IMG/VR virus record: IMGVR_UViG_3300034349_000008
Direction: 5' to 3' (one strand)
Source: a virus
DNA: 64,000 nucleotides
The notes beneath the pieces were generated by a model. It did not search any database. It was given only the letters and a program-made list of their open reading frames with translations, and was not told the origin of the DNA. Positions 1 to 64,000 of the stretch are shown here, piece by piece; position 1 is the stretch's first letter, and each line of letters opens with the position of its first letter. Position numbers and translations under genes: made by a program.

Positions 1-1
1 T

Positions 2-439
2 CAAGCAGGTTACAGTTCTCAATACTTTGGTGGTGCACAAGCCAAAGGTGGTGCATGGTCTGGTGGTACTCAGATGTTTGCTCAAGGTGGTGCGTTCACT
101 AACTCAATTGTATCTGGTCCAACTGCATTTGGTATGGCAAATGGTGCAAAAGGTGTAATGGGTGAAGCTGGTGAGGAAGCTATTGTCCCACTTGCTAGAA
201 CACGTAACGGTGATCTTGGTATTCGTGCTGCTGGTGGTTTAGGTGGTGCTGGTACAGGAGGTACAGTTGTGAACGTGAACGTTAGTGTTAGCAACACTGG
301 TACTTCTTCAAGTACAGATGGTGGCGAAGGTTGGGGTCAATTTGGTGCTGAGTTGGGTTCTTTTGTTGATCAACGTGTTTACAGTGTTATCAACAGTGAA
401 TCTCGTCCGGGTGGTACATTGGCTACAGCACAGCGTTAA
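2..439 (+). CDS. Tail tape measure protein, C-terminal fragment (5' end upstream of window)
   Basis: Frame of ORF 74..439 stays open to the window edge. Gly-rich C-terminus with GVMGEAGEEAIVPLARTRNGDLGI resembles the lambda gpH C-terminal motif. Lies directly upstream of gpM/L/K/I/J-like genes. Confidence 0.8.
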   Translation, partial: QAGYSSQYFGGAQAKGGAWSGGTQMFAQGGAFTNSIVSGPTAFGMANGAKGVMGEAGEEAIVPLARTRNGDLGIRAAGGLGGAGTGGTVVNVNVSVSNTGTSSSTDGGEGWGQFGAELGSFVDQRVYSVINSESRPGGTLATAQR

Positions 440-451
440 TTCGTTTTGCTA

Positions 452-481
452 TTGACAAAAACAATAAAAACATTGTAGAAT
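452..481 (+). promoter_or_regulatory. Sigma70-like promoter inside the tail operon (TTGACA-18 nt-TAGAAT)
   Basis: TTGACA 452-457 and TAGAAT 476-481 in the 97-nt gap between the tape measure and gpM-like genes. Confidence 0.4.
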
Positions 482-492
482 GTATCAAATTG

Positions 493-520
493 CAGGGAGG
501 CGAAAGCTTCCCTGTTTCTA
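493..520 (+). terminator. Stem-loop plus T-rich tract (attenuator or RNA-stability hairpin)
   Basis: CAGGGA 493-498 pairs with TCCCTG 509-514, followed by TTTCTATTTC. Lies between the promoter-like element and the gpM-like start. Confidence 0.3.
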
Positions 521-536
521 TTTCAGGAGTATTAAA

Positions 537-878
537 ATGGTAAAAACATTTACTTGGAAGGTTGAGCGTGACATTGATCCTACAATCAAGTATCGCGTTA
601 TTGAAACACAGTTTGGTGATGGATACAAACAAACATCCGCTGATGGTATTAACATCAAAGACGAAACATATTCGATCACTGTTCATGCTTATAAGAACGA
701 AGCTCAAAAGATTATGGACTTCTTTGATGAACATCAAGGTTGGAAGAGTTTCTTCTGGACACCACCACTTGGTAAGCTTTCTTTATACACATGCATGGAC
801 CCTAAACCTACAGATAAAGGTGGTGGTCTTTACACTATCACTGCAACTTTTGTAAAGAGTTTTGCAGCACCACAGTAA
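537..878 (+). CDS. Minor tail protein, lambda gpM-like
   Basis: MVKTFTWKV..FGDGY..GWKSFFWTPP matches remembered lambda gpM (MKTFRWKV, FGDGY, GWKSFLWTPP). ATG 537 follows CAGGAG. The upstream part of ORF 480..878 is not needed. Confidence 0.85.
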   Translation: MVKTFTWKVERDIDPTIKYRVIETQFGDGYKQTSADGINIKDETYSITVHAYKNEAQKIMDFFDEHQGWKSFFWTPPLGKLSLYTCMDPKPTDKGGGLYTITATFVKSFAAPQ

Positions 879-887
879 GGAGTATAT

Positions 888-1631
888 ATGGCACTTACAA
901 ATATTAGTCAAACGATTCAGAAACTTGAACCGGGTGCTAGGGTTAAATTGATTGAAGTAGATTGCACTAGTTTTGGTGGCGACATCTTACGATTCCACAA
1001 TTACAATGTTGAATACACTGAAGCAGAGCTTAAAGCATTCCAAGAGGCTGGTACTGAGATTCCACCAAAGAAGATTCGATGGAAAGGTGAGGATTATAGT
1101 ACTTGGCCTTATTCAATGACAGGTATTGAATGGGATGGTACAGGTAAGAGTCCTCAACCAAGTCTTGACGTTGCAAACATTGATGGTAGCATCAGTTCAA
1201 TGTGTCTGTTACTTCAGAACTTGTTTGGTGCAAAGGTTACAGAACATACCACATTTCGTCAATACCTTGCTGACGGTGATGATCCAGATGAATCAATGGA
1301 GTTCACACAGAACTGGTATATCACACGTAAAAGTGGTGAGAACCAATCTACTGTAACATTTGAACTTTCATCACCAGCAGACTTTACAGGTCAACGCGTA
1401 CCACGTCGCCAGATTTATGCTCTATGTCATTGGGCGATGAACGGTAACTATCGTGGTCCAGATTGCGGATACACCGGTACTAAGTATTTCACAGAGAAAG
1501 GTATTGAAACCGATAACCCTGCACTGGATAAATGTGGTGGATTATGTCTCGATTGTGAACTTCGTTTCGGTAAACAGAAACCACTTCCTTTCGGTGGATT
1601 TATCGCAAGTAGCTTAATTGCAAGAGGTTAA
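888..1631 (+). CDS. Minor tail protein, lambda gpL-like
   Basis: 247 aa, syntenic after the gpM-like gene. C-terminal Cys cluster (CHW, CGYTG, CGGLCLDC) as in the Fe-S region of gpL. AAGGAG upstream. Confidence 0.85.
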   Translation: MALTNISQTIQKLEPGARVKLIEVDCTSFGGDILRFHNYNVEYTEAELKAFQEAGTEIPPKKIRWKGEDYSTWPYSMTGIEWDGTGKSPQPSLDVANIDGSISSMCLLLQNLFGAKVTEHTTFRQYLADGDDPDESMEFTQNWYITRKSGENQSTVTFELSSPADFTGQRVPRRQIYALCHWAMNGNYRGPDCGYTGTKYFTEKGIETDNPALDKCGGLCLDCELRFGKQKPLPFGGFIASSLIARG

Positions 1632-1632
1632 T

Positions 1633-2436
1633 ATGATACCTGATAAACTCAAAGCTAAAACAATTAAAGATATACTGAAACATGCTGAGGAAGGTTACCC
1701 TCGTGAGATTTGTGGTGTTGTTGTAAATACTGCAAAAGGTGAGAAATATGTACGCTGTGTGAATATTGCTGAATCTGCTGAAGAAGAATTTCACATGTGT
1801 CCTGATTCATTCATCCAAGCAGAAGAGCTTGGTGATGTAGTTGGTATTGTTCATAGTCACCCAGATGAAACAACAAGACCTTCTGGTCAGGACATCGCTG
1901 TTATGAGTCGTAACCGTGAAGTGGAACTGATTGTAGACCCTGATAGTAAACCAATCCCATGGCATATTGTTTCTTGGCCTGAAGGTGACTATCGTCAAAT
2001 TATTCCAGAAGTAAGTCCTACACTTCTTGATAGACCATTTGTACACGGTGTCTGGGATTGCTGGTCAACCTGTGAGGCGTATTACAAGAAGTATCACGGT
2101 ATCACATTTAAGAGCTACCCTAGAACAGATCGTTGGTGGGAAAACAAAGAATCTAAATCATTTTATGAAGAGCTATACGAAGAGTTCGGATTCTACGAAG
2201 TTAATGATTTGAAGCCGGGTGACATGGTTGTTATGCAAATTGGTAGAACATACCATCCTAACCATGCAGGTATTTATCTTGGTGAGATTTCAGAGTTTGA
2301 AGAACAAGAATTTTATGGTAAGTCATTAATGCTACACCACATGTACTCTAAGAAAAGTGAGATAATTGTATATGGTGGTCAATGGCATCAAAGAACTAGA
2401 ATGATTCTACGACATAGAGAGGTGAAACATGTCTGA
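1633..2436 (+). CDS. Tail tip assembly protein, lambda gpK-like (JAB/MPN + NlpC/P60)
   Basis: EICG..HSHPD..SGQD MPN motif, then a Cys/His hydrolase-like half (DCWSTC, NHAGIYLG). ATG 1633 lies 1 nt after the gpL-like stop. Confidence 0.85.
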   Translation: MIPDKLKAKTIKDILKHAEEGYPREICGVVVNTAKGEKYVRCVNIAESAEEEFHMCPDSFIQAEELGDVVGIVHSHPDETTRPSGQDIAVMSRNREVELIVDPDSKPIPWHIVSWPEGDYRQIIPEVSPTLLDRPFVHGVWDCWSTCEAYYKKYHGITFKSYPRTDRWWENKESKSFYEELYEEFGFYEVNDLKPGDMVVMQIGRTYHPNHAGIYLGEISEFEEQEFYGKSLMLHHMYSKKSEIIVYGGQWHQRTRMILRHREVKHV

Positions 2437-3040
2437 GTCTTGGATTGAAGTTAGACCGGGTGGTTATCTTAAAAAGTATGGTAACCACAAGTTTTATGTT
2501 AGAAACCCTGCTGAAGCAATCAAGGCAATGTTGATTCAAGTTGAAGGATTTGATGAGGCATTTCGTGCTGCTGGTAAGAGAGGTGTAAAGTTCGCAGTAC
2601 GAACTGATAAACGTGATATTACAGACCCTGAACAACTACTGATGGGTAAACCTGAAGTTGTAAGGTTGATCCCTAAATATGCTGGTGGTAAGAACGCAGG
2701 ATTAACTTTCCTTGCTGTTGCTGCAATCATTGCGCTTACAGTAGTAACTGCTGGTACTGGTGGTTATGGTGCGGGTGCATGGTTTGCTGCTGGTAGTACA
2801 TCCGCCGCTGTAGCAACATCGATTGCTGTATCTCTGGCTATCGGTGGTATCACACAATTACTTTCACCACAACCTGAAGGATTATCATCTAGAACCGATA
2901 CTGAAAACAGAGCGTCTTATGCGTTTGGTGGTCCTGTTAACACTGCCGCACAAGGTGTACCAGTTCCAGTGTTCTATGGTTATCGTGAAGTGGGTGGTGC
3001 TGTTGTATCTGCAAGTATTGTATCGGAAGATCAACAATGA
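2429..3040 (+). CDS. Tail assembly protein, lambda gpI-like
   Basis: Overlaps the gpK-like stop. Gly/Ala-rich hydrophobic segment LTFLAVAAIIALTVVTAGTGGYGAGAW and C-terminal FGGPVNT..GVPVPVFYG. Position matches gpI. Confidence 0.7.
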   Translation: MSESWIEVRPGGYLKKYGNHKFYVRNPAEAIKAMLIQVEGFDEAFRAAGKRGVKFAVRTDKRDITDPEQLLMGKPEVVRLIPKYAGGKNAGLTFLAVAAIIALTVVTAGTGGYGAGAWFAAGSTSAAVATSIAVSLAIGGITQLLSPQPEGLSSRTDTENRASYAFGGPVNTAAQGVPVPVFYGYREVGGAVVSASIVSEDQQ

Positions 3041-3060
3041 CAATTACTTAGGAGAATCTA

Positions 3061-6000
3061 ATGTTAGATTACGAAATTCAAGGTGGTAAAGGTGGTGAGA
3101 AGAAACCCTATACCCCGGTTGAAACACCAAACAACCTGCTATCTGTTGCATATGGTAAAGTACTTATCGCAGTAGCTGAAGGTGAACTCGCTGGAACTCC
3201 ATCACCACAAGATATCTTTCTTGATGGTACACCACTGGCTAACGCTGATGGTTCTCGCAACTTCGGTGGTGTAAAATACGAATGGCGTTCAGGTACTACT
3301 GACCAGACATATATTGCAGGTCTTCCAGAAGTATCTACTGAGTACAACGTTGGTGTTGAACTTAAATTTGGTACTCCTTGGGTTCGTAATATTACAAAAT
3401 CAGAACTTGATGCTATCCGTGTTACTTTCCAATGGCCTGCACTTCTTGAGCAAACCTCAAACGGTGACACTATTGGTACATCTATCGGTTACCAAGTTGA
3501 AATCTCAACGGATGGTGGTGCATTTCAGATATACAACTACTACTCTGTTAGTGGTAAGACAAACACTGCATATGAAAGAACTCATCGTATTGACTTACCT
3601 GAAGCAACAACCGGTTGGAGTGTACGTGTATCAAGAACAACACCAGATCAAACAAGTGGTAACATTCAAGACAACATGAACATTAAGAGTTATGCTGAAG
3701 TGGTTGACGTGAAACAACGTTACCCAAACACTGCATTGCTTTATGTTGAGTTTGACAGTCGTATGTTTGGTGGTGGTGCTATTCCAAGAGTATCGGTTAG
3801 AACGAAAGGACGAATCATCCGCGTCCCAAGTAACTATGAACCAGATATAAGAAGTTATAGTGGTATTTGGAACGGTTCTTTTAAATGGGCTTGGTCTGAT
3901 AACCCTGCTTGGGTCTTCTATGACATCATGACTAATGACCGATTTGGTCTTGGTCATAAAGTTGACTTGAATATGGTTGACAAGTGGGCACTTTATGAAG
4001 TGGCTCAATACTGTGACGTGCTGGTAGATGATGGTAGAGGTGGTGGTGGTAAAGAGCCACGTCACACTTGTAACATCTATATCCAAGAGAAGCAAGAAGC
4101 TTGGCAAGTTTTGCGTGACATCGCTTCGATCTTTAACGGTATGACGTACTGGAACGGTAATCAGTTTACAGCAATTGCTGACAAGCGTGAACCTTTCAAT
4201 AATGCTCCTGTGTTCTCACGATCTAACGTTGTCAATGGTCGATTCGACTATTCTGCTGCGGATGACAAGAGTATTTATACCAGTGCATTGGTAAGCTACG
4301 ATAACCCAGACAACCACTATAATACAGATGTTGAAGCTACATTTGAAACAAGTCAGATTTTAAGATGGGGTGGTGATCGTCAGACTGAGATTAGTGCGAT
4401 TGGTTGTACATCTCGTGGTGAGGCTCAGAGACGCGGTAAGTACACGTTAATCACAAACATGTACAACCGTACTGTTTCATTTAAAACGGGTCTACAAGGA
4501 CTCAGTGAGGACGTTGCACCGGGTAAATTGATCCATGTTGTTGACCCTTTGATTGGTGGTCGTCAATTCACTGGTCGAATCAAGATTTCTGCTGGTCGTG
4601 TTATTACACTTGACCGTGAAATTGATGGTAAACAGGGTGACATCCTTTACATGACACGTTCCAATGGTGTCACTGAAGGTCGTACAATTGAAGCTGTTTC
4701 TGGTAACATCGTAACTGTACAAGTTGCTTACACCGAACAACCTCTACCAAATGCGGTTTGGTATCTTGAAGCTGCTGACCTAAAGTCGCAACTGTTCCGA
4801 GTAACAAAGATAACAAGTCCTGACGATAACGTCTATGAGATTACTGGTGTAGAGTACAACGACAGTAAATATGCGGCAATCGATAACGGTGCACGTCTTG
4901 AACCACGCCCAATAAGTGTAGTTCCACCTAACATTCAACAACCACCTACTAACGTTGTTATCAGTTCTACAACCTTTGTTGAACAGACAATGGCTGTTTC
5001 CACGATGACACTATCTTGGGATCAAACAAAGAATGCTGTAGGGTATGAAGCACAATGGCGTGTTGGTGAAGGTGACTGGGTTAACCTTGGTGTTACAGGC
5101 GCTCTTGAGTTTAACGTAAAAGGTATTTATGCTGGTCAATATGTAGCGCGTGTACGTGCAATTAACGCATATGGTATCAAGTCTATTTGGGCAACAAGTA
5201 TCATCACAACACTTGATGGTAAGGCTGGTAAACCACCCACTGTTACTGCAATTGATACAACACCTATGTTCTTCGGTATTCGTCTTGACTGGTACTTCCC
5301 AGAAGGTGCTGAAGATACTCTACGTACAGAGTTCATGTATAGTGAAACAAACAGTTTCTTTGATGCTATAAAACTTGGTGATTTCTCATACCCAACAAAC
5401 TCACACGAACTTCATGGTTTGTCAGCAGGTAAGAAATTTTGGTTCTGGTGTCGTCTACATGACCGAACTGGTAACATTGGTCCTTGGTTCCCATCTGAAA
5501 CAGGTAATGGTATACAGGGTCAAAGTCAGATCAACGATAGTGGTCAGTATAATGAGTATCTTGCTGGTACTATTTCTGAGACTGCTCTTGACAAAGCACT
5601 GTATGATCGTATAGACTTGATCGATGGAAATGGACCCGGTAGTGTAAACGAAAGACTTGAAGATGCTGTTGCTGATCTTGAAGATAAAATCAATAATGTA
5701 ACAGACGCACTTGTCTACAATCCAGATAAATTGTACGAATCTGGTGATATCGTTCGTCAAGGAAGTAAGCTTTACCAAGCTCAGAAAGATGTACCTCTTA
5801 ACACAACTCCTCCTAATGAGGAATATTGGAAGGATGTAGGTACAATCATAGAACAGAGTAATGCTCTTGCTTCTCAGGTTGCTATCAACACTGCTGACAT
5901 TGAAACTATTGATGGTGTACTTACATCAACAGTTACCTCAATCGAATCTCTACAAGCTGCATACCGTGATGATGACGGTGTTGGTGAAATGGATGATGCC

Positions 6001-6894
6001 GTTACTGGTTGGAATAGTCGAGCACAGATCATTACTGAACGTGAAGTTCGTGCAAGTGCTGATGAGGCGATTGCCAGTGAGCTTGTTATTTTCCAAGCAG
6101 AGATTGACGGTAACAGTGCCAAGATCACAGACCTTACTAAAGTTGTTGCTGACAATGAATCGTCTACTTCTACAAGGCTTACAGCTTTGGAAGTTCAAGT
6201 AGGTGACGACATTCAAGCAGCTATCCGTGATGAGGCTACAGCAAGAGCTACAGCCGACGAGGCATTGGCAACACAGATCAACACTGTTCAAGCCAATCTT
6301 ACAGCTTACGACACAGAAGTCAAATCACTTATCCAAGTCGAGACAGACGCACGTGTTACTGCTGATGAGGCTACAGCAACGCAGATCACTACAGTTCAAG
6401 CATCTATTGGTGAAAACACTGCTGCGATTGAAGAAACAAAAACTGCTGTAGTAGATATCGACGGTAAAGTTTCAACTGCTTGGACCTTGAAGATGGAACA
6501 GAATGTCAATGGTCAGTATGTTGCTGCTGGTATTGGTCTTGGTATTGAGAATGGCCCCGCTGGTCTTCAGAGTCAGTTCCTTGTACGTGCTGATCGGTTC
6601 GCTGTTGTGAATGGTATTGATGGAACTACTGCTGCACCATTCGTTGTACAAGGTGGTCAAGTGTTCATCAGTCAAGCACTTATCGGTGATGCATGGATTA
6701 CCAACGCAATGATCGGTGATACGATACAATCAAACAACTTTATTCAAGGTCAAACGGGTTGGAGATTAAATAAAGCTGGTACACTTGAGTTTAACGGCAC
6801 TGTCCCTAATGTTGGTAGACTAACAATAAATAACAACGTTATCCAAGTTTACGATTCAACAAATCGCCTTCGTGTTAGAATGGGAATGTGGTAA
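3061..6894 (+). CDS. Tail tip / host specificity protein, lambda gpJ-like
   Basis: 1277 aa, syntenic. Fibronectin-III-like segments (WDQTKNAVGYEAQWRVGEG). Three TADEA.A.QI..VQA-type repeats near 6.0-6.4 kb. AGGAG upstream. Confidence 0.9.
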   Translation: MLDYEIQGGKGGEKKPYTPVETPNNLLSVAYGKVLIAVAEGELAGTPSPQDIFLDGTPLANADGSRNFGGVKYEWRSGTTDQTYIAGLPEVSTEYNVGVELKFGTPWVRNITKSELDAIRVTFQWPALLEQTSNGDTIGTSIGYQVEISTDGGAFQIYNYYSVSGKTNTAYERTHRIDLPEATTGWSVRVSRTTPDQTSGNIQDNMNIKSYAEVVDVKQRYPNTALLYVEFDSRMFGGGAIPRVSVRTKGRIIRVPSNYEPDIRSYSGIWNGSFKWAWSDNPAWVFYDIMTNDRFGLGHKVDLNMVDKWALYEVAQYCDVLVDDGRGGGGKEPRHTCNIYIQEKQEAWQVLRDIASIFNGMTYWNGNQFTAIADKREPFNNAPVFSRSNVVNGRFDYSAADDKSIYTSALVSYDNPDNHYNTDVEATFETSQILRWGGDRQTEISAIGCTSRGEAQRRGKYTLITNMYNRTVSFKTGLQGLSEDVAPGKLIHVVDPLIGGRQFTGRIKISAGRVITLDREIDGKQGDILYMTRSNGVTEGRTIEAVSGNIVTVQVAYTEQPLPNAVWYLEAADLKSQLFRVTKITSPDDNVYEITGVEYNDSKYAAIDNGARLEPRPISVVPPNIQQPPTNVVISSTTFVEQTMAVSTMTLSWDQTKNAVGYEAQWRVGEGDWVNLGVTGALEFNVKGIYAGQYVARVRAINAYGIKSIWATSIITTLDGKAGKPPTVTAIDTTPMFFGIRLDWYFPEGAEDTLRTEFMYSETNSFFDAIKLGDFSYPTNSHELHGLSAGKKFWFWCRLHDRTGNIGPWFPSETGNGIQGQSQINDSGQYNEYLAGTISETALDKALYDRIDLIDGNGPGSVNERLEDAVADLEDKINNVTDALVYNPDKLYESGDIVRQGSKLYQAQKDVPLNTTPPNEEYWKDVGTIIEQSNALASQVAINTADIETIDGVLTSTVTSIESLQAAYRDDDGVGEMDDAVTGWNSRAQIITEREVRASADEAIASELVIFQAEIDGNSAKITDLTKVVADNESSTSTRLTALEVQVGDDIQAAIRDEATARATADEALATQINTVQANLTAYDTEVKSLIQVETDARVTADEATATQITTVQASIGENTAAIEETKTAVVDIDGKVSTAWTLKMEQNVNGQYVAAGIGLGIENGPAGLQSQFLVRADRFAVVNGIDGTTAAPFVVQGGQVFISQALIGDAWITNAMIGDTIQSNNFIQGQTGWRLNKAGTLEFNGTVPNVGRLTINNNVIQVYDSTNRLRVRMGMW

Positions 6895-6901
6895 TTATTT
6901 A

Positions 6902-6929
6902 GAGGGACTTCTAAGTCCCTCATTTCTTT
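6902..6929 (+). terminator. Hairpin terminator after the gpJ-like gene
   Basis: GAGGGACTT/AAGTCCCTC stem followed by ATTTCTTT. Confidence 0.5.
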
Positions 6930-6945
6930 AGATAGGAGATATATT

Positions 6946-7227
6946 ATGCCTGCTGGTTTTGAGTCATATAATAAAGACGGCTCAGTTGCAATGAGTATAA
7001 CATCTAAATACACAAAAGTATTAGGTACTTTTGTTGCATACGGACCGGGATCACTTTTTAATAGTTGGTTATCAACAGGAGTACCATTCGCAGCGACCGG
7101 AATTTTGGGTGACCCCGGATATTTTGGAGTTGGTGTTGAAGTTGTATTTTCAGGATCAACTATGTATTGGAATTGGCCCCAATATGGAAGTAAAATGGCT
7201 ACTGTAATAACATATGGAGTAAACTAA
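6946..7227 (+). CDS. Hypothetical tail-associated protein (93 aa)
   Basis: Track ORF with AGGAG 8 nt upstream. Sits between the gpJ-like gene and the fibre gene. Confidence 0.5.
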   Translation: MPAGFESYNKDGSVAMSITSKYTKVLGTFVAYGPGSLFNSWLSTGVPFAATGILGDPGYFGVGVEVVFSGSTMYWNWPQYGSKMATVITYGVN

Positions 7228-7946
7228 TGCCTTTTGGACTACAATTATTTGGTGAGGATGGTCAATTGTGGGCTGACACGAACCTCATGCCTGTAGGATT
7301 AATTAAATCAGGTGTTCTGCCACAATACATAGAATATGCTGGCCCCATTCAAGTTTATGCTAATTCACCTGTTATATTTTTCAGAACTGTTGGTGGTAAT
7401 TATTGGGCGCCACCAGATGTTAGACCTGAACAAATGGTTAGGGTTTCGAGTATTAACCAGCAAGGGATGTTGTGGACATTTAACTGTGAAGTTAGCTCAG
7501 AAAGTAATGGTAATGTTTACTATTATATATTTGACACAAACATTGGTTCTGCTGGTAATTTCGGATTGCAAGTTTTCAATGAGAATGGAGTTGCTATATT
7601 CAACAGTAATAATCCACCACTACGTACAACAAGCTGGGTTCAGTCAGTAGATGAGTATAGTTTTGGTTTTTTACTTTATGGGAAAACTAATGTATACCTA
7701 CCACCAGTTGCTGCTTTTTCGATGTCAGTTTATCGAAGAGGATTTACAACATCGGATACAACACAGTCTTACTCTGACTTTTATAAAACATTTTGCGGAA
7801 TAACGAGCGATAACACAGGTATATTTTCATATGCCTCAATGGTCGGCACCGCACTTGTTGGTGGTCCAGAAGGAGCATGGACAAATCAGAATGTTCCGTA
7901 TTTGACAATTGCAGATGTATCCAATTGTCCTGTACCTTTTAACTAA
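7227..7946 (+). CDS. Hypothetical tail-associated protein (239 aa)
   Basis: Track ORF. TAATG start/stop overlap with the upstream ORF. Beta-rich, no recognisable motif. Confidence 0.55.
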   Translation: MPFGLQLFGEDGQLWADTNLMPVGLIKSGVLPQYIEYAGPIQVYANSPVIFFRTVGGNYWAPPDVRPEQMVRVSSINQQGMLWTFNCEVSSESNGNVYYYIFDTNIGSAGNFGLQVFNENGVAIFNSNNPPLRTTSWVQSVDEYSFGFLLYGKTNVYLPPVAAFSMSVYRRGFTTSDTTQSYSDFYKTFCGITSDNTGIFSYASMVGTALVGGPEGAWTNQNVPYLTIADVSNCPVPFN

Positions 7947-7959
7947 TTGAGGATTTAAT

Positions 7960-10755
7960 ATGGGTTGGTATAAAACAGGTAATGTAAGTATTATCGCGGG
8001 AGAAACATCGATTACGGGTGTAGGTGTTAAATTCGCATCTAACTCACGAGTTGGTGACGGTTTCCGAGCACCAGACGGTCGTTGGTATGAAGTTGTAAAC
8101 ATCGCTAGTGAAACAGTACTTGGTATCTATCCTCCTTATCGTGGTGACACTGTAAGTGGTAGTGCTGATTACATGATCGCACCACTGCAAGGTTACAACA
8201 AAGACTCAGCAGATAGACTTCGTTGGGTTACCGATAATATTCGAAGCTTTGATGCAGAAGTTGCCGCTGTTCAAGCCGCAAAAGCTGCTGCTCTAATCTC
8301 AGAAAACAATGCCAAAGCTTCAGAGAATGCTGCAAAGACAAGTGAGACTAATGCAAAGACATCTGAGACTGCTGCTTCTAATAGTGCGAGCGCGGCACAA
8401 TCTGCTGAAATCAGTTCTACTGATAATGCTGCAAGTGCACAAGCTTCAAAAGATGCTGCTCTAATTTCAGAAAACAATGCTAAAGCTTCTGAACTGGCGT
8501 CCAAAGCAAGTGAAGTTGCAAGCAAGGCATCAGAAGATATCGTTAAGGCTTCAGCGTTGGCAGCCAAGACATCTGAGACAAATGCCAAAGCTTCTGAGAC
8601 AGCATCTAAGACAAGTGAGACTAATGCCAAGACATCTGAGACTAACTCAGCTTCAAACGCCTCTACAGCTACCACAGCGGCTACCACAGCCACTAATGCG
8701 AAAGACGCAGCCGAAGCTGCTAAAGTATTGGCTGAAAAAGCTCGTGATGATGCTCAAGCTGCTTCCGGTACTGTAACTGGTGTTGTTAAAGATGGTGGAC
8801 CAATTAATCTATCAAGTGGTGTATACCCTACAAGACCGGTAACATCCACATTCTGGAAAGTTGTTGTTGGTGGTACTGTAACTGATGGTGGTGTAACAAT
8901 TGAATACGGTGTTGGTGACACTCTCATGTTCTCAAAGATCAGTGAAGAGTTCTATAAGATTGACAACACTGAAAGTGTAAGCTCTGTTGCTGGTAAGACT
9001 GGTGTTGTTGTTATTAACAAAACCGATGTTGGTTTGAGCAATGTTGATAACACTTCTGACTTGAATAAACCGGTTAGTACTGCTGTTCAAACCCAACTTG
9101 ATAATCGTACACCAACTGTAGGTAAACTTGACACAACAGCAGGTCGCTTACTTAAAGTTGGTGACTATGGTTGGAATGGTGGTACAGCTATTAGTTTGAC
9201 TAACACTGATGCAGCTAGATCACTAACGGTATCAGGTATGTATGCTTTTGGAAATGGTGGTGTAGACTTACCAGTAAATGGTCAAGCTTGGTATGTTAGA
9301 GTATCAATACACGGTACTCTTCGAATCCTAGAAGCTTTCGGTATGACAAGTTTGAATGCTGGTAAAACATTTGTTCAATCTTACAACGGTACTGTTTGGT
9401 CAGGTTGGATTCCACCGGCTGCCGAAGTTGTAGACAACCTTACAAGTACCGATACTACTAAAGCATTGTCTGCAAACCAAGGTAAAGTCTTGAAAGACCT
9501 TATTGATGCAGGTGGTGGTGGTAGTGCTGTAAACATCTCTCGCTTCACATATAACCTTTCTGCTGGACAAACAGTAATCAGTGGTGTTGACCTTTCTGGT
9601 GCAACTCTTTCGTACACACCGGGTGTCCCATTGTTTGTAGACCTTAACGGTTTCCCTATCTGGATTGGTAACGATTACACAGCTACAAATGGTACATCGA
9701 TTACTCTTACAACGGGTGTTGAAGCTGCAAGTGAAATCGCAATCACAGTGTTTAAAGCAAAAGGTGTTAATGACACTTACACAAAAGCTGAGATTGACGG
9801 TAAGATTGGTGCTAGTGCACTTCCTGTAGGTGTTACTGTACCTTGGAGTTTGAGTGAAGCAACTATTCCGGGTGGTATGTTACCTTACAATGGTCAACTT
9901 GTTAGTCGTGCTGTGTGGCCTACCTTGTGGGCTCTGGTTTCTTCTCAGGCGATCAGTGACGCTACTTGGTTGGCGAGTCCATATCTAGACCGTGGTAAGT
10001 TCTCAAGTGGTGATGGTAGTACAACATTCCGTCTTCCAGACTTTAACGGTAAGTATGTTGATGGTAATACACCCGCTGCTGCTGTTCTTCGTGGTTATGG
10101 TAAGAACTCTGCTGGTACACCGGGTCTGTTCCAACTTGACCAAATGCAGGGCCACCGCCACTCAGGCTCTATAGTTTTCGGCGGGTCTAATAACTTAGGT
10201 ACATCCGCTCAGTATATCCAAGCATCCAACACTGGCGACCCTGTTACTGATGGGACAAATGGTACGCCCCGCGTCGGCACCGAAACCCGAAGCACCAACG
10301 TTACTGTTATCTGGTGCGTGGTCGCAGCCACTGCATTGCAGAATATTGGTACTGTTGATGTATTGGCTTTGGCTACAACTGTAGCTAGTATTCAAGCAAG
10401 ACCACAAGTACTTACTAAGGAATTTGTAAGCGCTCCACAAACCATTGTCTGGGGTGGTGGTCTTACGCTTCCACATGGACTTGGTGTGAAGCCTAAGTTG
10501 GTTACTGCATATCTTGTATGTACCGTAGCAACCGGCAACTTCGCTGTCGGGGATGAGACTTTCTGGCAGTTGGATTATGAACAGGCCAACTCCGCCTTGG
10601 TTATCTTCGGGTTCACGTGTAAACGTGATGTAACAAACCTTATTGTCAGGATCAGTGGTTCTGGTATTTTCTTGCAAGACCCAGTTACATCTGCCATCAT
10701 TACGTCTCAAACTGTAAACACTAACTTTAAAATTGTATTTGAGGCATGGGCATAA
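7960..10755 (+). CDS. Side tail fibre protein (931 aa)
   Basis: Ala/Ser-rich repeats (ISENNAKASE, AKTSETNAKTSET) typical of Stf-like fibres. C-terminal tail-collar-like motif FRLPDFNGKYVDG..QGHRH. Followed by a chaperone gene. Confidence 0.8.
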   Translation: MGWYKTGNVSIIAGETSITGVGVKFASNSRVGDGFRAPDGRWYEVVNIASETVLGIYPPYRGDTVSGSADYMIAPLQGYNKDSADRLRWVTDNIRSFDAEVAAVQAAKAAALISENNAKASENAAKTSETNAKTSETAASNSASAAQSAEISSTDNAASAQASKDAALISENNAKASELASKASEVASKASEDIVKASALAAKTSETNAKASETASKTSETNAKTSETNSASNASTATTAATTATNAKDAAEAAKVLAEKARDDAQAASGTVTGVVKDGGPINLSSGVYPTRPVTSTFWKVVVGGTVTDGGVTIEYGVGDTLMFSKISEEFYKIDNTESVSSVAGKTGVVVINKTDVGLSNVDNTSDLNKPVSTAVQTQLDNRTPTVGKLDTTAGRLLKVGDYGWNGGTAISLTNTDAARSLTVSGMYAFGNGGVDLPVNGQAWYVRVSIHGTLRILEAFGMTSLNAGKTFVQSYNGTVWSGWIPPAAEVVDNLTSTDTTKALSANQGKVLKDLIDAGGGGSAVNISRFTYNLSAGQTVISGVDLSGATLSYTPGVPLFVDLNGFPIWIGNDYTATNGTSITLTTGVEAASEIAITVFKAKGVNDTYTKAEIDGKIGASALPVGVTVPWSLSEATIPGGMLPYNGQLVSRAVWPTLWALVSSQAISDATWLASPYLDRGKFSSGDGSTTFRLPDFNGKYVDGNTPAAAVLRGYGKNSAGTPGLFQLDQMQGHRHSGSIVFGGSNNLGTSAQYIQASNTGDPVTDGTNGTPRVGTETRSTNVTVIWCVVAATALQNIGTVDVLALATTVASIQARPQVLTKEFVSAPQTIVWGGGLTLPHGLGVKPKLVTAYLVCTVATGNFAVGDETFWQLDYEQANSALVIFGFTCKRDVTNLIVRISGSGIFLQDPVTSAIITSQTVNTNFKIVFEAWA
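8271..8700 (+). repeat. Internal imperfect tandem duplications in the fibre gene
   Basis: GCTGCTCTAAT(C/T)TCAGAAAACAATGC(C/T)AAAGCTTC at about 8287 and 8455. AAGACAAGTGAGACTAATGC(A/C)AAGACATCTGAGACT at about 8335 and 8609. Confidence 0.7.
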
Positions 10756-11213
10756 TTATGGAGCAACTAGATATGAAAGATGAAATTACAGCAAAACGAT
10801 CTATTGGTGGTACTCCTAAGTTCTATGTATCCGAATCTGGTGTTTATCTCGGGTCAGTTTCTAGCGCCCCTGACACTCCTGATTTTTATGATGTTGATGG
10901 AAACTGGATTGAGGTAACTACTCCTCCTACACAGGCTGACCAGATTTGGTTGTTCCCCGGTTGGTCTGAAAGTATGAGTAGCATTACATCTGTAGAAGAC
11001 AATTGGCGAACAAAAGAGTTGGTGGTGATTGCAAATCAACTACTGGCAATTGAAGAAGCTGTTGCTGCCGAAGAGGAAGGTGAAGAACCACCAACAGATT
11101 TGTTACCCGGTACTCGAAATAAGTGGTTGGCATACAGGAGTAAAGTTAGAGATTGGAAGACTGGTAATGCAGACTTTCCTGAGATTAACAAGCGACCTGT
11201 TCGACCTGTATAA
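10746..11213 (+). CDS. Tail fibre assembly chaperone (Tfa-like)
   Basis: Immediately downstream of the fibre gene. C-terminal WLAYRSKVRDWKTGNADFPEINKRPVRPV resembles Tfa family ends. Start ambiguous (ATG 10746, 10758 or 10773). Confidence 0.7.
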   Translation: MGIIMEQLDMKDEITAKRSIGGTPKFYVSESGVYLGSVSSAPDTPDFYDVDGNWIEVTTPPTQADQIWLFPGWSESMSSITSVEDNWRTKELVVIANQLLAIEEAVAAEEEGEEPPTDLLPGTRNKWLAYRSKVRDWKTGNADFPEINKRPVRPV

Positions 11214-11255
11214 TAACAAACATTCGCCTCGAAAGGGGCGAACAAAGGAGTATAT

Positions 11256-11486
11256 ATGAACTTCTGCACATGGTTTCCAGAAGGTTGGTGGTCTACTTGT
11301 TGTGAAATACATGACAAAGCATATGCTGACCAAATCGTTCAGCTAATTGCTGATAAAGCTTTGTTCTTATGTGTAGCAACAAGTGGTACTAATGTCTTTG
11401 AAATGATTGCTGGATTAGCAATCGCATCTGTAATGTTTATCGGAGTAAGAGTATTCGGTAAACATTATTACAATAAATCTAAATGA
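11256..11486 (+). CDS. Small membrane-anchored protein with phospholipase-A2-like CCxxHDxxY motif (76 aa)
   Basis: AAAGGAG upstream. WWSTCCEIHDKAY motif. C-terminal hydrophobic segment MIAGLAIASVMFIGVRVF. Confidence 0.6.
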   Translation: MNFCTWFPEGWWSTCCEIHDKAYADQIVQLIADKALFLCVATSGTNVFEMIAGLAIASVMFIGVRVFGKHYYNKSK

Positions 11487-11498
11487 GGAGTTTATAAT

Positions 11499-11912
11499 TT
11501 GGCTTCTACAATTGCAAGACTATTGACGCAATTACGATGGGATAACCTCACTTCTAATTTATCTACACTTCTAGCACGCACTGTTGAGTTGGAGAAAGGG
11601 TATAAATACGAAGTTGAAGTATTGTGGACTGGTAATGTGGGTAATATTACATCACTCACATTAACTCGTAATCTGCGTATTGGTGATAAGTTGTTTATTC
11701 AGAGCAACGATGCAGCTCGTTGGACATCTATGGTTAGTCCTATTAAATCGATAACACCGGGTCAGACATTGCACTTCTTGTCAGGACCATCAAGCGGCGG
11801 AGTGATAACATCAACAGCCATTGGTGCAACGCCGAATATTATTAATACGGTAGGTTTTACATCAGGCTTCGGTATAGCCTCCATTAACGCATTGCGCGTT
11901 GTCAAAAACTGA
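11499..11912 (+). CDS. Hypothetical protein, tandem paralogue A (137 aa, TTG start)
   Basis: GAGGAG upstream of TTG. First 20 nt after the start codon are identical to paralogue B. The proteins align end to end (MASTIAR..QLRW..EVEVLWTG..SINA.R.VK). Confidence 0.65.
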   Translation: MASTIARLLTQLRWDNLTSNLSTLLARTVELEKGYKYEVEVLWTGNVGNITSLTLTRNLRIGDKLFIQSNDAARWTSMVSPIKSITPGQTLHFLSGPSSGGVITSTAIGATPNIINTVGFTSGFGIASINALRVVKN

Positions 11913-11922
11913 GGAGATTTAA

Positions 11923-12330
11923 ATGGCTTCTACAATTGCAAGAGCATTGAGTCAACTACGTTGGTCTGTCTTACAGAACACTCTTACTGATTTGACCAAC
12001 CGAATTACCGCACAAGAATTAGGTTACCAAACAGAGGTTGAAGTGTTATGGACTGGTCTTAATGGTACAGGTGGTCAAGTGAGTATACTATCTCGCAACT
12101 TACGTGTTGGGGATGTTTTATTTTTACAACATAGTGATGGTGCATCTACCGTTACTTATGAGACACCGATTAAGGAGTTGACAGCGGGACATACTTCGCG
12201 TTTCTTAGGTGGTACAGGTGTGTATACCGCATGTACCATGGGCGCTACACCTGATAGATTGACTTTTACAACATTTACATCAGGCTATTCAGTTATATCT
12301 ATTAATGCTATTCGGATTGTGAAAAAATGA
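11923..12330 (+). CDS. Hypothetical protein, tandem paralogue B (135 aa)
   Basis: GAGGAG upstream of ATG. Paralogous to 11499..11912. Confidence 0.65.
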   Translation: MASTIARALSQLRWSVLQNTLTDLTNRITAQELGYQTEVEVLWTGLNGTGGQVSILSRNLRVGDVLFLQHSDGASTVTYETPIKELTAGHTSRFLGGTGVYTACTMGATPDRLTFTTFTSGYSVISINAIRIVKK

Positions 12331-12351
12331 TCTAACTAATGAGGAACAAAT

Positions 12352-12912
12352 ATGAAAGTACCAATCACTAAAGCATTGAAGAGTAAAGTATTTGCAGCAT
12401 TGGTTGTAGCTGGTGTTTCTGGTCCCGTTGCGTATGTTGCTTCTGAGCTTACTGTTCCATCTGAGGGTGTTATGACACACCTTCATTTGGACCCTGTTGG
12501 ATTGAAGACAACTTGTATCGGTCACCTTGTTAAGAAGGGTGAAGTGGCAAAGCAGAATTACACTGAAGATGAGTGTATAGATCAGTTTGTTAAAGACTGG
12601 ATCGAACATGAGAAGTTGGTTGAAAAAGCTGTGAAAGTTCCATTCAAATCTGAGTGGATGAAAGGTGCTGTAACTGACTTCACATTCAACAAAGGTGGTG
12701 GTAACTTGAACTCAAGTACTCTGCTTAAAAAGTTGAATGGTGGTAACTACAGTGGTGCTTGTTTGGAACTTACTAAATGGGTATATGGAACGATCGATGG
12801 TAAGAAGGTTAAACTGAAAGGTTTAGAAATTCGAGCAAGCGAACAGTACAAATACTGTATGGGTGAAGAACCTGCAAGTTATAAACAAACTATGACAATG
12901 TGGGGTAAATAA
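12352..12912 (+). CDS. SAR endolysin (GH24 lysozyme, P21 R-like)
   Basis: N-terminal weakly hydrophobic Ala/Gly-rich SAR segment VFAALVVAGVSGPVAYVA. SEGV..LDPVG..TTCIGH E/D/T triad region and STLLKKLNGGNYSGAC align with remembered P21 lysozyme. Confidence 0.9.
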   Translation: MKVPITKALKSKVFAALVVAGVSGPVAYVASELTVPSEGVMTHLHLDPVGLKTTCIGHLVKKGEVAKQNYTEDECIDQFVKDWIEHEKLVEKAVKVPFKSEWMKGAVTDFTFNKGGGNLNSSTLLKKLNGGNYSGACLELTKWVYGTIDGKKVKLKGLEIRASEQYKYCMGEEPASYKQTMTMWGK

Positions 12913-12913
12913 T

Positions 12914-13174
12914 ATGACAGGTAAGCTGTATAAGCATATTTGTAAACACTATAGCACTTACTCATTCATTGCAAACATGTTGAATGCTGTCTCTATGGCT
13001 GGTCTTGCACTGCTTGGTATTCTAACTGATACAATGACGGTAACATGGCTTGTTGGTTGGGGCTTAATGTTTGCAGCTATGATGGGTATTGGTAAGTTGC
13101 TTGATCAAGAGATTGACGACTTGGACAAAGTAAAGGAGCACGAATGTGAATCCACTTGCGACGTTGAAAAGTAA
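12914..13174 (+). CDS. Holin (two-TMD, pinholin-like)
   Basis: Two hydrophobic segments (FIANMLNAVSMAGLALLGIL, VTWLVGWGLMFAAMMGIG) and a charged C-terminus. Adjacent to the SAR endolysin. Confidence 0.6.
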   Translation: MTGKLYKHICKHYSTYSFIANMLNAVSMAGLALLGILTDTMTVTWLVGWGLMFAAMMGIGKLLDQEIDDLDKVKEHECESTCDVEK

Positions 13175-13529
13175 GACTCTTAACATTCTGGTGATTATTC
13201 TTACAACACTACTTATTGCATCTTACATGTCAGGTAAATCTGACAGAGAAGAACTTAGAGTAGTTAGTGATAAGTTGGTAACTCATGTTAGACTCAATGA
13301 AAGTTTGAGTGAACAGAACTTACTTCTACTTGACGAAATTAAGAATAAACCTGTTGAGTATATAAAGATCACCAAGGAAGTTGAAAAGGAAATATGTAAT
13401 GGTGTAGTTAAACAAACATTGATTAACGAATTACCATCTAAACCATCAAAGAAGGATGTTATCAATGAAGAGACTACTGCTGACATTGATGATCGTCTGC
13501 CTGACAATTTGCTCAAGCTGCTCAAGTAA
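13146..13529 (+). CDS. Inner-membrane spanin subunit (Rz-like)
   Basis: GTG start after AAGGAG. N-terminal TMD ILVIILTTLLIASYM, then a charged coiled region. Position after the holin. Confidence 0.65.
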   Translation: MNPLATLKSKTLNILVIILTTLLIASYMSGKSDREELRVVSDKLVTHVRLNESLSEQNLLLLDEIKNKPVEYIKITKEVEKEICNGVVKQTLINELPSKPSKKDVINEETTADIDDRLPDNLLKLLK

Positions 13530-13752
13530 GCCACCAGAGAAGATTGTAGAGACGATATACCAAAAGCAATACATTCCATTGGACTTGCTGAAAGTAAGCT
13601 GTATAGAGCAACCAGCGGGCGAGACAGTACGTAGTCTTGCTAGTTCATGGGTGAACAACACAACCTGTCTACGAGCACATCAAATATTGATCGAAGGCAT
13701 AATTAAAAACTATACAGAACAAGGGACGGTTAACGATGAGCACACCAAGTGA
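13465..13752 (+). CDS. Outer-membrane spanin subunit (Rz1-like), overlapping the Rz-like gene
   Basis: Starts in an alternative frame inside the 3' end of the Rz-like gene. MKRLLLTLMIVCLTICSSCSSKPP looks like a signal sequence with candidate lipoylation Cys. The lipobox is not canonical. Confidence 0.55.
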   Translation: MKRLLLTLMIVCLTICSSCSSKPPEKIVETIYQKQYIPLDLLKVSCIEQPAGETVRSLASSWVNNTTCLRAHQILIEGIIKNYTEQGTVNDEHTK

Positions 13753-14050
13753 CGGCGGTAAATTACAGGAACTGATTGGTAAGTTTGGCGGTTGGGCGGG
13801 GTTGGCATTGATTTCACTTGCTGCTTTCACATACCAAGGTGATAAGACAAATATCAATACATCGATTGCTAATGCTGAGAAGGGTATCGCTGCTAACCAA
13901 CGAGCGATTAGTCGATTGCAAGAAGGGAAAGTAAGCAGAGAAGAGTTTAAAAACGTACAAGAGCAATGGATTCGTGAGACGCAGGGTCTACGTCAAGACC
14001 TTCGTGACTTGGCAAGTGTTCTACGTGTAGATGTAAAAGGTACAAAGTAA
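13736..14050 (+). CDS. Membrane protein with coiled-coil tail, last gene of the lysis cluster (104 aa)
   Basis: TMD WAGLALISLAAFTY followed by a charged helical region. Overlaps the Rz1-like stop. Followed by a terminator. Confidence 0.55.
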   Translation: MSTPSDGGKLQELIGKFGGWAGLALISLAAFTYQGDKTNINTSIANAEKGIAANQRAISRLQEGKVSREEFKNVQEQWIRETQGLRQDLRDLASVLRVDVKGTK

Positions 14051-14064
14051 GCGAACACAAGTAA

Positions 14065-14096
14065 GCCCCGGACCTTTATTGGCTCGGGGCTTTTTT
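14065..14096. terminator. Bidirectional hairpin terminator between convergent late and leftward operons
   Basis: GCCCCG 14065-70 pairs with CGGGGC 14085-90, followed by TTTTTT. Confidence 0.7.
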
Positions 14097-14104
14097 CGTG
14101 CTTG

Positions 14105-14233
14105 TTATTTACAGGAAAGTTGTCGTTGCCTAACTGCTTCATTCGCAATTCTTGCTGCTGTATCCGTTGCTTTATCTGCACGAATTGCTGCGATGTAAAC
14201 CTTTTCCCAGAATTCTACTTCATAGTTATTCAT
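14105..14233 (-). CDS. Hypothetical small protein (42 aa)
   Basis: Hand translation MNNYEVEFWEKVYIAAIRADK... ATGA overlap with ORF 14230..14472. Length is a multiple of 3. Confidence 0.4.
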   Translation of the reverse strand: MNNYEVEFWEKVYIAAIRADKATDTAARIANEAVRQRQLSCK

Positions 14234-14472
14234 TTGAAATACTCCTCAAGAGTTGCATCCATAATTTTATCATACAAATGATGACCGGGGAACAAACCAT
14301 CTTGACGTAGACGTTCATCACAACGAGATTTGATCAAGTCAAATGCATTCTCTTCACCCATGTTCTCACGAACTTTATCAGAGCAATCCCAGTGACATTT
14401 AAGCAGACCATTAAAGACTTGCTGACCAGTGATCATTGGTTCTTTACAACCGGGACACATTACGAGTTCCAT
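14230..14472 (-). CDS. Hypothetical Cys-rich protein (80 aa)
   Basis: Track ORF. MCPGCKEP and KCHWDC suggest metal binding. Confidence 0.5.
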   Translation of the reverse strand: MELVMCPGCKEPMITGQQVFNGLLKCHWDCSDKVRENMGEENAFDLIKSRCDERLRQDGLFPGHHLYDKIMDATLEEYFK

Positions 14473-14484
14473 TAAACATTCTCC

Positions 14485-14685
14485 TTAATTATTATACCAG
14501 TGAACATGAGTTGCACCTTCTGGTGGGTAATCAGACCACACACCATAGCTATAACTATAGTGAGACTCAGTTCCATAATAACCATTACCATCATCTGGAA
14601 TGAACGCACCAATCTCAACGCATCCATCAAATTCATGAATGGGCATCAAGTCAGCATATTCATCTCGTTTTTGATTAAAAATCAT
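14485..14685 (-). CDS. Hypothetical protein (66 aa)
   Basis: Track ORF, co-oriented and overlapping the neighbour by 4 nt. Confidence 0.5.
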   Translation of the reverse strand: MIFNQKRDEYADLMPIHEFDGCVEIGAFIPDDGNGYYGTESHYSYSYGVWSDYPPEGATHVHWYNN

Positions 14686-14864
14686 TCTGTTCGTTTCACC
14701 TCATGCTCAAATGTACCAATAGGATACAATACTTGTTTCTTACAAGAAACTTCGCAGATTGTCGGTGTGCTTGATCTTAATTGAGGAACATAAATATGAG
14801 ATGCGATAGCGCCTCCTGCTATCATACCAATGATCAAACCAATTGCGACGTATACGAGTCTCAT
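14682..14864 (-). CDS. Small membrane protein (60 aa)
   Basis: Track ORF. N-terminal TMD LVYVAIGLIIGMIAGGAIA. 4-nt overlaps on both sides. Confidence 0.5.
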   Translation of the reverse strand: MRLVYVAIGLIIGMIAGGAIASHIYVPQLRSSTPTICEVSCKKQVLYPIGTFEHEVKRTE

Positions 14865-15064
14865 TGCAAAACCAAAATGATTTTGTTTGCTAGCTCCAGC
14901 GCTTGCTCACGATTCAAATATGTATGCATATGACTGAACGGTCCAGTTGAAAGGTTAACTTCCAATGCAACACCGTGTGGGCCATTATCGATTTCAAAAT
15001 TTACTTCAACATCATACTGACCTTGAACGGTAAGACTTACATCTTTTTGGATATGACCTTTCAT
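14861..15064 (-). CDS. Hypothetical protein (67 aa)
   Basis: Track ORF coupled to its neighbours. Confidence 0.5.
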   Translation of the reverse strand: MKGHIQKDVSLTVQGQYDVEVNFEIDNGPHGVALEVNLSTGPFSHMHTYLNREQALELANKIILVLQ

Positions 15065-15330
15065 TACACAATCTCCTCAACAAATTCCAGAAAAGTTTCC
15101 ATATCATCAGCAACACAGTATTGTGCTAGTCCACCCCAACCTTCCTCTTTGAATACATCAGAGCCATTCAACCAAACAGCGCCTGAAAACTGACCATAAT
15201 TCTCTTTAAGTTCAACAACATCACCAACTTCTGCGCCATAAAAGTCAACAGTATCACCGTTAGAGAGTTTTAAAATTTTGAATTTACGCATCATGTTCTC
15301 CATATTCTTTATCAATTGCATCTTGTACAA
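15064..15330 (-). CDS. Hypothetical protein (up to 88 aa, start uncertain)
   Basis: Track ORF. Several in-frame Met codons near the stop of the upstream ORF (about 15286-15301). Confidence 0.5.
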   Translation of the reverse strand: MYKMQLIKNMENMMRKFKILKLSNGDTVDFYGAEVGDVVELKENYGQFSGAVWLNGSDVFKEEGWGGLAQYCVADDMETFLEFVEEIV

Positions 15331-15571
15331 TTAGTGTGATTTGATAGTCATTCTTTTCGATGAAGTATCGTAGTTCATCTTCATTGAACATCCACCAACC
15401 GATTGAGTCTTTGCCTTCGGCATGCGAAACTCGAAATATTGTTTCTCGGTATCCGTAGAACTCGGTATCACAAGCAGCATTTGGATCAAACGTTCCCTTG
15501 ACATGGTAGTCCTCGATGTCTGTTACATTGAATCTAGTGTATTCTGAAAACTTCAGATTGTAAAGTTCCAA
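15284..15571 (-). CDS. Hypothetical protein (95 aa, TTG start)
   Basis: Track ORF. AAGGAG 8 nt upstream of TTG. Confidence 0.5.
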   Translation of the reverse strand: MELYNLKFSEYTRFNVTDIEDYHVKGTFDPNAACDTEFYGYRETIFRVSHAEGKDSIGWWMFNEDELRYFIEKNDYQITLIVQDAIDKEYGEHDA

Positions 15572-15678
15572 TCGTCAATACTCCTTAAATTATCCCGTAA
15601 GTAAATTGCCTGTTTAACTGAATTGCAAATCATACAGTGCCAACCATCTTTGGTCAACACCCAAACTTCATATTTCAT
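15553..15678 (-). CDS. Hypothetical small protein (41 aa)
   Basis: Hand translation MKYEVWVLTKDGWHCMICNSVKQ... ATGA overlap with ORF 15675..15932. Confidence 0.35.
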   Translation of the reverse strand: MKYEVWVLTKDGWHCMICNSVKQAIYLRDNLRSIDDWNFTI

Positions 15679-15932
15679 CCCCATCTACCTTTTTGCCAGT
15701 ATTCACGACCACGAAGCTTGAATGACTTTTCAACAACGATAGATTCAGGAACAACCTGAACTATTTCATCAATGATCATAAAGTCAATGTCTTTATCTTG
15801 AATCTCTTCAAATTCACATTGGTTAATGATTTCAAGCCTGTCACCATACTTCTCACGAAGTAAATCAAATAACCGAAGTTGACGCTGTTGTAAGTCACCA
15901 ACAACTAATAAAATAAACTTTTCATCAGTCAT
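15675..15932 (-). CDS. Hypothetical acidic protein (85 aa)
   Basis: Track ORF. Overlaps the helicase stop by 8 nt. Confidence 0.55.
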   Translation of the reverse strand: MTDEKFILLVVGDLQQRQLRLFDLLREKYGDRLEIINQCEFEEIQDKDIDFMIIDEIVQVVPESIVVEKSFKLRGREYWQKGRWG

Positions 15933-17535
15933 TCAAAATATCCTTAAGTTCGCGATCCATTTGACGTACTTGCTTTCCCATATATTCATCGAAAGCATCT
16001 TCAATTTTTGCATTGTTTTTGAATCGGTTAATCATATGTTGAACTGTGCCATTATAACCCAACAACTTCTTGGTACGAGTCAGAGCAACATACAACAGGT
16101 TGCGTTCCATATCAGGCAAACCAACCCACTCACCCTGCTGATTATACGGACTTGGGAAGTCATCTGCAAGGATTACAACATCGAACTCACGTCCTTTTGA
16201 CTTGTGTGCAGTTGTCAGTGTTACGTCTGGGTCAGCATAGTTTTTATGCTTAGACAAGACACCGAGTACTTTGTAAACAGTACCATTTTCAACCATGTTG
16301 TAAACACGTAGTAACTCACCCTGTACAGCTTGTGCCTCAACTTCGCATTCTTTCCATGTAGTAAACTGAACAAGACTTTCGTGTTTAACCTTAGTCATGT
16401 TACCGCGTTGAAGCTCAATTGCCGAATCAAGAAGCTTTGTGAAGTCAGAAACATCAATCTCAAGATTGACCTTCTTACCTTGTTCCATCAGATCAACTGC
16501 TTCAAGAATCAAAGCACCGTTTGTACGGAACAACATTGTGTACTGTTCATCCCAGACATTTGCTGGCAGTTCGTACTTAGGCATTACCTGAGTAGACAGT
16601 TTCTCCCAACCTTTTACGGAAGTGATCTTTGTACCATCAAAGGCGAGTACAGCATCTGCCAAGTCACCAATCTCTTGACCGAAACGAAAGCTTTTAGACA
16701 GATTGACTTCAGGCCAATCCAACTCAAGCATTGCGTTCATTGCACCACGCCACGAGTAAATGTTCTGGTAACCATCACCAACAGCATACAGTCTGCATTT
16801 GTCTTGTTGACGCAAGAAGATATCCAATACAACTGCGTTAACATCTTGACATTCATCAAGATACAGGACTTCATAACGAGACAGATCAGGTTTCGACAAC
16901 TGATACAGTTTCAGATATGTATCATGTGTTGCCAGAACATCAGATCGAAGGTCAGTACGCAGACGCCACAGCTTTTGTGCACAGCTAAGAACAAGGTAAC
17001 GGAATGCACGCATACTGTTCTGATCTTTCAGAAGAATCTGATCACAAGGACTTGTGGAAACGTGCTTATAACCAAGTTCATCGTCAGCAGATTGCTCATA
17101 CTTGGCAACTGTTTCTTTAATGGCTACACCAACACCGCCAGCTTTCATCTTACGAGATTCACGCTCACCTTGAATCATATAAGCGAAGTCACCAGTTTTA
17201 AAATACTTAGCAATCTCTGTACCAGTACCAGCTACGTTTTTGTAAGGACCAACTGGACGCTTCAGTTTCTTCTGAAGTTGTGCACCGAAGCTTGCATAAG
17301 CAAGACTGTGAACAGTACGACATTCAACCCAGCTAGGAAAGCGTCCCTTAGCTTCGTCAGCCAACGATTTGTTAAAGGTAAGCATGATGCTAGGGACAAC
17401 GTGTTCTTCAGCCACCATGCACAGTGTAGACGTTTTGGCAGCGCCTGCATATGCAGAGATTTTGAGTGCACGGTGAATCTTGGACATTGATACTACGTTG
17501 TTCTGTTCATCAGTTGGTACGATTACATTGCTCAT
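15925..17535 (-). CDS. UvrD/Rep/PcrA-family (SF1A) DNA helicase
   Basis: Motifs DECQD (II), GDGYQNIYSWRGA (III), TAHKSKGREFDVV and YVALTRTKKLL (V/VI). Walker A reads AYAGAAKTS, which is non-canonical. Confidence 0.85.
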   Translation of the reverse strand: MSNVIVPTDEQNNVVSMSKIHRALKISAYAGAAKTSTLCMVAEEHVVPSIMLTFNKSLADEAKGRFPSWVECRTVHSLAYASFGAQLQKKLKRPVGPYKNVAGTGTEIAKYFKTGDFAYMIQGERESRKMKAGGVGVAIKETVAKYEQSADDELGYKHVSTSPCDQILLKDQNSMRAFRYLVLSCAQKLWRLRTDLRSDVLATHDTYLKLYQLSKPDLSRYEVLYLDECQDVNAVVLDIFLRQQDKCRLYAVGDGYQNIYSWRGAMNAMLELDWPEVNLSKSFRFGQEIGDLADAVLAFDGTKITSVKGWEKLSTQVMPKYELPANVWDEQYTMLFRTNGALILEAVDLMEQGKKVNLEIDVSDFTKLLDSAIELQRGNMTKVKHESLVQFTTWKECEVEAQAVQGELLRVYNMVENGTVYKVLGVLSKHKNYADPDVTLTTAHKSKGREFDVVILADDFPSPYNQQGEWVGLPDMERNLLYVALTRTKKLLGYNGTVQHMINRFKNNAKIEDAFDEYMGKQVRQMDRELKDILND

Positions 17536-17582
17536 TTTGTATCCTGTATGTATTTTGATGTCGCCTATTCTACAGGCTTGAA

Positions 17583-17747
17583 TTAGTCTGTCAAGCCTTT
17601 AAGATTAACTTCTCTAACTGTATAATAACCACGGGTCAAAGAACCTGTTGCTTCCTCCCAATACAAATGGGAGCGAGCATCTTGTTCATCAGTAAAAGCC
17701 TCTACAAGACTACCACCTTCAACTTCACAAACAACGTAAATAATCAT
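17583..17747 (-). CDS. Hypothetical protein (54 aa)
   Basis: Hand translation MIIYVVCEVEGGSLVEAFTDEQDARSH... ATGA overlap with ORF 17744..17941. Confidence 0.45.
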   Translation of the reverse strand: MIIYVVCEVEGGSLVEAFTDEQDARSHLYWEEATGSLTRGYYTVREVNLKGLTD

Positions 17748-17941
17748 TTCCACCACTCCAAAAATCTTTTAATAAAAGGCTTGTTCATGTTCTTAGGTAG
17801 CAATTGTACATTGCTTTGAGTAGGAGTGCAACCAAATCCATGACCAATCCATGCATGTCCTGCACCATTTTTAATCTTTTTTGATCCATCAGATTTCATT
17901 TTTATTTTAACCATTGTACTTATTAAATTTCTGACATGCAA
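17744..17941 (-). CDS. Hypothetical basic protein (65 aa, TTG start)
   Basis: Track ORF. In-frame Met codons also occur at residues 10 and 15. Confidence 0.4.
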   Translation of the reverse strand: MHVRNLISTMVKIKMKSDGSKKIKNGAGHAWIGHGFGCTPTQSNVQLLPKNMNKPFIKRFLEWWK

Positions 17942-18122
17942 CCAGTGCTTCAGCTTCTGTTGTGAATGTTGCTACTACACGTGTACGTTTCTGATAATCA
18001 CCGCCACCATTACCGTAGCTTGGATCATACCACTCGGTGTAGTCTTCAACAAGGTCGTAAACAATGGTATCACTACCAAACAAACGAGTTTTCAATCTGG
18101 CTTTTATGGCGAATGTTGTCAT
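17907..18122 (-). CDS. Hypothetical protein (71 aa)
   Basis: Internal ATG of track ORF 17907..18197, placed 1 nt after the upstream stop and preceded by GAGGA. Confidence 0.5.
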   Translation of the reverse strand: MTTFAIKARLKTRLFGSDTIVYDLVEDYTEWYDPSYGNGGGDYQKRTRVVATFTTEAEALVACQKFNKYNG

Positions 18123-18123
18123 T

Positions 18124-18348
18124 TCATTTGTCCTCAGACATTGCAACAGCAAGTGTATCAGCATCAACAACCATAATTGTTTCTGAACAGTAGTCACAAC
18201 CTAAAATGAAAACACATTTCACATCACTGGTATTTAGTCTACCCTGAACAATCGATCCCGTAACTGTCTGATGTGTTCCCCAAGATAAACGACTCTCACC
18301 ACATTCAGGACATTCTATCTTACTATACATGATCTGACTAAGTTTCAT
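18124..18348 (-). CDS. Zinc-ribbon protein (74 aa)
   Basis: CPECGE ... GCDYCSE four-Cys pattern. Confidence 0.55.
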   Translation of the reverse strand: MKLSQIMYSKIECPECGESRLSWGTHQTVTGSIVQGRLNTSDVKCVFILGCDYCSETIMVVDADTLAVAMSEDK

Positions 18349-18349
18349 T

Positions 18350-18583
18350 TCAATTTCCCCGGTTAACTGTCACACAAAGGTACATCTCATAGTCTGACAT
18401 GTCATGGCAGCAAGAGCAACCATCAACCTTGATAAATTCAGGGGAGATTGTCACTTCGTCAATCGTGCAGCAACCGAAGTGATTATTTGATTGTAGAAGA
18501 AGTTCTTCCATATTGATAGTACCGAAATTACCAATCTCAATATAAAGCTGATTACTGTCGCTTACTGGCTTACTCATTTCCAA
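18350..18583 (-). CDS. Hypothetical Cys-rich protein (77 aa)
   Basis: Track ORF. GCCTID ... GCSCCHD cluster. Confidence 0.5.
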   Translation of the reverse strand: MEMSKPVSDSNQLYIEIGNFGTINMEELLLQSNNHFGCCTIDEVTISPEFIKVDGCSCCHDMSDYEMYLCVTVNRGN

Positions 18584-18717
18584 TCTCCTTCTTGTGGGAA
18601 GAGTTGTTTGATTTCACGATGTGCATATTCACGTGCTGCGTTGCGCATCCATTCTTCACCTTTTACTGGCTTTGTTAAGATGTACATCAAGATGAATACT
18701 GGTAGCTCTACGTTCAT
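18574..18717 (-). CDS. Hypothetical protein (47 aa)
   Basis: Internal ATG of track ORF 18574..18804 that forms an ATGA overlap with the stop of 18714..18902. Confidence 0.4.
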   Translation of the reverse strand: MNVELPVFILMYILTKPVKGEEWMRNAAREYAHREIKQLFPQEGDWK

Positions 18718-18902
18718 TTTGTATCTCCGCTGATCAATGTAATAGGTCCAAGCAGTGTGAACAGAAGTCCCCAAAACGCACATGTTGAGTAAGTATTCAT
18801 CCAATCGATGTTACCCTTCAGGAAATAAGCAATGATCAACAATGTAATTCCAAATAAGAACATTATAACACTTAGTGCTTTAGCAATGTTTACCGCTTTC
18901 AT
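18714..18902 (-). CDS. Two-TMD membrane protein, first gene of the leftward operon (62 aa)
   Basis: MKAVNIAKALSVIMFLFGITLLIIAYF..FWGLLFTLLGPITLI. GGAGA 7 nt upstream of ATG 18902. The longer track ORF to 19046 has no support. Confidence 0.55.
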   Translation of the reverse strand: MKAVNIAKALSVIMFLFGITLLIIAYFLKGNIDWMNTYSTCAFWGLLFTLLGPITLISGDTK

Positions 18903-18930
18903 TTTGGTGTCTCCATTTAAGATGTGGCCA

Positions 18931-18959
18931 ATCCTACCAGATGATTCGCTGGTGTCAAG
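18931..18959 (-). promoter_or_regulatory. Leftward promoter (TTGACA-17-TAGGAT)
   Basis: Reverse complement of 18954-59 is TTGACA and of 18931-36 is TAGGAT. Confidence 0.45.
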
Positions 18960-18963
18960 GGTC

Positions 18964-18992
18964 TTGACAGAAAAAGATTTCCTCTGTAGAAT
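18964..18992 (+). promoter_or_regulatory. Rightward promoter (TTGACA-17-TAGAAT, start region GGGCAACC)
   Basis: TTGACA 18964-69, TAGAAT 18987-92. Same TGTAGAATGGGC family as the promoters at 58262 and 61375. Confidence 0.5.
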
Positions 18993-19329
18993 GGGCAACC
19001 TTGACGTGATGAACGTCTCGCACTGAGAGAGAAATGTCATAACCACTCACCGACTCAGTGTTAAAGGCAAGAAGAAAGCAGGCCAACATAACGTGGAAGT
19101 GATCCCTAACGGGAGCTGGTGCAGCGTTGCGGGTGTCGTCAATGACATTTGTGCACCACGGGAGAAAGGGGTTGACACCTTATCCTATCTCGTGTACCTT
19201 GTGTACATGCCTGATGAATCGGGGTGCTAGAATCGGTGAGCATGAAGATAACTCCTTGGTTTCCGTTTGTGAAACCCTTTAGGGGAAGTCTATCTGTACT
19301 ATCTCAATGAGCATATTAGGAGAAGCTTT

Positions 19330-19545
19330 ATGAAAGCAAGTGATGTATTAAAAGTACAAGTGAAGTGGTTGAAAGAAAGATGTAAATCAATCAAGAAAGA
19401 GATTGACGAAAACAACAAGAATAAGTCAATATGGTACGAAGACTACTATGGTGATAAGCTGAAAGCAGCACTTGATGAATGTGTAGCTATCAAGATTAGC
19501 ACTGAGAAATATATGAAGAAACTGAGGCATCAAGAAAATGAGTAA
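19330..19545 (+). CDS. Hypothetical coiled-coil protein (71 aa)
   Basis: Track ORF. AGGAG 8 nt upstream. First rightward gene. Confidence 0.6.
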
Positions 19546-19822
19546 TGTGTTAAGACAAATGTTCCAAACGATTCAAGCATTGAGTGCTGTAGCTTTGGAG
19601 AGTCATGGTGGCGTCAGTGAAGCAACGCAAAATCTTGAGTATCAAATTGCTTTGCTAGAAGATTTGTTTAAACCAGTTGAAATTACTGCTGATATGGTTA
19701 AAGAGTTGCGTTCATTGACAGGTGAGGGTATGATGTCTTGCCACAAGGCATTAAAGCATTGTTCTGGTGATATGCAAAAAGCAGTTGACTATCTAAGAAG
19801 TTCTGGTACACTCTGTATCTAA
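19538..19822 (+). CDS. Protein with EF-Ts N-terminal (UBA-like) domain look-alike (94 aa)
   Basis: [42 protein letters not shown] aligns with remembered E. coli EF-Ts [42 protein letters not shown]. Confidence 0.6.
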
Positions 19823-19835
19823 TTTAAACATAAAG

Positions 19836-20033
19836 GTGATGTTCATGTTCAGCTTGATATTTTGTCATGTGCTTCTTGTACTATTCAGTGTTTCGATGAT
19901 TGTAGGTTGTGGTTTGATCGCTCGTGGTGTAATCTACTCAAAAATCCTGTCATTGGTTCTAGGTATCTTGACAGTGTGGCAATCACAATATATGATTAGT
20001 GAAATGGTAATTGTGATCAACGAACTTTCGTAA
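19836..20033 (+). CDS. Small two-TMD membrane protein (about 64 aa)
   Basis: Track ORF. Hydrophobic FSLIFCHVLLVLFSVSMIVGCGLI and ILSLVLGILTVW. Confidence 0.5.
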   Translation: MMFMFSLIFCHVLLVLFSVSMIVGCGLIARGVIYSKILSLVLGILTVWQSQYMISEMVIVINELS

Positions 20034-20048
20034 TGAGGAGAAACAAAA

Positions 20049-20390
20049 GTGGCATATCGTAAGCTTGAAATTGGTGATGATGTAAAGATTGTAAAGTGTC
20101 AAGAATGGTCTGGTCAATTCGGTGAAGTTGTAGGTATCGAAGGTCAATACATTAAGGTTCGTTTCAGTTCGTGGCGTGGCGAACCTTCTATGACTCATTA
20201 CTTCACAGAAGATAAGCTTCTTGTTTCTACTGGTAACCCATATCGTAATTACTCATATGAACCAGATGATGACTTTGAAGATTTCGAAGTGCAGACACAA
20301 TATAATGACCAAACGATTCTACAAGCTTTGATTGAACGAGTTTCGAAATTGGAAAAAGAATTGCTTAACATGAAGAGTCAGGCTGCGTAG
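20049..20390 (+). CDS. Hypothetical protein with N-terminal SH3/KOW-like signature (113 aa, GTG start)
   Basis: GAGGAG upstream. LEIGDDVKIVK..GEVVGIEGQYIKVRF pattern. Confidence 0.55.
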   Translation: MAYRKLEIGDDVKIVKCQEWSGQFGEVVGIEGQYIKVRFSSWRGEPSMTHYFTEDKLLVSTGNPYRNYSYEPDDDFEDFEVQTQYNDQTILQALIERVSKLEKELLNMKSQAA

Positions 20391-20418
20391 AATGACAATC
20401 ACACCAAGGGGATATGTA

Positions 20419-20550
20419 ATGCCGTTCGATTACACTGGTTACTACTCTGTTACAGAGCTTGAGCTTCGTCGTCAACAGGAACGTAATGCGCAACGTGAGC
20501 ATGATCTTGAAAAACTTGCTCGTATGAAACGTTTGGAGATTGCAAGTTGA
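20419..20550 (+). CDS. Hypothetical small protein (43 aa)
   Basis: Hand translation MPFDYTGYYSVTELELRRQQERNAQ... Its stop overlaps the TTG start of the next gene. Confidence 0.4.
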   Translation: MPFDYTGYYSVTELELRRQQERNAQREHDLEKLARMKRLEIAS

Positions 20551-20864
20551 AAAAGTTTCTGGTAGTATTGCTGACATCACTTGCTTTATCTGGTTGTGAG
20601 CAGCGTGAAGTGTTTAGTGAAAAGCAGTTGACAATGACAGTTGAGAGTGTCAAACTCACCAGCAAGTCGAACAGCAAGGTTACTCTGCGAGATGATGCAA
20701 GTGGTCAGGTTTACTCTGACAATCGTCTCAGTTGCAACAGAACTCGTGCTAGTCGTGTTGTGATCGGTAGTAAATGGGTTGTAACTGAGGTTACATATGT
20801 GTATCCTGAAAGCAGGCGCTACACAAGTGAACTGGTTGGAACTCGTGGAATTTGCCCACAGTAA
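20547..20864 (+). CDS. Lipoprotein (105 aa, TTG start)
   Basis: MKKFLVVLLTSLALSGCEQ is a signal peptide with canonical lipobox LSGC. GGAG upstream. Confidence 0.7.
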   Translation: MKKFLVVLLTSLALSGCEQREVFSEKQLTMTVESVKLTSKSNSKVTLRDDASGQVYSDNRLSCNRTRASRVVIGSKWVVTEVTYVYPESRRYTSELVGTRGICPQ

Positions 20865-20883
20865 AAATAGTTGAAAATAATGC

Positions 20884-20912
20884 TTGACCACGGTGACCAA
20901 CCTCTGTATAAT
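20884..20912 (+). promoter_or_regulatory. Near-consensus sigma70 promoter (TTGACC-17-TATAAT)
   Basis: TTGACC 20884-89, TATAAT 20907-12. Predicted start lies a few nt before the tRNA-like gene. Confidence 0.65.
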
Positions 20913-20923
20913 GGGCACCACAA

Positions 20924-21025
20924 GACGCGGTGATGGAATTGGTAAACATTGGGGAGCAAGCACTTAACGTTAGTGCCCATACCGCTGGCTTAATTGCCTT
21001 GAGGGTTCGACTCCCTCCTGCGTCA
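20924..21025 (+). tRNA. Atypical 102-nt tRNA-like RNA gene (anticodon not assignable, no encoded CCA)
   Basis: 7-bp acceptor stem GACGCGG/CTGCGTC, U8, D-loop with GG. Canonical T-arm GAGGG-TTCGACT-CCCTC, discriminator A. The central part is about 11 nt too long, with hairpins GCACT-TAACGTT-AGTGC and GGC-TTAATT-GCC. Confidence 0.5.
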
Positions 21026-21052
21026 CTCTTATTTTAAACCAAGGAGAAACAA

Positions 21053-21955
21053 ATGAAACTGACTAACATTTTGAAAGCATCTGCACTGGCTCTTGCTGCA
21101 ACCCTGATGGTTGGCTGTGGTGAACGAGTTGAAGTTCCACCGGGTTTTGTTGGTAAGATCATGACCAAAGATGGTTATCAGGAAGGCATGATTCCAACTT
21201 CGAAACTGCGTCTTCCTGCTTGCTTGAATTACTGTGATCGTCTGGTTGTACTGGATACAACTGACAAGAGCTATGTTGAACCGATGAAGATTTTCATCCC
21301 ATCCGACAAGCTGGTTGTTGATGTTGATCTGCGTGCTACTCTGTCGGTTGATCCACAAAAGGCTGAGGCTCTGTTCAACAAACTACCACAAGCACCGGTT
21401 AACGATTACTATTCGGTAATCAATGGTCAGGCAGTATTTAGTACTTATGGTCAACAGGTTCTGCAAGCTGAAGTTCGTGCATATCTGACTCAGTACACCA
21501 TTTCGGAAATCTCTTCGAGTGGTGAGAAGATCAACGCTGACATTCAGGTTCTTCTTTCCAAGGTTATGAATGAGCGCACTCCATTTACTGTTCGTTATGC
21601 TGGTTTGACGAATATTAAGTACCCTGAAATCATCACTCAGGCTCAAGAGAATAGTGCTAAGCGTCGTGAGATGATTGCACAAGAAGAAGCACAACTTGAG
21701 GTAAGCAAAGTTCAACTGTCTCGTGAACTGCAAGAAGCTAAGATGCAGCGTGCAATCGACAAAGAGAAAGCTGAGACTGAAGCACAAGCACAGATGGTAT
21801 TGGCTAATGCTGTAGATACACGCTCTCTGCGAATCAAAGAGCTTGAGATTCAAAAGATTCTGGCTGAGAAGTGGGATGGTGGTATGCCACAAACTATCAT
21901 GGGTAATGCTAGCGGTATTCCTCAAATGATTATGGACATGCGTGGTAGCAAGTAA
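21053..21955 (+). CDS. SPFH/Band-7 (prohibitin-like) domain lipoprotein (300 aa)
   Basis: Signal peptide with lipobox LMVGCG. SPFH-like core followed by a long Glu/Ala/Gln-rich coiled coil (EEAQLEVSKVQLSRELQEAKMQRAIDKEKAETEAQAQ). AAGGAG upstream. Confidence 0.65.
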   Translation: MKLTNILKASALALAATLMVGCGERVEVPPGFVGKIMTKDGYQEGMIPTSKLRLPACLNYCDRLVVLDTTDKSYVEPMKIFIPSDKLVVDVDLRATLSVDPQKAEALFNKLPQAPVNDYYSVINGQAVFSTYGQQVLQAEVRAYLTQYTISEISSSGEKINADIQVLLSKVMNERTPFTVRYAGLTNIKYPEIITQAQENSAKRREMIAQEEAQLEVSKVQLSRELQEAKMQRAIDKEKAETEAQAQMVLANAVDTRSLRIKELEIQKILAEKWDGGMPQTIMGNASGIPQMIMDMRGSK

Positions 21956-22006
21956 TTGACTTTGGGCTACTGACTATATGCGGTAGCCCTTAATTAAGGA
22001 GATAAA

Positions 22007-22195
22007 ATGAAAGTTGGAACTGTTCTAATTGCAAAGAATAACACTGACGATATGGATGCTGGTGAGGCGTTTGTTGTAAAAAGTGTTAGTGACTTTCACT
22101 TGTATACAAATAAAGAAGATGTTGGTTGCTTCACACTTGAACCAGACCGTAATGGTTTGAGTTGGGAAACATTTTTCACAGTCAAGGAGTTGTAA
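22007..22195 (+). CDS. Hypothetical small protein, SH3-like family candidate (62 aa)
   Basis: Track ORF. AAGGAG upstream. Confidence 0.55.
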   Translation: MKVGTVLIAKNNTDDMDAGEAFVVKSVSDFHLYTNKEDVGCFTLEPDRNGLSWETFFTVKEL

Positions 22196-22539
22196 TGGTT
22201 TTCCTGATTAACTCACTACCTTTCTTCATTGTTATTCTGATGGGATTGGTTATCCGATATGCTGTACCATCGAAAGTTGGTAAAGTGATTTTTGCTGGAC
22301 TTACTGTTCTTATGTTGGTTGTGTATTTTCAAATCCAACCTAGTTACATGCCGAAGGGAACTGTGAAAACACTCCCGAACGCTGAGTTCAGAACAGTCGA
22401 TAAACCAGTTTCTGATCTAGTTCCAAAACCAAAGTCACCTGAGCAGTATGATACTGAGCGTAATGCTGCGATGGATGATATTGATCGTAAGCTTGAAGAA
22501 CAAATTATTAAACATCAAATGAAATATTATAAGGAGTAA
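22195..22539 (+). CDS. Two-TMD membrane protein (114 aa)
   Basis: ATG 22195 overlaps the upstream stop (TAATG) and follows AAGGAG. MVFLINSLPFFIVILMGLVI and VIFAGLTVLMLVVYF. Confidence 0.6.
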   Translation: MVFLINSLPFFIVILMGLVIRYAVPSKVGKVIFAGLTVLMLVVYFQIQPSYMPKGTVKTLPNAEFRTVDKPVSDLVPKPKSPEQYDTERNAAMDDIDRKLEEQIIKHQMKYYKE

Positions 22540-22543
22540 AAAG

Positions 22544-22672
22544 ATGTCCAAAGTATTTTACGAGCAAGCAAACCCACAAGGCACCACCCAGACTGCCGGT
22601 CACAAAGCTTTCAAAGTAGCTGCACCGAAGAGTCGTAAACGCGGTCGCGGTTACATCCAAGTAAGTCAGTAA
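22544..22672 (+). CDS. Small basic protein with RGR (AT-hook-like) motif (42 aa)
   Basis: Hand translation MSKVFYEQANPQGTTQTAGHKAFKVAAPKSRKRGRGYIQVSQ. AAGGAG 7 nt upstream. A strong terminator follows. Confidence 0.5.
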   Translation: MSKVFYEQANPQGTTQTAGHKAFKVAAPKSRKRGRGYIQVSQ

Positions 22673-22678
22673 TAGAGA

Positions 22679-22703
22679 GCCCCGCCATAGAGCGGGGCTT
22701 TTT
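22679..22703 (+). terminator. Rho-independent terminator
   Basis: GCCCCGC/GCGGGGC 7-bp stem followed by TTTTT. Confidence 0.8.
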
Positions 22704-22721
22704 AATGCCTGTGAAAAGGTG

Positions 22722-22750
22722 TTGACAGACATGAACACTCGGTGTAGAAT
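22722..22750 (+). promoter_or_regulatory. Sigma70 promoter (TTGACA-17-TAGAAT)
   Basis: TTGACA 22722-27, TAGAAT 22745-50. Confidence 0.6.
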
Positions 22751-22781
22751 GGACGCTCAATCAATGAGAGGAGAATCAAAG

Positions 22782-23105
22782 GTGAAAAAGTTTGTAATAG
22801 GTGCTGCATTTGCTATTTTCGGATTGTCTATGGTCAATGCTCAAGCTGTTGAGAATAGCTTCTGCAATATGGAATATGAAAAGGCTTACAACATTATGAA
22901 ATTGCGTCAATATGGTACTGAAAAGGCTGTTGTTGAATCTGTGATCTACACTGAATCCGGTCAGATCATGGTTGAACTTGCTTATGACAAGGAAATTGTT
23001 CCAGACCGAGTGAAACCTATTGTCATGAAGACATTCGCAAACCGTTTCAAAATCATCTGTGAGCAGTCGTTCGCTGAATCCAAGCAGAAAAGTATTGCAT
23101 TTTAA
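22782..23105 (+). CDS. Secreted/periplasmic protein (107 aa, GTG start)
   Basis: GAGGAG upstream of GTG. MKKFVIGAAFAIFGLSMVNAQA signal peptide with AQA cleavage motif. Confidence 0.6.
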   Translation: MKKFVIGAAFAIFGLSMVNAQAVENSFCNMEYEKAYNIMKLRQYGTEKAVVESVIYTESGQIMVELAYDKEIVPDRVKPIVMKTFANRFKIICEQSFAESKQKSIAF

Positions 23106-23150
23106 TCTGGTAGGTGTATAGTACCTGAAACCAAACACTGGAATCACAGC

Positions 23151-23333
23151 ATGAACACTGAAGAAATCATCGAAGCGTTTGAGGAATGGTACGTAGGAGA
23201 GTACGTGATCCGTTCTGGGGCGTATGGTCGTGCTAGTCGCAACCTGACAAAGCATGACGGTCAGTACATCTCAGATCACGCAGCAGAGTGCTTCAAGGTG
23301 TGGTGTGCAGCTATCAAGAGGATGCGTAAATGA
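23151..23333 (+). CDS. Hypothetical protein (60 aa)
   Basis: Track ORF. No clear SD. Confidence 0.45.
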   Translation: MNTEEIIEAFEEWYVGEYVIRSGAYGRASRNLTKHDGQYISDHAAECFKVWCAAIKRMRK

Positions 23334-23482
23334 AGTGGGAATTGGAGTGGATCGATGACAACATACACCTTTACACATCACCTGAACATGCTGAAGCGGT
23401 GAAACGTAATATCGAGAAGCGGTACAAGATTCTATCCCTTGAAGCACGCATAAAAGAATTGGAAAAGGAGCTTGGTAAATGA
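23330..23482 (+). CDS. Hypothetical small protein (50 aa)
   Basis: Hand translation MKWELEWIDDNIHLYTSPEHAEAVKRN... ATGA overlaps at both ends. Confidence 0.45.
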   Translation: MKWELEWIDDNIHLYTSPEHAEAVKRNIEKRYKILSLEARIKELEKELGK

Positions 23483-23736
23483 AATACGTAGTCACGAAAG
23501 ATGAAAACGGTGTAGAAGAACTATTCATGTTTCCAAAGTCTGTGGATCATGACGTTTTCGCTAACGCTGTAAGTCGATTGAAAAATCAGGCGCATGGTAA
23601 TTGGGAACGAATTGACCGTGATGTTATCGCTGCTGGATTCGTCACAACAAAACAAGATGGTGTATTTTGCTTCGGTCGCAGTGAAACCCTTAACCTAAAC
23701 TCACGTGGGCGTCTTGATGAGATGTTAATCGTATGA
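23479..23736 (+). CDS. Hypothetical protein (85 aa)
   Basis: Track ORF coupled to its neighbours. Confidence 0.55.
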   Translation: MKYVVTKDENGVEELFMFPKSVDHDVFANAVSRLKNQAHGNWERIDRDVIAAGFVTTKQDGVFCFGRSETLNLNSRGRLDEMLIV

Positions 23737-24029
23737 CTATTTCAAAATGCCCATTCTGCAAATCAAAAGATGTAGATATTCTTTATGGTTGGCAATGTTA
23801 TTATGTAAAGTGTGATGACTGTGGTTCTGAAGGTTCTGCTTGTAATTCAGAAGAGGAATCAATCGAGGCATGGAATCAAAGCAAAGCTAAAGAACCAATG
23901 AAAGATCATGAATTCCGTGAAGAAGTAAACGCGCTTAAGCAATTGGTATTAAACTATGCAACCACTGATCAACTTCGTGGTCGTCTAGCTGACTTCCTGC
24001 AAGCATTCAAGGAGAAATGTGGTGAGTGA
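23733..24029 (+). CDS. Lar-family restriction-alleviation-like zinc-ribbon protein (98 aa)
   Basis: CPFCKSKDV..VKCDDCGSEG..EEESIEAWNQ fits the remembered Lar family pattern CPFCG...C..CG....A..AWN. Confidence 0.55.
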   Translation: MTISKCPFCKSKDVDILYGWQCYYVKCDDCGSEGSACNSEEESIEAWNQSKAKEPMKDHEFREEVNALKQLVLNYATTDQLRGRLADFLQAFKEKCGE

Positions 24030-24198
24030 TCAAAATTGGGCACTACAAATGATGTTCAAATATCGTTTGCAGGTTGACTTCAGTCGCTGTACAATCGAAT
24101 GTCGTGGTTACACAAATGTATGGTCTTGGGATAAAACTGAAGACTTCTATCGTGTTCTGACAAATGCAGTTAATGAGATTATCAAGGCAGACAGTTAA
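24022..24198 (+). CDS. Hypothetical small protein (58 aa from GTG, or 49 aa from ATG 24049)
   Basis: Hand-translated ORF ending in TAATG overlap with the next gene. AAGGAG lies 7 nt upstream of GTG 24022. Confidence 0.35.
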   Translation: MSDQNWALQMMFKYRLQVDFSRCTIECRGYTNVWSWDKTEDFYRVLTNAVNEIIKADS

Positions 24199-24425
24199 TG
24201 AAATTTGATCTAAACAAGATTGACAAGCAAATGATGAAAGATATTGATAGTCTTGACGACACTGCCGGTAACAAGGGTGTCGTCTGGATGCGTGATGATT
24301 ATCTTTCAATGCGTGGTATGGCTTTTTACGGTGATCGTAAAACATATGACCTTCTTGAACTTGTTGCTGGCTTCAAGGAAGAGATGTGCAAAGATGGTTA
24401 TGAATTCAATTGTGATAAATACTAG
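24198..24425 (+). CDS. Hypothetical protein (75 aa)
   Basis: Track ORF. Confidence 0.5.
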   Translation: MKFDLNKIDKQMMKDIDSLDDTAGNKGVVWMRDDYLSMRGMAFYGDRKTYDLLELVAGFKEEMCKDGYEFNCDKY

Positions 24426-24434
24426 GAGATAAGT

Positions 24435-24620
24435 ATGAAAGTTGGAGATAAGGTACGTGTAACAGGTCATGATAAAAATGGTTACCGTCACGGTTTTCAT
24501 ATTAGTGACATTGGTCATATTATGGTGATTGATGATGAGGATGGTAGTATCCTAATTAACTCTGATGTTTCCCCTTACGATCAGTGGATGACTGCATCTG
24601 AATTGGAGATTGTACAATGA
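24435..24620 (+). CDS. Small SH3-like family protein (61 aa)
   Basis: AGGAG upstream. MKVGDKVRV..IMVIDDEDG..ASELEIV pattern is shared with other small ORFs. Confidence 0.55.
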   Translation: MKVGDKVRVTGHDKNGYRHGFHISDIGHIMVIDDEDGSILINSDVSPYDQWMTASELEIVQ

Positions 24621-25042
24621 AAATTCATGGTAAGTGGTTGACTAAAACAACTGATGCAGAAGACCTTAAATGGTTTGTTGATCTATATGAAATGACACCA
24701 GATCAAATCATTAAGGATTATAAACTGGAGCAACACATTATAAATCCTGAAATCAAAGCAATTGTATTCCTCGAATACGACGGCTCAATCAATCAAATGT
24801 TCATCATCGAACCAAATGACTTGGTAATCGTTTGGGCAGAAGGTCGTTGTGATACAATCTTTAATACTGACGGTATTGCATTCATGGAACTTCATCGTGA
24901 TCAACAGTTGATTGCTCAATGGGCAATGGGTGACTCACCATATGAAATGAATGATGAAGACCTTGAAGAATGTGAATTCGATATGTCTAAACTTCCAGAA
25001 GGTATTACTCGTGATCAAGTTATTTTCGTAGCACAACTGTAA
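24617..25042 (+). CDS. Hypothetical acidic protein (141 aa)
   Basis: Track ORF. ATGA overlap. Confidence 0.6.
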   Translation: MKIHGKWLTKTTDAEDLKWFVDLYEMTPDQIIKDYKLEQHIINPEIKAIVFLEYDGSINQMFIIEPNDLVIVWAEGRCDTIFNTDGIAFMELHRDQQLIAQWAMGDSPYEMNDEDLEECEFDMSKLPEGITRDQVIFVAQL

Positions 25043-25053
25043 GGAGAGATTGT

Positions 25054-26961
25054 TTGAGTTTGATTGAAAAAGTAATTAAGCATTACATGCCTGACTATGA
25101 TGGGAGTGAAAAGATTTGTTGTCCGTTTCACAGTGAGAATACCGCGTCATTCAACATCTATCATCATCAGCATTCGTTCTACTGCTACGGTTGTGGTGCA
25201 AAGAGTACACCGATTGATTTCGTAATGTATGCCGAAGAGATGGACGAAGAAACAGAATTTGCAAAAGGTCGTGACTTGACAATGCAAATTCTAGGTATGA
25301 CATACGAGAAGTATCAAGAGGAGAGAAAGAAAGTGACGGATGTAGCTGTAATGATGAATGATTGCCTTCCGGCAATGACGGACGAAGAAGTAAAGGCTTT
25401 CATCCAAAGTGCTCATCGTGAAATCAATGGTAAGAAAGTAAGTGGCTATGCTGGTCTTGGTTATCGTGGGATTAAAGATGAATATCTGAAGTTCTTCGGT
25501 CACCTGACTAAGAAGGATGATCAAGGTAATGTAATCAGTCGTCACTATCCTGAAACAAATACCAAGGGTAAGCTTGCTGGTTATAAATGCCGTAACCATC
25601 CTAAAGACTTCCGATATGGTAATGTCGGTAACACTGGTGGTAAGAACCAACTAAGTGGTCAGGTTAAGTATTCTGGTTACAACAAGTACATCTTGATTGT
25701 TGGTGGTGAAGAAGATAAAGTTGCAGCATACCAGATGTTCGAAGAGAATCGGATTAAGGCTGGTGGTAACATTGCTCCTGTTCACGTAGTATCCCCAACT
25801 TGTGGTGAGAATAGTGCAGTTAAGCAAATTGCAGCACAGTATTCGTTCTTCGACATGTATGACCAAATCATTATTGGTATGGATAATGATGAGGCTGGTA
25901 AGCGTGCAGCAGAAGCAATTGCGGCAGTATTACCAAAAGAGAAAGTTAAGGTCGCTGTCTGGACTGGTAAAGATGCAAACAAGATGTTGGAAGACGGTAA
26001 GGCTAGTGTATTTGTCCGTGACTTCTACAATGCTAAACCACTGATTGCATCTGGTATCAAGGAAAGTACAGGTTCGATGGACTCGGTTCGTGAAGAACTT
26101 ATGCGTCCACGTATTCCACTTCCACCAGAATGGAAAGATGTACAAGATGCAATGAAAGGTGGTATTCGACAAGGTTCTATCGTCAATATCATTGGTGATA
26201 CATCGGTTGGTAAGTCTACTCACATTAACGGACTCAACTACTTCTGGATGTTTAACGCACCACAGAAAGTTGGGGTTGTTTCTCTTGAGATGACTGAAGG
26301 TCAATACACACTTGACTTGTTGTCTATTCACCTTGAGAAGAACTTGGCGTGGATTGGTGAAGGTGCGGATATTCTTGAGTATCTGGAACGTCCTGAAGTT
26401 CAAGCTCTGTATGACAACTTACTTGTTGATGATTCCGGTCAACCACGTTATTCGATTCTTGATGAGCGTGATGGTGATCTTAAGTTGCTGGAGCGACAAG
26501 TTGAGAAGTTGATTCACCAGTATGGTTGCAAGATCATTGTAATTGACGTACTGACTGACATTCTTCGTGGTTGCAATGGTGACATGCAAGAAGATCATAT
26601 GCGTTGGCAGAAACAGATTGTTAAGACAGGTGTTACAATTGTGAACATCTTGCACACACGTAAACCAGTTAACTCTGATGGTTCGTGGCGTAAAGCAACT
26701 GAGTATGATGCGTTTGGTAGTTCGACATTTGTACAGTCGGCTGCATACAACATCGTGATCAGTCGTGACAAGATGAACCCTGACCCAATCCTGAAGAACC
26801 TGACACATGTTGACATGCCGAAGTGTCGTGGTGGTGAGACTGGTGAAATCATGCAATTGATTTATGATGTCGAAACCCGTAACGTTATGAACTACAACAA
26901 TTGGCTTGCAAAACAAGCGAGCATGCCTCATAATCAGCAAGATTCTGATCCGGGGTTTTAA
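25054..26961 (+). CDS. Bifunctional DNA primase-helicase (T7 gp4-like)
   Basis: CHC2 zinc finger CCPFHSENTASF..CYGCGA. Toprim GGEEDK and GMDNDEAG. Walker A GDTSVGKST in a DnaB-like C-terminal half. TTG start after AAGGAG. Confidence 0.85.
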   Translation: MSLIEKVIKHYMPDYDGSEKICCPFHSENTASFNIYHHQHSFYCYGCGAKSTPIDFVMYAEEMDEETEFAKGRDLTMQILGMTYEKYQEERKKVTDVAVMMNDCLPAMTDEEVKAFIQSAHREINGKKVSGYAGLGYRGIKDEYLKFFGHLTKKDDQGNVISRHYPETNTKGKLAGYKCRNHPKDFRYGNVGNTGGKNQLSGQVKYSGYNKYILIVGGEEDKVAAYQMFEENRIKAGGNIAPVHVVSPTCGENSAVKQIAAQYSFFDMYDQIIIGMDNDEAGKRAAEAIAAVLPKEKVKVAVWTGKDANKMLEDGKASVFVRDFYNAKPLIASGIKESTGSMDSVREELMRPRIPLPPEWKDVQDAMKGGIRQGSIVNIIGDTSVGKSTHINGLNYFWMFNAPQKVGVVSLEMTEGQYTLDLLSIHLEKNLAWIGEGADILEYLERPEVQALYDNLLVDDSGQPRYSILDERDGDLKLLERQVEKLIHQYGCKIIVIDVLTDILRGCNGDMQEDHMRWQKQIVKTGVTIVNILHTRKPVNSDGSWRKATEYDAFGSSTFVQSAAYNIVISRDKMNPDPILKNLTHVDMPKCRGGETGEIMQLIYDVETRNVMNYNNWLAKQASMPHNQQDSDPGF

Positions 26962-26966
26962 ATTAT

Positions 26967-26990
26967 AAGGGACTTCGGTCCCTTTTGCTT
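26967..26990 (+). terminator. Hairpin terminator with TTCG loop
   Basis: GGGAC-TTCG-GTCCC followed by TTTT. Confidence 0.6.
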
Positions 26991-27004
26991 TATAGGAGAA
27001 TTAA

Positions 27005-29248
27005 GTGGCTGAAGAAATGAAGTTTGAAAAAATATTTGATGATTGGATTTATGACCTAGAGACTTACCCTAACATCTTTACGTTTGCAACTATCTTTGCT
27101 AATGGTAAAGGTCGTCGTGTATTCGAAATTAGTGATCGTCGTAATGACATCAATGAGATGCTTGACTTTCTTCGTAAAGTAAAGACTGCTGGTCACCGAC
27201 TAGTTGGTTTCAACAACGTAGGGTTTGACTATCCTGTGTTGCATTACATTCTGGAGAAGAGCAAACAAGCGAACAAGGAGAAGAAAGAACTTGTAATCTC
27301 TGCTGCTGAAATTTATAGCAAAGTATGCAAGATGTTTGAAGCTGCCAAGTTCAACAAGTTTGGCTCTGCAATCCGTTCTGATGAAACATTGATCCCACAA
27401 GTTGATCTATTCAAGATTCATCACTTTGACAACAAAGCTCGCATGACAAGCTTGAAAGTACTTGAGTTCAACATGCGCTCTAAGAACATTGAAGACTTGC
27501 CGTTCCCGGTAGGTATGCGTCTGAACGATCAACAAAAAGACGTTTTGATTTCGTATAACCATCATGACGTAATGGAAACATTGAAGTTCTACCATCACTC
27601 GATGGATGCAATTAAGATGCGTTCTGAGTTGACAGTCCAGTTCGGTTTTGACTGCACTAACTACAATGACACCAAGATTGGTAAGGAGTTGTTTGTTAAC
27701 CGTCTTGAGGCTGCAAAGCCGGGTATCTGTTTCAAGATTGAAAAGAAAGGACCACGAATGGTCCGTAAGATGCAGCAAACCAAACGTGAGTTCATTAACC
27801 TCGGTGAATGTATTCTGCCGTATGTGAAATTTGAACGTCCAGAGTTTGAAGCAATCCGTAAATGGTTTAGTGAGCAAACTATTACTGAAACCAATGGTGT
27901 GTTCTCCGATTTGGAAGAGCATCAGTTGGGTGATGTTGCAAAGTATGCGAACATGAAAGTCAAGATGAAGAAGTTCAATTGCCCGGAACAAGGTGCAAAG
28001 AACAAACGATACGTTCCAACTGAAGCACACGTACTTGAAATGATGGCTGAACATCCACTCGGTTGGGTTGAAGCTGTTGAATTGAAGAGTCCAAAGGGTG
28101 CTGCAAGCTATTGGTTCTGCTGGCGGGTAACTGCTGGTGCAAAAGGTGTTGATGAAAAGAAAGGCACAAACAGTAGTCCACTCAACGTTGTTATTGATGG
28201 ATTCCAGTATGACTTTGGTACTGGTGGTATTCATGGATGCAAGAAAGGTGTAACAGTCAGCGGTAATGGTAAGCGTATTTACACGCTCGACGTTGCATCG
28301 TATTACCCGAACTTGAGTATCCAGAACAAGATTTATCCTGAACACCTTGATGAATTGTTCTGTCAGGTATATCAGAATCTGTATGTTGAACGCCGTAGCT
28401 ATGATAAGAAGTCGGCAACCAACAAAGCTTTGAAGCTGGCATTGAACGGTACTTATGGTGCGTCTGGTGACGAATTCAGTCCTATGTACGATCCTAAGTT
28501 TATGATGTCGATTACGATCAATGGTCAGTTGTCTTTGTGCATGTTGATTGAAAAACTGTTGAAACAGGTTGATGCAGAGATTATCATGTGCAACACAGAC
28601 GGTTTTGAATTCGTAGCGAATGATGATCCTAAGACCAAGAAATTGATTGACAAGCTGGTTAAGGAATGGGAAGCTCTTACTGGTCTTGAGATGGAAGGTT
28701 TCTTGTATGACAAGATGATGGCTGCGAACGTGAACAACTACATCGCCGTTTACAAAGGTGGTGACGTTAAGCGTAAAGGTGCATACGAGTTTAAAGACTT
28801 GGACTGGCATAAAAACCAGAGTGCATTGGTCGTTAAGATGGCTGCTGTGCACGAGCTATTGGGTCTTGGAGACGCTGAAGACTTGATCCGTAGGCATGAT
28901 GACCCTTACGACTTTATGTTGCGTACAAAGGTTCCACGAAGCTCTAAGCTGGTGTTGTTCAATGAGGAAACAGGTGAAGAGAAACCATTGCAGAATATCT
29001 GCCGGTATTATCCATCTGTTCATGGTGGTAAGCTGATTAAGCTTATGCCTGCATTAGAAGGTAAAGAGCTTGAAGGTGATCGTCGTCTATCGATTGATAA
29101 GGAATGGAATGTGACTCCTTGCAATGATATGGGTGACTTTAGCTGGGGAATCAATTATGATTACTATGTAAAGGAAGCCAAGAAGCTCGTAGCTGCAATC
29201 CTTGGTGATGTGGACCTAGATGACGAAGGTAACTCCGATGAGGATTAA
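27005..29248 (+). CDS. Family B DNA polymerase with DEDD 3'-5' exonuclease domain
   Basis: Exo motifs IYDLET, NNVGFDYPVL, YNHHD. Pol motifs DVASYYPN, KLALNGTYG, CNTDGFEF. GTG start after AGGAG. Confidence 0.85.
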   Translation: MAEEMKFEKIFDDWIYDLETYPNIFTFATIFANGKGRRVFEISDRRNDINEMLDFLRKVKTAGHRLVGFNNVGFDYPVLHYILEKSKQANKEKKELVISAAEIYSKVCKMFEAAKFNKFGSAIRSDETLIPQVDLFKIHHFDNKARMTSLKVLEFNMRSKNIEDLPFPVGMRLNDQQKDVLISYNHHDVMETLKFYHHSMDAIKMRSELTVQFGFDCTNYNDTKIGKELFVNRLEAAKPGICFKIEKKGPRMVRKMQQTKREFINLGECILPYVKFERPEFEAIRKWFSEQTITETNGVFSDLEEHQLGDVAKYANMKVKMKKFNCPEQGAKNKRYVPTEAHVLEMMAEHPLGWVEAVELKSPKGAASYWFCWRVTAGAKGVDEKKGTNSSPLNVVIDGFQYDFGTGGIHGCKKGVTVSGNGKRIYTLDVASYYPNLSIQNKIYPEHLDELFCQVYQNLYVERRSYDKKSATNKALKLALNGTYGASGDEFSPMYDPKFMMSITINGQLSLCMLIEKLLKQVDAEIIMCNTDGFEFVANDDPKTKKLIDKLVKEWEALTGLEMEGFLYDKMMAANVNNYIAVYKGGDVKRKGAYEFKDLDWHKNQSALVVKMAAVHELLGLGDAEDLIRRHDDPYDFMLRTKVPRSSKLVLFNEETGEEKPLQNICRYYPSVHGGKLIKLMPALEGKELEGDRRLSIDKEWNVTPCNDMGDFSWGINYDYYVKEAKKLVAAILGDVDLDDEGNSDED

Positions 29249-29251
29249 TAA

Positions 29252-29368
29252 ATGAAAATCATTTGCAAATTGTTTGGTCATGGTGAATTATTCAAATGTA
29301 ATTATCTGAATAATTGTAATAGAAATGATCTATTCATCTGCATGGATTGTCGAGAAATTGTAAAATAG
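29252..29368 (+). CDS. Small Cys-rich protein (38 aa)
   Basis: Hand translation MKIICKLFGHGELFKCNYLNNCNRNDLFICMDCREIVK. Starts 3 nt after the polymerase stop. Confidence 0.35.
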   Translation: MKIICKLFGHGELFKCNYLNNCNRNDLFICMDCREIVK

Positions 29369-29371
29369 TTG

Positions 29372-29399
29372 TTGACAGGCGATCAGGATCAAGTAGAAT
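29372..29399 (+). promoter_or_regulatory. Sigma70 promoter (TTGACA-16-TAGAAT)
   Basis: TTGACA 29372-77, TAGAAT 29394-99. Confidence 0.6.
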
Positions 29400-29432
29400 G
29401 GTCGCCATCAACAAGACAACTGGAGATATGAA

Positions 29433-29687
29433 ATGAGTCAACTTGCTAATCTGTTAGATAGAAAGCTTTCAATGAATGCGACAGTAGAATTCAGTTCTAT
29501 TCTTTGTAGCATTGAAGATGAGACTGATGCAATTGATTTGGTTAAAGCAATTGACCTTGCTCAAGAAGATGTTGACTTCACAATTAAACTGATTGAAACT
29601 CTTTTCAAGTCACTTCGAATTGACCTTTCCAGTAGTGAAGGTAAAGAAGTAATCAAAAAACTTAAGAAAATCAACAAGAGTATTTGA
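29433..29687 (+). CDS. Hypothetical acidic protein (84 aa)
   Basis: Track ORF. GGAG upstream. Confidence 0.55.
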   Translation: MSQLANLLDRKLSMNATVEFSSILCSIEDETDAIDLVKAIDLAQEDVDFTIKLIETLFKSLRIDLSSSEGKEVIKKLKKINKSI

Positions 29688-29688
29688 A

Positions 29689-30018
29689 ATGAAAGCAACA
29701 ATAAATGGTAACATGGTCACTTTCACAGGCTTAAGTGAAATGGATGTGCTGTTGCAAATCCAAAGACGACACCTTGCTGTTCGTCAATTCACAGCAATGG
29801 GTCAACCTGATGGTACAGTCCATCTGACATTCCCTATGTCACCACTTGAGCGCGGTGAGTTCGCCGGTCTGATTCATCGTTACAATGCTGAACAACGTGC
29901 AAAGAACAAACACCTTGAACATAAAGGTGTTGATCCAACCCCACCTAAAGGTACACCTCCTCGTGGTGGTGCTGGTAACACGAAAGAATTTGTAAATACA
30001 TCTGCAATCGCTGCATAA
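29689..30018 (+). CDS. Hypothetical protein (109 aa)
   Basis: Track ORF starting 1 nt after the upstream stop. Confidence 0.55.
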   Translation: MKATINGNMVTFTGLSEMDVLLQIQRRHLAVRQFTAMGQPDGTVHLTFPMSPLERGEFAGLIHRYNAEQRAKNKHLEHKGVDPTPPKGTPPRGGAGNTKEFVNTSAIAA

Positions 30019-30039
30019 TTTATTCAGGAGAAAATGTAA

Positions 30040-30903
30040 ATGGCTTTGCAAGCAATGGTAATGACTGTAACCCCACAAAAAGCACTAGAGTGGATCGAGA
30101 AAAACACTTCAAACCGACCACTGAGTCATGCACGTATTCGTCAATATGTTAAAGACATTACAGATGGTAACTTTGGTCTGACAGGTGAAGCAATCCGTTT
30201 CTTTGAGGATGGTACATTAGCTGATGGTCAACATCGACTGACAGCAATTGTTAAAGCTTGCAAGTCGATTGAAACACTGGTAGTATTTGGTTTGAGTAAA
30301 TCGGTTGCTTCATACATCGACACAGGTAAATCTCGTACTGCTGGTGATGTACTGTGTATGTTCTCTGGTGTAGGTGATGCTGATGCAAAAGCACTTGCTA
30401 CCACCATTCGTATGATTGTACATCATGATGCAGGTCGTCACTATGCTGCAACATCTGGTAGTGGTAACGGTAATACAAGTACTGCAATGACAAACCGTGA
30501 AATTCAAGACTTCTATCGTGACAATGAGGAAGCACTTTCTGATGCAATGGATTGGGTGCGTGCTCACGGTAAGTTCACGAATGCTGTAATTCCACGTGCT
30601 GCACAAACAGCATTGTACTACCTGTTTAAACGTGCAAACGCACCACTGGCACATGATTACCTGAGTAAGATTATTCATGGTATGAACGTTGAACCAAAAT
30701 CGACACAAGCAAGTGTTCGTGAAATCTTGTTGCGTGATCTTTCATCTACACGTAAACTAGATTTGCGTAGCAAGATTTATACAGTTGTAAAAGGTTTTAA
30801 CAGTGAGCACAAACGTCGTGGTATTTCATCTGCAAAAGGTGCACTGTGGACAATTTCTGCAAATGGTGAAACACCACTACCTGTAACAGATAGTCATAAA
30901 TAA
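30040..30903 (+). CDS. ParB N-terminal-domain-like protein (DGQHR motif), 287 aa
   Basis: LADGQHRLTAIVKA motif characteristic of the ParB/Srx-fold DGQHR proteins. AGGAG upstream. Confidence 0.5.
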   Translation: MALQAMVMTVTPQKALEWIEKNTSNRPLSHARIRQYVKDITDGNFGLTGEAIRFFEDGTLADGQHRLTAIVKACKSIETLVVFGLSKSVASYIDTGKSRTAGDVLCMFSGVGDADAKALATTIRMIVHHDAGRHYAATSGSGNGNTSTAMTNREIQDFYRDNEEALSDAMDWVRAHGKFTNAVIPRAAQTALYYLFKRANAPLAHDYLSKIIHGMNVEPKSTQASVREILLRDLSSTRKLDLRSKIYTVVKGFNSEHKRRGISSAKGALWTISANGETPLPVTDSHK

Positions 30904-30910
30904 TTGCTGC

Positions 30911-30939
30911 TTGACACACCAAACTGACTAGCGTATAAT
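30911..30939 (+). promoter_or_regulatory. Consensus sigma70 promoter (TTGACA-17-TATAAT)
   Basis: TTGACA 30911-16, TATAAT 30934-39. Confidence 0.7.
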
Positions 30940-30970
30940 GCGCACACATTAAACAAATGGAGAATAAAAC

Positions 30971-31237
30971 ATGAATACTCGTACTGAACCAGCAATGACT
31001 GCTCTGACTTCCCTGTTCTCTGCTCGTAAAATCAGCAATGAGCAACTGGTTAACGATGCACTGGATAGCTTCAATAAAGCTGAAGAGAAGATGAACAATG
31101 CAATCTCGGCTATCGATGCAAACGTTAAAGAAGAACAGGAAGCAATTGAAGCTGCTCAAAAACGCATTGAACAAGCAGATTCTGCAAAAGCTCGACTGAC
31201 TCGTGTAATTGATCGTTTGAAAGCTCTTACTGAATAA
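30971..31237 (+). CDS. Coiled-coil protein (88 aa)
   Basis: Track ORF. GGAG upstream. Heptad-like Glu/Ala/Lys-rich sequence. Confidence 0.6.
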   Translation: MNTRTEPAMTALTSLFSARKISNEQLVNDALDSFNKAEEKMNNAISAIDANVKEEQEAIEAAQKRIEQADSAKARLTRVIDRLKALTE

Positions 31238-31247
31238 GGAGAAAGAC

Positions 31248-31469
31248 ATGGGTATTTTTATCGCAGAAGGTCGTGAAGTAAACGTTGGTGATACCGTTAA
31301 ATTGATTGGAAAACTTTGGTACACTGATGATCATGAATTTAAATTCGGAGATGTGATGACTATCGTTGACGATAATGAAGATACTCAGTATTTTATGAAA
31401 ATTGATTACGATGGTATTATTACAGTTGAGCGTGCTGGTGTCCTCTACAACCCAAATGACTTTATGTAA
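31248..31469 (+). CDS. Small SH3-like family protein (73 aa)
   Basis: AAGGAG upstream. VNVGDTVKLIG..MTIVDDNED..NPNDFM. Confidence 0.55.
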   Translation: MGIFIAEGREVNVGDTVKLIGKLWYTDDHEFKFGDVMTIVDDNEDTQYFMKIDYDGIITVERAGVLYNPNDFM

Positions 31470-31480
31470 GGAGTTGACTC

Positions 31481-31696
31481 ATGAAACAATCTGAATTCAT
31501 TCAGTTGAAAACTGGCGATAAAGTCATTTATAATGACACCAATGGTTTCCAACTTGCACCACGTCTGACTGTTCTTACACGAAAAGAAGGTTGGTTGGAT
31601 GACGAAGATACAGCTAACTTCACATTCATTACCCCAAGCGGTGGAACTGATCACCACTTCTTCTCTGCTGAAGAACTCGATCTAATCAAGGAGTAA
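31481..31696 (+). CDS. Small SH3-like family protein (71 aa)
   Basis: AAGGAG upstream. LKTGDKVIYND..WLDDED..AEELDLI. Confidence 0.55.
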   Translation: MKQSEFIQLKTGDKVIYNDTNGFQLAPRLTVLTRKEGWLDDEDTANFTFITPSGGTDHHFFSAEELDLIKE

Positions 31697-31698
31697 CA

Positions 31699-31977
31699 AT
31701 GAGCAAGAAGAACAAATCCTTTATCCCAACTATCAACCTGAAAGGTGATGACTTCATCCATGCTGTACCTGAAGAGATGGATATGGAAGTAATCATCCAC
31801 TGGAAAGGTCAGGTCAAAGGTCAATCGTACCAACCTGAACATATCAACCCTGTAAAAGCTTTTAGTAAGCAGGATGGTAAGTTCAAAGTAATTAACCGTA
31901 ACCTGCCTGACACGTGTTACACCTTCGATATCAAAGAAGTAAAATGTGTTTACCTGCTACCAATGGGAGATGTATAA
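31699..31977 (+). CDS. Hypothetical protein (92 aa)
   Basis: Track ORF. AGGAG upstream. Confidence 0.55.
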   Translation: MSKKNKSFIPTINLKGDDFIHAVPEEMDMEVIIHWKGQVKGQSYQPEHINPVKAFSKQDGKFKVINRNLPDTCYTFDIKEVKCVYLLPMGDV

Positions 31978-32333
31978 TGAAACTTGTAGAAGACTCAGTG
32001 ATTAATCTTAACCTGAGTATCCGTTCTGCTGATGCACTTCGTGCTTACATGGTGCTGGGTAGATCAAATGGTCATGTTCCGGGTTTTGACACAAGTCTGT
32101 ATAACAAACTTGCTGAATCACTCGATGTAGACTCCCATCATCAACGGGGAATGCTTCATGAGCTTGGTCGTGCCGAACTTGGTACAATTAATTATATCAG
32201 TATCCAATCCGAAGTTGAGACGTTGTTCTTTGGTGATAATGCCAAACGTAACGAACTTGCTGAAAAAGTAGCTGAGCTTAAAAAGATTCAAGACGAAGTA
32301 GATGCTCTAAAACTTGAACTGGGAGAAGTGTAA
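31977..32333 (+). CDS. Hypothetical protein (118 aa)
   Basis: ATG 31977 forms a TAATG overlap with the upstream stop. In frame with track ORF 31914..32333. Confidence 0.55.
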   Translation: MKLVEDSVINLNLSIRSADALRAYMVLGRSNGHVPGFDTSLYNKLAESLDVDSHHQRGMLHELGRAELGTINYISIQSEVETLFFGDNAKRNELAEKVAELKKIQDEVDALKLELGEV

Positions 32334-32770
32334 TGCCAAGTCGTCAAAACCTGATTAACCGAATTATCTCTGGTGATTTGATGAGTCGTGAAGATCAAAT
32401 CAGCGAGTTCAATCAGTATCAGAATGATGAACGTGATGATGATTACAACCTCATCATCACACCAATGCCTGAGAACATTCATATCTTTCATTCGTATTAC
32501 TCGTATGAAGACTACAACGGTTATGGTTACCTTTGGGGTTATGACTCTGATCGTGATGTGTTCTTCTACAACTCTGGTAGTCATTGCTCTTGCTATGGTC
32601 TAGAAGGTCAGTGGGATATCGAAGATCATACTTACGAAGAGATGGTTAACTACATCGAACGTCAGATTGAGAACGACAAAGATGAAGAAGTTCGTGAGTC
32701 TTATGGTTATGATTCTGTTAAAGCAGAAGGTCGTGTTGAACTGTTGAAAATCATTTTGGGAGAAGTATAA
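32333..32770 (+). CDS. Hypothetical protein (145 aa)
   Basis: Track ORF. TAATG overlap. Confidence 0.55.
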   Translation: MPSRQNLINRIISGDLMSREDQISEFNQYQNDERDDDYNLIITPMPENIHIFHSYYSYEDYNGYGYLWGYDSDRDVFFYNSGSHCSCYGLEGQWDIEDHTYEEMVNYIERQIENDKDEEVRESYGYDSVKAEGRVELLKIILGEV

Positions 32771-33051
32771 TGTCGGTAACACTGGCTGAAAAGTTTCAGA
32801 AGTTTGATTCTGAGAATCCGGGTGTTTACTTCCTGTTCAAGCGGTTTGCAAATGATCTGATTAAGATTGGTCGCAAGAAGCTGAGTGCTGCACTGATTGT
32901 TGAGCGCATTCGTTGGGAAGTAAATATCAGTACTGTATCTGACGATGTGTTTAAGCTGAGCAACAACCACACAGCTTTCTATGCTCGTAAGTTTATGGAC
33001 GATCATCCTGAAAATGGTGAAATCTTTCGAACCCGTACACAACAAGTTTAA
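32770..33051 (+). CDS. Hypothetical protein (93 aa)
   Basis: Track ORF. TAATG overlap. Confidence 0.55.
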   Translation: MSVTLAEKFQKFDSENPGVYFLFKRFANDLIKIGRKKLSAALIVERIRWEVNISTVSDDVFKLSNNHTAFYARKFMDDHPENGEIFRTRTQQV

Positions 33052-33062
33052 AAGGAGATAAC

Positions 33063-33212
33063 ATGAAAAAGAAGTATGCATATCAAGTAGGTGGTGTAGC
33101 TGTAGCAACTCGTGAGGCTGCACGTATCGTACAACGTAGCTATCGTGACACTGGCGCTAACCCTGTTCCACGAATCACCCAGAAGATCATTGTAGAGCGC
33201 ATCGTACGATGA
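33063..33212 (+). CDS. Hypothetical small basic protein (49 aa)
   Basis: Hand translation MKKKYAYQVGGVAVATREAARIVQRSYRD... AAGGAG upstream. ATGA overlap downstream. Confidence 0.45.
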   Translation: MKKKYAYQVGGVAVATREAARIVQRSYRDTGANPVPRITQKIIVERIVR

Positions 33213-33496
33213 AACTGACACGTGAACAAACAAAATACCTTTGGCGTGAAGAAGGTAGTGAAGAACTTGACTTGGTTCTTCATGAAGAGGGTGACTGGGA
33301 TGTTGATTACAAATGGCAACACATGACAAACATCTACTTTCAAGAAGGCACAGGTAAGTACTTCGAAATGACTGTAAGTCGTAGTGGTAGTCCATTCAGT
33401 GACTGGTATTACAGTTATGAAGATGACGGTGCTAATCTTAACGAAGTCAAGTTGGTAGAGAAAGTAACAGTTGTCAAATCATGGGAGAGTGTGTAA
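33209..33496 (+). CDS. Hypothetical protein (95 aa)
   Basis: Track ORF. Confidence 0.55.
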   Translation: MKLTREQTKYLWREEGSEELDLVLHEEGDWDVDYKWQHMTNIYFQEGTGKYFEMTVSRSGSPFSDWYYSYEDDGANLNEVKLVEKVTVVKSWESV

Positions 33497-33783
33497 TGAA
33501 GGTTTTCTTTAACGTAACACTTACCCTGATCAGCATGGTATTGCAATTGATCCTGTTGACATCCTTGTGGGGTTGGTTTGTTGTTCCACTTGGTGTTGTC
33601 TCAATCGGTTACGCTCATGCATTTGGTTTGAATCTGTTGCTTACGTACTTCCAAATTCGCAATCCAAGAGTATTCAAGCCTGATCTGTTGATTGAACGTA
33701 CATATGGTAAAAAGATCAGCAACAACATCTTTATCATGTTGACTGCTCTTCTGCTTGGCTACATCGCCTCATCTTTGATGTAA
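33496..33783 (+). CDS. Multi-TMD membrane protein (95 aa)
   Basis: ATG 33496 (TAATG overlap). Three hydrophobic segments. Confidence 0.55.
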   Translation: MKVFFNVTLTLISMVLQLILLTSLWGWFVVPLGVVSIGYAHAFGLNLLLTYFQIRNPRVFKPDLLIERTYGKKISNNIFIMLTALLLGYIASSLM

Positions 33784-33800
33784 AAAGATTCAAAAAGTGG

Positions 33801-33829
33801 TTGACAACAGCCTTCCACTTCTGTATAAT
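33801..33829 (+). promoter_or_regulatory. Consensus sigma70 promoter (TTGACA-17-TATAAT) for the SSB gene
   Basis: TTGACA 33801-06, TATAAT 33824-29. About 90-nt leader with TCTACAC/GTGTAGA hairpin. Confidence 0.7.
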
Positions 33830-33925
33830 GTGCGATCTACACTGATGAAAAGGTGTAGAAATGCACAAACAAATCTGCTGCCATCATACAGCACAAATGA
33901 AAATCCGCAAAAGGAAATTTAAAAC

Positions 33926-34954
33926 ATGGCTAAGAAATTCGTATTTAATGCACCAGCACCTACTTCCAACCCAGAAACCTCTAACATCGACTTCGACGCT
34001 CTGTCCAAGCATGTTGTTGAAGCAGTTGGTTGTGCTGATAAACCAGAAGCATTGATTGGTATTGTTTCCGGTGTTATCGACTTGGGTCTGCAAGCACAAG
34101 AAGATGCCAAAATGGAATGGAAAGGTACTGATGCTGAGAAAGCTGAAGTAGAAGCCAAAGCTGCTCGTGGTGAATCTAAAGAATACTTCGAAGTTGTACC
34201 ACATGGTCAAAACAATGTACCAACTCTGTGCAAACGCTGGCCTGTAAAAGCACAACGTTGTGTTGCACTCACTGTTGATTTCCCTGACACTTTGGTAAAC
34301 CGTGGTCAGTTCTTTGATGAGAACAAAGTTGGTGAAGACCTTCCTTTCCGTGGTTTGCTGAACAACGAGTTCGGTCAGAAAGGTGTTGGTAAGGTTGTTG
34401 GTAAGCCATACAGTCTGCGTGAACAGCGTAATGACGATGGTACTTGGGGCTTTAAGAACAACACTATCTTGTTCAAACTGGCACAAGCAACCAATCAACT
34501 GGATGCACAAGGTAACTTCAAACCAGCAAGGTTGGGTAACTTGATTGGTGAAGCTGCAATGTTTAACGTTCATGTCTACCTGAATGAGCACGCTGGTAAG
34601 AACTACCTGAATGAGAAGTTGGCATTCAATGGTCCAGTTCCTAAAGCAATGCAGAAGATGATCCCAGTACTGGATGAGAAGTTCATGTACATGGTTAACT
34701 TCAAAGGTGAACAAGACCTTGACGTACTGAAGACTCTGCGTCAGTCGGTAATCAATACGATGAAACAGGCTGAAGACTTCGAAGGTAGTGATGTACAGAA
34801 AGCACTGATTGAAATCGGTAAAGTTAAAGTTGGTGATGGTCAAGCACAAGGTGCTGATAAGCCACAACAGGCTACTCCTCAACAGGCACGGCCACAAGCT
34901 GAACCTACTCCACCGTTGGACTTTGATAACTTCGATGATGACGTGCCATTTTAA
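33926..34954 (+). CDS. Single-stranded DNA-binding protein (phage type, acidic C-terminal tail)
   Basis: 342 aa. C-terminus LDFDNFDDDVPF mimics the SSB DDDIPF tail. Own consensus promoter. Lies in the replication module. Confidence 0.6.
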   Translation: MAKKFVFNAPAPTSNPETSNIDFDALSKHVVEAVGCADKPEALIGIVSGVIDLGLQAQEDAKMEWKGTDAEKAEVEAKAARGESKEYFEVVPHGQNNVPTLCKRWPVKAQRCVALTVDFPDTLVNRGQFFDENKVGEDLPFRGLLNNEFGQKGVGKVVGKPYSLREQRNDDGTWGFKNNTILFKLAQATNQLDAQGNFKPARLGNLIGEAAMFNVHVYLNEHAGKNYLNEKLAFNGPVPKAMQKMIPVLDEKFMYMVNFKGEQDLDVLKTLRQSVINTMKQAEDFEGSDVQKALIEIGKVKVGDGQAQGADKPQQATPQQARPQAEPTPPLDFDNFDDDVPF

Positions 34955-35023
34955 TTTGGTATAAGAAGTTATTTTGATATACCGGGTTGTCATAAGGCAA
35001 CCCATTCATTCTGGAGAGAATAA

Positions 35024-35212
35024 ATGACAGTTAAAACATGTATTGTAATGGGTCATTTTGAGTTAGGTTCTACTGACGGTGTTGTATTTGAAAGTGCAGT
35101 ATTTGGTTATTCATGCAACTATGATAGTGCACACTCTTTCATACAAGCTGTTCGTGATAGCCATCACAAGATCGGTAGTAAACTTACAATCACAAATGTA
35201 ATTATTGGATAA
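35024..35212 (+). CDS. Hypothetical protein (62 aa)
   Basis: Track ORF. GGAG upstream. Confidence 0.5.
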   Translation: MTVKTCIVMGHFELGSTDGVVFESAVFGYSCNYDSAHSFIQAVRDSHHKIGSKLTITNVIIG

Positions 35213-35222
35213 GGAGAAACAA

Positions 35223-35528
35223 ATGAGTCAACAAGATATGTTTGGTGAAGAAGAACAAGTTGAGCGTTTCACTCTTAATGAAGAGCAAGCGTTTGAACGA
35301 CTGATTGTTCTTAACCGTGCACTCAATGTAACTAAGGCTGATATCAAGCAACTGTTGTCTGATATTAAATACCACAAAGATGAAAACCCAAAAGGTATCC
35401 CCGGTCCTGAAGTTAAAAAGATTGCAGCATCTGCTGTTCGATATGCCGCTGCTGACTATGAAGAGAAAAAGAGTGCAGCACTTGAGCTTTTCTCCAAGTA
35501 TGAAGAACTTACCAACTACAATGACTGA
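35223..35528 (+). CDS. Hypothetical helical protein (101 aa)
   Basis: ATG 35223 after AAGGAG, in frame with track ORF 35205..35528. Faint resemblance to GapR/DUF2312-like layout (DIK..K...G....KKIA). Not a confident call. Confidence 0.5.
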   Translation: MSQQDMFGEEEQVERFTLNEEQAFERLIVLNRALNVTKADIKQLLSDIKYHKDENPKGIPGPEVKKIAASAVRYAAADYEEKKSAALELFSKYEELTNYND

Positions 35529-35568
35529 TCGGGTTATCAGTTCTGTAGAGACAATTTGAATCTAATTA

Positions 35569-35592
35569 GCCCGCCATTGTGCGGGCTTTTTG
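35569..35592 (+). terminator. Rho-independent terminator
   Basis: GCCCGC/GCGGGC stem followed by TTTTT. Confidence 0.75.
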
Positions 35593-35610
35593 TTATCTGG
35601 AGTAAAGTAA

Positions 35611-35928
35611 ATGGCTGATTACGATGCAATGTTGTATGTTGGGATTTATGCTGGTGATTCAAAAGATGACGCTGAGCAATACCTTATCGCAAAAGGTTTA
35701 CTGAAACCAACTGAACTAGAAGTTATTTATGGTGATGACATTCAATCATTGTCAGATATGGGATTCCCACTGAATGTTCAATGTGAGAACTACTATTCTG
35801 GTCGTGGTTGGTATGTTGGATATGAAACATCACCTGAATCATATCAGCAGTTTGATCGTATGAAAGCGGAATTCAAAAAGCTTACTGGTGATGATGCTGA
35901 AGTTTTGTCGTTCACACAGGTTAGTTAA
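35611..35928 (+). CDS. Hypothetical protein (105 aa)
   Basis: Track ORF. GGAG upstream. Confidence 0.55.
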   Translation: MADYDAMLYVGIYAGDSKDDAEQYLIAKGLLKPTELEVIYGDDIQSLSDMGFPLNVQCENYYSGRGWYVGYETSPESYQQFDRMKAEFKKLTGDDAEVLSFTQVS

Positions 35929-35939
35929 GGAGGAAGTAA

Positions 35940-36119
35940 ATGTATACAGTTTGGTGTGAGTGGGATATTGGGATTGAGGGTAAGGTGTTTGCAACTGAGG
36001 AAGTTGCCATTAAGCACGCAAACGAAAATCTGGAGGCATGTGGTATTGATGAACAGTATGACGAATTGCGTGCTGAAGGTTTGATTGGTTTAGATTCAGT
36101 GGAGATTTATTATGAGTGA
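35940..36119 (+). CDS. Hypothetical small acidic protein (59 aa)
   Basis: Hand translation MYTVWCEWDIGIEGKVFATEEVAIKH... AAGGAGGAAG upstream. Overlaps the next start. Confidence 0.45.
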   Translation: MYTVWCEWDIGIEGKVFATEEVAIKHANENLEACGIDEQYDELRAEGLIGLDSVEIYYE

Positions 36120-36363
36120 CATTCGTTTAGTTGACGGGGTTGTAATTATTCCCGCATCTAACATTGTCAAGTTCGCATTCAACATGGCTGAATGCATTGA
36201 TGGGTACAAGACATGGGAAGAAATGGAAAGTTGGCATCAGGCTGAAATTAATCTCAAATATGGTCGTTACACTGAGAAAGAATACGAAGAAGTTCCTCAG
36301 TTCGAAATTGATCGATATGAACAAATGATTATTGAACTAAAAGAGGAATATGGAGATGAGTAA
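36112..36363 (+). CDS. Hypothetical acidic protein (83 aa)
   Basis: Track ORF. Confidence 0.55.
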   Translation: MSDIRLVDGVVIIPASNIVKFAFNMAECIDGYKTWEEMESWHQAEINLKYGRYTEKEYEEVPQFEIDRYEQMIIELKEEYGDE

Positions 36364-37360
36364 TCCAACACATGCGGTCGTCGATCTTGATGCATTCAAA
36401 TATGCAGCAGCTTATGTAGGTGAGAAGAAAAGTATTCGTGCAACTCTTCGTGGTGACACAAGTAAGACATTCGAAGCAAAGAGCCGTACAGCCTTCTGGG
36501 GACATCACAAGAAGAAAGCTGGTGGTATCCTTGCAGAAGAGAATATAAAGCGTGAGAGTCCATGGCTCCCAGAAGACTTTGATATCGAAGACATTTCTAC
36601 TCCTGAACCAATCCAGAACGTCCTGCATACAGCCAAAGTAATGGTTGATGAAATCCTTGTTAAGTCTGGTGCGAAGACCTATGAAATGTACATGGGTAAA
36701 GGTGATAGTCAACGTGTTGAATGGAGTACGTTACTGAAGTACAAAGGTAATCGTGATAACTTGGTTAAGCCTTTCCACTTGGACGAAGTTAGTAACTACC
36801 TTGAACGTCGTTACAAAGCTGAAATCATTACTGACCGTGAAGCTGATGACATGTGTGTTATCCGTGCATACAAGCAGGCTAATCACTTTGTAATCGGTGA
36901 GGATAAAGACTATTGGGGTTCACCAGTTAACTACTACGACATCAACCGTACACATCGTGGTATTGTAAACTGTGACAAGCTTGGTACTTTGTTTAAGGAT
37001 GACAAAAAGATTGTTCGTGGTGAAGGTCGTATGCACTTGTACTATCAGATCATTAGTCAGGATGACGTAGACAACTATAAAGCAAACTGCTTCAGTGATA
37101 TTGAGTGGGGAAGTGTTAGTGCTTTCAATACTCTTGTTGACTGTAAGACTGACAAAGAATGCTTTGAAGCAATGGTTCATACATTCAAACATCTGTATCC
37201 TGAAAAGAAAGTTGTCACTGGCTGGCGTGGTGATGAGATTGAAATTGATTGGTTGTATGTTTTCCAAGAGATGTTTGATATGGCTCACATGCAGCGTACA
37301 CTAGATGATCAACGAGTGAATGTGAAAGCAGCACTTGACCGCATGGGAGTAGCTTATTAA
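36350..37360 (+). CDS. 5'-3' exonuclease / flap endonuclease (PIN-like FEN family)
   Basis: AVVDLDAFKY near the N-terminus, then DREADDMCVIRAY and VIGEDKDYWG, which resemble the acidic metal-site motifs of T5 D15 / T7 gp6-type nucleases. Confidence 0.6.
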   Translation: MEMSNPTHAVVDLDAFKYAAAYVGEKKSIRATLRGDTSKTFEAKSRTAFWGHHKKKAGGILAEENIKRESPWLPEDFDIEDISTPEPIQNVLHTAKVMVDEILVKSGAKTYEMYMGKGDSQRVEWSTLLKYKGNRDNLVKPFHLDEVSNYLERRYKAEIITDREADDMCVIRAYKQANHFVIGEDKDYWGSPVNYYDINRTHRGIVNCDKLGTLFKDDKKIVRGEGRMHLYYQIISQDDVDNYKANCFSDIEWGSVSAFNTLVDCKTDKECFEAMVHTFKHLYPEKKVVTGWRGDEIEIDWLYVFQEMFDMAHMQRTLDDQRVNVKAALDRMGVAY

Positions 37361-37578
37361 TGGCTAAGTGGTTTTGTTCTAGTGACCCTTCAGTGGGTCA
37401 AATCTCTGAAAAGGATTATGGAGTAAGGCGTGCAATTGAGCGCGTTATGGAGAAGTACACAATAGATATGGAGAACTATTCATATTACGGTTCCAACATG
37501 GGTGTGTCTGAAAACGATTATGAAGAAATTGCTGAAGAAGTAATGGACGTACTTGAACTATGGGAGAAAGATCAATGA
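37360..37578 (+). CDS. Hypothetical acidic protein (72 aa)
   Basis: Track ORF. TAATG overlap. Confidence 0.5.
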   Translation: MAKWFCSSDPSVGQISEKDYGVRRAIERVMEKYTIDMENYSYYGSNMGVSENDYEEIAEEVMDVLELWEKDQ

Positions 37579-37775
37579 GTAAGAAAGTTTATGGGTATGT
37601 GATCATCAATAGTGAGACGGGTGAACAATGGAATGCTGATGTATACGCTGGTAAAGCTGGTGCTGCCAGTTCTTATAACCATCATTACAACAGTCATTGG
37701 CAACGTGAGAATCGTCACAAGTTTGCAGACCAGACATTGTGGGTAAGAAAGCCCTTGGTATTGGGCGATGACTGA
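37575..37775 (+). CDS. Hypothetical protein (66 aa)
   Basis: ATG 37575 (ATGA overlap, GGGAGAAAG upstream), in frame with track ORF 37560..37775. Confidence 0.5.
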   Translation: MSKKVYGYVIINSETGEQWNADVYAGKAGAASSYNHHYNSHWQRENRHKFADQTLWVRKPLVLGDD

Positions 37776-38325
37776 ACCAGTAAAGATGTGGGAACTGTAT
37801 CCTGAGTTCTGGAAGACAGAAAGTGCTTTCCTTTCGTTCATTCGTGGTGGCATTCGTCGCCACCTTTGGTCAAAGAATCCTGTAAAGCTTCAGTTCATGA
37901 AAGAGAATCGTGTTAAGATGGTAAACACCAATCCACGAAGCATGAAAGCTCATCCAATGGTTTGGGGTTTCAAATGTGAGCAATGTCTAAAGACTTTTGC
38001 TGGTGGTAATTGTGAAGTTGACCACAAGACCGGTGAGCATTCATTGAAGACTGTAACTGACATCCAGAAGTTTGTTGAAGGTATTGTATTCGTTCGTAAA
38101 GAAGACCTTGCACTTCTGTGTAAACCGTGTCATAAGGTAAAGACACATGCTGAACGCTACGGTTTGTCGATCAAGGAAGCGATGGCAGCTAAGCAAGCCA
38201 TTGAAAAGAATAAAGAAAGTGTGAAAAATGTGGTTGCGTTCCTTACCGAACATGGGTATAATGCGCACAAGACGAAAGAAGGGCGACGTGCCCAACTGGT
38301 TGATCACTTCATGAAGGAGAGTTAG
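37768..38325 (+). CDS. HNH endonuclease (free-standing)
   Basis: CEQC...CEVDHKTGEH...LCKPCHKVKTH gives the Cys4/HNH arrangement. Confidence 0.7.
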   Translation: MTEPVKMWELYPEFWKTESAFLSFIRGGIRRHLWSKNPVKLQFMKENRVKMVNTNPRSMKAHPMVWGFKCEQCLKTFAGGNCEVDHKTGEHSLKTVTDIQKFVEGIVFVRKEDLALLCKPCHKVKTHAERYGLSIKEAMAAKQAIEKNKESVKNVVAFLTEHGYNAHKTKEGRRAQLVDHFMKES

Positions 38326-38326
38326 T

Positions 38327-38503
38327 ATGTTGGTTAAACTTGTAAAACTCAGCAAGCATTACCCAAATGATGCAACTGTAACTGTCGGAAAACTTTATGC
38401 TTGTGCTGGTGTGGATCGTGATGGTGATGTGAAGATCATTGATGATCTTGGTGAAACATCATTCTTGTTCAAAGGTGAATATGAGGTAGTTACAAATGAC
38501 TGA
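38327..38503 (+). CDS. Small SH3-like family protein (58 aa), tandem paralogue of 38496..38687
   Basis: Hand translation MLVKLVKLSKHYPNDATVTVGKLYACAGVDRDGDVKIIDDLGETSFLFKGEYEVVTND. Aligns with the next ORF. Confidence 0.45.
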   Translation: MLVKLVKLSKHYPNDATVTVGKLYACAGVDRDGDVKIIDDLGETSFLFKGEYEVVTND

Positions 38504-38687
38504 GAAATTCAAAGTACGTGTTATCAAAATTGATGAGCACCAACCCGGTGATCAGGGTTTCACAATCGGTAAAGTCTATGAAGCCTCTGGTCTGGTTGAC
38601 CATATAATGGCGATTGATGTTGTGGATGATACAGGTGATATTTCAGCGTTGTTCGAAGGTGAGTGGGAGCGTGTAGATGCTGAATGA
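38496..38687 (+). CDS. Small SH3-like family protein (63 aa)
   Basis: FTIGKVYEASGLVDHIMAIDVVDDTGDISALFEGEWERV parallels the preceding ORF. Confidence 0.55.
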   Translation: MTEKFKVRVIKIDEHQPGDQGFTIGKVYEASGLVDHIMAIDVVDDTGDISALFEGEWERVDAE

Positions 38688-38895
38688 CATCCGTATTGTT
38701 TCTCTTCACAAAGACGGTGTTGAGAAGTTTCAGATTTGTCGAGTGATCTACAAAGAGAACGGGGATGTCAACTATTCTGAGAACCCTTATTCTGAGTATG
38801 ATAATCTGGAAGAGGCGTATATTTTCTTAGATCAAATGTACAAGGCGAGCTTGAAACCTCTCCTTGTTGTATTCGAAGACGGGAGTTATGAATAA
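38677..38895 (+). CDS. Hypothetical protein (72 aa)
   Basis: Track ORF. Confidence 0.5.
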   Translation: MLNDIRIVSLHKDGVEKFQICRVIYKENGDVNYSENPYSEYDNLEEAYIFLDQMYKASLKPLLVVFEDGSYE

Positions 38896-39014
38896 TGGCT
38901 AAGACAATTAACAACGTTGTTATCCAGATTGATGATGAAACATTGAAACTGCTGCTTGCAAAGATTAGCGAATTGGAACTACGTATTTCCGCTCTTGAAG
39001 GTTCAAATGAATGA
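38895..39014 (+). CDS. Hypothetical small protein (39 aa)
   Basis: Hand translation MAKTINNVVIQIDDETLKLLLAKISELELRISALEGSNE. TAATG overlap. Confidence 0.35.
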   Translation: MAKTINNVVIQIDDETLKLLLAKISELELRISALEGSNE

Positions 39015-39100
39015 GCATTCATACTTTCATGTACGTTAATACTGTGGTACAATTCGTACAGACCATGTTGGTATTCCAATACATTATCTAAGGAGAAAAG

Positions 39101-39319
39101 ATGAGTTACGCAATTTACGGTGAAAGTGAGACGTACATCCATTTGGTTACTGCCGACACTGAATCTGAAGTAGTTGATCTTTTCCTTGAAGACATCAAAA
39201 GTGTCAATCAGGAACTGAAGAACATCACGAATGTTTATGCTGTAAATCGTAATCAAGAAGCTTCTGATCTTGAACGGTATATTGAATCGATGATTAAGGA
39301 GGCAAACAATGTCGCCTGA
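39101..39319 (+). CDS. Hypothetical acidic protein (72 aa)
   Basis: AAGGAG upstream. TGGTACAAT extended -10-like element at about 39043-51. Confidence 0.55.
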   Translation: MSYAIYGESETYIHLVTADTESEVVDLFLEDIKSVNQELKNITNVYAVNRNQEASDLERYIESMIKEANNVA

Positions 39320-39470
39320 TAAACGAAGTGCTTTGATTGATTGCATTTCTAATCTGAAAGACGCACTAGATTCACTGGATATTGTAGATGATGATGACTT
39401 TAACATCGCAACCCATTGGGCTATCAAGGATGTAATTGACGATATTGAAATTGAATTGGAGGCTGAATGA
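39309..39470 (+). CDS. Hypothetical small acidic protein (53 aa)
   Basis: Hand translation MSPDKRSALIDCISNLKDALDSLDIVDDDD... ATGA overlap with the next gene. Confidence 0.4.
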   Translation: MSPDKRSALIDCISNLKDALDSLDIVDDDDFNIATHWAIKDVIDDIEIELEAE

Positions 39471-40399
39471 TTAAGTTTGATAAAGAGTGGCATAAAGCAG
39501 CATTGGAACTTCGTGGTTATGGTTTCAGTAGTCGTCGCATTGCTGAGAGTCTTGAGGTAGGTAAGAGCACTGTAAACGATTTCTTCAAGAAAGTAGATTC
39601 TGGACTAACTGTTCTAGAGGGTGAATACATTCCCAAAGGACCACGTATCCTGATTTACGATATCGAAACAGCACCTATCCTTGCACATGTTTGGAAGCTG
39701 TGGGATAATAACGTTGGTCTGAATCAGATTGAATCAGATTGGTACATTATGTCTGTTGCTGCCAAGTGGCTTGGTGAAGACGAAGTATTCTATTGGGATC
39801 AGAAAGATATATTCCCAATGGAAGATGATACATACCTGCTTTCCAAACTATGGTCTTTGCTGAACGAAGCTGACATCGTTATTGGTCAGAACGTTAAGCG
39901 ATTTGACACAAAGAAAGTGAATGCTCGCTTTGTTCTCAATGGTTTCCCTAAACCAAGTAGCTATCGTCAAATTGACACAATGATCATTGCTAAAGAGCAA
40001 TTTGGTTTTACTTCTAATAAGCTGGAATACATGACTGATAAGTTGTGTCCAGAACATAAGAAGAGCAAACACAAAGAGTTCCCCGGTCATGAACTGTGGG
40101 CAGAATGCTTGAAAGGCAATCCAAAAGCATGGGATGAAATGAAGTCGTATAACATTGACGACATCCATGGTACTGAAGCTTTGTACAACGTATTGTCTTC
40201 GTGGGATAGTAAGTTGCCTAACTTCGACGTATATGTTGATGAGTTGCTGGATATGTCTGAGTGGGTTGAAGATGGTTTTGTACATACCAACTTGGCTAAG
40301 TACAAGCGGTATCGCAACATCAAGACTGGTGTTCAACGTCGTAGTCGTGTAAACGAATTGACGAAAGAGAAACGTCAACAACTGCTGGCTAACATTTAA
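39467..40399 (+). CDS. DEDD 3'-5' exonuclease (PolB-exo-like) with N-terminal HTH
   Basis: RRIAESLEVGKSTVNDFF HTH. Exo motifs ILIYDIET, GQNVKRFD, YNIDD. Confidence 0.65.
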   Translation: MIKFDKEWHKAALELRGYGFSSRRIAESLEVGKSTVNDFFKKVDSGLTVLEGEYIPKGPRILIYDIETAPILAHVWKLWDNNVGLNQIESDWYIMSVAAKWLGEDEVFYWDQKDIFPMEDDTYLLSKLWSLLNEADIVIGQNVKRFDTKKVNARFVLNGFPKPSSYRQIDTMIIAKEQFGFTSNKLEYMTDKLCPEHKKSKHKEFPGHELWAECLKGNPKAWDEMKSYNIDDIHGTEALYNVLSSWDSKLPNFDVYVDELLDMSEWVEDGFVHTNLAKYKRYRNIKTGVQRRSRVNELTKEKRQQLLANI

Positions 40400-40411
40400 T
40401 TAGGAGTGAAT

Positions 40412-40636
40412 ATGAAAAGTGTATTTCTTGGTACAAACGGTCGTCAAATCGTAATCGGTAGCACTGTTACTCTGTTTGATAACAGTAGTTGGACTGATAT
40501 CAATGGTGATGAATACCCACTGGGTCTTAGTCTGACTGTTATTGATGATCTTGAAACAACTCATCGATATATTAATGTTGAAAACTCTACTATTGAGTTT
40601 GCTGGTGTTGCAACAAACAACCTTGATTTCATCTAA
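40412..40636 (+). CDS. Small SH3-like family protein (74 aa)
   Basis: AGGAG upstream of ATG 40412. VIGSTVTLF..LTVIDDLE..NNLDFI. Confidence 0.5.
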   Translation: MKSVFLGTNGRQIVIGSTVTLFDNSSWTDINGDEYPLGLSLTVIDDLETTHRYINVENSTIEFAGVATNNLDFI

Positions 40637-40645
40637 GAGGTATAA

Positions 40646-40858
40646 ATGCAATCTAAACGTCAGAGTTTGAAAGAGACACTGACTAACACATTCGTTGGCA
40701 TGGCTGGTAGTTTTATGATTACCATGCTGTGTCTGGAAGTGTTAACAGATAAATTCGCAATTGGTGTAGTAACTACATTACTTTGCACGCTATGGAGTAT
40801 CGGTCGTGGTTATACAATCCGTCGTTATTTCAACAAACAGAAAGGAGAGAAAGTTTGA
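40646..40858 (+). CDS. Two-TMD membrane protein (70 aa)
   Basis: Track ORF. AGAGG upstream. Confidence 0.55.
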   Translation: MQSKRQSLKETLTNTFVGMAGSFMITMLCLEVLTDKFAIGVVTTLLCTLWSIGRGYTIRRYFNKQKGEKV

Positions 40859-41043
40859 TTTATTATGAAGTTGTGGAAGATGTTGGTGATGGGTATGCTG
40901 CCAATCGACGCTTCCGTACAATGGTTGAAGCTGAAGCGTATGTTGAAAAGGTAAATGATAGCAACACTGACTGTGCTTGTATGAACGGTGTAGACACAAT
41001 CGATACAGATTCACCAAACTTTTATCATAAGGATGACGAATAA
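40855..41043 (+). CDS. Hypothetical acidic protein (62 aa, TTG start)
   Basis: TTG 40855 preceded by AAAGGAGAG. In frame with track ORF 40783..41043, whose upstream part overlaps the previous gene. Confidence 0.45.
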   Translation: MIYYEVVEDVGDGYAANRRFRTMVEAEAYVEKVNDSNTDCACMNGVDTIDTDSPNFYHKDDE

Positions 41044-41276
41044 TGACCCCTGAGAATTTCGCGTATTGGTTGAAAGGTGCAATTGAGTTGGGTAACTTCA
41101 GTACTTTTGATGAACATCAAGTTCAAGTTATTCAAGATCATTTGAATCTTGTCTTCAATAAAGTTACACCAAACTACCAAATCACACAGAGTCCGGGTAT
41201 AAAGTTACCAGTAATTACTGACACCACGTTTCAAAATAAACAGTTTGATCTTAATAGCATCAAGATCACCTGCTAA
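41043..41276 (+). CDS. Hypothetical protein (77 aa)
   Basis: Track ORF. TAATG overlap. Confidence 0.5.
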   Translation: MTPENFAYWLKGAIELGNFSTFDEHQVQVIQDHLNLVFNKVTPNYQITQSPGIKLPVITDTTFQNKQFDLNSIKITC

Positions 41277-41294
41277 TAATTTTAAGGAGAGAAT

Positions 41295-41798
41295 ATGTAT
41301 CAGAAGTACACAGAAGAAGTTCGTCGTTGGAACGAAGTCATGTTGAATGCACCGGGTGCAACTGATCAAGCAACTATTGCAAAGATTGGTCGTCAAGCTA
41401 ACTTTGTTATCGAAGAAGCAAAAGAAATCAAAGATGGTTTCGATAACACGGACGTTCAAGAAATGCTGGACGGTCACCTTGATACTCGTTTCGTTAACGA
41501 TCAAATCGGTGTATATCTGGAAGCACTTGGTATTGACCTTGAGGCTGCTTGGGATGAGGTATGCGCTTCAAACAACTCCAAGTTTAGCACTGACCTAGAT
41601 ATGATGATTAAGAGTGCTCAACGGTTGACTGATGAGCTTGGTGATGAGGTTGTTGTTCAACTTGCTCCATATGCTGAAGGTCAACCAACTACTTACATCC
41701 TGAAGCGTCTGAGTAATGGTAAGATCATGAAGCCGGATTGCTTCCGTGAACCCAATCTTGGTCAGTTTATTCCTAAACATTTGCGAGGAGAAATGTAA
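41295..41798 (+). CDS. MazG/HisE-like all-alpha NTP pyrophosphohydrolase (167 aa)
   Basis: VIEEAKEIKDG..EMLDGHLD acidic helix pairs typical of MazG-type enzymes. AAGGAG upstream. Confidence 0.5.
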   Translation: MYQKYTEEVRRWNEVMLNAPGATDQATIAKIGRQANFVIEEAKEIKDGFDNTDVQEMLDGHLDTRFVNDQIGVYLEALGIDLEAAWDEVCASNNSKFSTDLDMMIKSAQRLTDELGDEVVVQLAPYAEGQPTTYILKRLSNGKIMKPDCFREPNLGQFIPKHLRGEM

Positions 41799-41799
41799 T

Positions 41800-42501
41800 A
41801 TGTTTAATATTGGTGATAAAGTTAAAGTTGTAGAAGCTCATGACGTTTGGTTGACACAACATGGTCTAAATAATGACACAATCCTGACCATTGTTGATAA
41901 TGACGAATACCAACGCGATTATATAAACAAGGATGAATTTACAGTTGAGATAGATGGTGTCAAATATAACGAATCTGATTTTCAGAAGGTGTCAGACAGT
42001 TACTTCCAAGGTGGTTTGATTGAAGGAAAGAACGCTGGTCTAATTGGTGAACAATGTCCTGAAACCATTATCCCAGTTGAACGTGCTGAGAATCTTCGAT
42101 TGATGTGTAATGCAGTTGGTGTGACTCTACCATTCCAAAGCTTCCATCTGGGTGCTGTATGTAACGAACCACCTGAGTTGGGTGTGTATCGTCCTAACTT
42201 GGAAGATCGCAAGGTTGGTAAGGTTCGCGTAGAGCTTGTAGATAAAGGCTTCCCAAATGCACTATGGGAGCTTGCAAAGTTGATGACTTGGGCTCAGGAA
42301 GCTAAAGGTTATAAAGATCACGATTGGAAGAATCTACCAGATGCAAGAAACTCTCTTCCTGCTGCTGCTAGTCGTCATCGTCAACAACATAATAAAGGTG
42401 AGTTCTATGACGATGAAAGTAAGCTGTATCACAAAGTAAGTGAAGCCTTTGGTGTACTTGCTGAACTTGAATTGATTTTGACCGGAAAGATTGAACTATG
42501 A
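41800..42501 (+). CDS. SH3-like domain fused to dATP/dGTP-diphosphohydrolase-like domain (233 aa)
   Basis: N-terminal MFNIGDKVKVV..IVDNDE. C-terminal GKVRVELV..ALWELAKLMTWAQEAKGYKDHDWKN..AAASRH..KGEFYDDESKLYH fits the remembered PF18909-type pattern (K.R.DL.....L..A.V...G..KY...NW...A..RH...GE..D.ES...H). Confidence 0.55.
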   Translation: MFNIGDKVKVVEAHDVWLTQHGLNNDTILTIVDNDEYQRDYINKDEFTVEIDGVKYNESDFQKVSDSYFQGGLIEGKNAGLIGEQCPETIIPVERAENLRLMCNAVGVTLPFQSFHLGAVCNEPPELGVYRPNLEDRKVGKVRVELVDKGFPNALWELAKLMTWAQEAKGYKDHDWKNLPDARNSLPAAASRHRQQHNKGEFYDDESKLYHKVSEAFGVLAELELILTGKIEL

Positions 42502-42752
42502 TTGTGCAAGGTAGTAAGACGCAAGTTGTTGATGTTGACATCGATCCAGTATCGTTCCTGAACGACTTGGAAGAGAACTGGAAAGCAATCATCCGTGTAC
42601 CTAACTCAGATATCAAAGCTGGTTACTGGGTTAGTTATGTGCCGACTCAGATGGGTGTTATTGAGGTTCGTGGTCGTCTCGCAACACAACATGAAATCAA
42701 TGTATATAAGGCATTTGAAACAGTAGCTGATGTAGCAAGAGATTTCGAATAA
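42498..42752 (+). CDS. Hypothetical protein (84 aa)
   Basis: Track ORF. ATGA overlap. Confidence 0.5.
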   Translation: MIVQGSKTQVVDVDIDPVSFLNDLEENWKAIIRVPNSDIKAGYWVSYVPTQMGVIEVRGRLATQHEINVYKAFETVADVARDFE

Positions 42753-42766
42753 ATAGTATTTAGGTA

Positions 42767-42795
42767 TTGCAATATTGGGTTGATGCTTGTATAAT
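42767..42795 (+). promoter_or_regulatory. Sigma70 promoter (TTGCAA-17-TATAAT) flanked by an inverted repeat
   Basis: TTGCAA 42767-72, TATAAT 42790-95. GGGTTGA 42777-83 and TCAACCC 42798-804 bracket the -10. Confidence 0.55.
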
Positions 42796-42826
42796 GGTCA
42801 ACCCAGTCATATAAAAGGAGAGATTT

Positions 42827-43816
42827 GTGGTAGATCAAACTAAAGCAACAGTAATCGCACATAGTAAGTCGTCAGTAACAGGTAAGGAAATCATCACCTT
42901 TGAACTAGAGTTTCCTCGCATCATCCTCGCAGAATTCAACACCCACAACGCTCTTTCCAAGAATGCAAGTAGCTCCCGTGCTATCCCTGTTCCAACCATG
43001 TTGAAGCAAGTACGTGAGAATCCAGCAATGCCTGTTCGCTTCGGTGCAGCCAACACTGGTATGCAAGATAAAGGCGAACACTACGGTGTTGTTAAAATTG
43101 GCAAACATGAATACGATCCTGAAACAGCTTGGGGTATTGGTGCTATTCAAGCAGCGTTGTTGGCTGAGAAGTTTCATGATGCAGGTTATGCTAAACAAAT
43201 TTGCAACCGGTTGATTGAACCGTTCCAGATGATGAAAGTTGTTATGACTGCAACTGAGTTGAATAACTTCATTTGGCTGCGTGATCATTTCATGGCTGAT
43301 CCAACCATTGCGGCATTGGCTCGTAAGATTAAAGCGGCATTTGAAGCAAGTGTTCCAGTTGTATTGCAACCGGGCGATTGGCATGTCCCTTATTACAATG
43401 ATGGTCAATGGATCGCTAGTCGTACACTTGAAGTACATCCTGTTGTAACTGTTGATAAGTTTGGTCATAGTCTTGAACATGCTCTGATTATTTCGTCTTC
43501 GTGTTCTGCTCAAGTTAGTTATCGTAAGCTGGATGATACGATTGAGAAAGCTCGTGGTGTTGTAGCTCGTTTGAACTTGCAAGGTGAAGAACCTGATCAA
43601 CCTGTTCATGCAAGTCCTCTAGAACACCAAGCTACACCAATTGAGAAATCTGGTACTCGATACGCTGAAGGTGATGATTATAGTAATAGTCGTGATCCTG
43701 AAACATGGCAAGAAGGTATTACACATATGGATCGTGATGGTATGTTGTGTTCTGGTAACCTGAAAAGTTGGATTCAACACCGTCAACTTGTACCAAATCA
43801 CGTAAAGAAGGGTTAA
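42827..43816 (+). CDS. thyX: ThyX-like flavin-dependent thymidylate synthase homologue with deviant signature
   Basis: FNTHNALSKNASSSRAIP occupies the place of the ThyX signature RHRxxSxxxxSxR (both flanking Arg replaced, Ser/Ser/Arg kept). LRDHFMADPTIAALARKI is also ThyX-like. GTG start after AAGGAG. Confidence 0.6.
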   Translation: MVDQTKATVIAHSKSSVTGKEIITFELEFPRIILAEFNTHNALSKNASSSRAIPVPTMLKQVRENPAMPVRFGAANTGMQDKGEHYGVVKIGKHEYDPETAWGIGAIQAALLAEKFHDAGYAKQICNRLIEPFQMMKVVMTATELNNFIWLRDHFMADPTIAALARKIKAAFEASVPVVLQPGDWHVPYYNDGQWIASRTLEVHPVVTVDKFGHSLEHALIISSSCSAQVSYRKLDDTIEKARGVVARLNLQGEEPDQPVHASPLEHQATPIEKSGTRYAEGDDYSNSRDPETWQEGITHMDRDGMLCSGNLKSWIQHRQLVPNHVKKG

Positions 43817-43818
43817 TC

Positions 43819-44259
43819 ATGTCTGAATTGAGAAAAGAAAAGTTTGACCAACCAATGGAGTTCGATCAATATCTTGGTCAGCTTGATATGGAACAACATC
43901 CACTTTGGAAAAAGGCGTGGATTGGTCAAGACAAAGAAGCATTTGATAAGATTCTACATGATCTAGGTGCTGATCTAGATTACGGTTATGACTTCCGGGT
44001 ATGTCTGTATCGTAGTCGGATGACTAACAAGGTTGAGTATGGTGTTCGTGTTGGATTCAAAGAACGTACAGATAAGTGGTGGACATCCAATATGATGGAC
44101 GCATCTGACATTGTTCGTAATACACATGATAGTATTCGGGCAACAGGTATGCGTCAATGTCTGAATGAAGATAGTCCGCTGAATGAAGTAATGATGGAAC
44201 AGGCAGCCAAGTATGCAGTGGTTGTAGACATTAAGTGTAATATGAGTGAGGTTGTGTGA
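43819..44259 (+). CDS. Hypothetical protein (146 aa)
   Basis: ATG 43819, 2 nt after the thyX-like stop. In frame with track ORF 43768..44259. Confidence 0.55.
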   Translation: MSELRKEKFDQPMEFDQYLGQLDMEQHPLWKKAWIGQDKEAFDKILHDLGADLDYGYDFRVCLYRSRMTNKVEYGVRVGFKERTDKWWTSNMMDASDIVRNTHDSIRATGMRQCLNEDSPLNEVMMEQAAKYAVVVDIKCNMSEVV

Positions 44260-44513
44260 TGAAAGTTAAAGTATTTGGTGCAGAAAACTGTGCGGGTTGT
44301 AAGACAGTTAAAGATATCTTGCGGGTTAGTGGTGTAGAGTTTCATTACTATGATGTAAATCACCATCTTGATATGGAAGTAGCATCTGAATACGGCGTCC
44401 GTAGTATTCCTACTGTGGTAATTGAACGTGGTGGTGTTCAACGGTTCTTCGTCGGTGCATCTAAGGTTCAGATTGATGCAATGTTGCTGAAAATTCAAGG
44501 GGGTAAGGTTTGA
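44259..44513 (+). CDS. nrdH: Glutaredoxin/NrdH-like redoxin (84 aa, CAGC active site)
   Basis: MKVKVFGAENCAGCKTVK..SIPTVVI thioredoxin-fold pattern. Directly upstream of the nrdB/nrdA-like genes. Confidence 0.6.
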   Translation: MKVKVFGAENCAGCKTVKDILRVSGVEFHYYDVNHHLDMEVASEYGVRSIPTVVIERGGVQRFFVGASKVQIDAMLLKIQGGKV

Positions 44514-45517
44514 AATATCTTTCCCAAATTGAAACTCCAACTGATTCGTATGTAGCTCATTACCCATGGGCAACTGAAATGGCGATTCAGCAACAATCTT
44601 TGTTCTGGCCTGCTGAAGAGTTGGGTGTAGAAGATGATGAACAAGACTTCCGTACAAACCTTACAGAAGGTGAACTGCACGGTATTCTGACTGCTCAATC
44701 TATCCTAACTCAATATGAGTTGATGATTGGTGGTGATGAATTGTGGGGTGGTAAGATTGCTAAGTTGTTTCCTCGACCTGAGATTCAACGGATGGCAGCT
44801 TGTTTTGCTAACGTAGAACTGGGTTCACATGCACCTTTCTACGATCTTGGTAACAAGGTTTTGGGTAAGGCTACTGATGAATTTTACACTCAGTGGAAGC
44901 TTGATCCAATCCTTGCTGATCGTATGGCTTTCATCAGTGAATGTGCATCTAGTAATGATGCATTGGAAGTAACTGCTGCATTGGCATTTTTGGAAGGTGC
45001 AATTCTGTTTTCTATCTTTGGTTACTTCAAAGGGTTTAACAGTCGTGGTTACAATCTGATTCCACACTTTGTTAGTGGTATTGATGGTAGCACTAAGGAT
45101 GAGAACTTCCATTCTATCGCTTCTGCTAACTTGTTTAAGCAATGTAAAGCTGAACGTAAGGAAATGGGTAATCACAGTACACGTCGTGATAACATCCTGA
45201 ATACAAAGATTGATAAGATTACAATGGATGTTTACAACCATGAATTGTTGATTATTCGTAAGATGTTTGAGGTTGGTAACAACCGTGTTGTTAAAGAACA
45301 AGAGTGTGTTGAGTTCCTTGAGGATCGGTTGGACGTTGTACGTAATCGTCTTGGTCGTCCACCAATGTTCTCACGCCCAAAGCAAGGTGTCATTAGTGGT
45401 TGGTTCTATCAGCAGTTGTCTACAGTTAAGATTCCAGACTTCTTTGCAGCAACACAACTCCAGTACACACGTAATTGGTCGAAACCTAAGCTTGGATTTA
45501 AAAGGGAGTTGGTTTAA
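44510..45517 (+). CDS. nrdB: Ribonucleotide reductase small subunit (R2)
   Basis: SLFWPAEELGVEDD, VELGSHAPFY, FLEGAILFSIFGYF and DENFHS correspond to R2 iron-ligand helices. TTG start overlaps the upstream stop. Confidence 0.8.
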   Translation: MKYLSQIETPTDSYVAHYPWATEMAIQQQSLFWPAEELGVEDDEQDFRTNLTEGELHGILTAQSILTQYELMIGGDELWGGKIAKLFPRPEIQRMAACFANVELGSHAPFYDLGNKVLGKATDEFYTQWKLDPILADRMAFISECASSNDALEVTAALAFLEGAILFSIFGYFKGFNSRGYNLIPHFVSGIDGSTKDENFHSIASANLFKQCKAERKEMGNHSTRRDNILNTKIDKITMDVYNHELLIIRKMFEVGNNRVVKEQECVEFLEDRLDVVRNRLGRPPMFSRPKQGVISGWFYQQLSTVKIPDFFAATQLQYTRNWSKPKLGFKRELV

Positions 45518-47250
45518 TGTTGATTGAAGATAATGTTGGTGAGATGCAAGAAGAAGAGTTGCAGAAGTTTGAGCAATTCAGTAAGGAACGTAAAGAGTTG
45601 CAAGCTAAAGGTTATCTACCTGATTGGTATACAACTCAAGGTTGGCAGATGTTCAAAGAGAAGTATGCTTACAAGGGTGAACAGGCTGTTCTAGGTCGTC
45701 ACCGTAAGATTGCAAACACTCTTGCTAAGCATATGAAAGGTCGTGAAGCTGAATGGGAAGAGAAGTTCTTCCGTGAGCTTTGGGATGGTGTTCTGTCACC
45801 TTCATCGCCAGCACTGGCTAACACTGGCACAGACCGTGGTATGATGGTTGCCTGTTCCGGTCAAGTGGTTGGTGACAGCGTAGAAGAGTTCTACGACGGC
45901 ATGAAAGAAACAGCATTACTATCTAAGCAAGGGTTTGGTACAAGTGCAAACTTTAGCCACATCCGTCCTCGTGGTAGTGCTATCTCTACTGGTGGTAAGG
46001 CTAATGGTGCAGTAACGGTAATTGATGACTACTTCACTGCTGTATCTAAGGTGAGTCAAGGTGGTGCACGTCGTGGTTCGATTGGTGCATATCTGGACAT
46101 TGAGCACGGTGATTGGGATGAGGCGTGTGATTCTCTGGCCCATGACCACAACGGTAAGAACTATGGTTGGATCATTAAAGATACCTTCATTGAGCGTCTG
46201 AAGAACAATGACCCTGAAGCTAACCGTCGCTGGATCAAAGCGGTTTACACAAAGCTGATTACTGGTAAAGGTTACATCTTTAAGGTTGACTGTGCTAACC
46301 GTCACCGTCCTCAGATGTATGTAGACTGGAAGCTGTTCATTGAGGCGTCCAACCTGTGTACAGAGATTATGCTTCACAGTTCTGAGATGTTGACTTACTC
46401 ATGTATTCTTGCTTCAGAGAACTTGATTCACTGGGATACCATGCCTGAGCGTGAATCTGTATTCATCGGTACAGTTTTCCTCGACTGTCTGTGTTCTGAG
46501 TTCATTGAGAAGTCTGCTGGTATTGTTGGTCTGGAAAAGGTACGTGAGTTCACCATTCGTGGTCGTGCTATTGGGTTGGGCATTATGGGTTTCCATACAT
46601 ACTTGCAATCGAAGAACATTCCATATGTGGGTTTGGAAGCTCAGTTCCTGAGTACCCGAATTGCTAAACATTTGCATGACGAATCACTTCGTGCTAGTCA
46701 GTGGTTAGCTGAAGAATACGGTAGTCCATTGTGGTGTGAAGGTTATGGTGTTCGTAATACACACCGAACTGCATATGCTCCTACAAAGACATCCAGTTTG
46801 CTGATGGGTGGTGTGAGTGAATCGTGGTTCCCTGATCCGGGTATGATTTTTGATGCTGGTTCAAGTGTTGGTGAGCTTCGTCGTATTCCACCAATGTTCT
46901 ATCAGCTTATGAAAGACAAAGGTGTGTACACAGAAGAAACTGTGATGGACATCATCAACAACCTTGGTTCTGTTCAACATGTTGATTGGTTGAATGATGA
47001 AGAGAAATTGGTTTACCTGAATGCTTACGAGATGGATCAACTGATTCTACTCCGACATGCTAGTGCTCGACAACCGTGGACATGTCAAGGTCAAAGCCTG
47101 AACTTCTACGTACCCGAGGATGGTAGTGAGGATTTGATTGCAACGCTGTTGACCAAGCTTTTGCTTGATGACAACGTTATCAGTCAGTACTATATCTATT
47201 CACGTTCTGGTGTTGTTGTCAAGGATGAATGCGTTGCCTGTGCAGCGTAA
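45517..47250 (+). CDS. nrdA: Ribonucleotide reductase large subunit (short form, no ATP-cone)
   Basis: Catalytic SNLCTEI motif. C-terminal redox pair CVAC. 577 aa. Confidence 0.8.
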   Translation: MLIEDNVGEMQEEELQKFEQFSKERKELQAKGYLPDWYTTQGWQMFKEKYAYKGEQAVLGRHRKIANTLAKHMKGREAEWEEKFFRELWDGVLSPSSPALANTGTDRGMMVACSGQVVGDSVEEFYDGMKETALLSKQGFGTSANFSHIRPRGSAISTGGKANGAVTVIDDYFTAVSKVSQGGARRGSIGAYLDIEHGDWDEACDSLAHDHNGKNYGWIIKDTFIERLKNNDPEANRRWIKAVYTKLITGKGYIFKVDCANRHRPQMYVDWKLFIEASNLCTEIMLHSSEMLTYSCILASENLIHWDTMPERESVFIGTVFLDCLCSEFIEKSAGIVGLEKVREFTIRGRAIGLGIMGFHTYLQSKNIPYVGLEAQFLSTRIAKHLHDESLRASQWLAEEYGSPLWCEGYGVRNTHRTAYAPTKTSSLLMGGVSESWFPDPGMIFDAGSSVGELRRIPPMFYQLMKDKGVYTEETVMDIINNLGSVQHVDWLNDEEKLVYLNAYEMDQLILLRHASARQPWTCQGQSLNFYVPEDGSEDLIATLLTKLLLDDNVISQYYIYSRSGVVVKDECVACAA

Positions 47251-47258
47251 TTGAATGG

Positions 47259-47281
47259 CCCCGCTTCGGCGGGGCTTTTTC
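47259..47281 (+). terminator. Rho-independent terminator (GCCCCGC-TTCG-GCGGGGC)
   Basis: 7-bp GC stem, TTCG loop, TTTTT. Confidence 0.85.
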
Positions 47282-47291
47282 GTATCTGACG

Positions 47292-47303
47292 AATGGTAGT
47301 GGA
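47292..47303 (+). promoter_or_regulatory. Extended -10-like element GAATGGTAGTGG
   Basis: TGGTAGTGG. The same GAATGGTAGT word recurs at 47953-62. No clear -35. Confidence 0.3.
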
Positions 47304-47405
47304 CAACGTTGAATGTCAAGTCTATTCTTTCAATCACACGGACGGGGGAAGGCAAGAAGCCAAGCGCAAGCGTAATTTCTTACATCCATATACGTGGTGA
47401 AAAAC

Positions 47406-47609
47406 ATGAGTAAACACAAGGTGGTGAGTCGAGTCAGTGCTGTTGTGGGGAGTGACATCCGCCACGTCTATACAGCAGACGGGGAAATACTGCTAGGAAT
47501 GATCCTGAAGCTCGGTAGAGGGAAGTACAGAGTACTACGCATGGATGGTAAAGAACGCACCAAAGAAACGCTCACAGAGGCGTTTAAAACCATTCGAAGA
47601 GCAAACTAG
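47406..47609 (+). CDS. Hypothetical basic protein (67 aa)
   Basis: ATG 47406, in frame with track ORF 47394..47609. Codon usage looks G/C-richer than the flanks. Confidence 0.45.
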   Translation: MSKHKVVSRVSAVVGSDIRHVYTADGEILLGMILKLGRGKYRVLRMDGKERTKETLTEAFKTIRRAN

Positions 47610-47618
47610 GAGTAGTAC

Positions 47619-47897
47619 ATGAACGAAGCGTATGAAGTCGAGCTGAATGATATTACGGCAAGCTTCATTGCTGAACCTTTCACAGTCGTCTTGGGAGTGG
47701 AACGACAAACCACTCTCAAGGTTGAAAGCGATGACAAGGTTCAGGGGTTCACCGACGTTGAATGGCAAGTGATTTATGCTCGTGCGTTGGTTGATGACAG
47801 ATGGACCATCCTACCGCAGACGTTGTACGATGAGATTGATGATGAACATGGTGAGATGATCGGTGACTTACTTTGGAAGTTAACATGTAGTTTGTAA
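47619..47897 (+). CDS. Hypothetical acidic protein (92 aa)
   Basis: AGGAG upstream. Followed by a terminator. Confidence 0.55.
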   Translation: MNEAYEVELNDITASFIAEPFTVVLGVERQTTLKVESDDKVQGFTDVEWQVIYARALVDDRWTILPQTLYDEIDDEHGEMIGDLLWKLTCSL

Positions 47898-47903
47898 TAA
47901 AGA

Positions 47904-47930
47904 GCCTCACTTCGGTGGGGCTTTTCTTTG
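47904..47930 (+). terminator. Rho-independent terminator (TTCG loop)
   Basis: GCCTCAC-TTCG-GTGGGGC followed by TTTTCTTT. Confidence 0.75.
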
Positions 47931-47952
47931 TCTGGGTATTTACTTTTCGGAT

Positions 47953-47964
47953 GAATGGTAGTAT
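47953..47964 (+). promoter_or_regulatory. Extended -10-like element GAATGGTAGTAT
   Basis: TGGTAGTAT. Shares GAATGGTAGT with 47292-301. Confidence 0.3.
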
Positions 47965-48007
47965 ACTTGAACTTCATATACATGTATACTAATAAAGGGA
48001 TAAGCAA

Positions 48008-48592
48008 ATGGACGTGACAAAAGACAGCTTGATTACGGCTCTTCGCCGTGTGGGTGTTTTGGGTACTGTACAAGCTGGTTACTTCGACAACTTGTTTGAT
48101 AGTACACCTAATACAGCAAATGGGTTTGGCTTCGTCAGCTATGCGAATACGATTCCATCACAAAGCCCTGAGCCGGGTGAGTGGACAACGTTGTTGAACA
48201 ACGGTGCAGGTATTTATAGCACTTCGGAGTTCCTTCCACCGGGCATTGATCGTATGTTGGATATTGAAACAGGTAGAATACTTGTTGACCAACTAGATGT
48301 CGGTGATGAAATGTATATTCGACACACCTTGAATGTCATCCCTCTTATGAATAACTTGTCGTATCAGTTAAGTCATTTGAATGGGTCGGAAGCACAAGCA
48401 TACAGACTACCACTTGGTTCTAAAACTACTTTGGTTGGTGGTGCTGTTCCAACGGACATCTTTGTTGTAGAAACACGAATCTATATTCGAAATGATGACG
48501 TTCGTTTAAATGGTATTCTTCCTCAAATCCTGTTGTCAGGTGAAGGTCGTGTTGAATATCTTGGTTCTTACATTTCAGTGAATCGGAGATAA
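48008..48592 (+). CDS. Hypothetical beta-rich protein, probably virion/fibre-associated (194 aa)
   Basis: AGGGA upstream. Directly precedes, and is almost contiguous with, the fibre-like gene. Confidence 0.5.
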   Translation: MDVTKDSLITALRRVGVLGTVQAGYFDNLFDSTPNTANGFGFVSYANTIPSQSPEPGEWTTLLNNGAGIYSTSEFLPPGIDRMLDIETGRILVDQLDVGDEMYIRHTLNVIPLMNNLSYQLSHLNGSEAQAYRLPLGSKTTLVGGAVPTDIFVVETRIYIRNDDVRLNGILPQILLSGEGRVEYLGSYISVNRR

Positions 48593-48594
48593 TT

Positions 48595-50460
48595 ATGACA
48601 ATGTTTAAATGTATCCAAGTAGAACATGGTGTTGACATCAGCTACGGTGGTTCTTTCTTTTTCACCTTCAAAAGCAAAACACACAACCTGATTAATCTTC
48701 CTGACGGTCGTGTTCGTATCTCACGTAAGATTGATAATGCTATTGAGTTTGTAAGTGAACCATATGAACGGTTTGTGTCTTTAGATGGTCAACCAGTTGG
48801 CACTACATACGCTGAGCTTAGTGCGTATATGAATCACGACGTGGCTGACCTGAAGGCTGGTGAGGGTGTTTCTGTAACAGGTGACACCGTGAGTATCGTT
48901 GCTGGTGGTCCAAGCACACTGGGTGGCTTCAAGGTCGGTACAGGGCTTGTGGTTGACGGTCAAGGTCGTCTGTCTGCCAACGCTGTCAGTGAGGTTACTA
49001 AGGTTCTGAATACTCAGGCTGAGCGACTGGCATTGACTGCTGAACCATTGCGCCCATACCGAATCATCCAGTTGGACACAAAGCGTCTGTATTACCTTAA
49101 CGCTGGTGACTCACCTTCTGTAAGCTCCAACTGGTTTACTGGACCGTCGATTGAGACGACTGTATTGAGCTTCAAGGGTCGTACAGGCGCACTAGATTCA
49201 GAGTTTGGTGACTACAACTTTGACTTGATTCCAATGACAGATAAGACCACGAGCGCAACACACAAGTTGGTAATCGATGACGGTATGTTATTCATTGAGG
49301 ATATTGAGTCAACCATTCGTACTCAGATTGCTTACAGTACAGATGTAGATATGGGTGATGTTTACTCTAAACTCACATCACTTGACGATACTATCAATAG
49401 TCAATCGGATGGTTTAGTTAAGAAAGTTTCTGACATCAATACTAAAGTAAATAGTATCGAGGATGTTGTTAGTAACGCAACAACTGGTTTGAACAGACGT
49501 GTTGTATCGCTTGAGCAACTAGTTACTACTGTGAACCAAAAAGCAGATAGTGTTGCAGATAACAACGTTGTACTGGACACACGATTGATTAGTGTAGAGA
49601 GTGAACTACTTAACAAAGCACCACTTGTTAATGGTAAAATTCCATATGCTAATCTTCCTGATCTAGCTGCTGGACGTAAGGTGAACGTGGCTAATCGTGC
49701 AGCACGTCTTCAGTTGTCCCGTCATCCTGACTTGACGATTGCATATGAAAGTGATACTGCTGAAGCATGGGCTTTGAATGCCAATGACAACCCCGCTATT
49801 GACTCTAACTGGTCTAAGCTTGGTGATGCACAGTCTCAAGGTGTAGCTTCTTTCAATGGTCGTACTGGGGCGATTGGTCCACAACAGGGTGATTATAACA
49901 CAGGTCAGATTAGTGAGATTCTTGGGAAAGAGTTTGTAACCGCCGCACAGAAAACAGAATGGTCAGCTAAAGAAACACCCACTGGTGCACAAACTAAAGC
50001 TACTGCTGCACAAACTGCTGCTAAGACGTATGCTGATAGTACATTCATTCCTGTTACCCAAAAGAATGCTGTAAGTGGTCTAGCTCCTCTTGATGCGAAC
50101 AAGCGTGTACCAGTTGCAAACCTTCCAACATTCCTACCACAAAAGGCACGTAAGTGGGTAGATGTTAAAGCCTCACGATTCTACAACACATGGTGGGTGA
50201 ACGGTTCAGGGAATGACATGGAAGTGTTTCTGAGAACTAACGCACTTTCAGACAACGCCAAGTACATTATCGTGAACATGCGTGAAAATTCTACGTCTCC
50301 GACTTTTGGTTTTCAATGCACATATGATAATGCCACAGGTAACCGCTACTTAAGCCATCAAGTGACAGTTCCTGCTGGATGGCAATATGCAGTGTTAATT
50401 TCTGGTGGTGCTGTAGCCTCAGATATTAGTGCCATTGGTGTTTGGCGTGAGCTTTCCTAA
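48595..50460 (+). CDS. Second tail-fibre-like / receptor-binding-like protein (621 aa)
   Basis: Two copies of the motif F.GRTGA....(F/Q)GDYN (VLSFKGRTGALDSEFGDYNF, VASFNGRTGAIGPQQGDYNT). Central coiled segment. GGAG upstream. Confidence 0.5.
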   Translation: MTMFKCIQVEHGVDISYGGSFFFTFKSKTHNLINLPDGRVRISRKIDNAIEFVSEPYERFVSLDGQPVGTTYAELSAYMNHDVADLKAGEGVSVTGDTVSIVAGGPSTLGGFKVGTGLVVDGQGRLSANAVSEVTKVLNTQAERLALTAEPLRPYRIIQLDTKRLYYLNAGDSPSVSSNWFTGPSIETTVLSFKGRTGALDSEFGDYNFDLIPMTDKTTSATHKLVIDDGMLFIEDIESTIRTQIAYSTDVDMGDVYSKLTSLDDTINSQSDGLVKKVSDINTKVNSIEDVVSNATTGLNRRVVSLEQLVTTVNQKADSVADNNVVLDTRLISVESELLNKAPLVNGKIPYANLPDLAAGRKVNVANRAARLQLSRHPDLTIAYESDTAEAWALNANDNPAIDSNWSKLGDAQSQGVASFNGRTGAIGPQQGDYNTGQISEILGKEFVTAAQKTEWSAKETPTGAQTKATAAQTAAKTYADSTFIPVTQKNAVSGLAPLDANKRVPVANLPTFLPQKARKWVDVKASRFYNTWWVNGSGNDMEVFLRTNALSDNAKYIIVNMRENSTSPTFGFQCTYDNATGNRYLSHQVTVPAGWQYAVLISGGAVASDISAIGVWRELS

Positions 50461-50467
50461 CCTATGA

Positions 50468-50490
50468 CCCCGCTTCGGCGGGGTTTTCTT
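50468..50490 (+). terminator. Rho-independent terminator (CCCCGC-TTCG-GCGGGG)
   Basis: 16-nt core identical to the terminator at 47260-75, followed by TTTT. Confidence 0.85.
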
Positions 50491-50508
50491 TTGCATGAAG
50501 AAAAGTGC

Positions 50509-50536
50509 TTGACAGGGTGAACCAAGCTGGTAGACT
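50509..50536 (+). promoter_or_regulatory. Sigma70 promoter (TTGACA-16-TAGACT, TGn extended)
   Basis: TTGACA 50509-14, TGGTAGACT 50528-36. Confidence 0.6.
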
Positions 50537-50562
50537 GACCACAAATCAACAGGAGCTACATC

Positions 50563-50757
50563 ATGAAGAGTCGCTATCAGATGACCAATCGTGGTCGCAA
50601 AGGGAAGCCTTGCTGGTACGTAGAAGACATGAAAGACGTTGACGGTAGCGTAGGTAAGTATCTATACTCAAGTCGCCTCAAATACGAAGCTGAAGGCTTT
50701 CTGAGTAACCTTCGTGACTTTGAGAAACGTGGTATCCAACCGGGAGAAGAGAAATGA
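50563..50757 (+). CDS. Hypothetical basic protein (64 aa)
   Basis: AGGAG upstream. Confidence 0.55.
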   Translation: MKSRYQMTNRGRKGKPCWYVEDMKDVDGSVGKYLYSSRLKYEAEGFLSNLRDFEKRGIQPGEEK

Positions 50758-50781
50758 TTCGTAAAAACCTCTAAGGTTTGC

Positions 50782-50931
50782 TTGGAAGGGTTTGATTTCT
50801 CGGCTACAGCGCCAGATGTACAATCCATCCTTTACACAGCGTTGGTTCATGTGTACAATCTGGGTCTTGAACGGGGCTCACGTGAAGTCCAACGGCAAAT
50901 GCGAGAAGTATTGGGGATTGAACATGATTAA
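50782..50931 (+). CDS. Hypothetical small protein (49 aa, TTG start)
   Basis: Hand translation (M)EGFDFSATAPDVQSILYTALVHVYNLGLERGSREVQRQMREVLGIEHD looks more protein-like than the overlapping upstream part of track ORF 50792..51118. Confidence 0.3.
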   Translation: MEGFDFSATAPDVQSILYTALVHVYNLGLERGSREVQRQMREVLGIEHD

Positions 50932-51118
50932 TGTAGAGCAATTAATGAACGATCTGATTGCACTGAAAGAGGAAATGGGTAAACGTGCTGAAGAGTCACA
51001 CCAATACACGAAACTACACCCTATCGAATCTGGTTGGTGGAACTTTTATGTTGGTCAACTTGACGGTCACAATACTGCTTGTTACAGACTACAACAATTA
51101 ATTGAGAAGTATATATGA
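50924..51118 (+). CDS. Hypothetical protein (64 aa)
   Basis: Internal ATG of track ORF 50792..51118 (MINVEQLMNDLIALKEEM...). Confidence 0.45.
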   Translation: MINVEQLMNDLIALKEEMGKRAEESHQYTKLHPIESGWWNFYVGQLDGHNTACYRLQQLIEKYI

Positions 51119-51291
51119 TTGTACGAACGAAGACAGTGAATGACGGTTATGTCAAAGGTGTCATTGTAACTGCTGACACTCTACGTGACCTACATCGCTG
51201 GTTGGAAGATGTTCAAGGTAGTGCCGACCACAAAGAGGGTGCACGACACGTTGTTAATTTCCTTGATAACATGTATGATAGGATTCGATGA
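51115..51291 (+). CDS. Hypothetical small protein (58 aa)
   Basis: Hand translation MIVRTKTVNDGYVKGVIVTADTLRDLHRW... ATGA overlaps on both sides. Confidence 0.4.
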   Translation: MIVRTKTVNDGYVKGVIVTADTLRDLHRWLEDVQGSADHKEGARHVVNFLDNMYDRIR

Positions 51292-51536
51292 TGAAAAAGG
51301 CACAGATAACACGCCGTTGGGTTGTATACCCACCAAACTACAATTGGCGAAACAACGATAAGTTTTACCATGTTCCTTTCCTTAAAGATGCATGTAATAA
51401 GGCTTGCTCTCTTGGTGAAGGTGCTGAAGTTTGTGAGCGAGTAGAACAAGTTTATAGAGATGGTGCTTGGTCATCATCTGGTGGTCGATCCTTCACTGTG
51501 GTAAAACGAAAAAGGAGCCGATATGAAACAGCATAA
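51288..51536 (+). CDS. Hypothetical protein (82 aa)
   Basis: Track ORF. Confidence 0.5.
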   Translation: MMKKAQITRRWVVYPPNYNWRNNDKFYHVPFLKDACNKACSLGEGAEVCERVEQVYRDGAWSSSGGRSFTVVKRKRSRYETA

Positions 51537-51675
51537 CTTTGTAGCAAAGCACATGAACAGCTTTAACCGTGCAAGTGTCGTACCAGACAAGCGTGACAAA
51601 TATCTGGAAGACGCTTACGAAAAAGAAATGGAAGGTGAATTCGAGGATGATGAAAATGATTACATTCCTGACTGA
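51523..51675 (+). CDS. Hypothetical small acidic protein (50 aa)
   Basis: Hand translation MKQHNFVAKHMNSFNRASVVPDKRDKYLEDAYEKEMEGEFEDDENDYIPD. AAGGAG upstream. Confidence 0.45.
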   Translation: MKQHNFVAKHMNSFNRASVVPDKRDKYLEDAYEKEMEGEFEDDENDYIPD

Positions 51676-51850
51676 GAATGGTTATACAATCTGGGTTCTT
51701 CTGGTCTTAATGATCCTATGGGTTATCACTGTAAAGTATGCTGAAGGACCACCAAGTCATAAAGATGATCTGGTAACACATCGCATTATCGAAGCACGTG
51801 AGAATAGCTTTCTCATGAATCATACTGAAAGTAAATGGGGAACTGAATAA
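51647..51850 (+). CDS. Small membrane protein (about 64-67 aa)
   Basis: Met cluster at 51647/51650/51656 in the frame of track ORF 51569..51850. TMD YTIWVLLVLMILWVITV. Confidence 0.45.
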   Translation: MMKMITFLTENGYTIWVLLVLMILWVITVKYAEGPPSHKDDLVTHRIIEARENSFLMNHTESKWGTE

Positions 51851-52029
51851 TGGCTGTTTTCGGATATCTGGTTTATTGTTTAGCCACACTGTGGGTAAGT
51901 GTGCTAGGTCTTGCTGTATTCTCTTGGCCTTCTAACAACACTGGTGAAAAGTGGTTCATGTTGGTTATTATGGGTCTGTTCTGGTATGGTGCGTACACTT
52001 GGTTCCCTTTCACTGTGAGTCTGCAATGA
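51850..52029 (+). CDS. Small two-TMD membrane protein (59 aa)
   Basis: Hand translation MAVFGYLVYCLATLWVSVLGLAVFSW..WFMLVIMGLFWYGAYTWF. TAATG and ATGA overlaps. Confidence 0.45.
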   Translation: MAVFGYLVYCLATLWVSVLGLAVFSWPSNNTGEKWFMLVIMGLFWYGAYTWFPFTVSLQ

Positions 52030-52385
52030 GAACAGCTACACTCTATTCAACTGAACAGAAGAGTGTCACCTTATACAGCGATAACATTCCGTATCATGTG
52101 CGTGGACCTATACGCGTAATCAACTCAGATGACATCTTGTGTAAGGATGAAATAAGTCACGTTCACCACCTACCTGTTGAGCGATGGGTACGCAACGGTG
52201 AAGAGTTTCTTATTGCCTTTGACCCAAAGCTTCGTGACATTGTAAAATGTATGATTCAATCACGACTTGATGACAACTCAAAATACTATCGGGCTTTACT
52301 TAGTAAGTGTGACGATAAAATAAAACGATTGCAGTCACGTGCAATTTGGGATATGATTAAGCTCAAATTCAGGAGAAAGAAATGA
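52026..52385 (+). CDS. Hypothetical protein (119 aa)
   Basis: ATG 52026, in frame with track ORF 51951..52385. Confidence 0.5.
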   Translation: MRTATLYSTEQKSVTLYSDNIPYHVRGPIRVINSDDILCKDEISHVHHLPVERWVRNGEEFLIAFDPKLRDIVKCMIQSRLDDNSKYYRALLSKCDDKIKRLQSRAIWDMIKLKFRRKK

Positions 52386-52573
52386 ACCCAAGAGAAGAAG
52401 CAATCTCTGATTGTAAGTATGCAATCTCACTAGGTGAAGTGGCTCTGAATCAACACATTCAAATCTGGCAAGATTCACCACCTACTGTAAACGTTGGTGA
52501 AGAGTATGAGTATTGGTGTACGCTGGCTGAAATCAAAAGTAAATTGGGGAGTGAAGAATGTCTTCTAAAGTAA
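52382..52573 (+). CDS. Hypothetical protein (63 aa)
   Basis: Track ORF. AGGAG upstream. Confidence 0.5.
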   Translation: MNPREEAISDCKYAISLGEVALNQHIQIWQDSPPTVNVGEEYEYWCTLAEIKSKLGSEECLLK

Positions 52574-52956
52574 TCATGACTGAACTGGGGATCACTCGTA
52601 GTAGTGATGGTAATTATTACATCCGTATTGGGTGTGAAACCAGTCGTATAAGTTTCTGTGAACTGAAGTTGACAGGTGAGCAATTTGCTGAAGCTGTTAC
52701 AGGTTTGCATTCTTGCGATATTCCAGCTACGGTCAAAGGTTTGAATCGTGTAGGTAAAGAACGTGTACGAGCTACACGTCAAGTTATGTGCCCATTGAAG
52801 ACATATGACCGTGATGAGTTGGGTAAATGGTTGGATGAACATTGTCAAGAAGAAGGGTGGTTGATTGACACATATCTGGGTTCTCAAAACTCAACTAAAT
52901 CAGTTGACGACGGTACACTTCTAAACTATTCTGTGTTCAAATACATCGATATCTGA
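52558..52956 (+). CDS. Hypothetical protein (132 aa)
   Basis: Track ORF. GGGGAG upstream. Confidence 0.55.
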   Translation: MSSKVIMTELGITRSSDGNYYIRIGCETSRISFCELKLTGEQFAEAVTGLHSCDIPATVKGLNRVGKERVRATRQVMCPLKTYDRDELGKWLDEHCQEEGWLIDTYLGSQNSTKSVDDGTLLNYSVFKYIDI

Positions 52957-52965
52957 GGAAACAAA

Positions 52966-53139
52966 ATGGCTTTCAGAGAAGTAGCAGTAGCAAAGGCAAT
53001 CCTTGAGGATGCAGGTTTCACATTCTTCAAGGTGGATGACCATCAGTGGGATATGATGGATGGTGAACGTCGTGTAGACTTTAGTCGATCACTTGGTGAT
53101 CTTATTCGTAAACAAGCAACAGCACTTGGAGTTTGGTAA
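52966..53139 (+). CDS. Hypothetical small protein (57 aa)
   Basis: Hand translation MAFREVAVAKAILEDAGFTFFKVDDHQWDMMDGERR... GAGGA upstream. Confidence 0.45.
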   Translation: MAFREVAVAKAILEDAGFTFFKVDDHQWDMMDGERRVDFSRSLGDLIRKQATALGVW

Positions 53140-53540
53140 TGACTGCTAACGCAACGTTAGTTAAAGAACGTGGTATCAGTGAGGGGAATGTCGCTCTAAT
53201 TAATTCTATACACGATCAACTTGACTACCTAATTGAGAATGCTGACTGTTCTGAGGACCGTAGCTGGACGCATACGCTCGTACAGAAAGCAGAATTTACA
53301 CTACAGGAGTTGTGGGGTTTCCTTCAAGAAAGTCGTTATCACACATGGTGTGCAAGGCTCCAGAAGCGCTTCAGAGAGGTTGATTACCTCGGGGCAGTAT
53401 ATCGGTGTAAAGAGACTGGTTTGTCACGTACAGTGATGCGTGATGACCTTCAGCGTCCATATCTGTTCGGTGTTGGTAAAGGCTTCATCGACTTCGGTGA
53501 TGTTGTTCGTACTGTTGGACCAATCGAGCGTGTGCAATGA
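53139..53540 (+). CDS. Hypothetical protein (133 aa)
   Basis: ATG 53139 (TAATG overlap), in frame with track ORF 53133..53540. Confidence 0.55.
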   Translation: MTANATLVKERGISEGNVALINSIHDQLDYLIENADCSEDRSWTHTLVQKAEFTLQELWGFLQESRYHTWCARLQKRFREVDYLGAVYRCKETGLSRTVMRDDLQRPYLFGVGKGFIDFGDVVRTVGPIERVQ

Positions 53541-53683
53541 ATAGAGAGAAACGTTGGGCTTTCCTATGGTTAGAATATGAACGTATTGGTTGGGTTGAAG
53601 AACTTACACTCTTTGGCTTTACATTGTATCGTCGTTCGGGTAGTCTGATCGAACTTCTTGGTATTAGCTGGATACACAAATGA
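53537..53683 (+). CDS. Hypothetical small protein (48 aa)
   Basis: Hand translation MNREKRWAFLWLEYERIGWVEELTLFGF... ATGA overlaps. Confidence 0.4.
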   Translation: MNREKRWAFLWLEYERIGWVEELTLFGFTLYRRSGSLIELLGISWIHK

Positions 53684-53973
53684 CACTTGACGAACAGCTA
53701 GAAGATAAAGGTATGATCCCCATTGCTGAACGCATGTTGTGTAATGGTCCAATGGATGGTATGATGCGTCATGCTCAGGTCCAAACACTCTCAGATTTAC
53801 TCTCATGGGTTGAGATGGCACGTCATGAGAATATGGAGATGGTTGCACGTCATGATCTTGGTATTCATCCAATGAGTGAGGACATTGCAGACTTTATCTA
53901 TGGTAAGGGTAGTATTCTATGGGAGGTTCATGTTAACCTCCTACATATAATGAAAGGAGAGTTATCCAAATGA
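53680..53973 (+). CDS. Hypothetical protein (97 aa)
   Basis: Track ORF. Confidence 0.5.
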   Translation: MTLDEQLEDKGMIPIAERMLCNGPMDGMMRHAQVQTLSDLLSWVEMARHENMEMVARHDLGIHPMSEDIADFIYGKGSILWEVHVNLLHIMKGELSK

Positions 53974-54149
53974 TAGATACAGATCAACGGTTTGAATTAA
54001 TCCAATTCCTTCGTGATAACATGACAATCGAAATCAGTCGTGACCAAGAATACTACAGCTATCCTTACATCGAGGTTAAGTTGAAAGTATGTGGTCAGCT
54101 TATTGACTCAAGTCAATGCACAATCTATGATGGTGAACATAATGGTTAA
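53970..54149 (+). CDS. Hypothetical small protein (59 aa)
   Basis: Hand translation MIDTDQRFELIQFLRDNMTIEISRDQEYYSYPYIEVKL... ATGA overlap. Confidence 0.4.
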   Translation: MIDTDQRFELIQFLRDNMTIEISRDQEYYSYPYIEVKLKVCGQLIDSSQCTIYDGEHNG

Positions 54150-54426
54150 CGATAAAACTTTGAGTATCATTGAAAGTCTGTATCCTGATTTCAGTGAGTA
54201 TGAGGACAACGCACAATTCTTTCATTGGTTGGATTACGCTTGTGAGCTAGACTTTATTCTAGCATCAGCGTATGATCGTACCAATGAATCACTCATTGCA
54301 TATCTGAATAAGCGGATGCTGGAATTACGTTCTAGTTCTGCTCAACATGACGCCTGTGTGGATGTTGCATCTACGCTAGAAGAGTCAGTATCAACTCACT
54401 TCAAAGGGAAGTTTAAGTATGAATGA
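54142..54426 (+). CDS. Hypothetical protein (94 aa)
   Basis: ATG 54142, in frame with track ORF 54091..54426. Confidence 0.5.
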   Translation: MVNDKTLSIIESLYPDFSEYEDNAQFFHWLDYACELDFILASAYDRTNESLIAYLNKRMLELRSSSAQHDACVDVASTLEESVSTHFKGKFKYE

Positions 54427-54643
54427 TCCAATTGTTAGTGTAGAATTCCTAGAGACAAATGGGTTTACACTAACTCAATATCCAGATGGATTATTCTGGG
54501 TGCGAAGGGCACATGAGGAGTTGTTATTGCAACTCAATGAAAGTCGTACACGAGCAACATTGTACGATAATGGATGGGTTGAAGACTACTTGACAGTAGA
54601 AGAAGTTCAAAGTACAATTAATCAATTCAACGACAAATACTAA
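54419..54643 (+). CDS. Hypothetical protein (74 aa)
   Basis: Track ORF. Confidence 0.5.
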   Translation: MNDPIVSVEFLETNGFTLTQYPDGLFWVRRAHEELLLQLNESRTRATLYDNGWVEDYLTVEEVQSTINQFNDKY

Positions 54644-54659
54644 GTAATAAGGAATCAAA

Positions 54660-54809
54660 ATGAATCAAGTAGTACGTTTCGAAAACACCAAACGCAAAAT
54701 GAACTGGAAACAACAAGAGGAACTGCGTTTAGGTAAGAAGCGTGATCAAGATCGCCGTAGTGCTCGTATCGTTGGTCGTGAAGTTAAAGCAATTGGAGAA
54801 GAAGAATGA
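54660..54809 (+). CDS. Hypothetical small basic protein (49 aa)
   Basis: Hand translation MNQVVRFENTKRKMNWKQQEELRLGKKRDQDRRSARIVGRE... AAGGA upstream. Confidence 0.4.
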   Translation: MNQVVRFENTKRKMNWKQQEELRLGKKRDQDRRSARIVGREVKAIGEEE

Positions 54810-55042
54810 GTGCTTTTGACGTAAGAGATGGTGCTGAAAATAATATAACTAGTATCATTATTGCAGATGACCATCCAACTGTTGTAATTGCTACAAATTT
54901 AACACCTAGTGAGAGTCGTGAAGGTGTTGTTCTTATCAACGACGTAAGTGATGACTACGTGATGATTAACTCTGAAGAACATGCTAATAATTTGATCAAG
55001 GCACTTAACAAAGCAATTGAACTGAAGTGGTTTGATAAGTAA
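54806..55042 (+). CDS. Hypothetical protein (78 aa)
   Basis: Track ORF. Last gene before the terminator. Confidence 0.55.
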   Translation: MSAFDVRDGAENNITSIIIADDHPTVVIATNLTPSESREGVVLINDVSDDYVMINSEEHANNLIKALNKAIELKWFDK

Positions 55043-55057
55043 TAGTAAGAACTGAAT

Positions 55058-55086
55058 AACCCCACCAATGAGTGGGGTTTCTTTTG
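55058..55086. terminator. Rho-independent terminator ending the 50.5-55 kb operon
   Basis: AACCCCAC/GTGGGGTT stem followed by TCTTTTG. Confidence 0.8.
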
Positions 55087-55682
55087 TCTTTAGTTTGATA
55101 ATACAGCGAGATATGTCTGCTATATCTAAATAGGAATTGAAGTTTGGAATTTCATGGGATATTGGTGGTTCTGTTTTAATCCAAAAAATCCCCTACACCC
55201 CCTTTTTCAATATTGGGAAAGTAGTTTTCGATTTAGGGAAATCCAGAAATTCACTCACCAGAATTTTGAATTGTACTGCGAGGTGGAATGAAAATCATTC
55301 ACATTTGATAATTAGAATGCGACGAGTTCTCATTTCATATAGAGAAAGGTTCTTATTCTCAAATACCCTTTTCTAAAGAAATGAGAAAATAGCGGGTACT
55401 CTTACGCCCTCGGTTCCCCGACGACATTTTTGAATAGTACAGATAAGTTTAGCACAAGTCAACAATTATTTTCTGATTTGATAATCATTCGTATTTGCAG
55501 AATGACGCCCACCCTCCCCACCTTGTAGTCCAGTATCCACGCTATGCGTTTCGTTCCTGCTATGTATGATTTTACCAGAACTGAAAAAGAATACAAGCAG
55601 TTGACGAAAATATTTATTTATGTTATTCGCACGCGCCCCCCGGTTCATTAATAAACAGGCTGAAAAGAATTCGAAATAGGTG
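55087..55682. other. About 600-bp non-coding, repeat-rich region (candidate genome end, origin or control region)
   Basis: No ORF with SD. TTTGATAAT three times (about 55093, 55306, 55477). 10-bp inverted repeat TTCTCATTTC 55327-36 / GAAATGAGAA 55378-87. C-tracts (CCCCTACACCCCC, CCCACCCTCCCCACC, GCGCCCCCCGG). GTATCCACG is DnaA-box-like. Confidence 0.6.
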
Positions 55683-55710
55683 TTGACTGGTTCTCTAAAT
55701 ACTGTAGACT
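55683..55710 (+). promoter_or_regulatory. Early-array promoter P1 (TTGACT-16-TAGACT)
   Basis: AAATAGGTG upstream. Spacer contains TTCTCTAAAT. Confidence 0.55.
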
Positions 55711-55743
55711 TCACCTTATCGAAACGAAACAAAGGTTCTCTAA

Positions 55744-55950
55744 ATGAAACGTCCAGAAGGCAAGCCAACGGAAATTCGCTTTTGCACTTACGCAAACGCG
55801 ACCGGTCCTAAAATGGAAGTGTTGCACGCGTACAAGATTCCAGTTAGTAATATGTCGAAAGAGGACTGCATTAAGTTCCGGGATGAGTTGTACAAAAATC
55901 CCCATTGTGGTACTTGCACAATCTATCTTGACAACGGCTGCCATATCTGA
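55744..55950 (+). CDS. Hypothetical Cys-containing protein (68 aa)
   Basis: Track ORF. GGTTCTCTAA directly precedes the ATG. Confidence 0.55.
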   Translation: MKRPEGKPTEIRFCTYANATGPKMEVLHAYKIPVSNMSKEDCIKFRDELYKNPHCGTCTIYLDNGCHI

Positions 55951-55958
55951 GGTGTAAC

Positions 55959-56192
55959 ATGCGCTCTATTAAAACCCTTGCTCGCGAAGCTTATAAGAAC
56001 CGTTACGCTTTCGGGCATGTTACAATTGACAAAGACGGGACAATGTTGGGTCACTGGCATGATACTCGCCAGAAACTAAACCCTGTTGAATTGGGTAACA
56101 TTGCAGACTGTTGCACACGGGTTAACGAACGTAAAACCGGTATCCTGTTTTATAACCGTGACTTTATTGTGTATACGTTCGCAATGGAATAG
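55959..56192 (+). CDS. Hypothetical protein (77 aa)
   Basis: Track ORF. GAGG upstream. Confidence 0.55.
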   Translation: MRSIKTLAREAYKNRYAFGHVTIDKDGTMLGHWHDTRQKLNPVELGNIADCCTRVNERKTGILFYNRDFIVYTFAME

Positions 56193-56203
56193 AAAATAAA
56201 AGC

Positions 56204-56231
56204 TTGACGCCTTTTCTAAAGACTGTAGAAT
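56204..56231 (+). promoter_or_regulatory. Early-array promoter P2 (TTGACG-16-TAGAAT)
   Basis: Spacer TTTTCTAAAG. Start region AGGCGTCACAAACAAC. Confidence 0.6.
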
Positions 56232-56264
56232 AGGCGTCACAAACAACGAAAGAGAGTTATCACC

Positions 56265-56414
56265 ATGTCCCTAGACCGTTTTGTAGAACTGTACCTCGAC
56301 TATCGCAACAACTTCTTGACCGTGCAAGCCTTTGCCGCTCATTACGGGTTGTCGATTCTTGACGTAAACAAGATTGTTGAATGTGGTCGCACTATTAGCA
56401 GTATTGAGGAATAA
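56265..56414 (+). CDS. Hypothetical small protein (49 aa)
   Basis: Hand translation MSLDRFVELYLDYRNNFLTVQAFAAHYGLSILDVNKIVECGR... (HTH-like). Confidence 0.4.
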   Translation: MSLDRFVELYLDYRNNFLTVQAFAAHYGLSILDVNKIVECGRTISSIEE

Positions 56415-56418
56415 GAAC

Positions 56419-56733
56419 ATGAAAGCTTCCGAACTGTTGACATTGGCACTCGCTCAATATGAAAATCAAAAGTTTGCGTATATGTGTCATGAAATTGAAC
56501 AAATCGCCCACGTCCACGGCTGCGCAATGGACGCTGATCAATTCTTAAGCGATAAGATACACGCTATTATGGCACCACACGGAACAATTGTTATACATAA
56601 TGTACTGCGCAACACTAGCAAGAAATATGCAGGTTATGTGAACCGTTACGGTCACAACTGTAAGGCTTGTTTGAAAATGCGTGTTGCTTTCTGGCAAGAT
56701 ATGATTGCAGAATTAAAAACAGAAGGTTTGTAA
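56419..56733 (+). CDS. Hypothetical protein (104 aa)
   Basis: ATG 56419, in frame with track ORF 56374..56733. Confidence 0.5.
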   Translation: MKASELLTLALAQYENQKFAYMCHEIEQIAHVHGCAMDADQFLSDKIHAIMAPHGTIVIHNVLRNTSKKYAGYVNRYGHNCKACLKMRVAFWQDMIAELKTEGL

Positions 56734-56749
56734 ACGAGATTTTTGATTG

Positions 56750-56777
56750 TAGACACTTGACTAACCTTAAGTGTCTA
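56750..56777 (+). repeat. 9-bp inverted repeat hairpin (TAGACACTT / AAGTGTCTA)
   Basis: Perfect 9-bp arms with a 10-nt loop. No T-tract. Confidence 0.5.
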
Positions 56778-56822
56778 TGACAAAATGCCTCAAATAAACC
56801 ACTTGATATAAAGAGTATTGAA

Positions 56823-57215
56823 ATGCAACTGATTCATGGTATGACACCGATTGAATATGACACCGTTGTCGCTGGTAAGTACACCACAAAAGTACAGAAC
56901 GCGGCTAAACGTGGAATTCATTTTAATATTTCATTGTCTATGTACCGTACTCTTTTCATGCGTAAGAAATGCGCATATACTGGTATCCCTTTGACTTTGC
57001 GTCGGGATGATAACAACAACCTTCCTAAAAACTATGCGACACTTGAACGCATCGATAGTAAGAAAGGTTATGTTGCGGGTAATGTGGTTGTTATCAGTCA
57101 CGAAGCTAACAGCGTTAAAGCTGTATTTGAAAATCCTGCAAGTGGTAGCATGGATGTATCGGCGGCAATCCGCATGTTTGCTAACATTGAAAGATTGCAA
57201 AAGGGTATGAAATAA
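56823..57215 (+). CDS. HNH-family endonuclease-like protein (130 aa)
   Basis: CAYTGIPLTL..ATLERIDSKKGYVAGNVVVISHEANSVK fits the remembered D/ERID..GY..GN......N..K HNH variant. Confidence 0.5.
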   Translation: MQLIHGMTPIEYDTVVAGKYTTKVQNAAKRGIHFNISLSMYRTLFMRKKCAYTGIPLTLRRDDNNNLPKNYATLERIDSKKGYVAGNVVVISHEANSVKAVFENPASGSMDVSAAIRMFANIERLQKGMK

Positions 57216-57219
57216 ACAG

Positions 57220-57247
57220 TTGACACCCTGATTCAAAGCTGTAGAAT
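57220..57247 (+). promoter_or_regulatory. Early-array promoter P3 (TTGACA-16-TAGAAT)
   Basis: Leader AGACCATGTAAAGACAAACAAC. Confidence 0.6.
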
Positions 57248-57288
57248 AGACCATGTAAAGACAAACAACTGACTAAGGATTCACGGTA

Positions 57289-57417
57289 ATGACTTTGTTC
57301 TTCAAATCCCGCACACTGGCACGCGCTTTCACTTCCAAAAATGGTAAGGTTGTAGACATGGGCGCAGACGCTCCAGCCGGTCGCCGTTGGGCTTTCCGTT
57401 TGAACGGGAAGGTGTAA
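57289..57417 (+). CDS. Hypothetical small basic protein (42 aa)
   Basis: Hand translation MTLFFKSRTLARAFTSKNGKVVDMGADAPAGRRWAFRLNGKV. Confidence 0.35.
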   Translation: MTLFFKSRTLARAFTSKNGKVVDMGADAPAGRRWAFRLNGKV

Positions 57418-57419
57418 CA

Positions 57420-57776
57420 ATGGCTATCAAAAGTGTTTCGGTAAAGACAAAACCTTTTACTTTTCAGCCGGGTGACATTGTTTATACTTGCGAGTTTTTC
57501 AGTTCTCAGACTTTAAAAGTTCTCGCACCATTGGAAGTAAATAATGGTATTGAGAAAGTAAAGGTTTTGATTCTTGATAGTAGTTATGCCTATTCTATCG
57601 GGCGTGAAGACTACATTTTCCCCGGTGATTTGGGTGTTCCGGGCTTTGTATACGATGACCGTAAATGCAGTTTGTTCCGTAGTAAGAAAGCAGCGGACGC
57701 CCACGCGGGTGTATACTCTAAATGGTTGGATGAAAATCCACCAGTTGACTATGGTCATTATTGGGATTGGGACTAA
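57420..57776 (+). CDS. Hypothetical protein (118 aa)
   Basis: ATG 57420, in frame with track ORF 57387..57776. Confidence 0.55.
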   Translation: MAIKSVSVKTKPFTFQPGDIVYTCEFFSSQTLKVLAPLEVNNGIEKVKVLILDSSYAYSIGREDYIFPGDLGVPGFVYDDRKCSLFRSKKAADAHAGVYSKWLDENPPVDYGHYWDWD

Positions 57777-57778
57777 TT

Positions 57779-58162
57779 ATGTGGGACTTCAAACAAGCTG
57801 AAAGTGTTTATAAAACTTCTGAGGAAATGTTCTCACAAGCATTAATTTTAGAAGTTGAACGACTTGCACGGGGTGCAATAAACTCGCACCCATGGGCGAA
57901 AAGCTTTTGCATGGCTATGGGGTCCGCATCTTTCGGTTGTGAGTGGGTAGACGACACTGACCCCGAAGATATTTGGGAACATGACGAAAACCTTGACATT
58001 TACGAATTGATGTATGAACAAGGTAGTCCGACAAACTCTTTCGTTATTGACCTTAATGACTTGTTGCAAAAGTACAATGATACGTTTAAAATTACAGGTT
58101 ATCCAATGCGAATCATTCGTGATAACGTAACTAGTGAACTTGTAACCTTGACAGATTGGTGA
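57779..58162 (+). CDS. Hypothetical acidic protein (127 aa)
   Basis: ATG 57779, in frame with track ORF 57761..58162. Confidence 0.55.
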   Translation: MWDFKQAESVYKTSEEMFSQALILEVERLARGAINSHPWAKSFCMAMGSASFGCEWVDDTDPEDIWEHDENLDIYELMYEQGSPTNSFVIDLNDLLQKYNDTFKITGYPMRIIRDNVTSELVTLTDW

Positions 58163-58168
58163 TAGAGA

Positions 58169-58190
58169 GCCCCGCATTGTCGGGGCTTTT
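58169..58190 (+). terminator. Rho-independent terminator
   Basis: GCCCCG/CGGGGC stem followed by TTTT. Confidence 0.8.
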
Positions 58191-58239
58191 CATGCTTGAA
58201 AGAAAGATAAAAGAATTTGAAAATAGGTGTTTAAATGTG

Positions 58240-58267
58240 TTGACTAGTTTTCTAAAGGTTGTAGAAT
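58240..58267 (+). promoter_or_regulatory. Early-array promoter P4 (TTGACT-16-TAGAAT)
   Basis: GAAAATAGGTG upstream. Spacer TTTTCTAAAG. Start region GGGCGTCAAGAAAGG. Confidence 0.65.
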
Positions 58268-58316
58268 GGGCGTCAAGAAAGGGGAAAACCTCTTTCACCA
58301 CTAAAGAGAAAAGATC

Positions 58317-58610
58317 ATGGCTCGTAAAATCACTACTCAAGCTTGCAATGCATTCATGTCGGCTAAAGGTTTTACCCTTGACAATACAACCGTTAGTGTT
58401 TTTGATGGGAAAATTGTATTGAGCTTACATGGTCACACAATCGCACGCCGTGAAGTTGGTTCAAATGAAATTCAGATTACAAATGCTGGATGGTTCTCAA
58501 ACACCACTAAAGAACGTTTGAATGGTCTTCCGGGCGTTTCGGTTGTGCAACGTAAAGGTGTATGGTTCCTGAATGGTAAAGAATGGAACGGTGAGTGGGT
58601 AACAGTTTAA
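58317..58610 (+). CDS. Hypothetical protein (97 aa)
   Basis: Track ORF. Confidence 0.55.
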   Translation: MARKITTQACNAFMSAKGFTLDNTTVSVFDGKIVLSLHGHTIARREVGSNEIQITNAGWFSNTTKERLNGLPGVSVVQRKGVWFLNGKEWNGEWVTV

Positions 58611-58732
58611 TGAAAACACTATTTGAAGTTTGGAAAGGTAAAGCCATTTATCATGATAGTATAAGTGGACTGTTTGAGTCTCAATCCGGCTATCAATCAT
58701 ATGTATTAAGCCATTGTAGAAATAGAGGTTGA
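58610..58732 (+). CDS. Hypothetical small protein (40 aa)
   Basis: Hand translation MKTLFEVWKGKAIYHDSISGLFESQSGYQSYVLSHCRNRG. TAATG overlap. The 3' end overlaps the next -35. Confidence 0.3.
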   Translation: MKTLFEVWKGKAIYHDSISGLFESQSGYQSYVLSHCRNRG

Positions 58733-58756
58733 CAGGTTCTCTAAACCTGATAGAAT
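58729..58756 (+). promoter_or_regulatory. Early-array promoter P5 (TTGACA-16-TAGAAT, TGn)
   Basis: AAATAGAGG upstream. Spacer GGTTCTCTAAAC. Leader CAAGACAACAAACGG. Confidence 0.6.
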
Positions 58757-58790
58757 AACCCATATCAAGACAACAAACGGAATCAAGATT

Positions 58791-58991
58791 ATGAAAACCA
58801 TTCTTCACAACCGAATCAGCGAAACAAGCTACAACGTGGAACTGGCAATCGAAACTGACGCATATGTGGTTACCTATGGTAAGCAGCGCGAAGTTTACGA
58901 AAATACACCCCAAGGTTTGATGCGTGCACTTCAAGAATATATTGAGTGCGTGTACCATGCTGAAACGTGCGAAGGTTTGCACGACGATTAA
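58791..58991 (+). CDS. Hypothetical protein (66 aa)
   Basis: Track ORF. Confidence 0.55.
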   Translation: MKTILHNRISETSYNVELAIETDAYVVTYGKQREVYENTPQGLMRALQEYIECVYHAETCEGLHDD

Positions 58992-59011
58992 AGATTATTG
59001 ATTACATACTG

Positions 59012-59040
59012 TTGACAAGATTAGCAGTATGTGACAAGAT
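59012..59040 (+). promoter_or_regulatory. Early-array promoter P6 (TTGACA-17-CAAGAT)
   Basis: Weaker -10, related to the TAAGAT promoters at 59960 and 61569. Confidence 0.4.
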
Positions 59041-59087
59041 ACCTTAAATCAAGCGACATAACTTACTTCTCTAAAGGATACAAAATC

Positions 59088-59414
59088 ATGAAAGCAGCTC
59101 AATACTGGAACATCGACAACGTTAAATCCTTTCGTGGTATCGATGTTGTAGACGGTGAAATTTCAATGACTAACAGTGAGTATATTGAATTACTTGATGA
59201 GATTTATGGTGACGTGCAAGTGTGCGGGATGACTTTCAGTTCCGGTAGTTTGTTAGAAGATGCAGATCCTACTGCTTTCCGTTGCGGTAAAGGCGACCAT
59301 GAAAGTCAAATTCAGTCGGAACTGGAAGATCAGTTGGAAAATGAGGACGATAGCGATATTGAATTTATTGACGATGAGCTAACAGACGATGAGGAAGAAG
59401 AGGAAGACGAATAA
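59088..59414 (+). CDS. Highly acidic protein (108 aa), candidate DNA mimic
   Basis: ATG 59088 after TTCTCTAAAGGA, in frame with track ORF 59031..59414. C-terminal ELEDQLENEDDSDIEFIDDELTDDEEEEEDE. Confidence 0.55.
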   Translation: MKAAQYWNIDNVKSFRGIDVVDGEISMTNSEYIELLDEIYGDVQVCGMTFSSGSLLEDADPTAFRCGKGDHESQIQSELEDQLENEDDSDIEFIDDELTDDEEEEEDE

Positions 59415-59428
59415 CATTTGATTTATAG

Positions 59429-59452
59429 AAGCGCTCTAGAATGGGCGCTTTT
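59429..59452 (+). terminator. Hairpin terminator (AAGCGC/GCGCTT)
   Basis: 6-bp stem with a 10-nt loop containing TAGAAT, followed by TTTT. Confidence 0.5.
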
Positions 59453-59462
59453 AGTAAACCAG

Positions 59463-59780
59463 ATGAGGTGTAAAGAATTGAAGATTAACGATGTAACCCC
59501 ATTTGTAAGGCAGTGTATTGCCTTGTGGCTGGCAAGTAACAGACAAGCGACCTTCTCTGTTAGTGAGGTTTGCAAATCGCTACAGGATCAACACAAGAGC
59601 TTACAAGACCTAGATTTAACAAAGTCTGTCAGCAATGAACTGATTCGGTTAGAAACTATCGGTTTACTTTCAAGTCGTAAAGGCTTCAAAGGTGAAAGTC
59701 CAAATGAAACAGGAAGACCGCCACGCGTATACAAACGTGTGTATTGTGAACAGTCTTTAAAAGTATTGAGAAGCGTATGA
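59463..59780 (+). CDS. Winged-helix-like DNA-binding protein candidate (about 100-105 aa)
   Basis: ATG 59463, or TTG 59478 after GAGGTG. FSVSEVCKSL..SVSNELIRLETIGLLSSRK looks like an HTH plus wing. The track start 59418 would read through the terminator. Confidence 0.45.
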   Translation: MRCKELKINDVTPFVRQCIALWLASNRQATFSVSEVCKSLQDQHKSLQDLDLTKSVSNELIRLETIGLLSSRKGFKGESPNETGRPPRVYKRVYCEQSLKVLRSV

Positions 59781-59941
59781 CAATCGATTATAAAATGTGT
59801 CGCCTTAATCGGGCAGACGGAAAGGTTAAAGTTTACGTTTATTCAAATGGTGAATGGTTCCGAATCTTTAAAGATTACGAAATCTGCAAGGTTGACAATG
59901 CAAAGCTTTTGATCGATCACCATTTGAATAAAAACGCTTGA
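59777..59941 (+). CDS. Hypothetical small protein (54 aa)
   Basis: Hand translation MTIDYKMCRLNRADGKVKVYVYSNGEWFRIFKDYEICKVDNAK... ATGA overlap. Confidence 0.4.
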   Translation: MTIDYKMCRLNRADGKVKVYVYSNGEWFRIFKDYEICKVDNAKLLIDHHLNKNA

Positions 59942-59965
59942 CAGACACAAACACTGTGCTAAGAT
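59938..59965 (+). promoter_or_regulatory. Early-array promoter P7 (TTGACA-16-TAAGAT)
   Basis: CTTGACA..TGCTAAGATTC, near-identical layout to 61546-74. Confidence 0.5.
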
Positions 59966-60031
59966 TCACCATGTAGACAGCAGGATGTTCGCAGTAGCTG
60001 CCACTGATTCCTAATCGATGAGGCTTGCAAA

Positions 60032-60256
60032 ATGAACGGACGTGAATACAAGAAACACTGCTTAGCTTTGCGTAACCATGCTTTACTGATGTCGGTCGAA
60101 GGTTTGCAGGAAAGTATCCGGGAAGACTGGAACAACCCTAAATGGCCTTCTATCTTGTTTGACGCAATGAATGACGCACTTGAGAAGAAAATGGGCAAGC
60201 ATGCCTATTCTCAGTGGTTTAATTCCCTTGCTGAAAAAGTCGAAGGTGAAGTATGA
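60032..60256 (+). CDS. Hypothetical protein (74 aa)
   Basis: Track ORF. GAGG upstream. Confidence 0.55.
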   Translation: MNGREYKKHCLALRNHALLMSVEGLQESIREDWNNPKWPSILFDAMNDALEKKMGKHAYSQWFNSLAEKVEGEV

Positions 60257-60501
60257 AAAAGCTATGCACATACACCAGCACACACCACACCTACAGCGTC
60301 CCATATGACCGTGTGGCACGCATCTATGAAAGTGAGGAGCCAGTGTTCAAGGGTTGCCACTTCGAAGTATCTACGCACTCAGGTGGCGTCGGGGTGGATT
60401 GGGAATTTAAACCATTCAAGACCTTGCAAGATGCACAGATTTATGCATTACAGTTTGTTGCACCCTCCCATATCCTTTGTAAATTTAAGCCTGAATTGTG
60501 A
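60253..60501 (+). CDS. Hypothetical protein (82 aa)
   Basis: Track ORF. ATGA overlap. Confidence 0.55.
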   Translation: MKKLCTYTSTHHTYSVPYDRVARIYESEEPVFKGCHFEVSTHSGGVGVDWEFKPFKTLQDAQIYALQFVAPSHILCKFKPEL

Positions 60502-60510
60502 AAATAGGTG

Positions 60511-60539
60511 TTGACGCGGGGTAAAGGTCGTGAGACTAT
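60511..60539 (+). promoter_or_regulatory. Early-array promoter P8 (TTGACG-17-GACTAT)
   Basis: GAAAATAGGTG upstream. Leader GAAACAAACAAAGTTATCTAAAGAGG. Confidence 0.45.
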
Positions 60540-60580
60540 AGCCCCGTCGAAACAAACAAAGTTATCTAAAGAGGTGTAAA

Positions 60581-60916
60581 ATGTCAAATCACGTAAAACA
60601 CTGGGAACATGAATCAGCAGAAGCCGGTTTAGAGTGGTTGTTTGATAATTCTACATCTTGGTTACATGCTGATCATATTCATATTTGGACTGGAAGCTTT
60701 GCAACTTTGGATGGCGGTAACCTTACGGGCGGTTATGGTTGGGTTAGTCGTAAGATGTTAGAAGGTCGTGTTTATAGTGTTAGCTGGTCAAATGATTCCG
60801 TAGCTATTTGCTTTCATGACCAAGTATTTATTGACAGGATACAAAATCGGTCGTATCCTGATGAAACTCGCTGTATTAAAGCACGACTACCATTTATTGC
60901 AACTGAGGTTATTTAA
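60581..60916 (+). CDS. Hypothetical protein (111 aa)
   Basis: Track ORF. AGAGG upstream. Confidence 0.6.
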   Translation: MSNHVKHWEHESAEAGLEWLFDNSTSWLHADHIHIWTGSFATLDGGNLTGGYGWVSRKMLEGRVYSVSWSNDSVAICFHDQVFIDRIQNRSYPDETRCIKARLPFIATEVI

Positions 60917-61168
60917 ATGTCTATCTTCGCAACTATCGCTGTAGTTTGCACAATGGCAACCTGTAATGACTATGTGATCGATACGGCACCGACCATGCAA
61001 GATGCAAACCGTAATACTGATATGCATGATGATCGTTTTCTAGCCTTGTGGGGCGATGAAAAGATGTTGACAGATTGGTTGACAGAATTTAAAATCGGTG
61101 AAACTGTTTTCGAAATCGTTTCCCTTGAAATGGAAACAAAAGAGATTGAAGAGGAATTGATTCCATGA
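60917..61168 (+). CDS. Hypothetical acidic protein (83 aa)
   Basis: Track ORF. GAGG upstream. Confidence 0.55.
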   Translation: MSIFATIAVVCTMATCNDYVIDTAPTMQDANRNTDMHDDRFLALWGDEKMLTDWLTEFKIGETVFEIVSLEMETKEIEEELIP

Positions 61169-61356
61169 TGCCATGGGAAACGTTTATACAAGTGATAATC
61201 TTTATCATTATATTCTTTACCTTTGCTGTTTCCTTCCTAATGTACCTTGATGGGTATTGGTCACCGGTAAGGGTTGACAAACGGCGTTTAAATGCTAATA
61301 CCTTTTCAGCTATCGATAGACGAATGGAACTGAAAAGAAATCAAAATAAGTATTGA
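61165..61356 (+). CDS. Small membrane protein (63 aa)
   Basis: TMD FIQVIIFIIIFFTFAVSFLMYL. ATGA overlap. Confidence 0.55.
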   Translation: MMPWETFIQVIIFIIIFFTFAVSFLMYLDGYWSPVRVDKRRLNANTFSAIDRRMELKRNQNKY

Positions 61357-61380
61357 CCTGTTATCTAAAGAGTGTAGAAT
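61353..61380 (+). promoter_or_regulatory. Early-array promoter P9 (TTGACC-16-TAGAAT)
   Basis: Spacer TTATCTAAAG. Start region GGGCGTCAAGAAGGAG, identical over 12 nt to P4. Confidence 0.65.
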
Positions 61381-61430
61381 GGGCGTCAAGAAGGAGAGAA
61401 AAGGTTCTCTCCTAAAGATAAGGTGACAAA

Positions 61431-61526
61431 ATGAACTACTTGCTCGCTTTGCCCGGTGGTGTAGCTATCACCTACATGGTTCTTTCTATGATTCATTACG
61501 GTTCAATCTTGACTGTAGGTATGTAA
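61431..61526 (+). CDS. Hydrophobic micro-protein (31 aa)
   Basis: Hand translation MNYLLALPGGVAITYMVLSMIHYGSILTVGM. AAGGTGA upstream. Confidence 0.35.
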   Translation: MNYLLALPGGVAITYMVLSMIHYGSILTVGM

Positions 61527-61527
61527 A

Positions 61528-61779
61528 ATGATTACCATAACAAGCTTGACACACCCAACAATGATTGCTAAGATTCGACTGGCAATGAAATTAAGTTTTC
61601 TAGGTCAGGGTGAAAAGATGAATGGTCACGGCAACCGCTGTTACATTCAAGACCGTAAAGGTCGCAACATTATGCGCTTGCAATACACCGATAACAAGTT
61701 TACAATATACGGCGATGAGTCGAAAGATATAACCAAACTTGTTTCAGATGCACTAATTAAAGCTCAGAAGAGTAACTAA
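61528..61779 (+). CDS. Hypothetical protein (83 aa, or 53 aa from ATG 61618)
   Basis: Track ORF. A promoter-like element lies inside its 5' part, so the shorter form MNGHGNRCYIQDRKG... may be the real product. Confidence 0.45.
   Translation: MITITSLTHPTMIAKIRLAMKLSFLGQGEKMNGHGNRCYIQDRKGRNIMRLQYTDNKFTIYGDESKDITKLVSDALIKAQKSN
61546..61574 (+). promoter_or_regulatory. Early-array promoter P10 (TTGACA-17-TAAGAT), inside ORF 61528
   Basis: CTTGACA..TTGCTAAGATTC parallels P7. Confidence 0.4.
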
Positions 61780-61781
61780 CA

Positions 61782-61976
61782 ATGAAAAAACATAACTTTC
61801 TTAATGTGTTCAATATCTCGAAAGCCTTGCATCTTCTGGAAAATGGTTTAGATTATGCTGACATGATCGATGATCTTGTAATGGTTGTTGCCCCTGATAA
61901 TACAGTATGGGTATGTAAGGACGACGGCGTTAGTTGTGGGTTTAACTCTTTAAAGTTGGTTCAACGTATTGTTTAA
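61782..61976 (+). CDS. Hypothetical protein (64 aa)
   Basis: Track ORF. Confidence 0.5.
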   Translation: MKKHNFLNVFNISKALHLLENGLDYADMIDDLVMVVAPDNTVWVCKDDGVSCGFNSLKLVQRIV

Positions 61977-62027
61977 TTATTAACAGAAAGTTCTAACAAG
62001 TAAAAAGAACTTTCGATTAATAATTAA
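61973..62027. repeat. 22-bp inverted repeat (20/22 matches) with 11-nt loop
   Basis: TTAATTATTAACAGAAAGTTCT 61973-94 and AGAACTTTCGATTAATAATTAA 62006-27. Confidence 0.7.
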
Positions 62028-62050
62028 CGTAATAACTAATAGGAGTTCTA

Positions 62051-62209
62051 ATGAATAACAAGTATCGCGTAGTAATGACTGATTCGGTTAACGGTGAACG
62101 TTTCACATTTGCGGTTGTATACCATGCAGCTAACGCAAATGTCGCCGGACATATGGCTATGTCTGAGTGGGACAACTTGACAATTGTTGAAACTCGCCGG
62201 GTGTTCTAA
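62051..62209 (+). CDS. Hypothetical small protein (52 aa)
   Basis: Hand translation MNNKYRVVMTDSVNGERFTFAVVYHAANANVAGHMAMSEWDNLTIVETRRVF. AGGAG upstream. Confidence 0.5.
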   Translation: MNNKYRVVMTDSVNGERFTFAVVYHAANANVAGHMAMSEWDNLTIVETRRVF

Positions 62210-62211
62210 AT

Positions 62212-62514
62212 ATGTTTGTAAGGAAATCAAAGTTTGATGCAGTACAGCGACAACGCGAAGTTAATGCTAATGCTTACTGGCAGTTGCAACGCGAGTATCA
62301 CGCGCTAGATAATAAGCATGATGAACTAGTCGAACGTCTGAACAACCTTGTCAGAAAGGTTAACGACAACGGTGGTGTTGAAATGATCGGTAAACGTTCT
62401 CAGTTTACAGACTCAGAACTTCGAAGCCTGTTGCAACTGGTACACCCTGACAAACATGATGGTAAAGAAAGCGCGAAAATTCTTACCCAAAAAATTAACC
62501 AATTGAGAGCTTGA
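62212..62514 (+). CDS. Protein with J-domain-like HPD segment (100 aa)
   Basis: C-terminal ELRSLLQLVHPDKHDGKESAKILTQKINQL resembles J-domain helix II, HPD loop and helix III. Confidence 0.5.
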   Translation: MFVRKSKFDAVQRQREVNANAYWQLQREYHALDNKHDELVERLNNLVRKVNDNGGVEMIGKRSQFTDSELRSLLQLVHPDKHDGKESAKILTQKINQLRA

Positions 62515-62855
62515 CCATGAAAACTTCCGAAGTACTGACTAAAGCAAAAGAACTCATTGCAACACCTGACAAATGGTATCAAGGCGACTATACAAACAAT
62601 AACGGCTGTTTTTGTGCATTGGGTGCAATCGGTGAAGTTTCTTTAAAATCTGATTCTGTTGATGTATGGTATTACGGTTTTGCAAGTGAAAGTAAAGCGG
62701 GAACGCTTTTACGTAAAGTTGTTGACAGTTACATGATTGAAAACGGATACCGCGATAGCACTACGTTTGCCGTATTCAATGACAACAATTCACATGACGA
62801 CGTTATGTCAGCTTTTGATAAAGCGATTGAACTGGCAAAAGCAGAAGAGGACTAA
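62511..62855 (+). CDS. Hypothetical protein (114 aa)
   Basis: Track ORF. ATGA overlap. Confidence 0.55.
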   Translation: MTMKTSEVLTKAKELIATPDKWYQGDYTNNNGCFCALGAIGEVSLKSDSVDVWYYGFASESKAGTLLRKVVDSYMIENGYRDSTTFAVFNDNNSHDDVMSAFDKAIELAKAEED

Positions 62856-62869
62856 CTAAGGTTCTAAAG

Positions 62870-62883
62870 GTTCCACGTGGAAC
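62870..62883. repeat. Perfect 14-bp palindrome GTTCCACGTGGAAC
   Basis: Lies between the stop of 62511..62855 and the terminator/promoter. Preceded by GTTCTAAAGG. Confidence 0.7.
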
Positions 62884-62920
62884 AAAGCCCGCAATCTTAA
62901 TGGTTGACGGGCTTTTCTTT
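62884..62920 (+). terminator. Terminator hairpin whose loop and 3' arm carry the next -35 box
   Basis: AAAGCCCG 62884-91 pairs with CGGGCTTT 62908-15, then TCTTT. Confidence 0.55.
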
Positions 62921-62932
62921 CGTCTGTAGAAT
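62904..62932 (+). promoter_or_regulatory. Early-array promoter P11 (TTGACG-17-TAGAAT)
   Basis: TTGACG 62904-09, TAGAAT 62927-32. Not followed by an SD-led ORF. Confidence 0.5.
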
Positions 62933-62938
62933 GTGTTT

Positions 62939-63028
62939 CATGGTGTGGGGTTTGGCACGAGACAAACGGGGAGGGTGGACGATACATTATCAATCTCTAT
63001 CGATTAGTCTAAAGCTATAGATTTTATT
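62939..63028 (+). ncRNA. Candidate about 90-nt non-coding transcript (G-rich 5' half)
   Basis: Interval between P11 and P12 has no SD-led ORF. GGTGTGGGGTTTGGCACGAGACAAACGGGGAGGGTGGACG, then a weak hairpin TCTAT/ATAGA plus TTTT. Confidence 0.25.
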
Positions 63029-63030
63029 CA

Positions 63031-63059
63031 TTGTACTACTTATCTAAAGGCTGTAGAAT
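63031..63059 (+). promoter_or_regulatory. Early-array promoter P12 (TTGTAC-17-TAGAAT)
   Basis: Spacer CTTATCTAAAGG. Leader GAACAAACAACGAG. Confidence 0.5.
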
Positions 63060-63091
63060 TACTACATCAGAACAAACAACGAGTAACCAAT

Positions 63092-63454
63092 ATGAACAAA
63101 TTGTGGAAATTCACCAGCGACGAAAAGAAACAAATTCGTCAAGCTGCTTTAAAAGCTACAGGTTTGAAGAGGGTGAGTTTGCAACCCGGTCAGCGTGTGT
63201 CGTTGGTGAATCAGGAACATGCCACATCAAATAACCTTCTAATGGTTGACGATGATCCAACCTTCATATTTAACAAGTCCGACCTGTGGTCAGCAGAGGA
63301 TTGGAAGTGGACCTGTAAGGGTGTAGAACTGACAGCAGATGGTCGGGCATTCCTTGACATTTATGTTTACAGTGTGGGTGAATATGGTGAGCTTCAATTG
63401 AACATCGGTGTTTACTATGCTGATGGTAAGATTCAAAAAATATTCAATAATTGA
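63092..63454 (+). CDS. Hypothetical protein (120 aa)
   Basis: Track ORF. CA-rich leader, no classical SD. Confidence 0.55.
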
Positions 63455-63464
63455 AAAATAAGTG

Positions 63465-63492
63465 TTGACGGTGTGGTTTGTTCCTGTAGAAT
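63465..63492 (+). promoter_or_regulatory. Early-array promoter P13 (TTGACG-16-TAGAAT)
   Basis: GAAAAATAAGTG upstream. Leader AGACCACATAAAGAAGC with hairpin AAGAAGC/GCTTCTT. Confidence 0.6.
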
Positions 63493-63551
63493 AGACCACA
63501 TAAAGAAGCAAAACAGCTTCTTAAGTTAACAACTTCTCTAAAGGTGATAGA

Positions 63552-64000
63552 ATGAACGTAATGACCGAAGCACACAAAGCAGTCAAAGCAGTATTGACTA
63601 ATGCTCCTGTCGGTGTTACGTTGAACTATCGCTCTCTGTTGAAAGCAGCACTTACCGACATGCATAGGAAGAATAAAGAAATGAAACCAACTAAAACCTT
63701 GACAGTAGATCAAATGTTTGCAATCAAACACTTCGAAGATTGCATCGCTCGTACCCTTGAGCAGTTCGAAAAGTTGGGTGTTAATGATTACTATGTCGCA
63801 CTGGCAAACAATGTAGAATTGAACGATTACACACTGTTGCAACACAAAGATGTAAATGATAAACAATCTCCATTGGGTTGGGCAACATACAGCACTGCAA
63901 TCGTAACCAGTCCAGCACAAGCAGACGAATATGTAAAGGCTTTCCCCGGCACTTGCAAGCTCCATGCCCAAACGCACCTTTCGAATGTCATTCAATCTTT
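63552..64000 (+). CDS. Hypothetical protein, 5' part (continues beyond window)
   Basis: Hand translation MNVMTEAHKAVKAVLTNAPVGVTLNYRSLLKAALTDMHRKNKEM... is open for all 449 nt to the window end. AAGGTGA upstream. Absent from the track because no stop lies in the window. Confidence 0.6.
   Translation, partial: MNVMTEAHKAVKAVLTNAPVGVTLNYRSLLKAALTDMHRKNKEMKPTKTLTVDQMFAIKHFEDCIARTLEQFEKLGVNDYYVALANNVELNDYTLLQHKDVNDKQSPLGWATYSTAIVTSPAQADEYVKAFPGTCKLHAQTHLSNVIQS

Follow-up and report, generated by a model that had tools for sequence, protein, structure and literature searches.

A run of predicted sigma70-type promoters occupies the interval 55.68–63.56 kb of a 64,000-nucleotide stretch of viral DNA (the window), and their resemblance raises the question of whether they are related units reused before different genes or promoters that separately came to look alike. 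Sequence comparison identified the window as a siphophage related to Pseudomonas phages vB_PpS_SYP (SYP) and phiPMW; its DNA polymerase is 75% identical to that of SYP and 60% identical to that of phiPMW, and the genome of this tailed phage is ∼100 kb. Upstream of the promoter array are genes for the tail, replication, and ribonucleotide reductase. SYP and phiPMW have the same layout as the window, in which packed genes are followed by a terminator, a geneless stretch of ∼600 bp, and a run of small genes whose promoters are spaced along it, and the same layout is found in four to five metagenomic relatives. The array does not stop where the window ends but reaches at least 65.9 kb (L019).

The first-pass annotation had described 13 promoter-leader modules, and all 13 coordinate pairs contain the sequences ascribed to them. 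The likeness it saw beyond the hexamers (upstream A-tract, spacer word, TGTAGAAT, GGGCGTCAAGA start regions, and CA-rich leaders) is also present, the identities of its A-tracts and start regions are correct, and its three terminators fold at −16 to −21 kcal/mol with z scores of −3 to −4.6. The density of sigma70-type promoters in the interval is far above chance. TTGAC-N15–18-TAGAAT occurs 11 times in the window (0.35 expected), with seven of these in the interval; TGTAGAAT occurs 17 times (3.6 expected); and TCTAAAG is the top enriched 7-mer of 55–64 kb (10 occurrences, 0.49 expected). Sites matching at least 10 of the 12 hexamer positions number 38 on the plus strand versus 9 on the minus strand, and the last 14 kb contains 20 of the 38. 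When a 52-nt position weight matrix (PWM) was trained on 27 sites taken from related genomes only, it returned eight matches of 9 to 62 bits in the interval; the best match in 20 shuffles reached 4.8 bits. Outlying relatives of the module at 18964, 22722, 29372, and 50509 are real, and we found an additional one at 17594, on the minus strand. The observed promoter array is real, its description is partly confirmed, and a one-strand array of predicted sigma70-type promoter-leader units, each before one to three small genes, is supported.

Homology among the sites does extend well beyond the hexamers, but to call them 13 homologous modules was an overstatement: the sites fall into three or more classes, one site lies within a gene, and two (59012 and 60511) have weak −10 boxes matching at only 3 of 6 positions. 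A sharp "class A" comprises five to eight of the sites, and the others fall into at least two further classes (Table 1). Two units had been omitted, namely the stem-loop with TTGACT-18-CAAAAT at 56741–56786 and the core at 63526–63553. The site at 61546 is doubtful as a separate module because it lies inside a coding sequence with its own Shine-Dalgarno (SD) sequence and ATG at 61528, and the N-terminal peptide across the site (MITITSLTHPTMIAKI) is conserved as protein in the related genomes L004 and L017. Of 2.9 million viral contigs, 5 contain the exact class A pattern, and in 596 Gb of cellular genomes it occurs once, about as often as expected by chance; judged by these searches, the pattern is confined to this clade.

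Table 1. Promoter modules, stem-loops, and promoter classes of the early array. Cores are given as −35 box, spacer length, and −10 box; RBS, ribosome-binding site.
Feature	Position	Strand	Elements	PWM score; folding	Gene context
First early module, class A	55660–55746	+	UP-type A-tract CTGAAAAGAATTCGAAATAGGTG; core TTGACT-16-TAGACT (55683–55710); spacer TTCTCTAAAT; CA-rich leader	45.7 bits	Ends at start codon of gene at 55744
P56204, class A	56192–56267	+	TTGACG-16-TAGAAT (56204–56231); entire core a palindrome (56205–56239), TTGACGCC pairing with GGCGTCA and TTCTA with TAGAA	61.6 bits; −17.6 kcal/mol, z −5.1	
Stem-loop and overlapping weak promoter	56741–56825	+	Stem-loop 56741–56785; TTGACT-18-CAAAAT (56757–56786)	−19.3 kcal/mol, z −7.3	Precedes Srd/HNH-like gene 56823–57215
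P57220	57207–57291	+	TTGACA-16-TAGAAT; spacer not class A; start region AGACCATGTAAAGA, common to P63465	22.4 bits	Heads three genes (57289–58162)
Terminator, class A P58240, 5′ leader hairpin	58165–58319	+	Terminator 58165–58190; core 58240–58267; hairpin 58277–58296; RBS at end	Terminator −16.3, leader hairpin −10.2 kcal/mol	Gene 58317–58610
P58729, class A	58716–58793	+	TTGACA-16-TAGAAT, TG extension; small spacer hairpin CAGGTT/AACCTG	42.4 bits	TGA within TTGACA is stop codon of upstream gene
P59012, non-class-A	59000–59090	+	TTGACAAGATTAGCA... with TGn; weak −10 CAAGAT; RBS sub-module CTTCTCTAAAGGATACAA		Gene 59088–59414
Terminator-like hairpin	59426–59453	+	Loop TAGAAT, short T run	−16 kcal/mol, z −4.6	
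P59938, not class A	59925–60034	+	TTGACA-16-TAAGAT, TG extension		Heads genes 60032–60501
P60511	60498–60583	+	A-tract GAAAATAGGTG; TTGACG; weak −10 TGAGACTAT; core bracketed by inverted repeat CGGGG/CCCCG		Leader ends in TATCTAAAGAGGTGTAAAATG, its ATG being the gene start
P61353, class A	61330–61433	+	Core 61353–61380; start region GGGCGTCAAGAA; 9-bp leader hairpin (61392–61413)	51 bits; leader hairpin −12.9 kcal/mol	TGA in TTGACC is stop codon of upstream gene
Promoter-like site	61546–61574	+	TTGACA-17-TAAGAT, TG extension		Within coding sequence 61528–61779
Long AT-rich hairpin	61973–62027	+	22-nt arms	−18.5 kcal/mol, z −5.5	Between genes 61782–61976 and 62051–62209
Terminator, P62904, and P63031	62885–63094	+	Terminator 62885–62914, 3′ arm including −35 of P62904 (62904–62932); P63031 class A-like, TTGTAC-17-TAGAAT, then leader	−20.9 kcal/mol, z −4.5	Gene 63092–63454 after P63031
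P63465 and second class A core	63452–63554	+	TTGACG-16-TAGAAT; palindrome over spacer, −10, and start region (63471–63501), plus leader hairpin; second core 63526–63553, whose AAAGGTGA and TAGAATG double as SD and start codon	15.8 and 9.0 bits; palindrome −16.8 kcal/mol, z −4.8	Gene at 63552
Class A, spacer TCTAAA(G/T/C)	55683, 56204, 58240, 58729, 61353, 63031, 63526; 57220 marginal				
Sites sharing TGCTAAGAT	59938, 61546				
AGATTAGCA class	59012				Class also present in SYP and phiPMW

On comparison of the genomes, modules and genes are uncoupled, with one module leading into different genes and one gene following different modules. With a cutoff of 80% identity over 71 nt, there are 29 module pairs between genomes, and in 4 of them the genes that follow are homologous; of 38 pairs of homologous first genes, 6 have modules with 75% identity or more. 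Intergenic modules have nucleotide matches in 2.1 of 6 relatives versus 1.2 of 6 for coding sequence; for P61353 the figure is 4.7 of 6, versus 1.5 and 1.0 for its flanking genes. The first module is kept up to the ATG in five genomes (the window, L004, L014, L016, and L017), no two of which have the same first gene, and is present twice in L017, where it brackets an extra cassette; in both L017 and L004, extra cassettes lie between duplicated modules. Copies of P56204 in L017 and L014, 91% identical, precede other genes, and the terminator-P58240-leader unit, which in the window has a 10-nt insertion separating A-tract from −35, recurs in L004, L014, and L017 and is predicted to drive three different genes. 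Conversely, two different modules precede the gene at 58317, depending on the genome. P58729 is 93% identical to P11105 of L017, which is instead predicted to drive a homologue of the next gene (59088–59414); in L004 and L017 the promoter before the orthologue of that gene is of class A, and the RBS sub-module of P59012 recurs at ∼64.5 kb before an unrelated gene. P60511, despite its weak −10, is kept in L004 up to the ATG and is then followed by a different gene, and at its position L017 and L014 have another module type.

Other units differ in how far they are shared. The whole P57220 cassette is missing in L017. The unit at 56741–56825 is 86% identical in L004, and 59403–59461 is 97% identical to L004 while the flanking genes are at ∼80% or less. 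In L004, P59938 and its two genes are kept together (module 89% identical, gene homologous), and phiPMW contains a cassette of the same two genes. We found no promoter of their own for the two genes 3′ of the 59426 hairpin (59463–59941), no promoter at the hairpin 61973–62027, and no SD-led open reading frame in the ∼100 nt 3′ of P62904.

Gene content differs between related genomes, so the proposal that cassettes are gained and lost survives on this point. The comparison does not support the further expectation that breakage falls preferentially at module boundaries. By manual count, synteny with L017 is broken at 6 of 7 informative module junctions versus 6 of 9 module-less junctions, and synteny with L004 at 5 of 6 informative module junctions versus 11 of 12 module-less ones, so breaks are about as frequent where there is no module. 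Three genes (57420–57776, 61528–61779, and 62212–62514) were singly gained or lost inside operons with no module nearby. Because break frequencies are similar and single genes are cleanly inserted or deleted inside operons, recombination at modules appears neither necessary nor demonstrably preferred; nucleotide identity to the relatives is 66–82%, a divergence at which single recombination junctions are unreadable.

We conclude that the early-gene region is probably a series of short transcription units that all run in one direction, each of them headed by a composite regulatory cassette. A cassette would open, sometimes after an intrinsic terminator, with an A-rich UP-type tract that often carries the stop codon of the previous gene, continue with TTGAC, a 16- to 17-nt spacer, (T)GTAGAAT, and often a G-rich discriminator and C-A start site, pass into a purine-rich start region that is predicted to fold as a 5′-terminal hairpin in about one-third of cases, and end in a CA-rich leader and a strong SD sequence. 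Immediately upon DNA entry, host sigma70 RNA polymerase would fire all cassettes; terminators and stem-loops would partly insulate neighbouring units, and the 5′ hairpin would most likely shield the mRNA end. Early timing, promoter activity, start sites, and terminator efficiency are read from consensus matches, and a host-takeover role for the array genes is presumed; the product of 56823–57215 resembles T4 Srd and HNH proteins (PHROGs match), and the other array products have no assigned function. As far as the genome comparison goes, there are few cassette types, they predate the divergence of these phages and are reused before unrelated small genes, and cassette and gene reassort. The likely route, plausible by analogy with the proposal for the promoter-early stem-loop (PeSL) cassettes of the T4-type phages RB49 and phi1 (Arbiol et al. 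2010, PMC2839356), would be homologous recombination, with copies of a cassette pairing between relatives that infect the same cell.

Stem-loops accompany many modules of the array and take the form of whole-promoter palindromes, terminators overlapping the −35, and 5′ leader hairpins. It is possible, although unlikely, that they are the central element, with palindromic cores and hairpins acting as attenuators that meter read-through or as terminators of antisense transcripts; the latter is conceivable because the A-tract, read on the other strand, is a T-run that immediately follows the hairpin, and the 56204 palindrome is followed on the minus strand by GCTTTTATTTTC. Strong hairpins overlap or bracket promoters at 56205–56239, 56741–56785, 62885–62914, and 63471–63501, and termination has been demonstrated for one PeSL stem-loop (PMC2839356). 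However, the plus-strand sequence after most such hairpins is purine-rich and not a T-run, a consensus scan made no terminator calls for them, and no minus-strand genes or promoters are known inside the array. Although 16 of 70 promoter cores lie in significant palindromes (z < −2), the median z is −0.12; a strong stem-loop is present in a minority of modules only, about a quarter of cores.

The composite-cassette model leaves the conservation of the class A spacer unaccounted for. This spacer is kept among paralogues and orthologues at 66–80% genome identity while other spacers drift, and it is found only in the early array and not in the similar promoters at 17594, 18964, 22722, 29372, and 50509. 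Both observations would fit an operator, and SYP has at the same position a variant, TTATCTAGA(A/T)A, with the same TCTA-N7-TAGA dyad. The dyad TTCTA-N7-TAGAA, extended in some copies to TTGACGCC...GGCGTCAA, would be bound by a phage-encoded dimeric regulator that turns the array off after the early phase, which would supplement the cassettes rather than replace them. The candidate regulator, the 59463–59780 protein, is conserved in L004, L005, L014, L017, and SYP and is modelled as a winged helix nearest to PadR, BlaI/MecI, and ArsR-type repressors. We nevertheless consider an operator quite improbable: the dyad is a by-product of two conserved words, the −10 box itself being one; little of the spacer word is found in phiPMW; and the protein, which has no sequence matches in Pfam, PHROG, or PDB and no link to the class A sites, was modelled from a single sequence (pLDDT 70) with weak fold matches (E ≥ 4e-3).

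The shared A-tract, −35, −10, GGG discriminator, and C-A start are those of any strong sigma70 promoter, and the resemblance could be partly convergent. That convergence explains all of it, with each promoter separately optimised for the same RNA polymerase contacts and the units immobile and without common descent, is very unlikely: the best-conserved columns are indeed known contact elements (A-tract, TTGAC, TAGAAT, GG after the −10, C-A start), and the promoters of gene 57289 in six genomes (the window, L004, L014, L016, SYP, and phiPMW) keep these alone while their spacers differ freely, but noncontact parts (spacer word, leader hairpin, and the 40–60 nt of leader to the RBS) are 80–93% identical before unrelated genes, which already largely refutes this reading, the matrix built from relatives scores window sites at 41–62 bits, and the exact class A pattern is limited to this clade.

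The T4 PeSL analogy drawn in the first-pass annotation is apt, since stem-loops, intergenic units, a hyperplastic region, and cassette differences between relatives are all present, and at the level of sequence the array is a match, in a different phage lineage, for the PeSL cassettes known from T4-type phages. Both consist of repeated intergenic units with a strong sigma70-like promoter and an AT-rich upstream tract that contains the upstream gene's stop codon, with an SD sequence and start codon at the 3′ end. In both, the stem-loop has no fixed place and may lie upstream of the promoter boxes, in the spacer, across the −35 or the −10, or further downstream; the units cluster in a hyperplastic region before small genes of unassigned function, and related genomes vary by cassette insertion, deletion, and replacement. 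The window, however, represents a ∼100-kb siphophage related to Plaisancevirus and not a T4-type myovirus, and just ∼1/4 of its cores have a strong stem-loop. Its units also reach further downstream (conserved start region, purine/pyrimidine 5′ hairpin, RBS sub-module), one class is defined by a clade-specific spacer word, and the relatives compared are 66–82% identical in nucleotides versus ∼96% in amino acids for the PeSL phages. Mini-circles, promoter activity, and terminator activity have been demonstrated for PeSLs (PMC2839356).

For phiPMW, 30 sigma70 promoter candidates have been tabulated (Magill et al. 2017, PMC5587285), many of which lie in the small-gene region homologous to this one, and the published consensus, TTGACAAGGTTNTCAAATCTTGTATATAAT, already has spacer conservation (PMC5587285). 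Several phiPMW sites contain TGTAGAAT, as in the window, and the genome layout is the same; the phiPMW paper gives hexamer-to-hexamer sequences only, without leaders, hairpins, classes, or module reuse across genes (PMC5587285). We did not find TCTAAAG enrichment in phiPMW.

Early promoters of T4 and T5, which host polymerase recognises in its unmodified form, have a consensus that reaches far beyond the hexamers and includes A-tracts upstream as well as particular start regions, and they cluster before small nonessential genes; their sequences are unrelated to those in the window. Some bacterial mRNAs are stabilised by 5′-terminal stem-loops, for example in the ompA leader. Similarly, the array's leader hairpins lie a few nucleotides from the predicted 5′ end, keep their position while their sequence changes, and have no T-run after them. 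We found 20 in eight genomes, starting 10–14 nt past the −10 box, with 16 different 5′ arms, all of them paired. Unlike in ompA-type leaders, the 5′ arm is almost purely purine (137 of 144 bases) and SD-like, which points to some further constraint, perhaps promoter escape or the binding of ribosomes.

The interval that carries the array of promoter-leader modules (55.68–63.56 kb) belongs to a phage whose DNA polymerase shares 75% identity with that of vB_PpS_SYP (SYP) and 60% with that of phiPMW, both Pseudomonas siphophages of 103–107 kb. Megablast found no close nucleotide match to the interval among GenBank phages, and relatives were reached by a protein-seeded search together with a scan of IMG/VR contigs for the exact pattern of class A, the promoter class defined by a TCTAAA(G/T/C) spacer word. 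This recovered contigs of 97–107 kb (L004/L015, L014, L016, and L017) and the more distant L005; the relatives are colinear with the window at 66–82% nucleotide identity. The 64-kb window contains no tRNA genes. From 55.68 kb on, small plus-strand genes follow one another in a row with spaced intergenic regions between them, and SYP and phiPMW share the window's layout of packed genes, terminator, gene-free stretch, and array.

Landmarks of the window, class A promoters (start of the -35 hexamer), and predicted terminators of the array.
Feature	Position	Remarks
Tail proteins	3–11 kb	
Primase-helicase and DNA polymerase	25–29 kb	
Ribonucleotide reductase	44.5–47.2 kb	
Terminator	50466	after last large gene; called by scan
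Tightly packed small genes	up to 55.04 kb	
Terminator	55058	called by scan; followed by ~600 bp without genes
Class A promoters	55683, 56204, 58240, 58729, 61353	variants at 63031 and at 63526, the latter previously unlisted
Predicted intrinsic terminator	58165–58190	hairpin followed by TTTT
Terminator-like hairpin	59426–59453	short T-run only
Predicted intrinsic terminator	62885–62914	hairpin followed by TTTTCTTT

The first-pass annotation had listed 13 sigma70-type promoters in the interval; all 13 sites read as it described, and the A-tracts, shared start regions, CA-rich leaders, and three terminators it claimed are all present. TTGAC-N15-18-TAGAAT occurs 11 times in the window against 0.35 expected, seven of these inside the interval, while TGTAGAAT occurs 17 times (3.6 expected) and TCTAAAG, the top enriched 7-mer of the region, 10 times (0.49 expected). 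Good sigma70 matches are skewed to the plus strand (38 versus nine on the minus strand) and to the last 14 kb. When a 52-nt weight matrix was trained on 27 sites from related genomes only, eight interval sites scored 9–62 bits, and the best of 20 shuffles reached 4.8 bits. In nine of the 13 sites, (G)AAA(A)TA(A/G) stands immediately 5' of the -35 hexamer. By consensus match, the modules are predicted to be sigma70-like promoters with an AT-rich tract upstream, the design of the promoter-early-stem-loop (PeSL) cassettes of T4-type phages (PMC2839356).

The 13 sites had been presented as one set of homologous modules; they split into classes. Class A is defined by TT-N-TCTAAA(G/T/C) within a spacer of 16 nt, the sites at 59938 and 61546 have TGCTAAGAT in common, and 59012 falls in a AGATTAGCA class also found in SYP and phiPMW. 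The site at 61546 lies inside gene 61528–61779, whose N-terminal peptide is kept in two relatives, and is a doubtful module. The -10 boxes at 59012 and 60511 match poorly, although 60511 is conserved in L004. A stem-loop with a weak promoter at 56741–56786 had been missed, and genes 59463–59941 have no promoter of their own. The array also extends beyond the window: L019, a public Logan contig that matches the final 2.6 kb of the window exactly, carries four further promoter-like sites up to 65.9 kb (L019 2640–4548, equivalent to window 64001–65909), two with good hexamers and two weak. The site near 64,480 belongs to class A, having a -35 of TTGTAT and a GGGAGGC/GCCTCCC leader hairpin.

Aligning ~70 credible promoters from eight genomes gave a common module plan. 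(G)AAAATA(A/G)NNN abuts TTGAC and is followed by a spacer of 16 or 17 nt and by (T)GTAGAAT or TGCTAGAAT, often with GG(G/A)C next; a C-A pair, conserved in most modules, lies 7–8 nt past the -10 box and leads into AAGA with a run of purines, then into CA-rich sequence, and finally into a Shine-Dalgarno sequence of the UAAAGG/UAAGGAG type. Strong sigma70 promoters are expected to have an UP element, -35 and -10 hexamers, a G-rich discriminator, and a purine start, and we infer that most module elements match this expectation. The modules are intergenic and occupy a variable region between the upstream stop codon and the downstream Shine-Dalgarno sequence and start; stop codons of the preceding genes fall in the A-tract or are supplied by the TGA within TTGAC (genes ending at 58732, 59941, and 61356). 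At 63526–63554 and 60565–60583, the translation start signals coincide with a class A core or a remnant of one: AAAGGTGA or AAAGAGGTG acts as the Shine-Dalgarno sequence, and the -10-like box contributes its final two bases to the ATG, with the G coming next. We mostly rejected the possibility that TCTAAAG before start codons is a separate RNA operator or a second tandem promoter. Comparison with SYP and phiPMW leaders resolves the leader TCTAAAG into a hairpin's pyrimidine arm plus a UAAAGG Shine-Dalgarno, and starts predicted from these "promoters" would land inside genes, with the exception of 63526.

Stem-loops, a part of the T4 PeSLs, accompany a subset of units. In the window, unit-associated stem-loops lie at 56205–56239, 56741–56785, 58165–58190, 62885–62914, and 63471–63501. 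Among all 70 promoter cores, 16 lie in palindromes with z < -2, the median z being -0.12. In the palindromic cores, TTGACGCC pairs with GGCGTCAA of the start region and spacer TTCTA pairs with TAGAA of the -10 box, and those in the window fold at -17.6 (56204), -16.8 (63465), and -19.3 kcal/mol (56757). The class A spacer may be read as a stem-loop arm pairing with the -10 box. Intrinsic terminators, taken as GC-rich hairpins followed directly by a T-run, are predicted in the array, and the one at 62885–62914 contains the -35 of P62904.

Another type of hairpin lies near the predicted 5' end of the leader, with 20 examples in eight genomes (58277–58296 and 61392–61413 in the window), beginning 10–14 nt past the -10 box and having 4–9 pairs. 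Because unequal stems fall out of register in the MAFFT alignment, each sequence was folded separately and pairs were counted outward from the loop. The 20 hairpins have 16 different 5' arms, every position shows G-C/A-U exchange, 137 of 144 5'-arm bases are purines, and the loops are A-rich. Mean leader folding energy across all 62 leaders did not differ significantly from shuffles (p 0.09); only a subclass of leaders carries the hairpin. Because of its position and the lack of a T-run, we infer that it protects the 5' end of the mRNA.

Comparison of the related genomes indicates that modules and genes do not travel together. In five genomes, the first promoter and its leader stay conserved as far as the ATG with a different gene behind each, and L017 has this module in two copies flanking an extra cassette (alignment A1). 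Similarly, the unit consisting of terminator, P58240, and hairpin occurs in four genomes with three different genes behind it, and the gene behind P58240 in the window follows another module in L004 (alignment A5). P60511 is kept in L004 up to the ATG with another gene behind, while L017 and L014 have another module and gene there (alignment A2), and gene 59088 is preceded by a AGATTAGCA-class promoter in the window but by a class A promoter in both L004 and L017. Twenty-nine module pairs from different genomes reach 80% identity or more over 71 nt, and only four of them precede homologous genes; conversely, modules are at least 75% identical in six of 38 homologous first-gene pairs, and median module identity is 66% for homologous gene pairs versus a background of 63%. 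Nucleotide matches occur in 2.1 of six relatives for intergenic modules and in 1.2 for coding sequence. The ribosome-binding part is itself a reusable piece, as CTTCTCTAAAGGATACAA stands before unrelated genes at 59088 and ~64.5 kb. On these alignments, we regard reassortment of modules and genes as established.

Gene content differs strongly among the relatives. The tblastn maps of L017 and L004 showed no enrichment of synteny breaks at modules (six of seven module versus six of nine module-less junctions broken in L017, and five of six versus 11 of 12 in L004). In these diverged genomes, almost all junctions are synteny breaks, with or without a module. Extra cassettes in L017 and L004 lie between duplicated copies of a module, which supports recombination within modules as a reasonable mechanism; the uncoupling of modules from genes and the end of homology at the ATG are consistent with it. 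Other routes clearly operate: genes 57420–57776, 61528–61779, 62212–62514, and 61165–61356 are singly and cleanly present or absent within operons, and modules are gained or lost too, as in L017, where a promoter separates the homologues of the first two genes (the gap in the window is 8 nt). A chimeric origin of P58240 from two L004 modules was ruled out, since alignment A5 shows one orthologous unit plus a 10-nt insertion, GTGTTTAAAT, relative to L004, L014, and L017. This insertion, at 58229–58238 between A-tract and -35, is probably a local duplication and displaces the A-tract by one helical turn.

PeSLs are the closest described system. They are concentrated before small genes of hyperplastic regions, and relatives differ by cassettes; their stem-loop varies in register relative to the promoter, and the unit is intergenic, running from stop codon to Shine-Dalgarno sequence (PMC2839356). 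The array shares the promoter design (by consensus), the intergenic position, the concentration before small genes, and cassette-level differences between relatives, and a subset of its units has the stem-loop; for PeSLs, mini-circles and measured activities have been shown as well. Promoters of phiPMW have already been tabulated with a consensus extending into the spacer (PMC5587285), but that list does not include leaders, classes, or reuse of modules. We conclude that the array is genuine and well defined, a good case for comparison, and a probable member of the PeSL-like class from a further phage lineage. It would extend mobile regulatory cassettes, documented so far in T4-type myoviruses, to unrelated large siphophages and would suggest a general phage route to trial small genes, in which promoter, leader, and ribosome-binding site are reusable as a unit and genes are swapped behind them. 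In practical terms, the clade-specific 52-nt motif flags putative early-gene regions in metagenomic contigs, and the modules are a source of small promoter-leader parts that are probably very strong and come in natural variants, for use in Pseudomonas-type hosts. The likeness to PeSLs leaves two details unexplained, the conserved word in the spacer and the 5' hairpin with its purine and pyrimidine arms, and both are concrete, cheap targets for experiments.

The exact class A pattern occurs in five of 2.9 million viral contigs and matched once in 596 Gb of cellular genomes, approximately the chance number for 20 fixed bases. It is therefore a clade-specific element, and a host promoter type is ruled out. 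The class A spacer is kept in paralogous as well as orthologous copies, while gene 57289 has orthologous promoters whose spacers drift freely; the class A spacer is limited to the early array and absent from the similar promoters at 17594(-), 18964, 22722, 29372, and 50509; and SYP carries a variant of this spacer, TTATCTAGA(A/T)A, in the corresponding place. Besides a stem-loop arm, the spacer may be an operator. In a more elaborate reading, which we consider improbable, the class A core is a dual-use element with its own regulator, a promoter/operator as DNA and a translation start as RNA. On the DNA side, spacer and -10 box may form a dyad operator acting as one off-switch common to the whole exchangeable array, and the binder may be the 105-aa product of 59463–59780. 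This gene is conserved in six clade genomes, lies downstream of a terminator, and lacks its own promoter; its product has no sequence match in Pfam, PHROG, or PDB, and its model, of modest confidence (pLDDT 70), is a winged helix whose nearest folds are PadR, BlaI/MecI, and ArsR-type repressors. On the RNA side, UAAAGG-N-UAGAAUG on read-through transcripts may supply a ready ribosome-binding site and start codon, a use visible at the two sites where the core doubles as a translation start. If this dual-use reading were true, one recombination would give a new gene its promoter, timing control, 5' cap-like hairpin, and translation start signals.

Fourteen array gene products were searched in all, ten per library (Pfam and PHROG). 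Three of the 14 had Pfam matches and six had PHROG matches, five of the latter to families of unknown function. The Pfam matches of 58317–58610 and 62517–62855 are to the unknown-function families Kyano_Gp96 (PF23790) and DUF6197. The 130-aa product of 56823–57215 matches PHROG families at E 6e-32 to 2e-17; they are annotated as HNH endonuclease, T4 Srd anti-sigma factor, and "decoy of host sigma70", which makes it the sole array gene with a hint of a host-takeover role.

Several noncoding pieces stood out. The gene-free ~600 bp between terminator 55058 and the first early promoter (55080–55680) keeps ~69% identity across five related genomes. A leftward promoter of sigma70-like sequence in this stretch is conserved as well; it runs from 55462 to 55434 (TTGACT-17-TACTAT), has an A-tract of its own, and faces 350 nt without an ORF of at least 30 aa. 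RNAalifold showed no covariation indicative of a structured RNA in this stretch, and a permissive Rfam search of 54.9–64 kb found no known RNA families; the stretch could be a noncoding RNA, an origin, or a genome end. The 59-nt intergenic piece at 59403–59461 is 97% identical to L004, with neighboring genes at ~80% or less, and folds into a hairpin that presents the hexamer TAGAAT as its loop and has a short T-run behind it. Between two genes at 61973–62027, with no promoter nearby, lies a long AT-rich repeat in inverted orientation, whose 22-nt arms are 91% complementary (-18.5 kcal/mol). Tandem P62904 and P63031 are separated by ~100 nt (62933–63030) lacking an ORF led by a Shine-Dalgarno sequence; an ATG lies 8 nt past the -10 box, and the piece could be a leaderless 26-codon frame or a small RNA. 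Outside the array, the promoters at 17567–17594 (-), 18964, 22722, 29372, and 50509 have a similar design (TTGACAG...TGTAGAAT GG.C ...ATCAA) without the class A spacer and head helicase, replication, and nucleotide-metabolism operons, which suggests a genome with two promoter classes.
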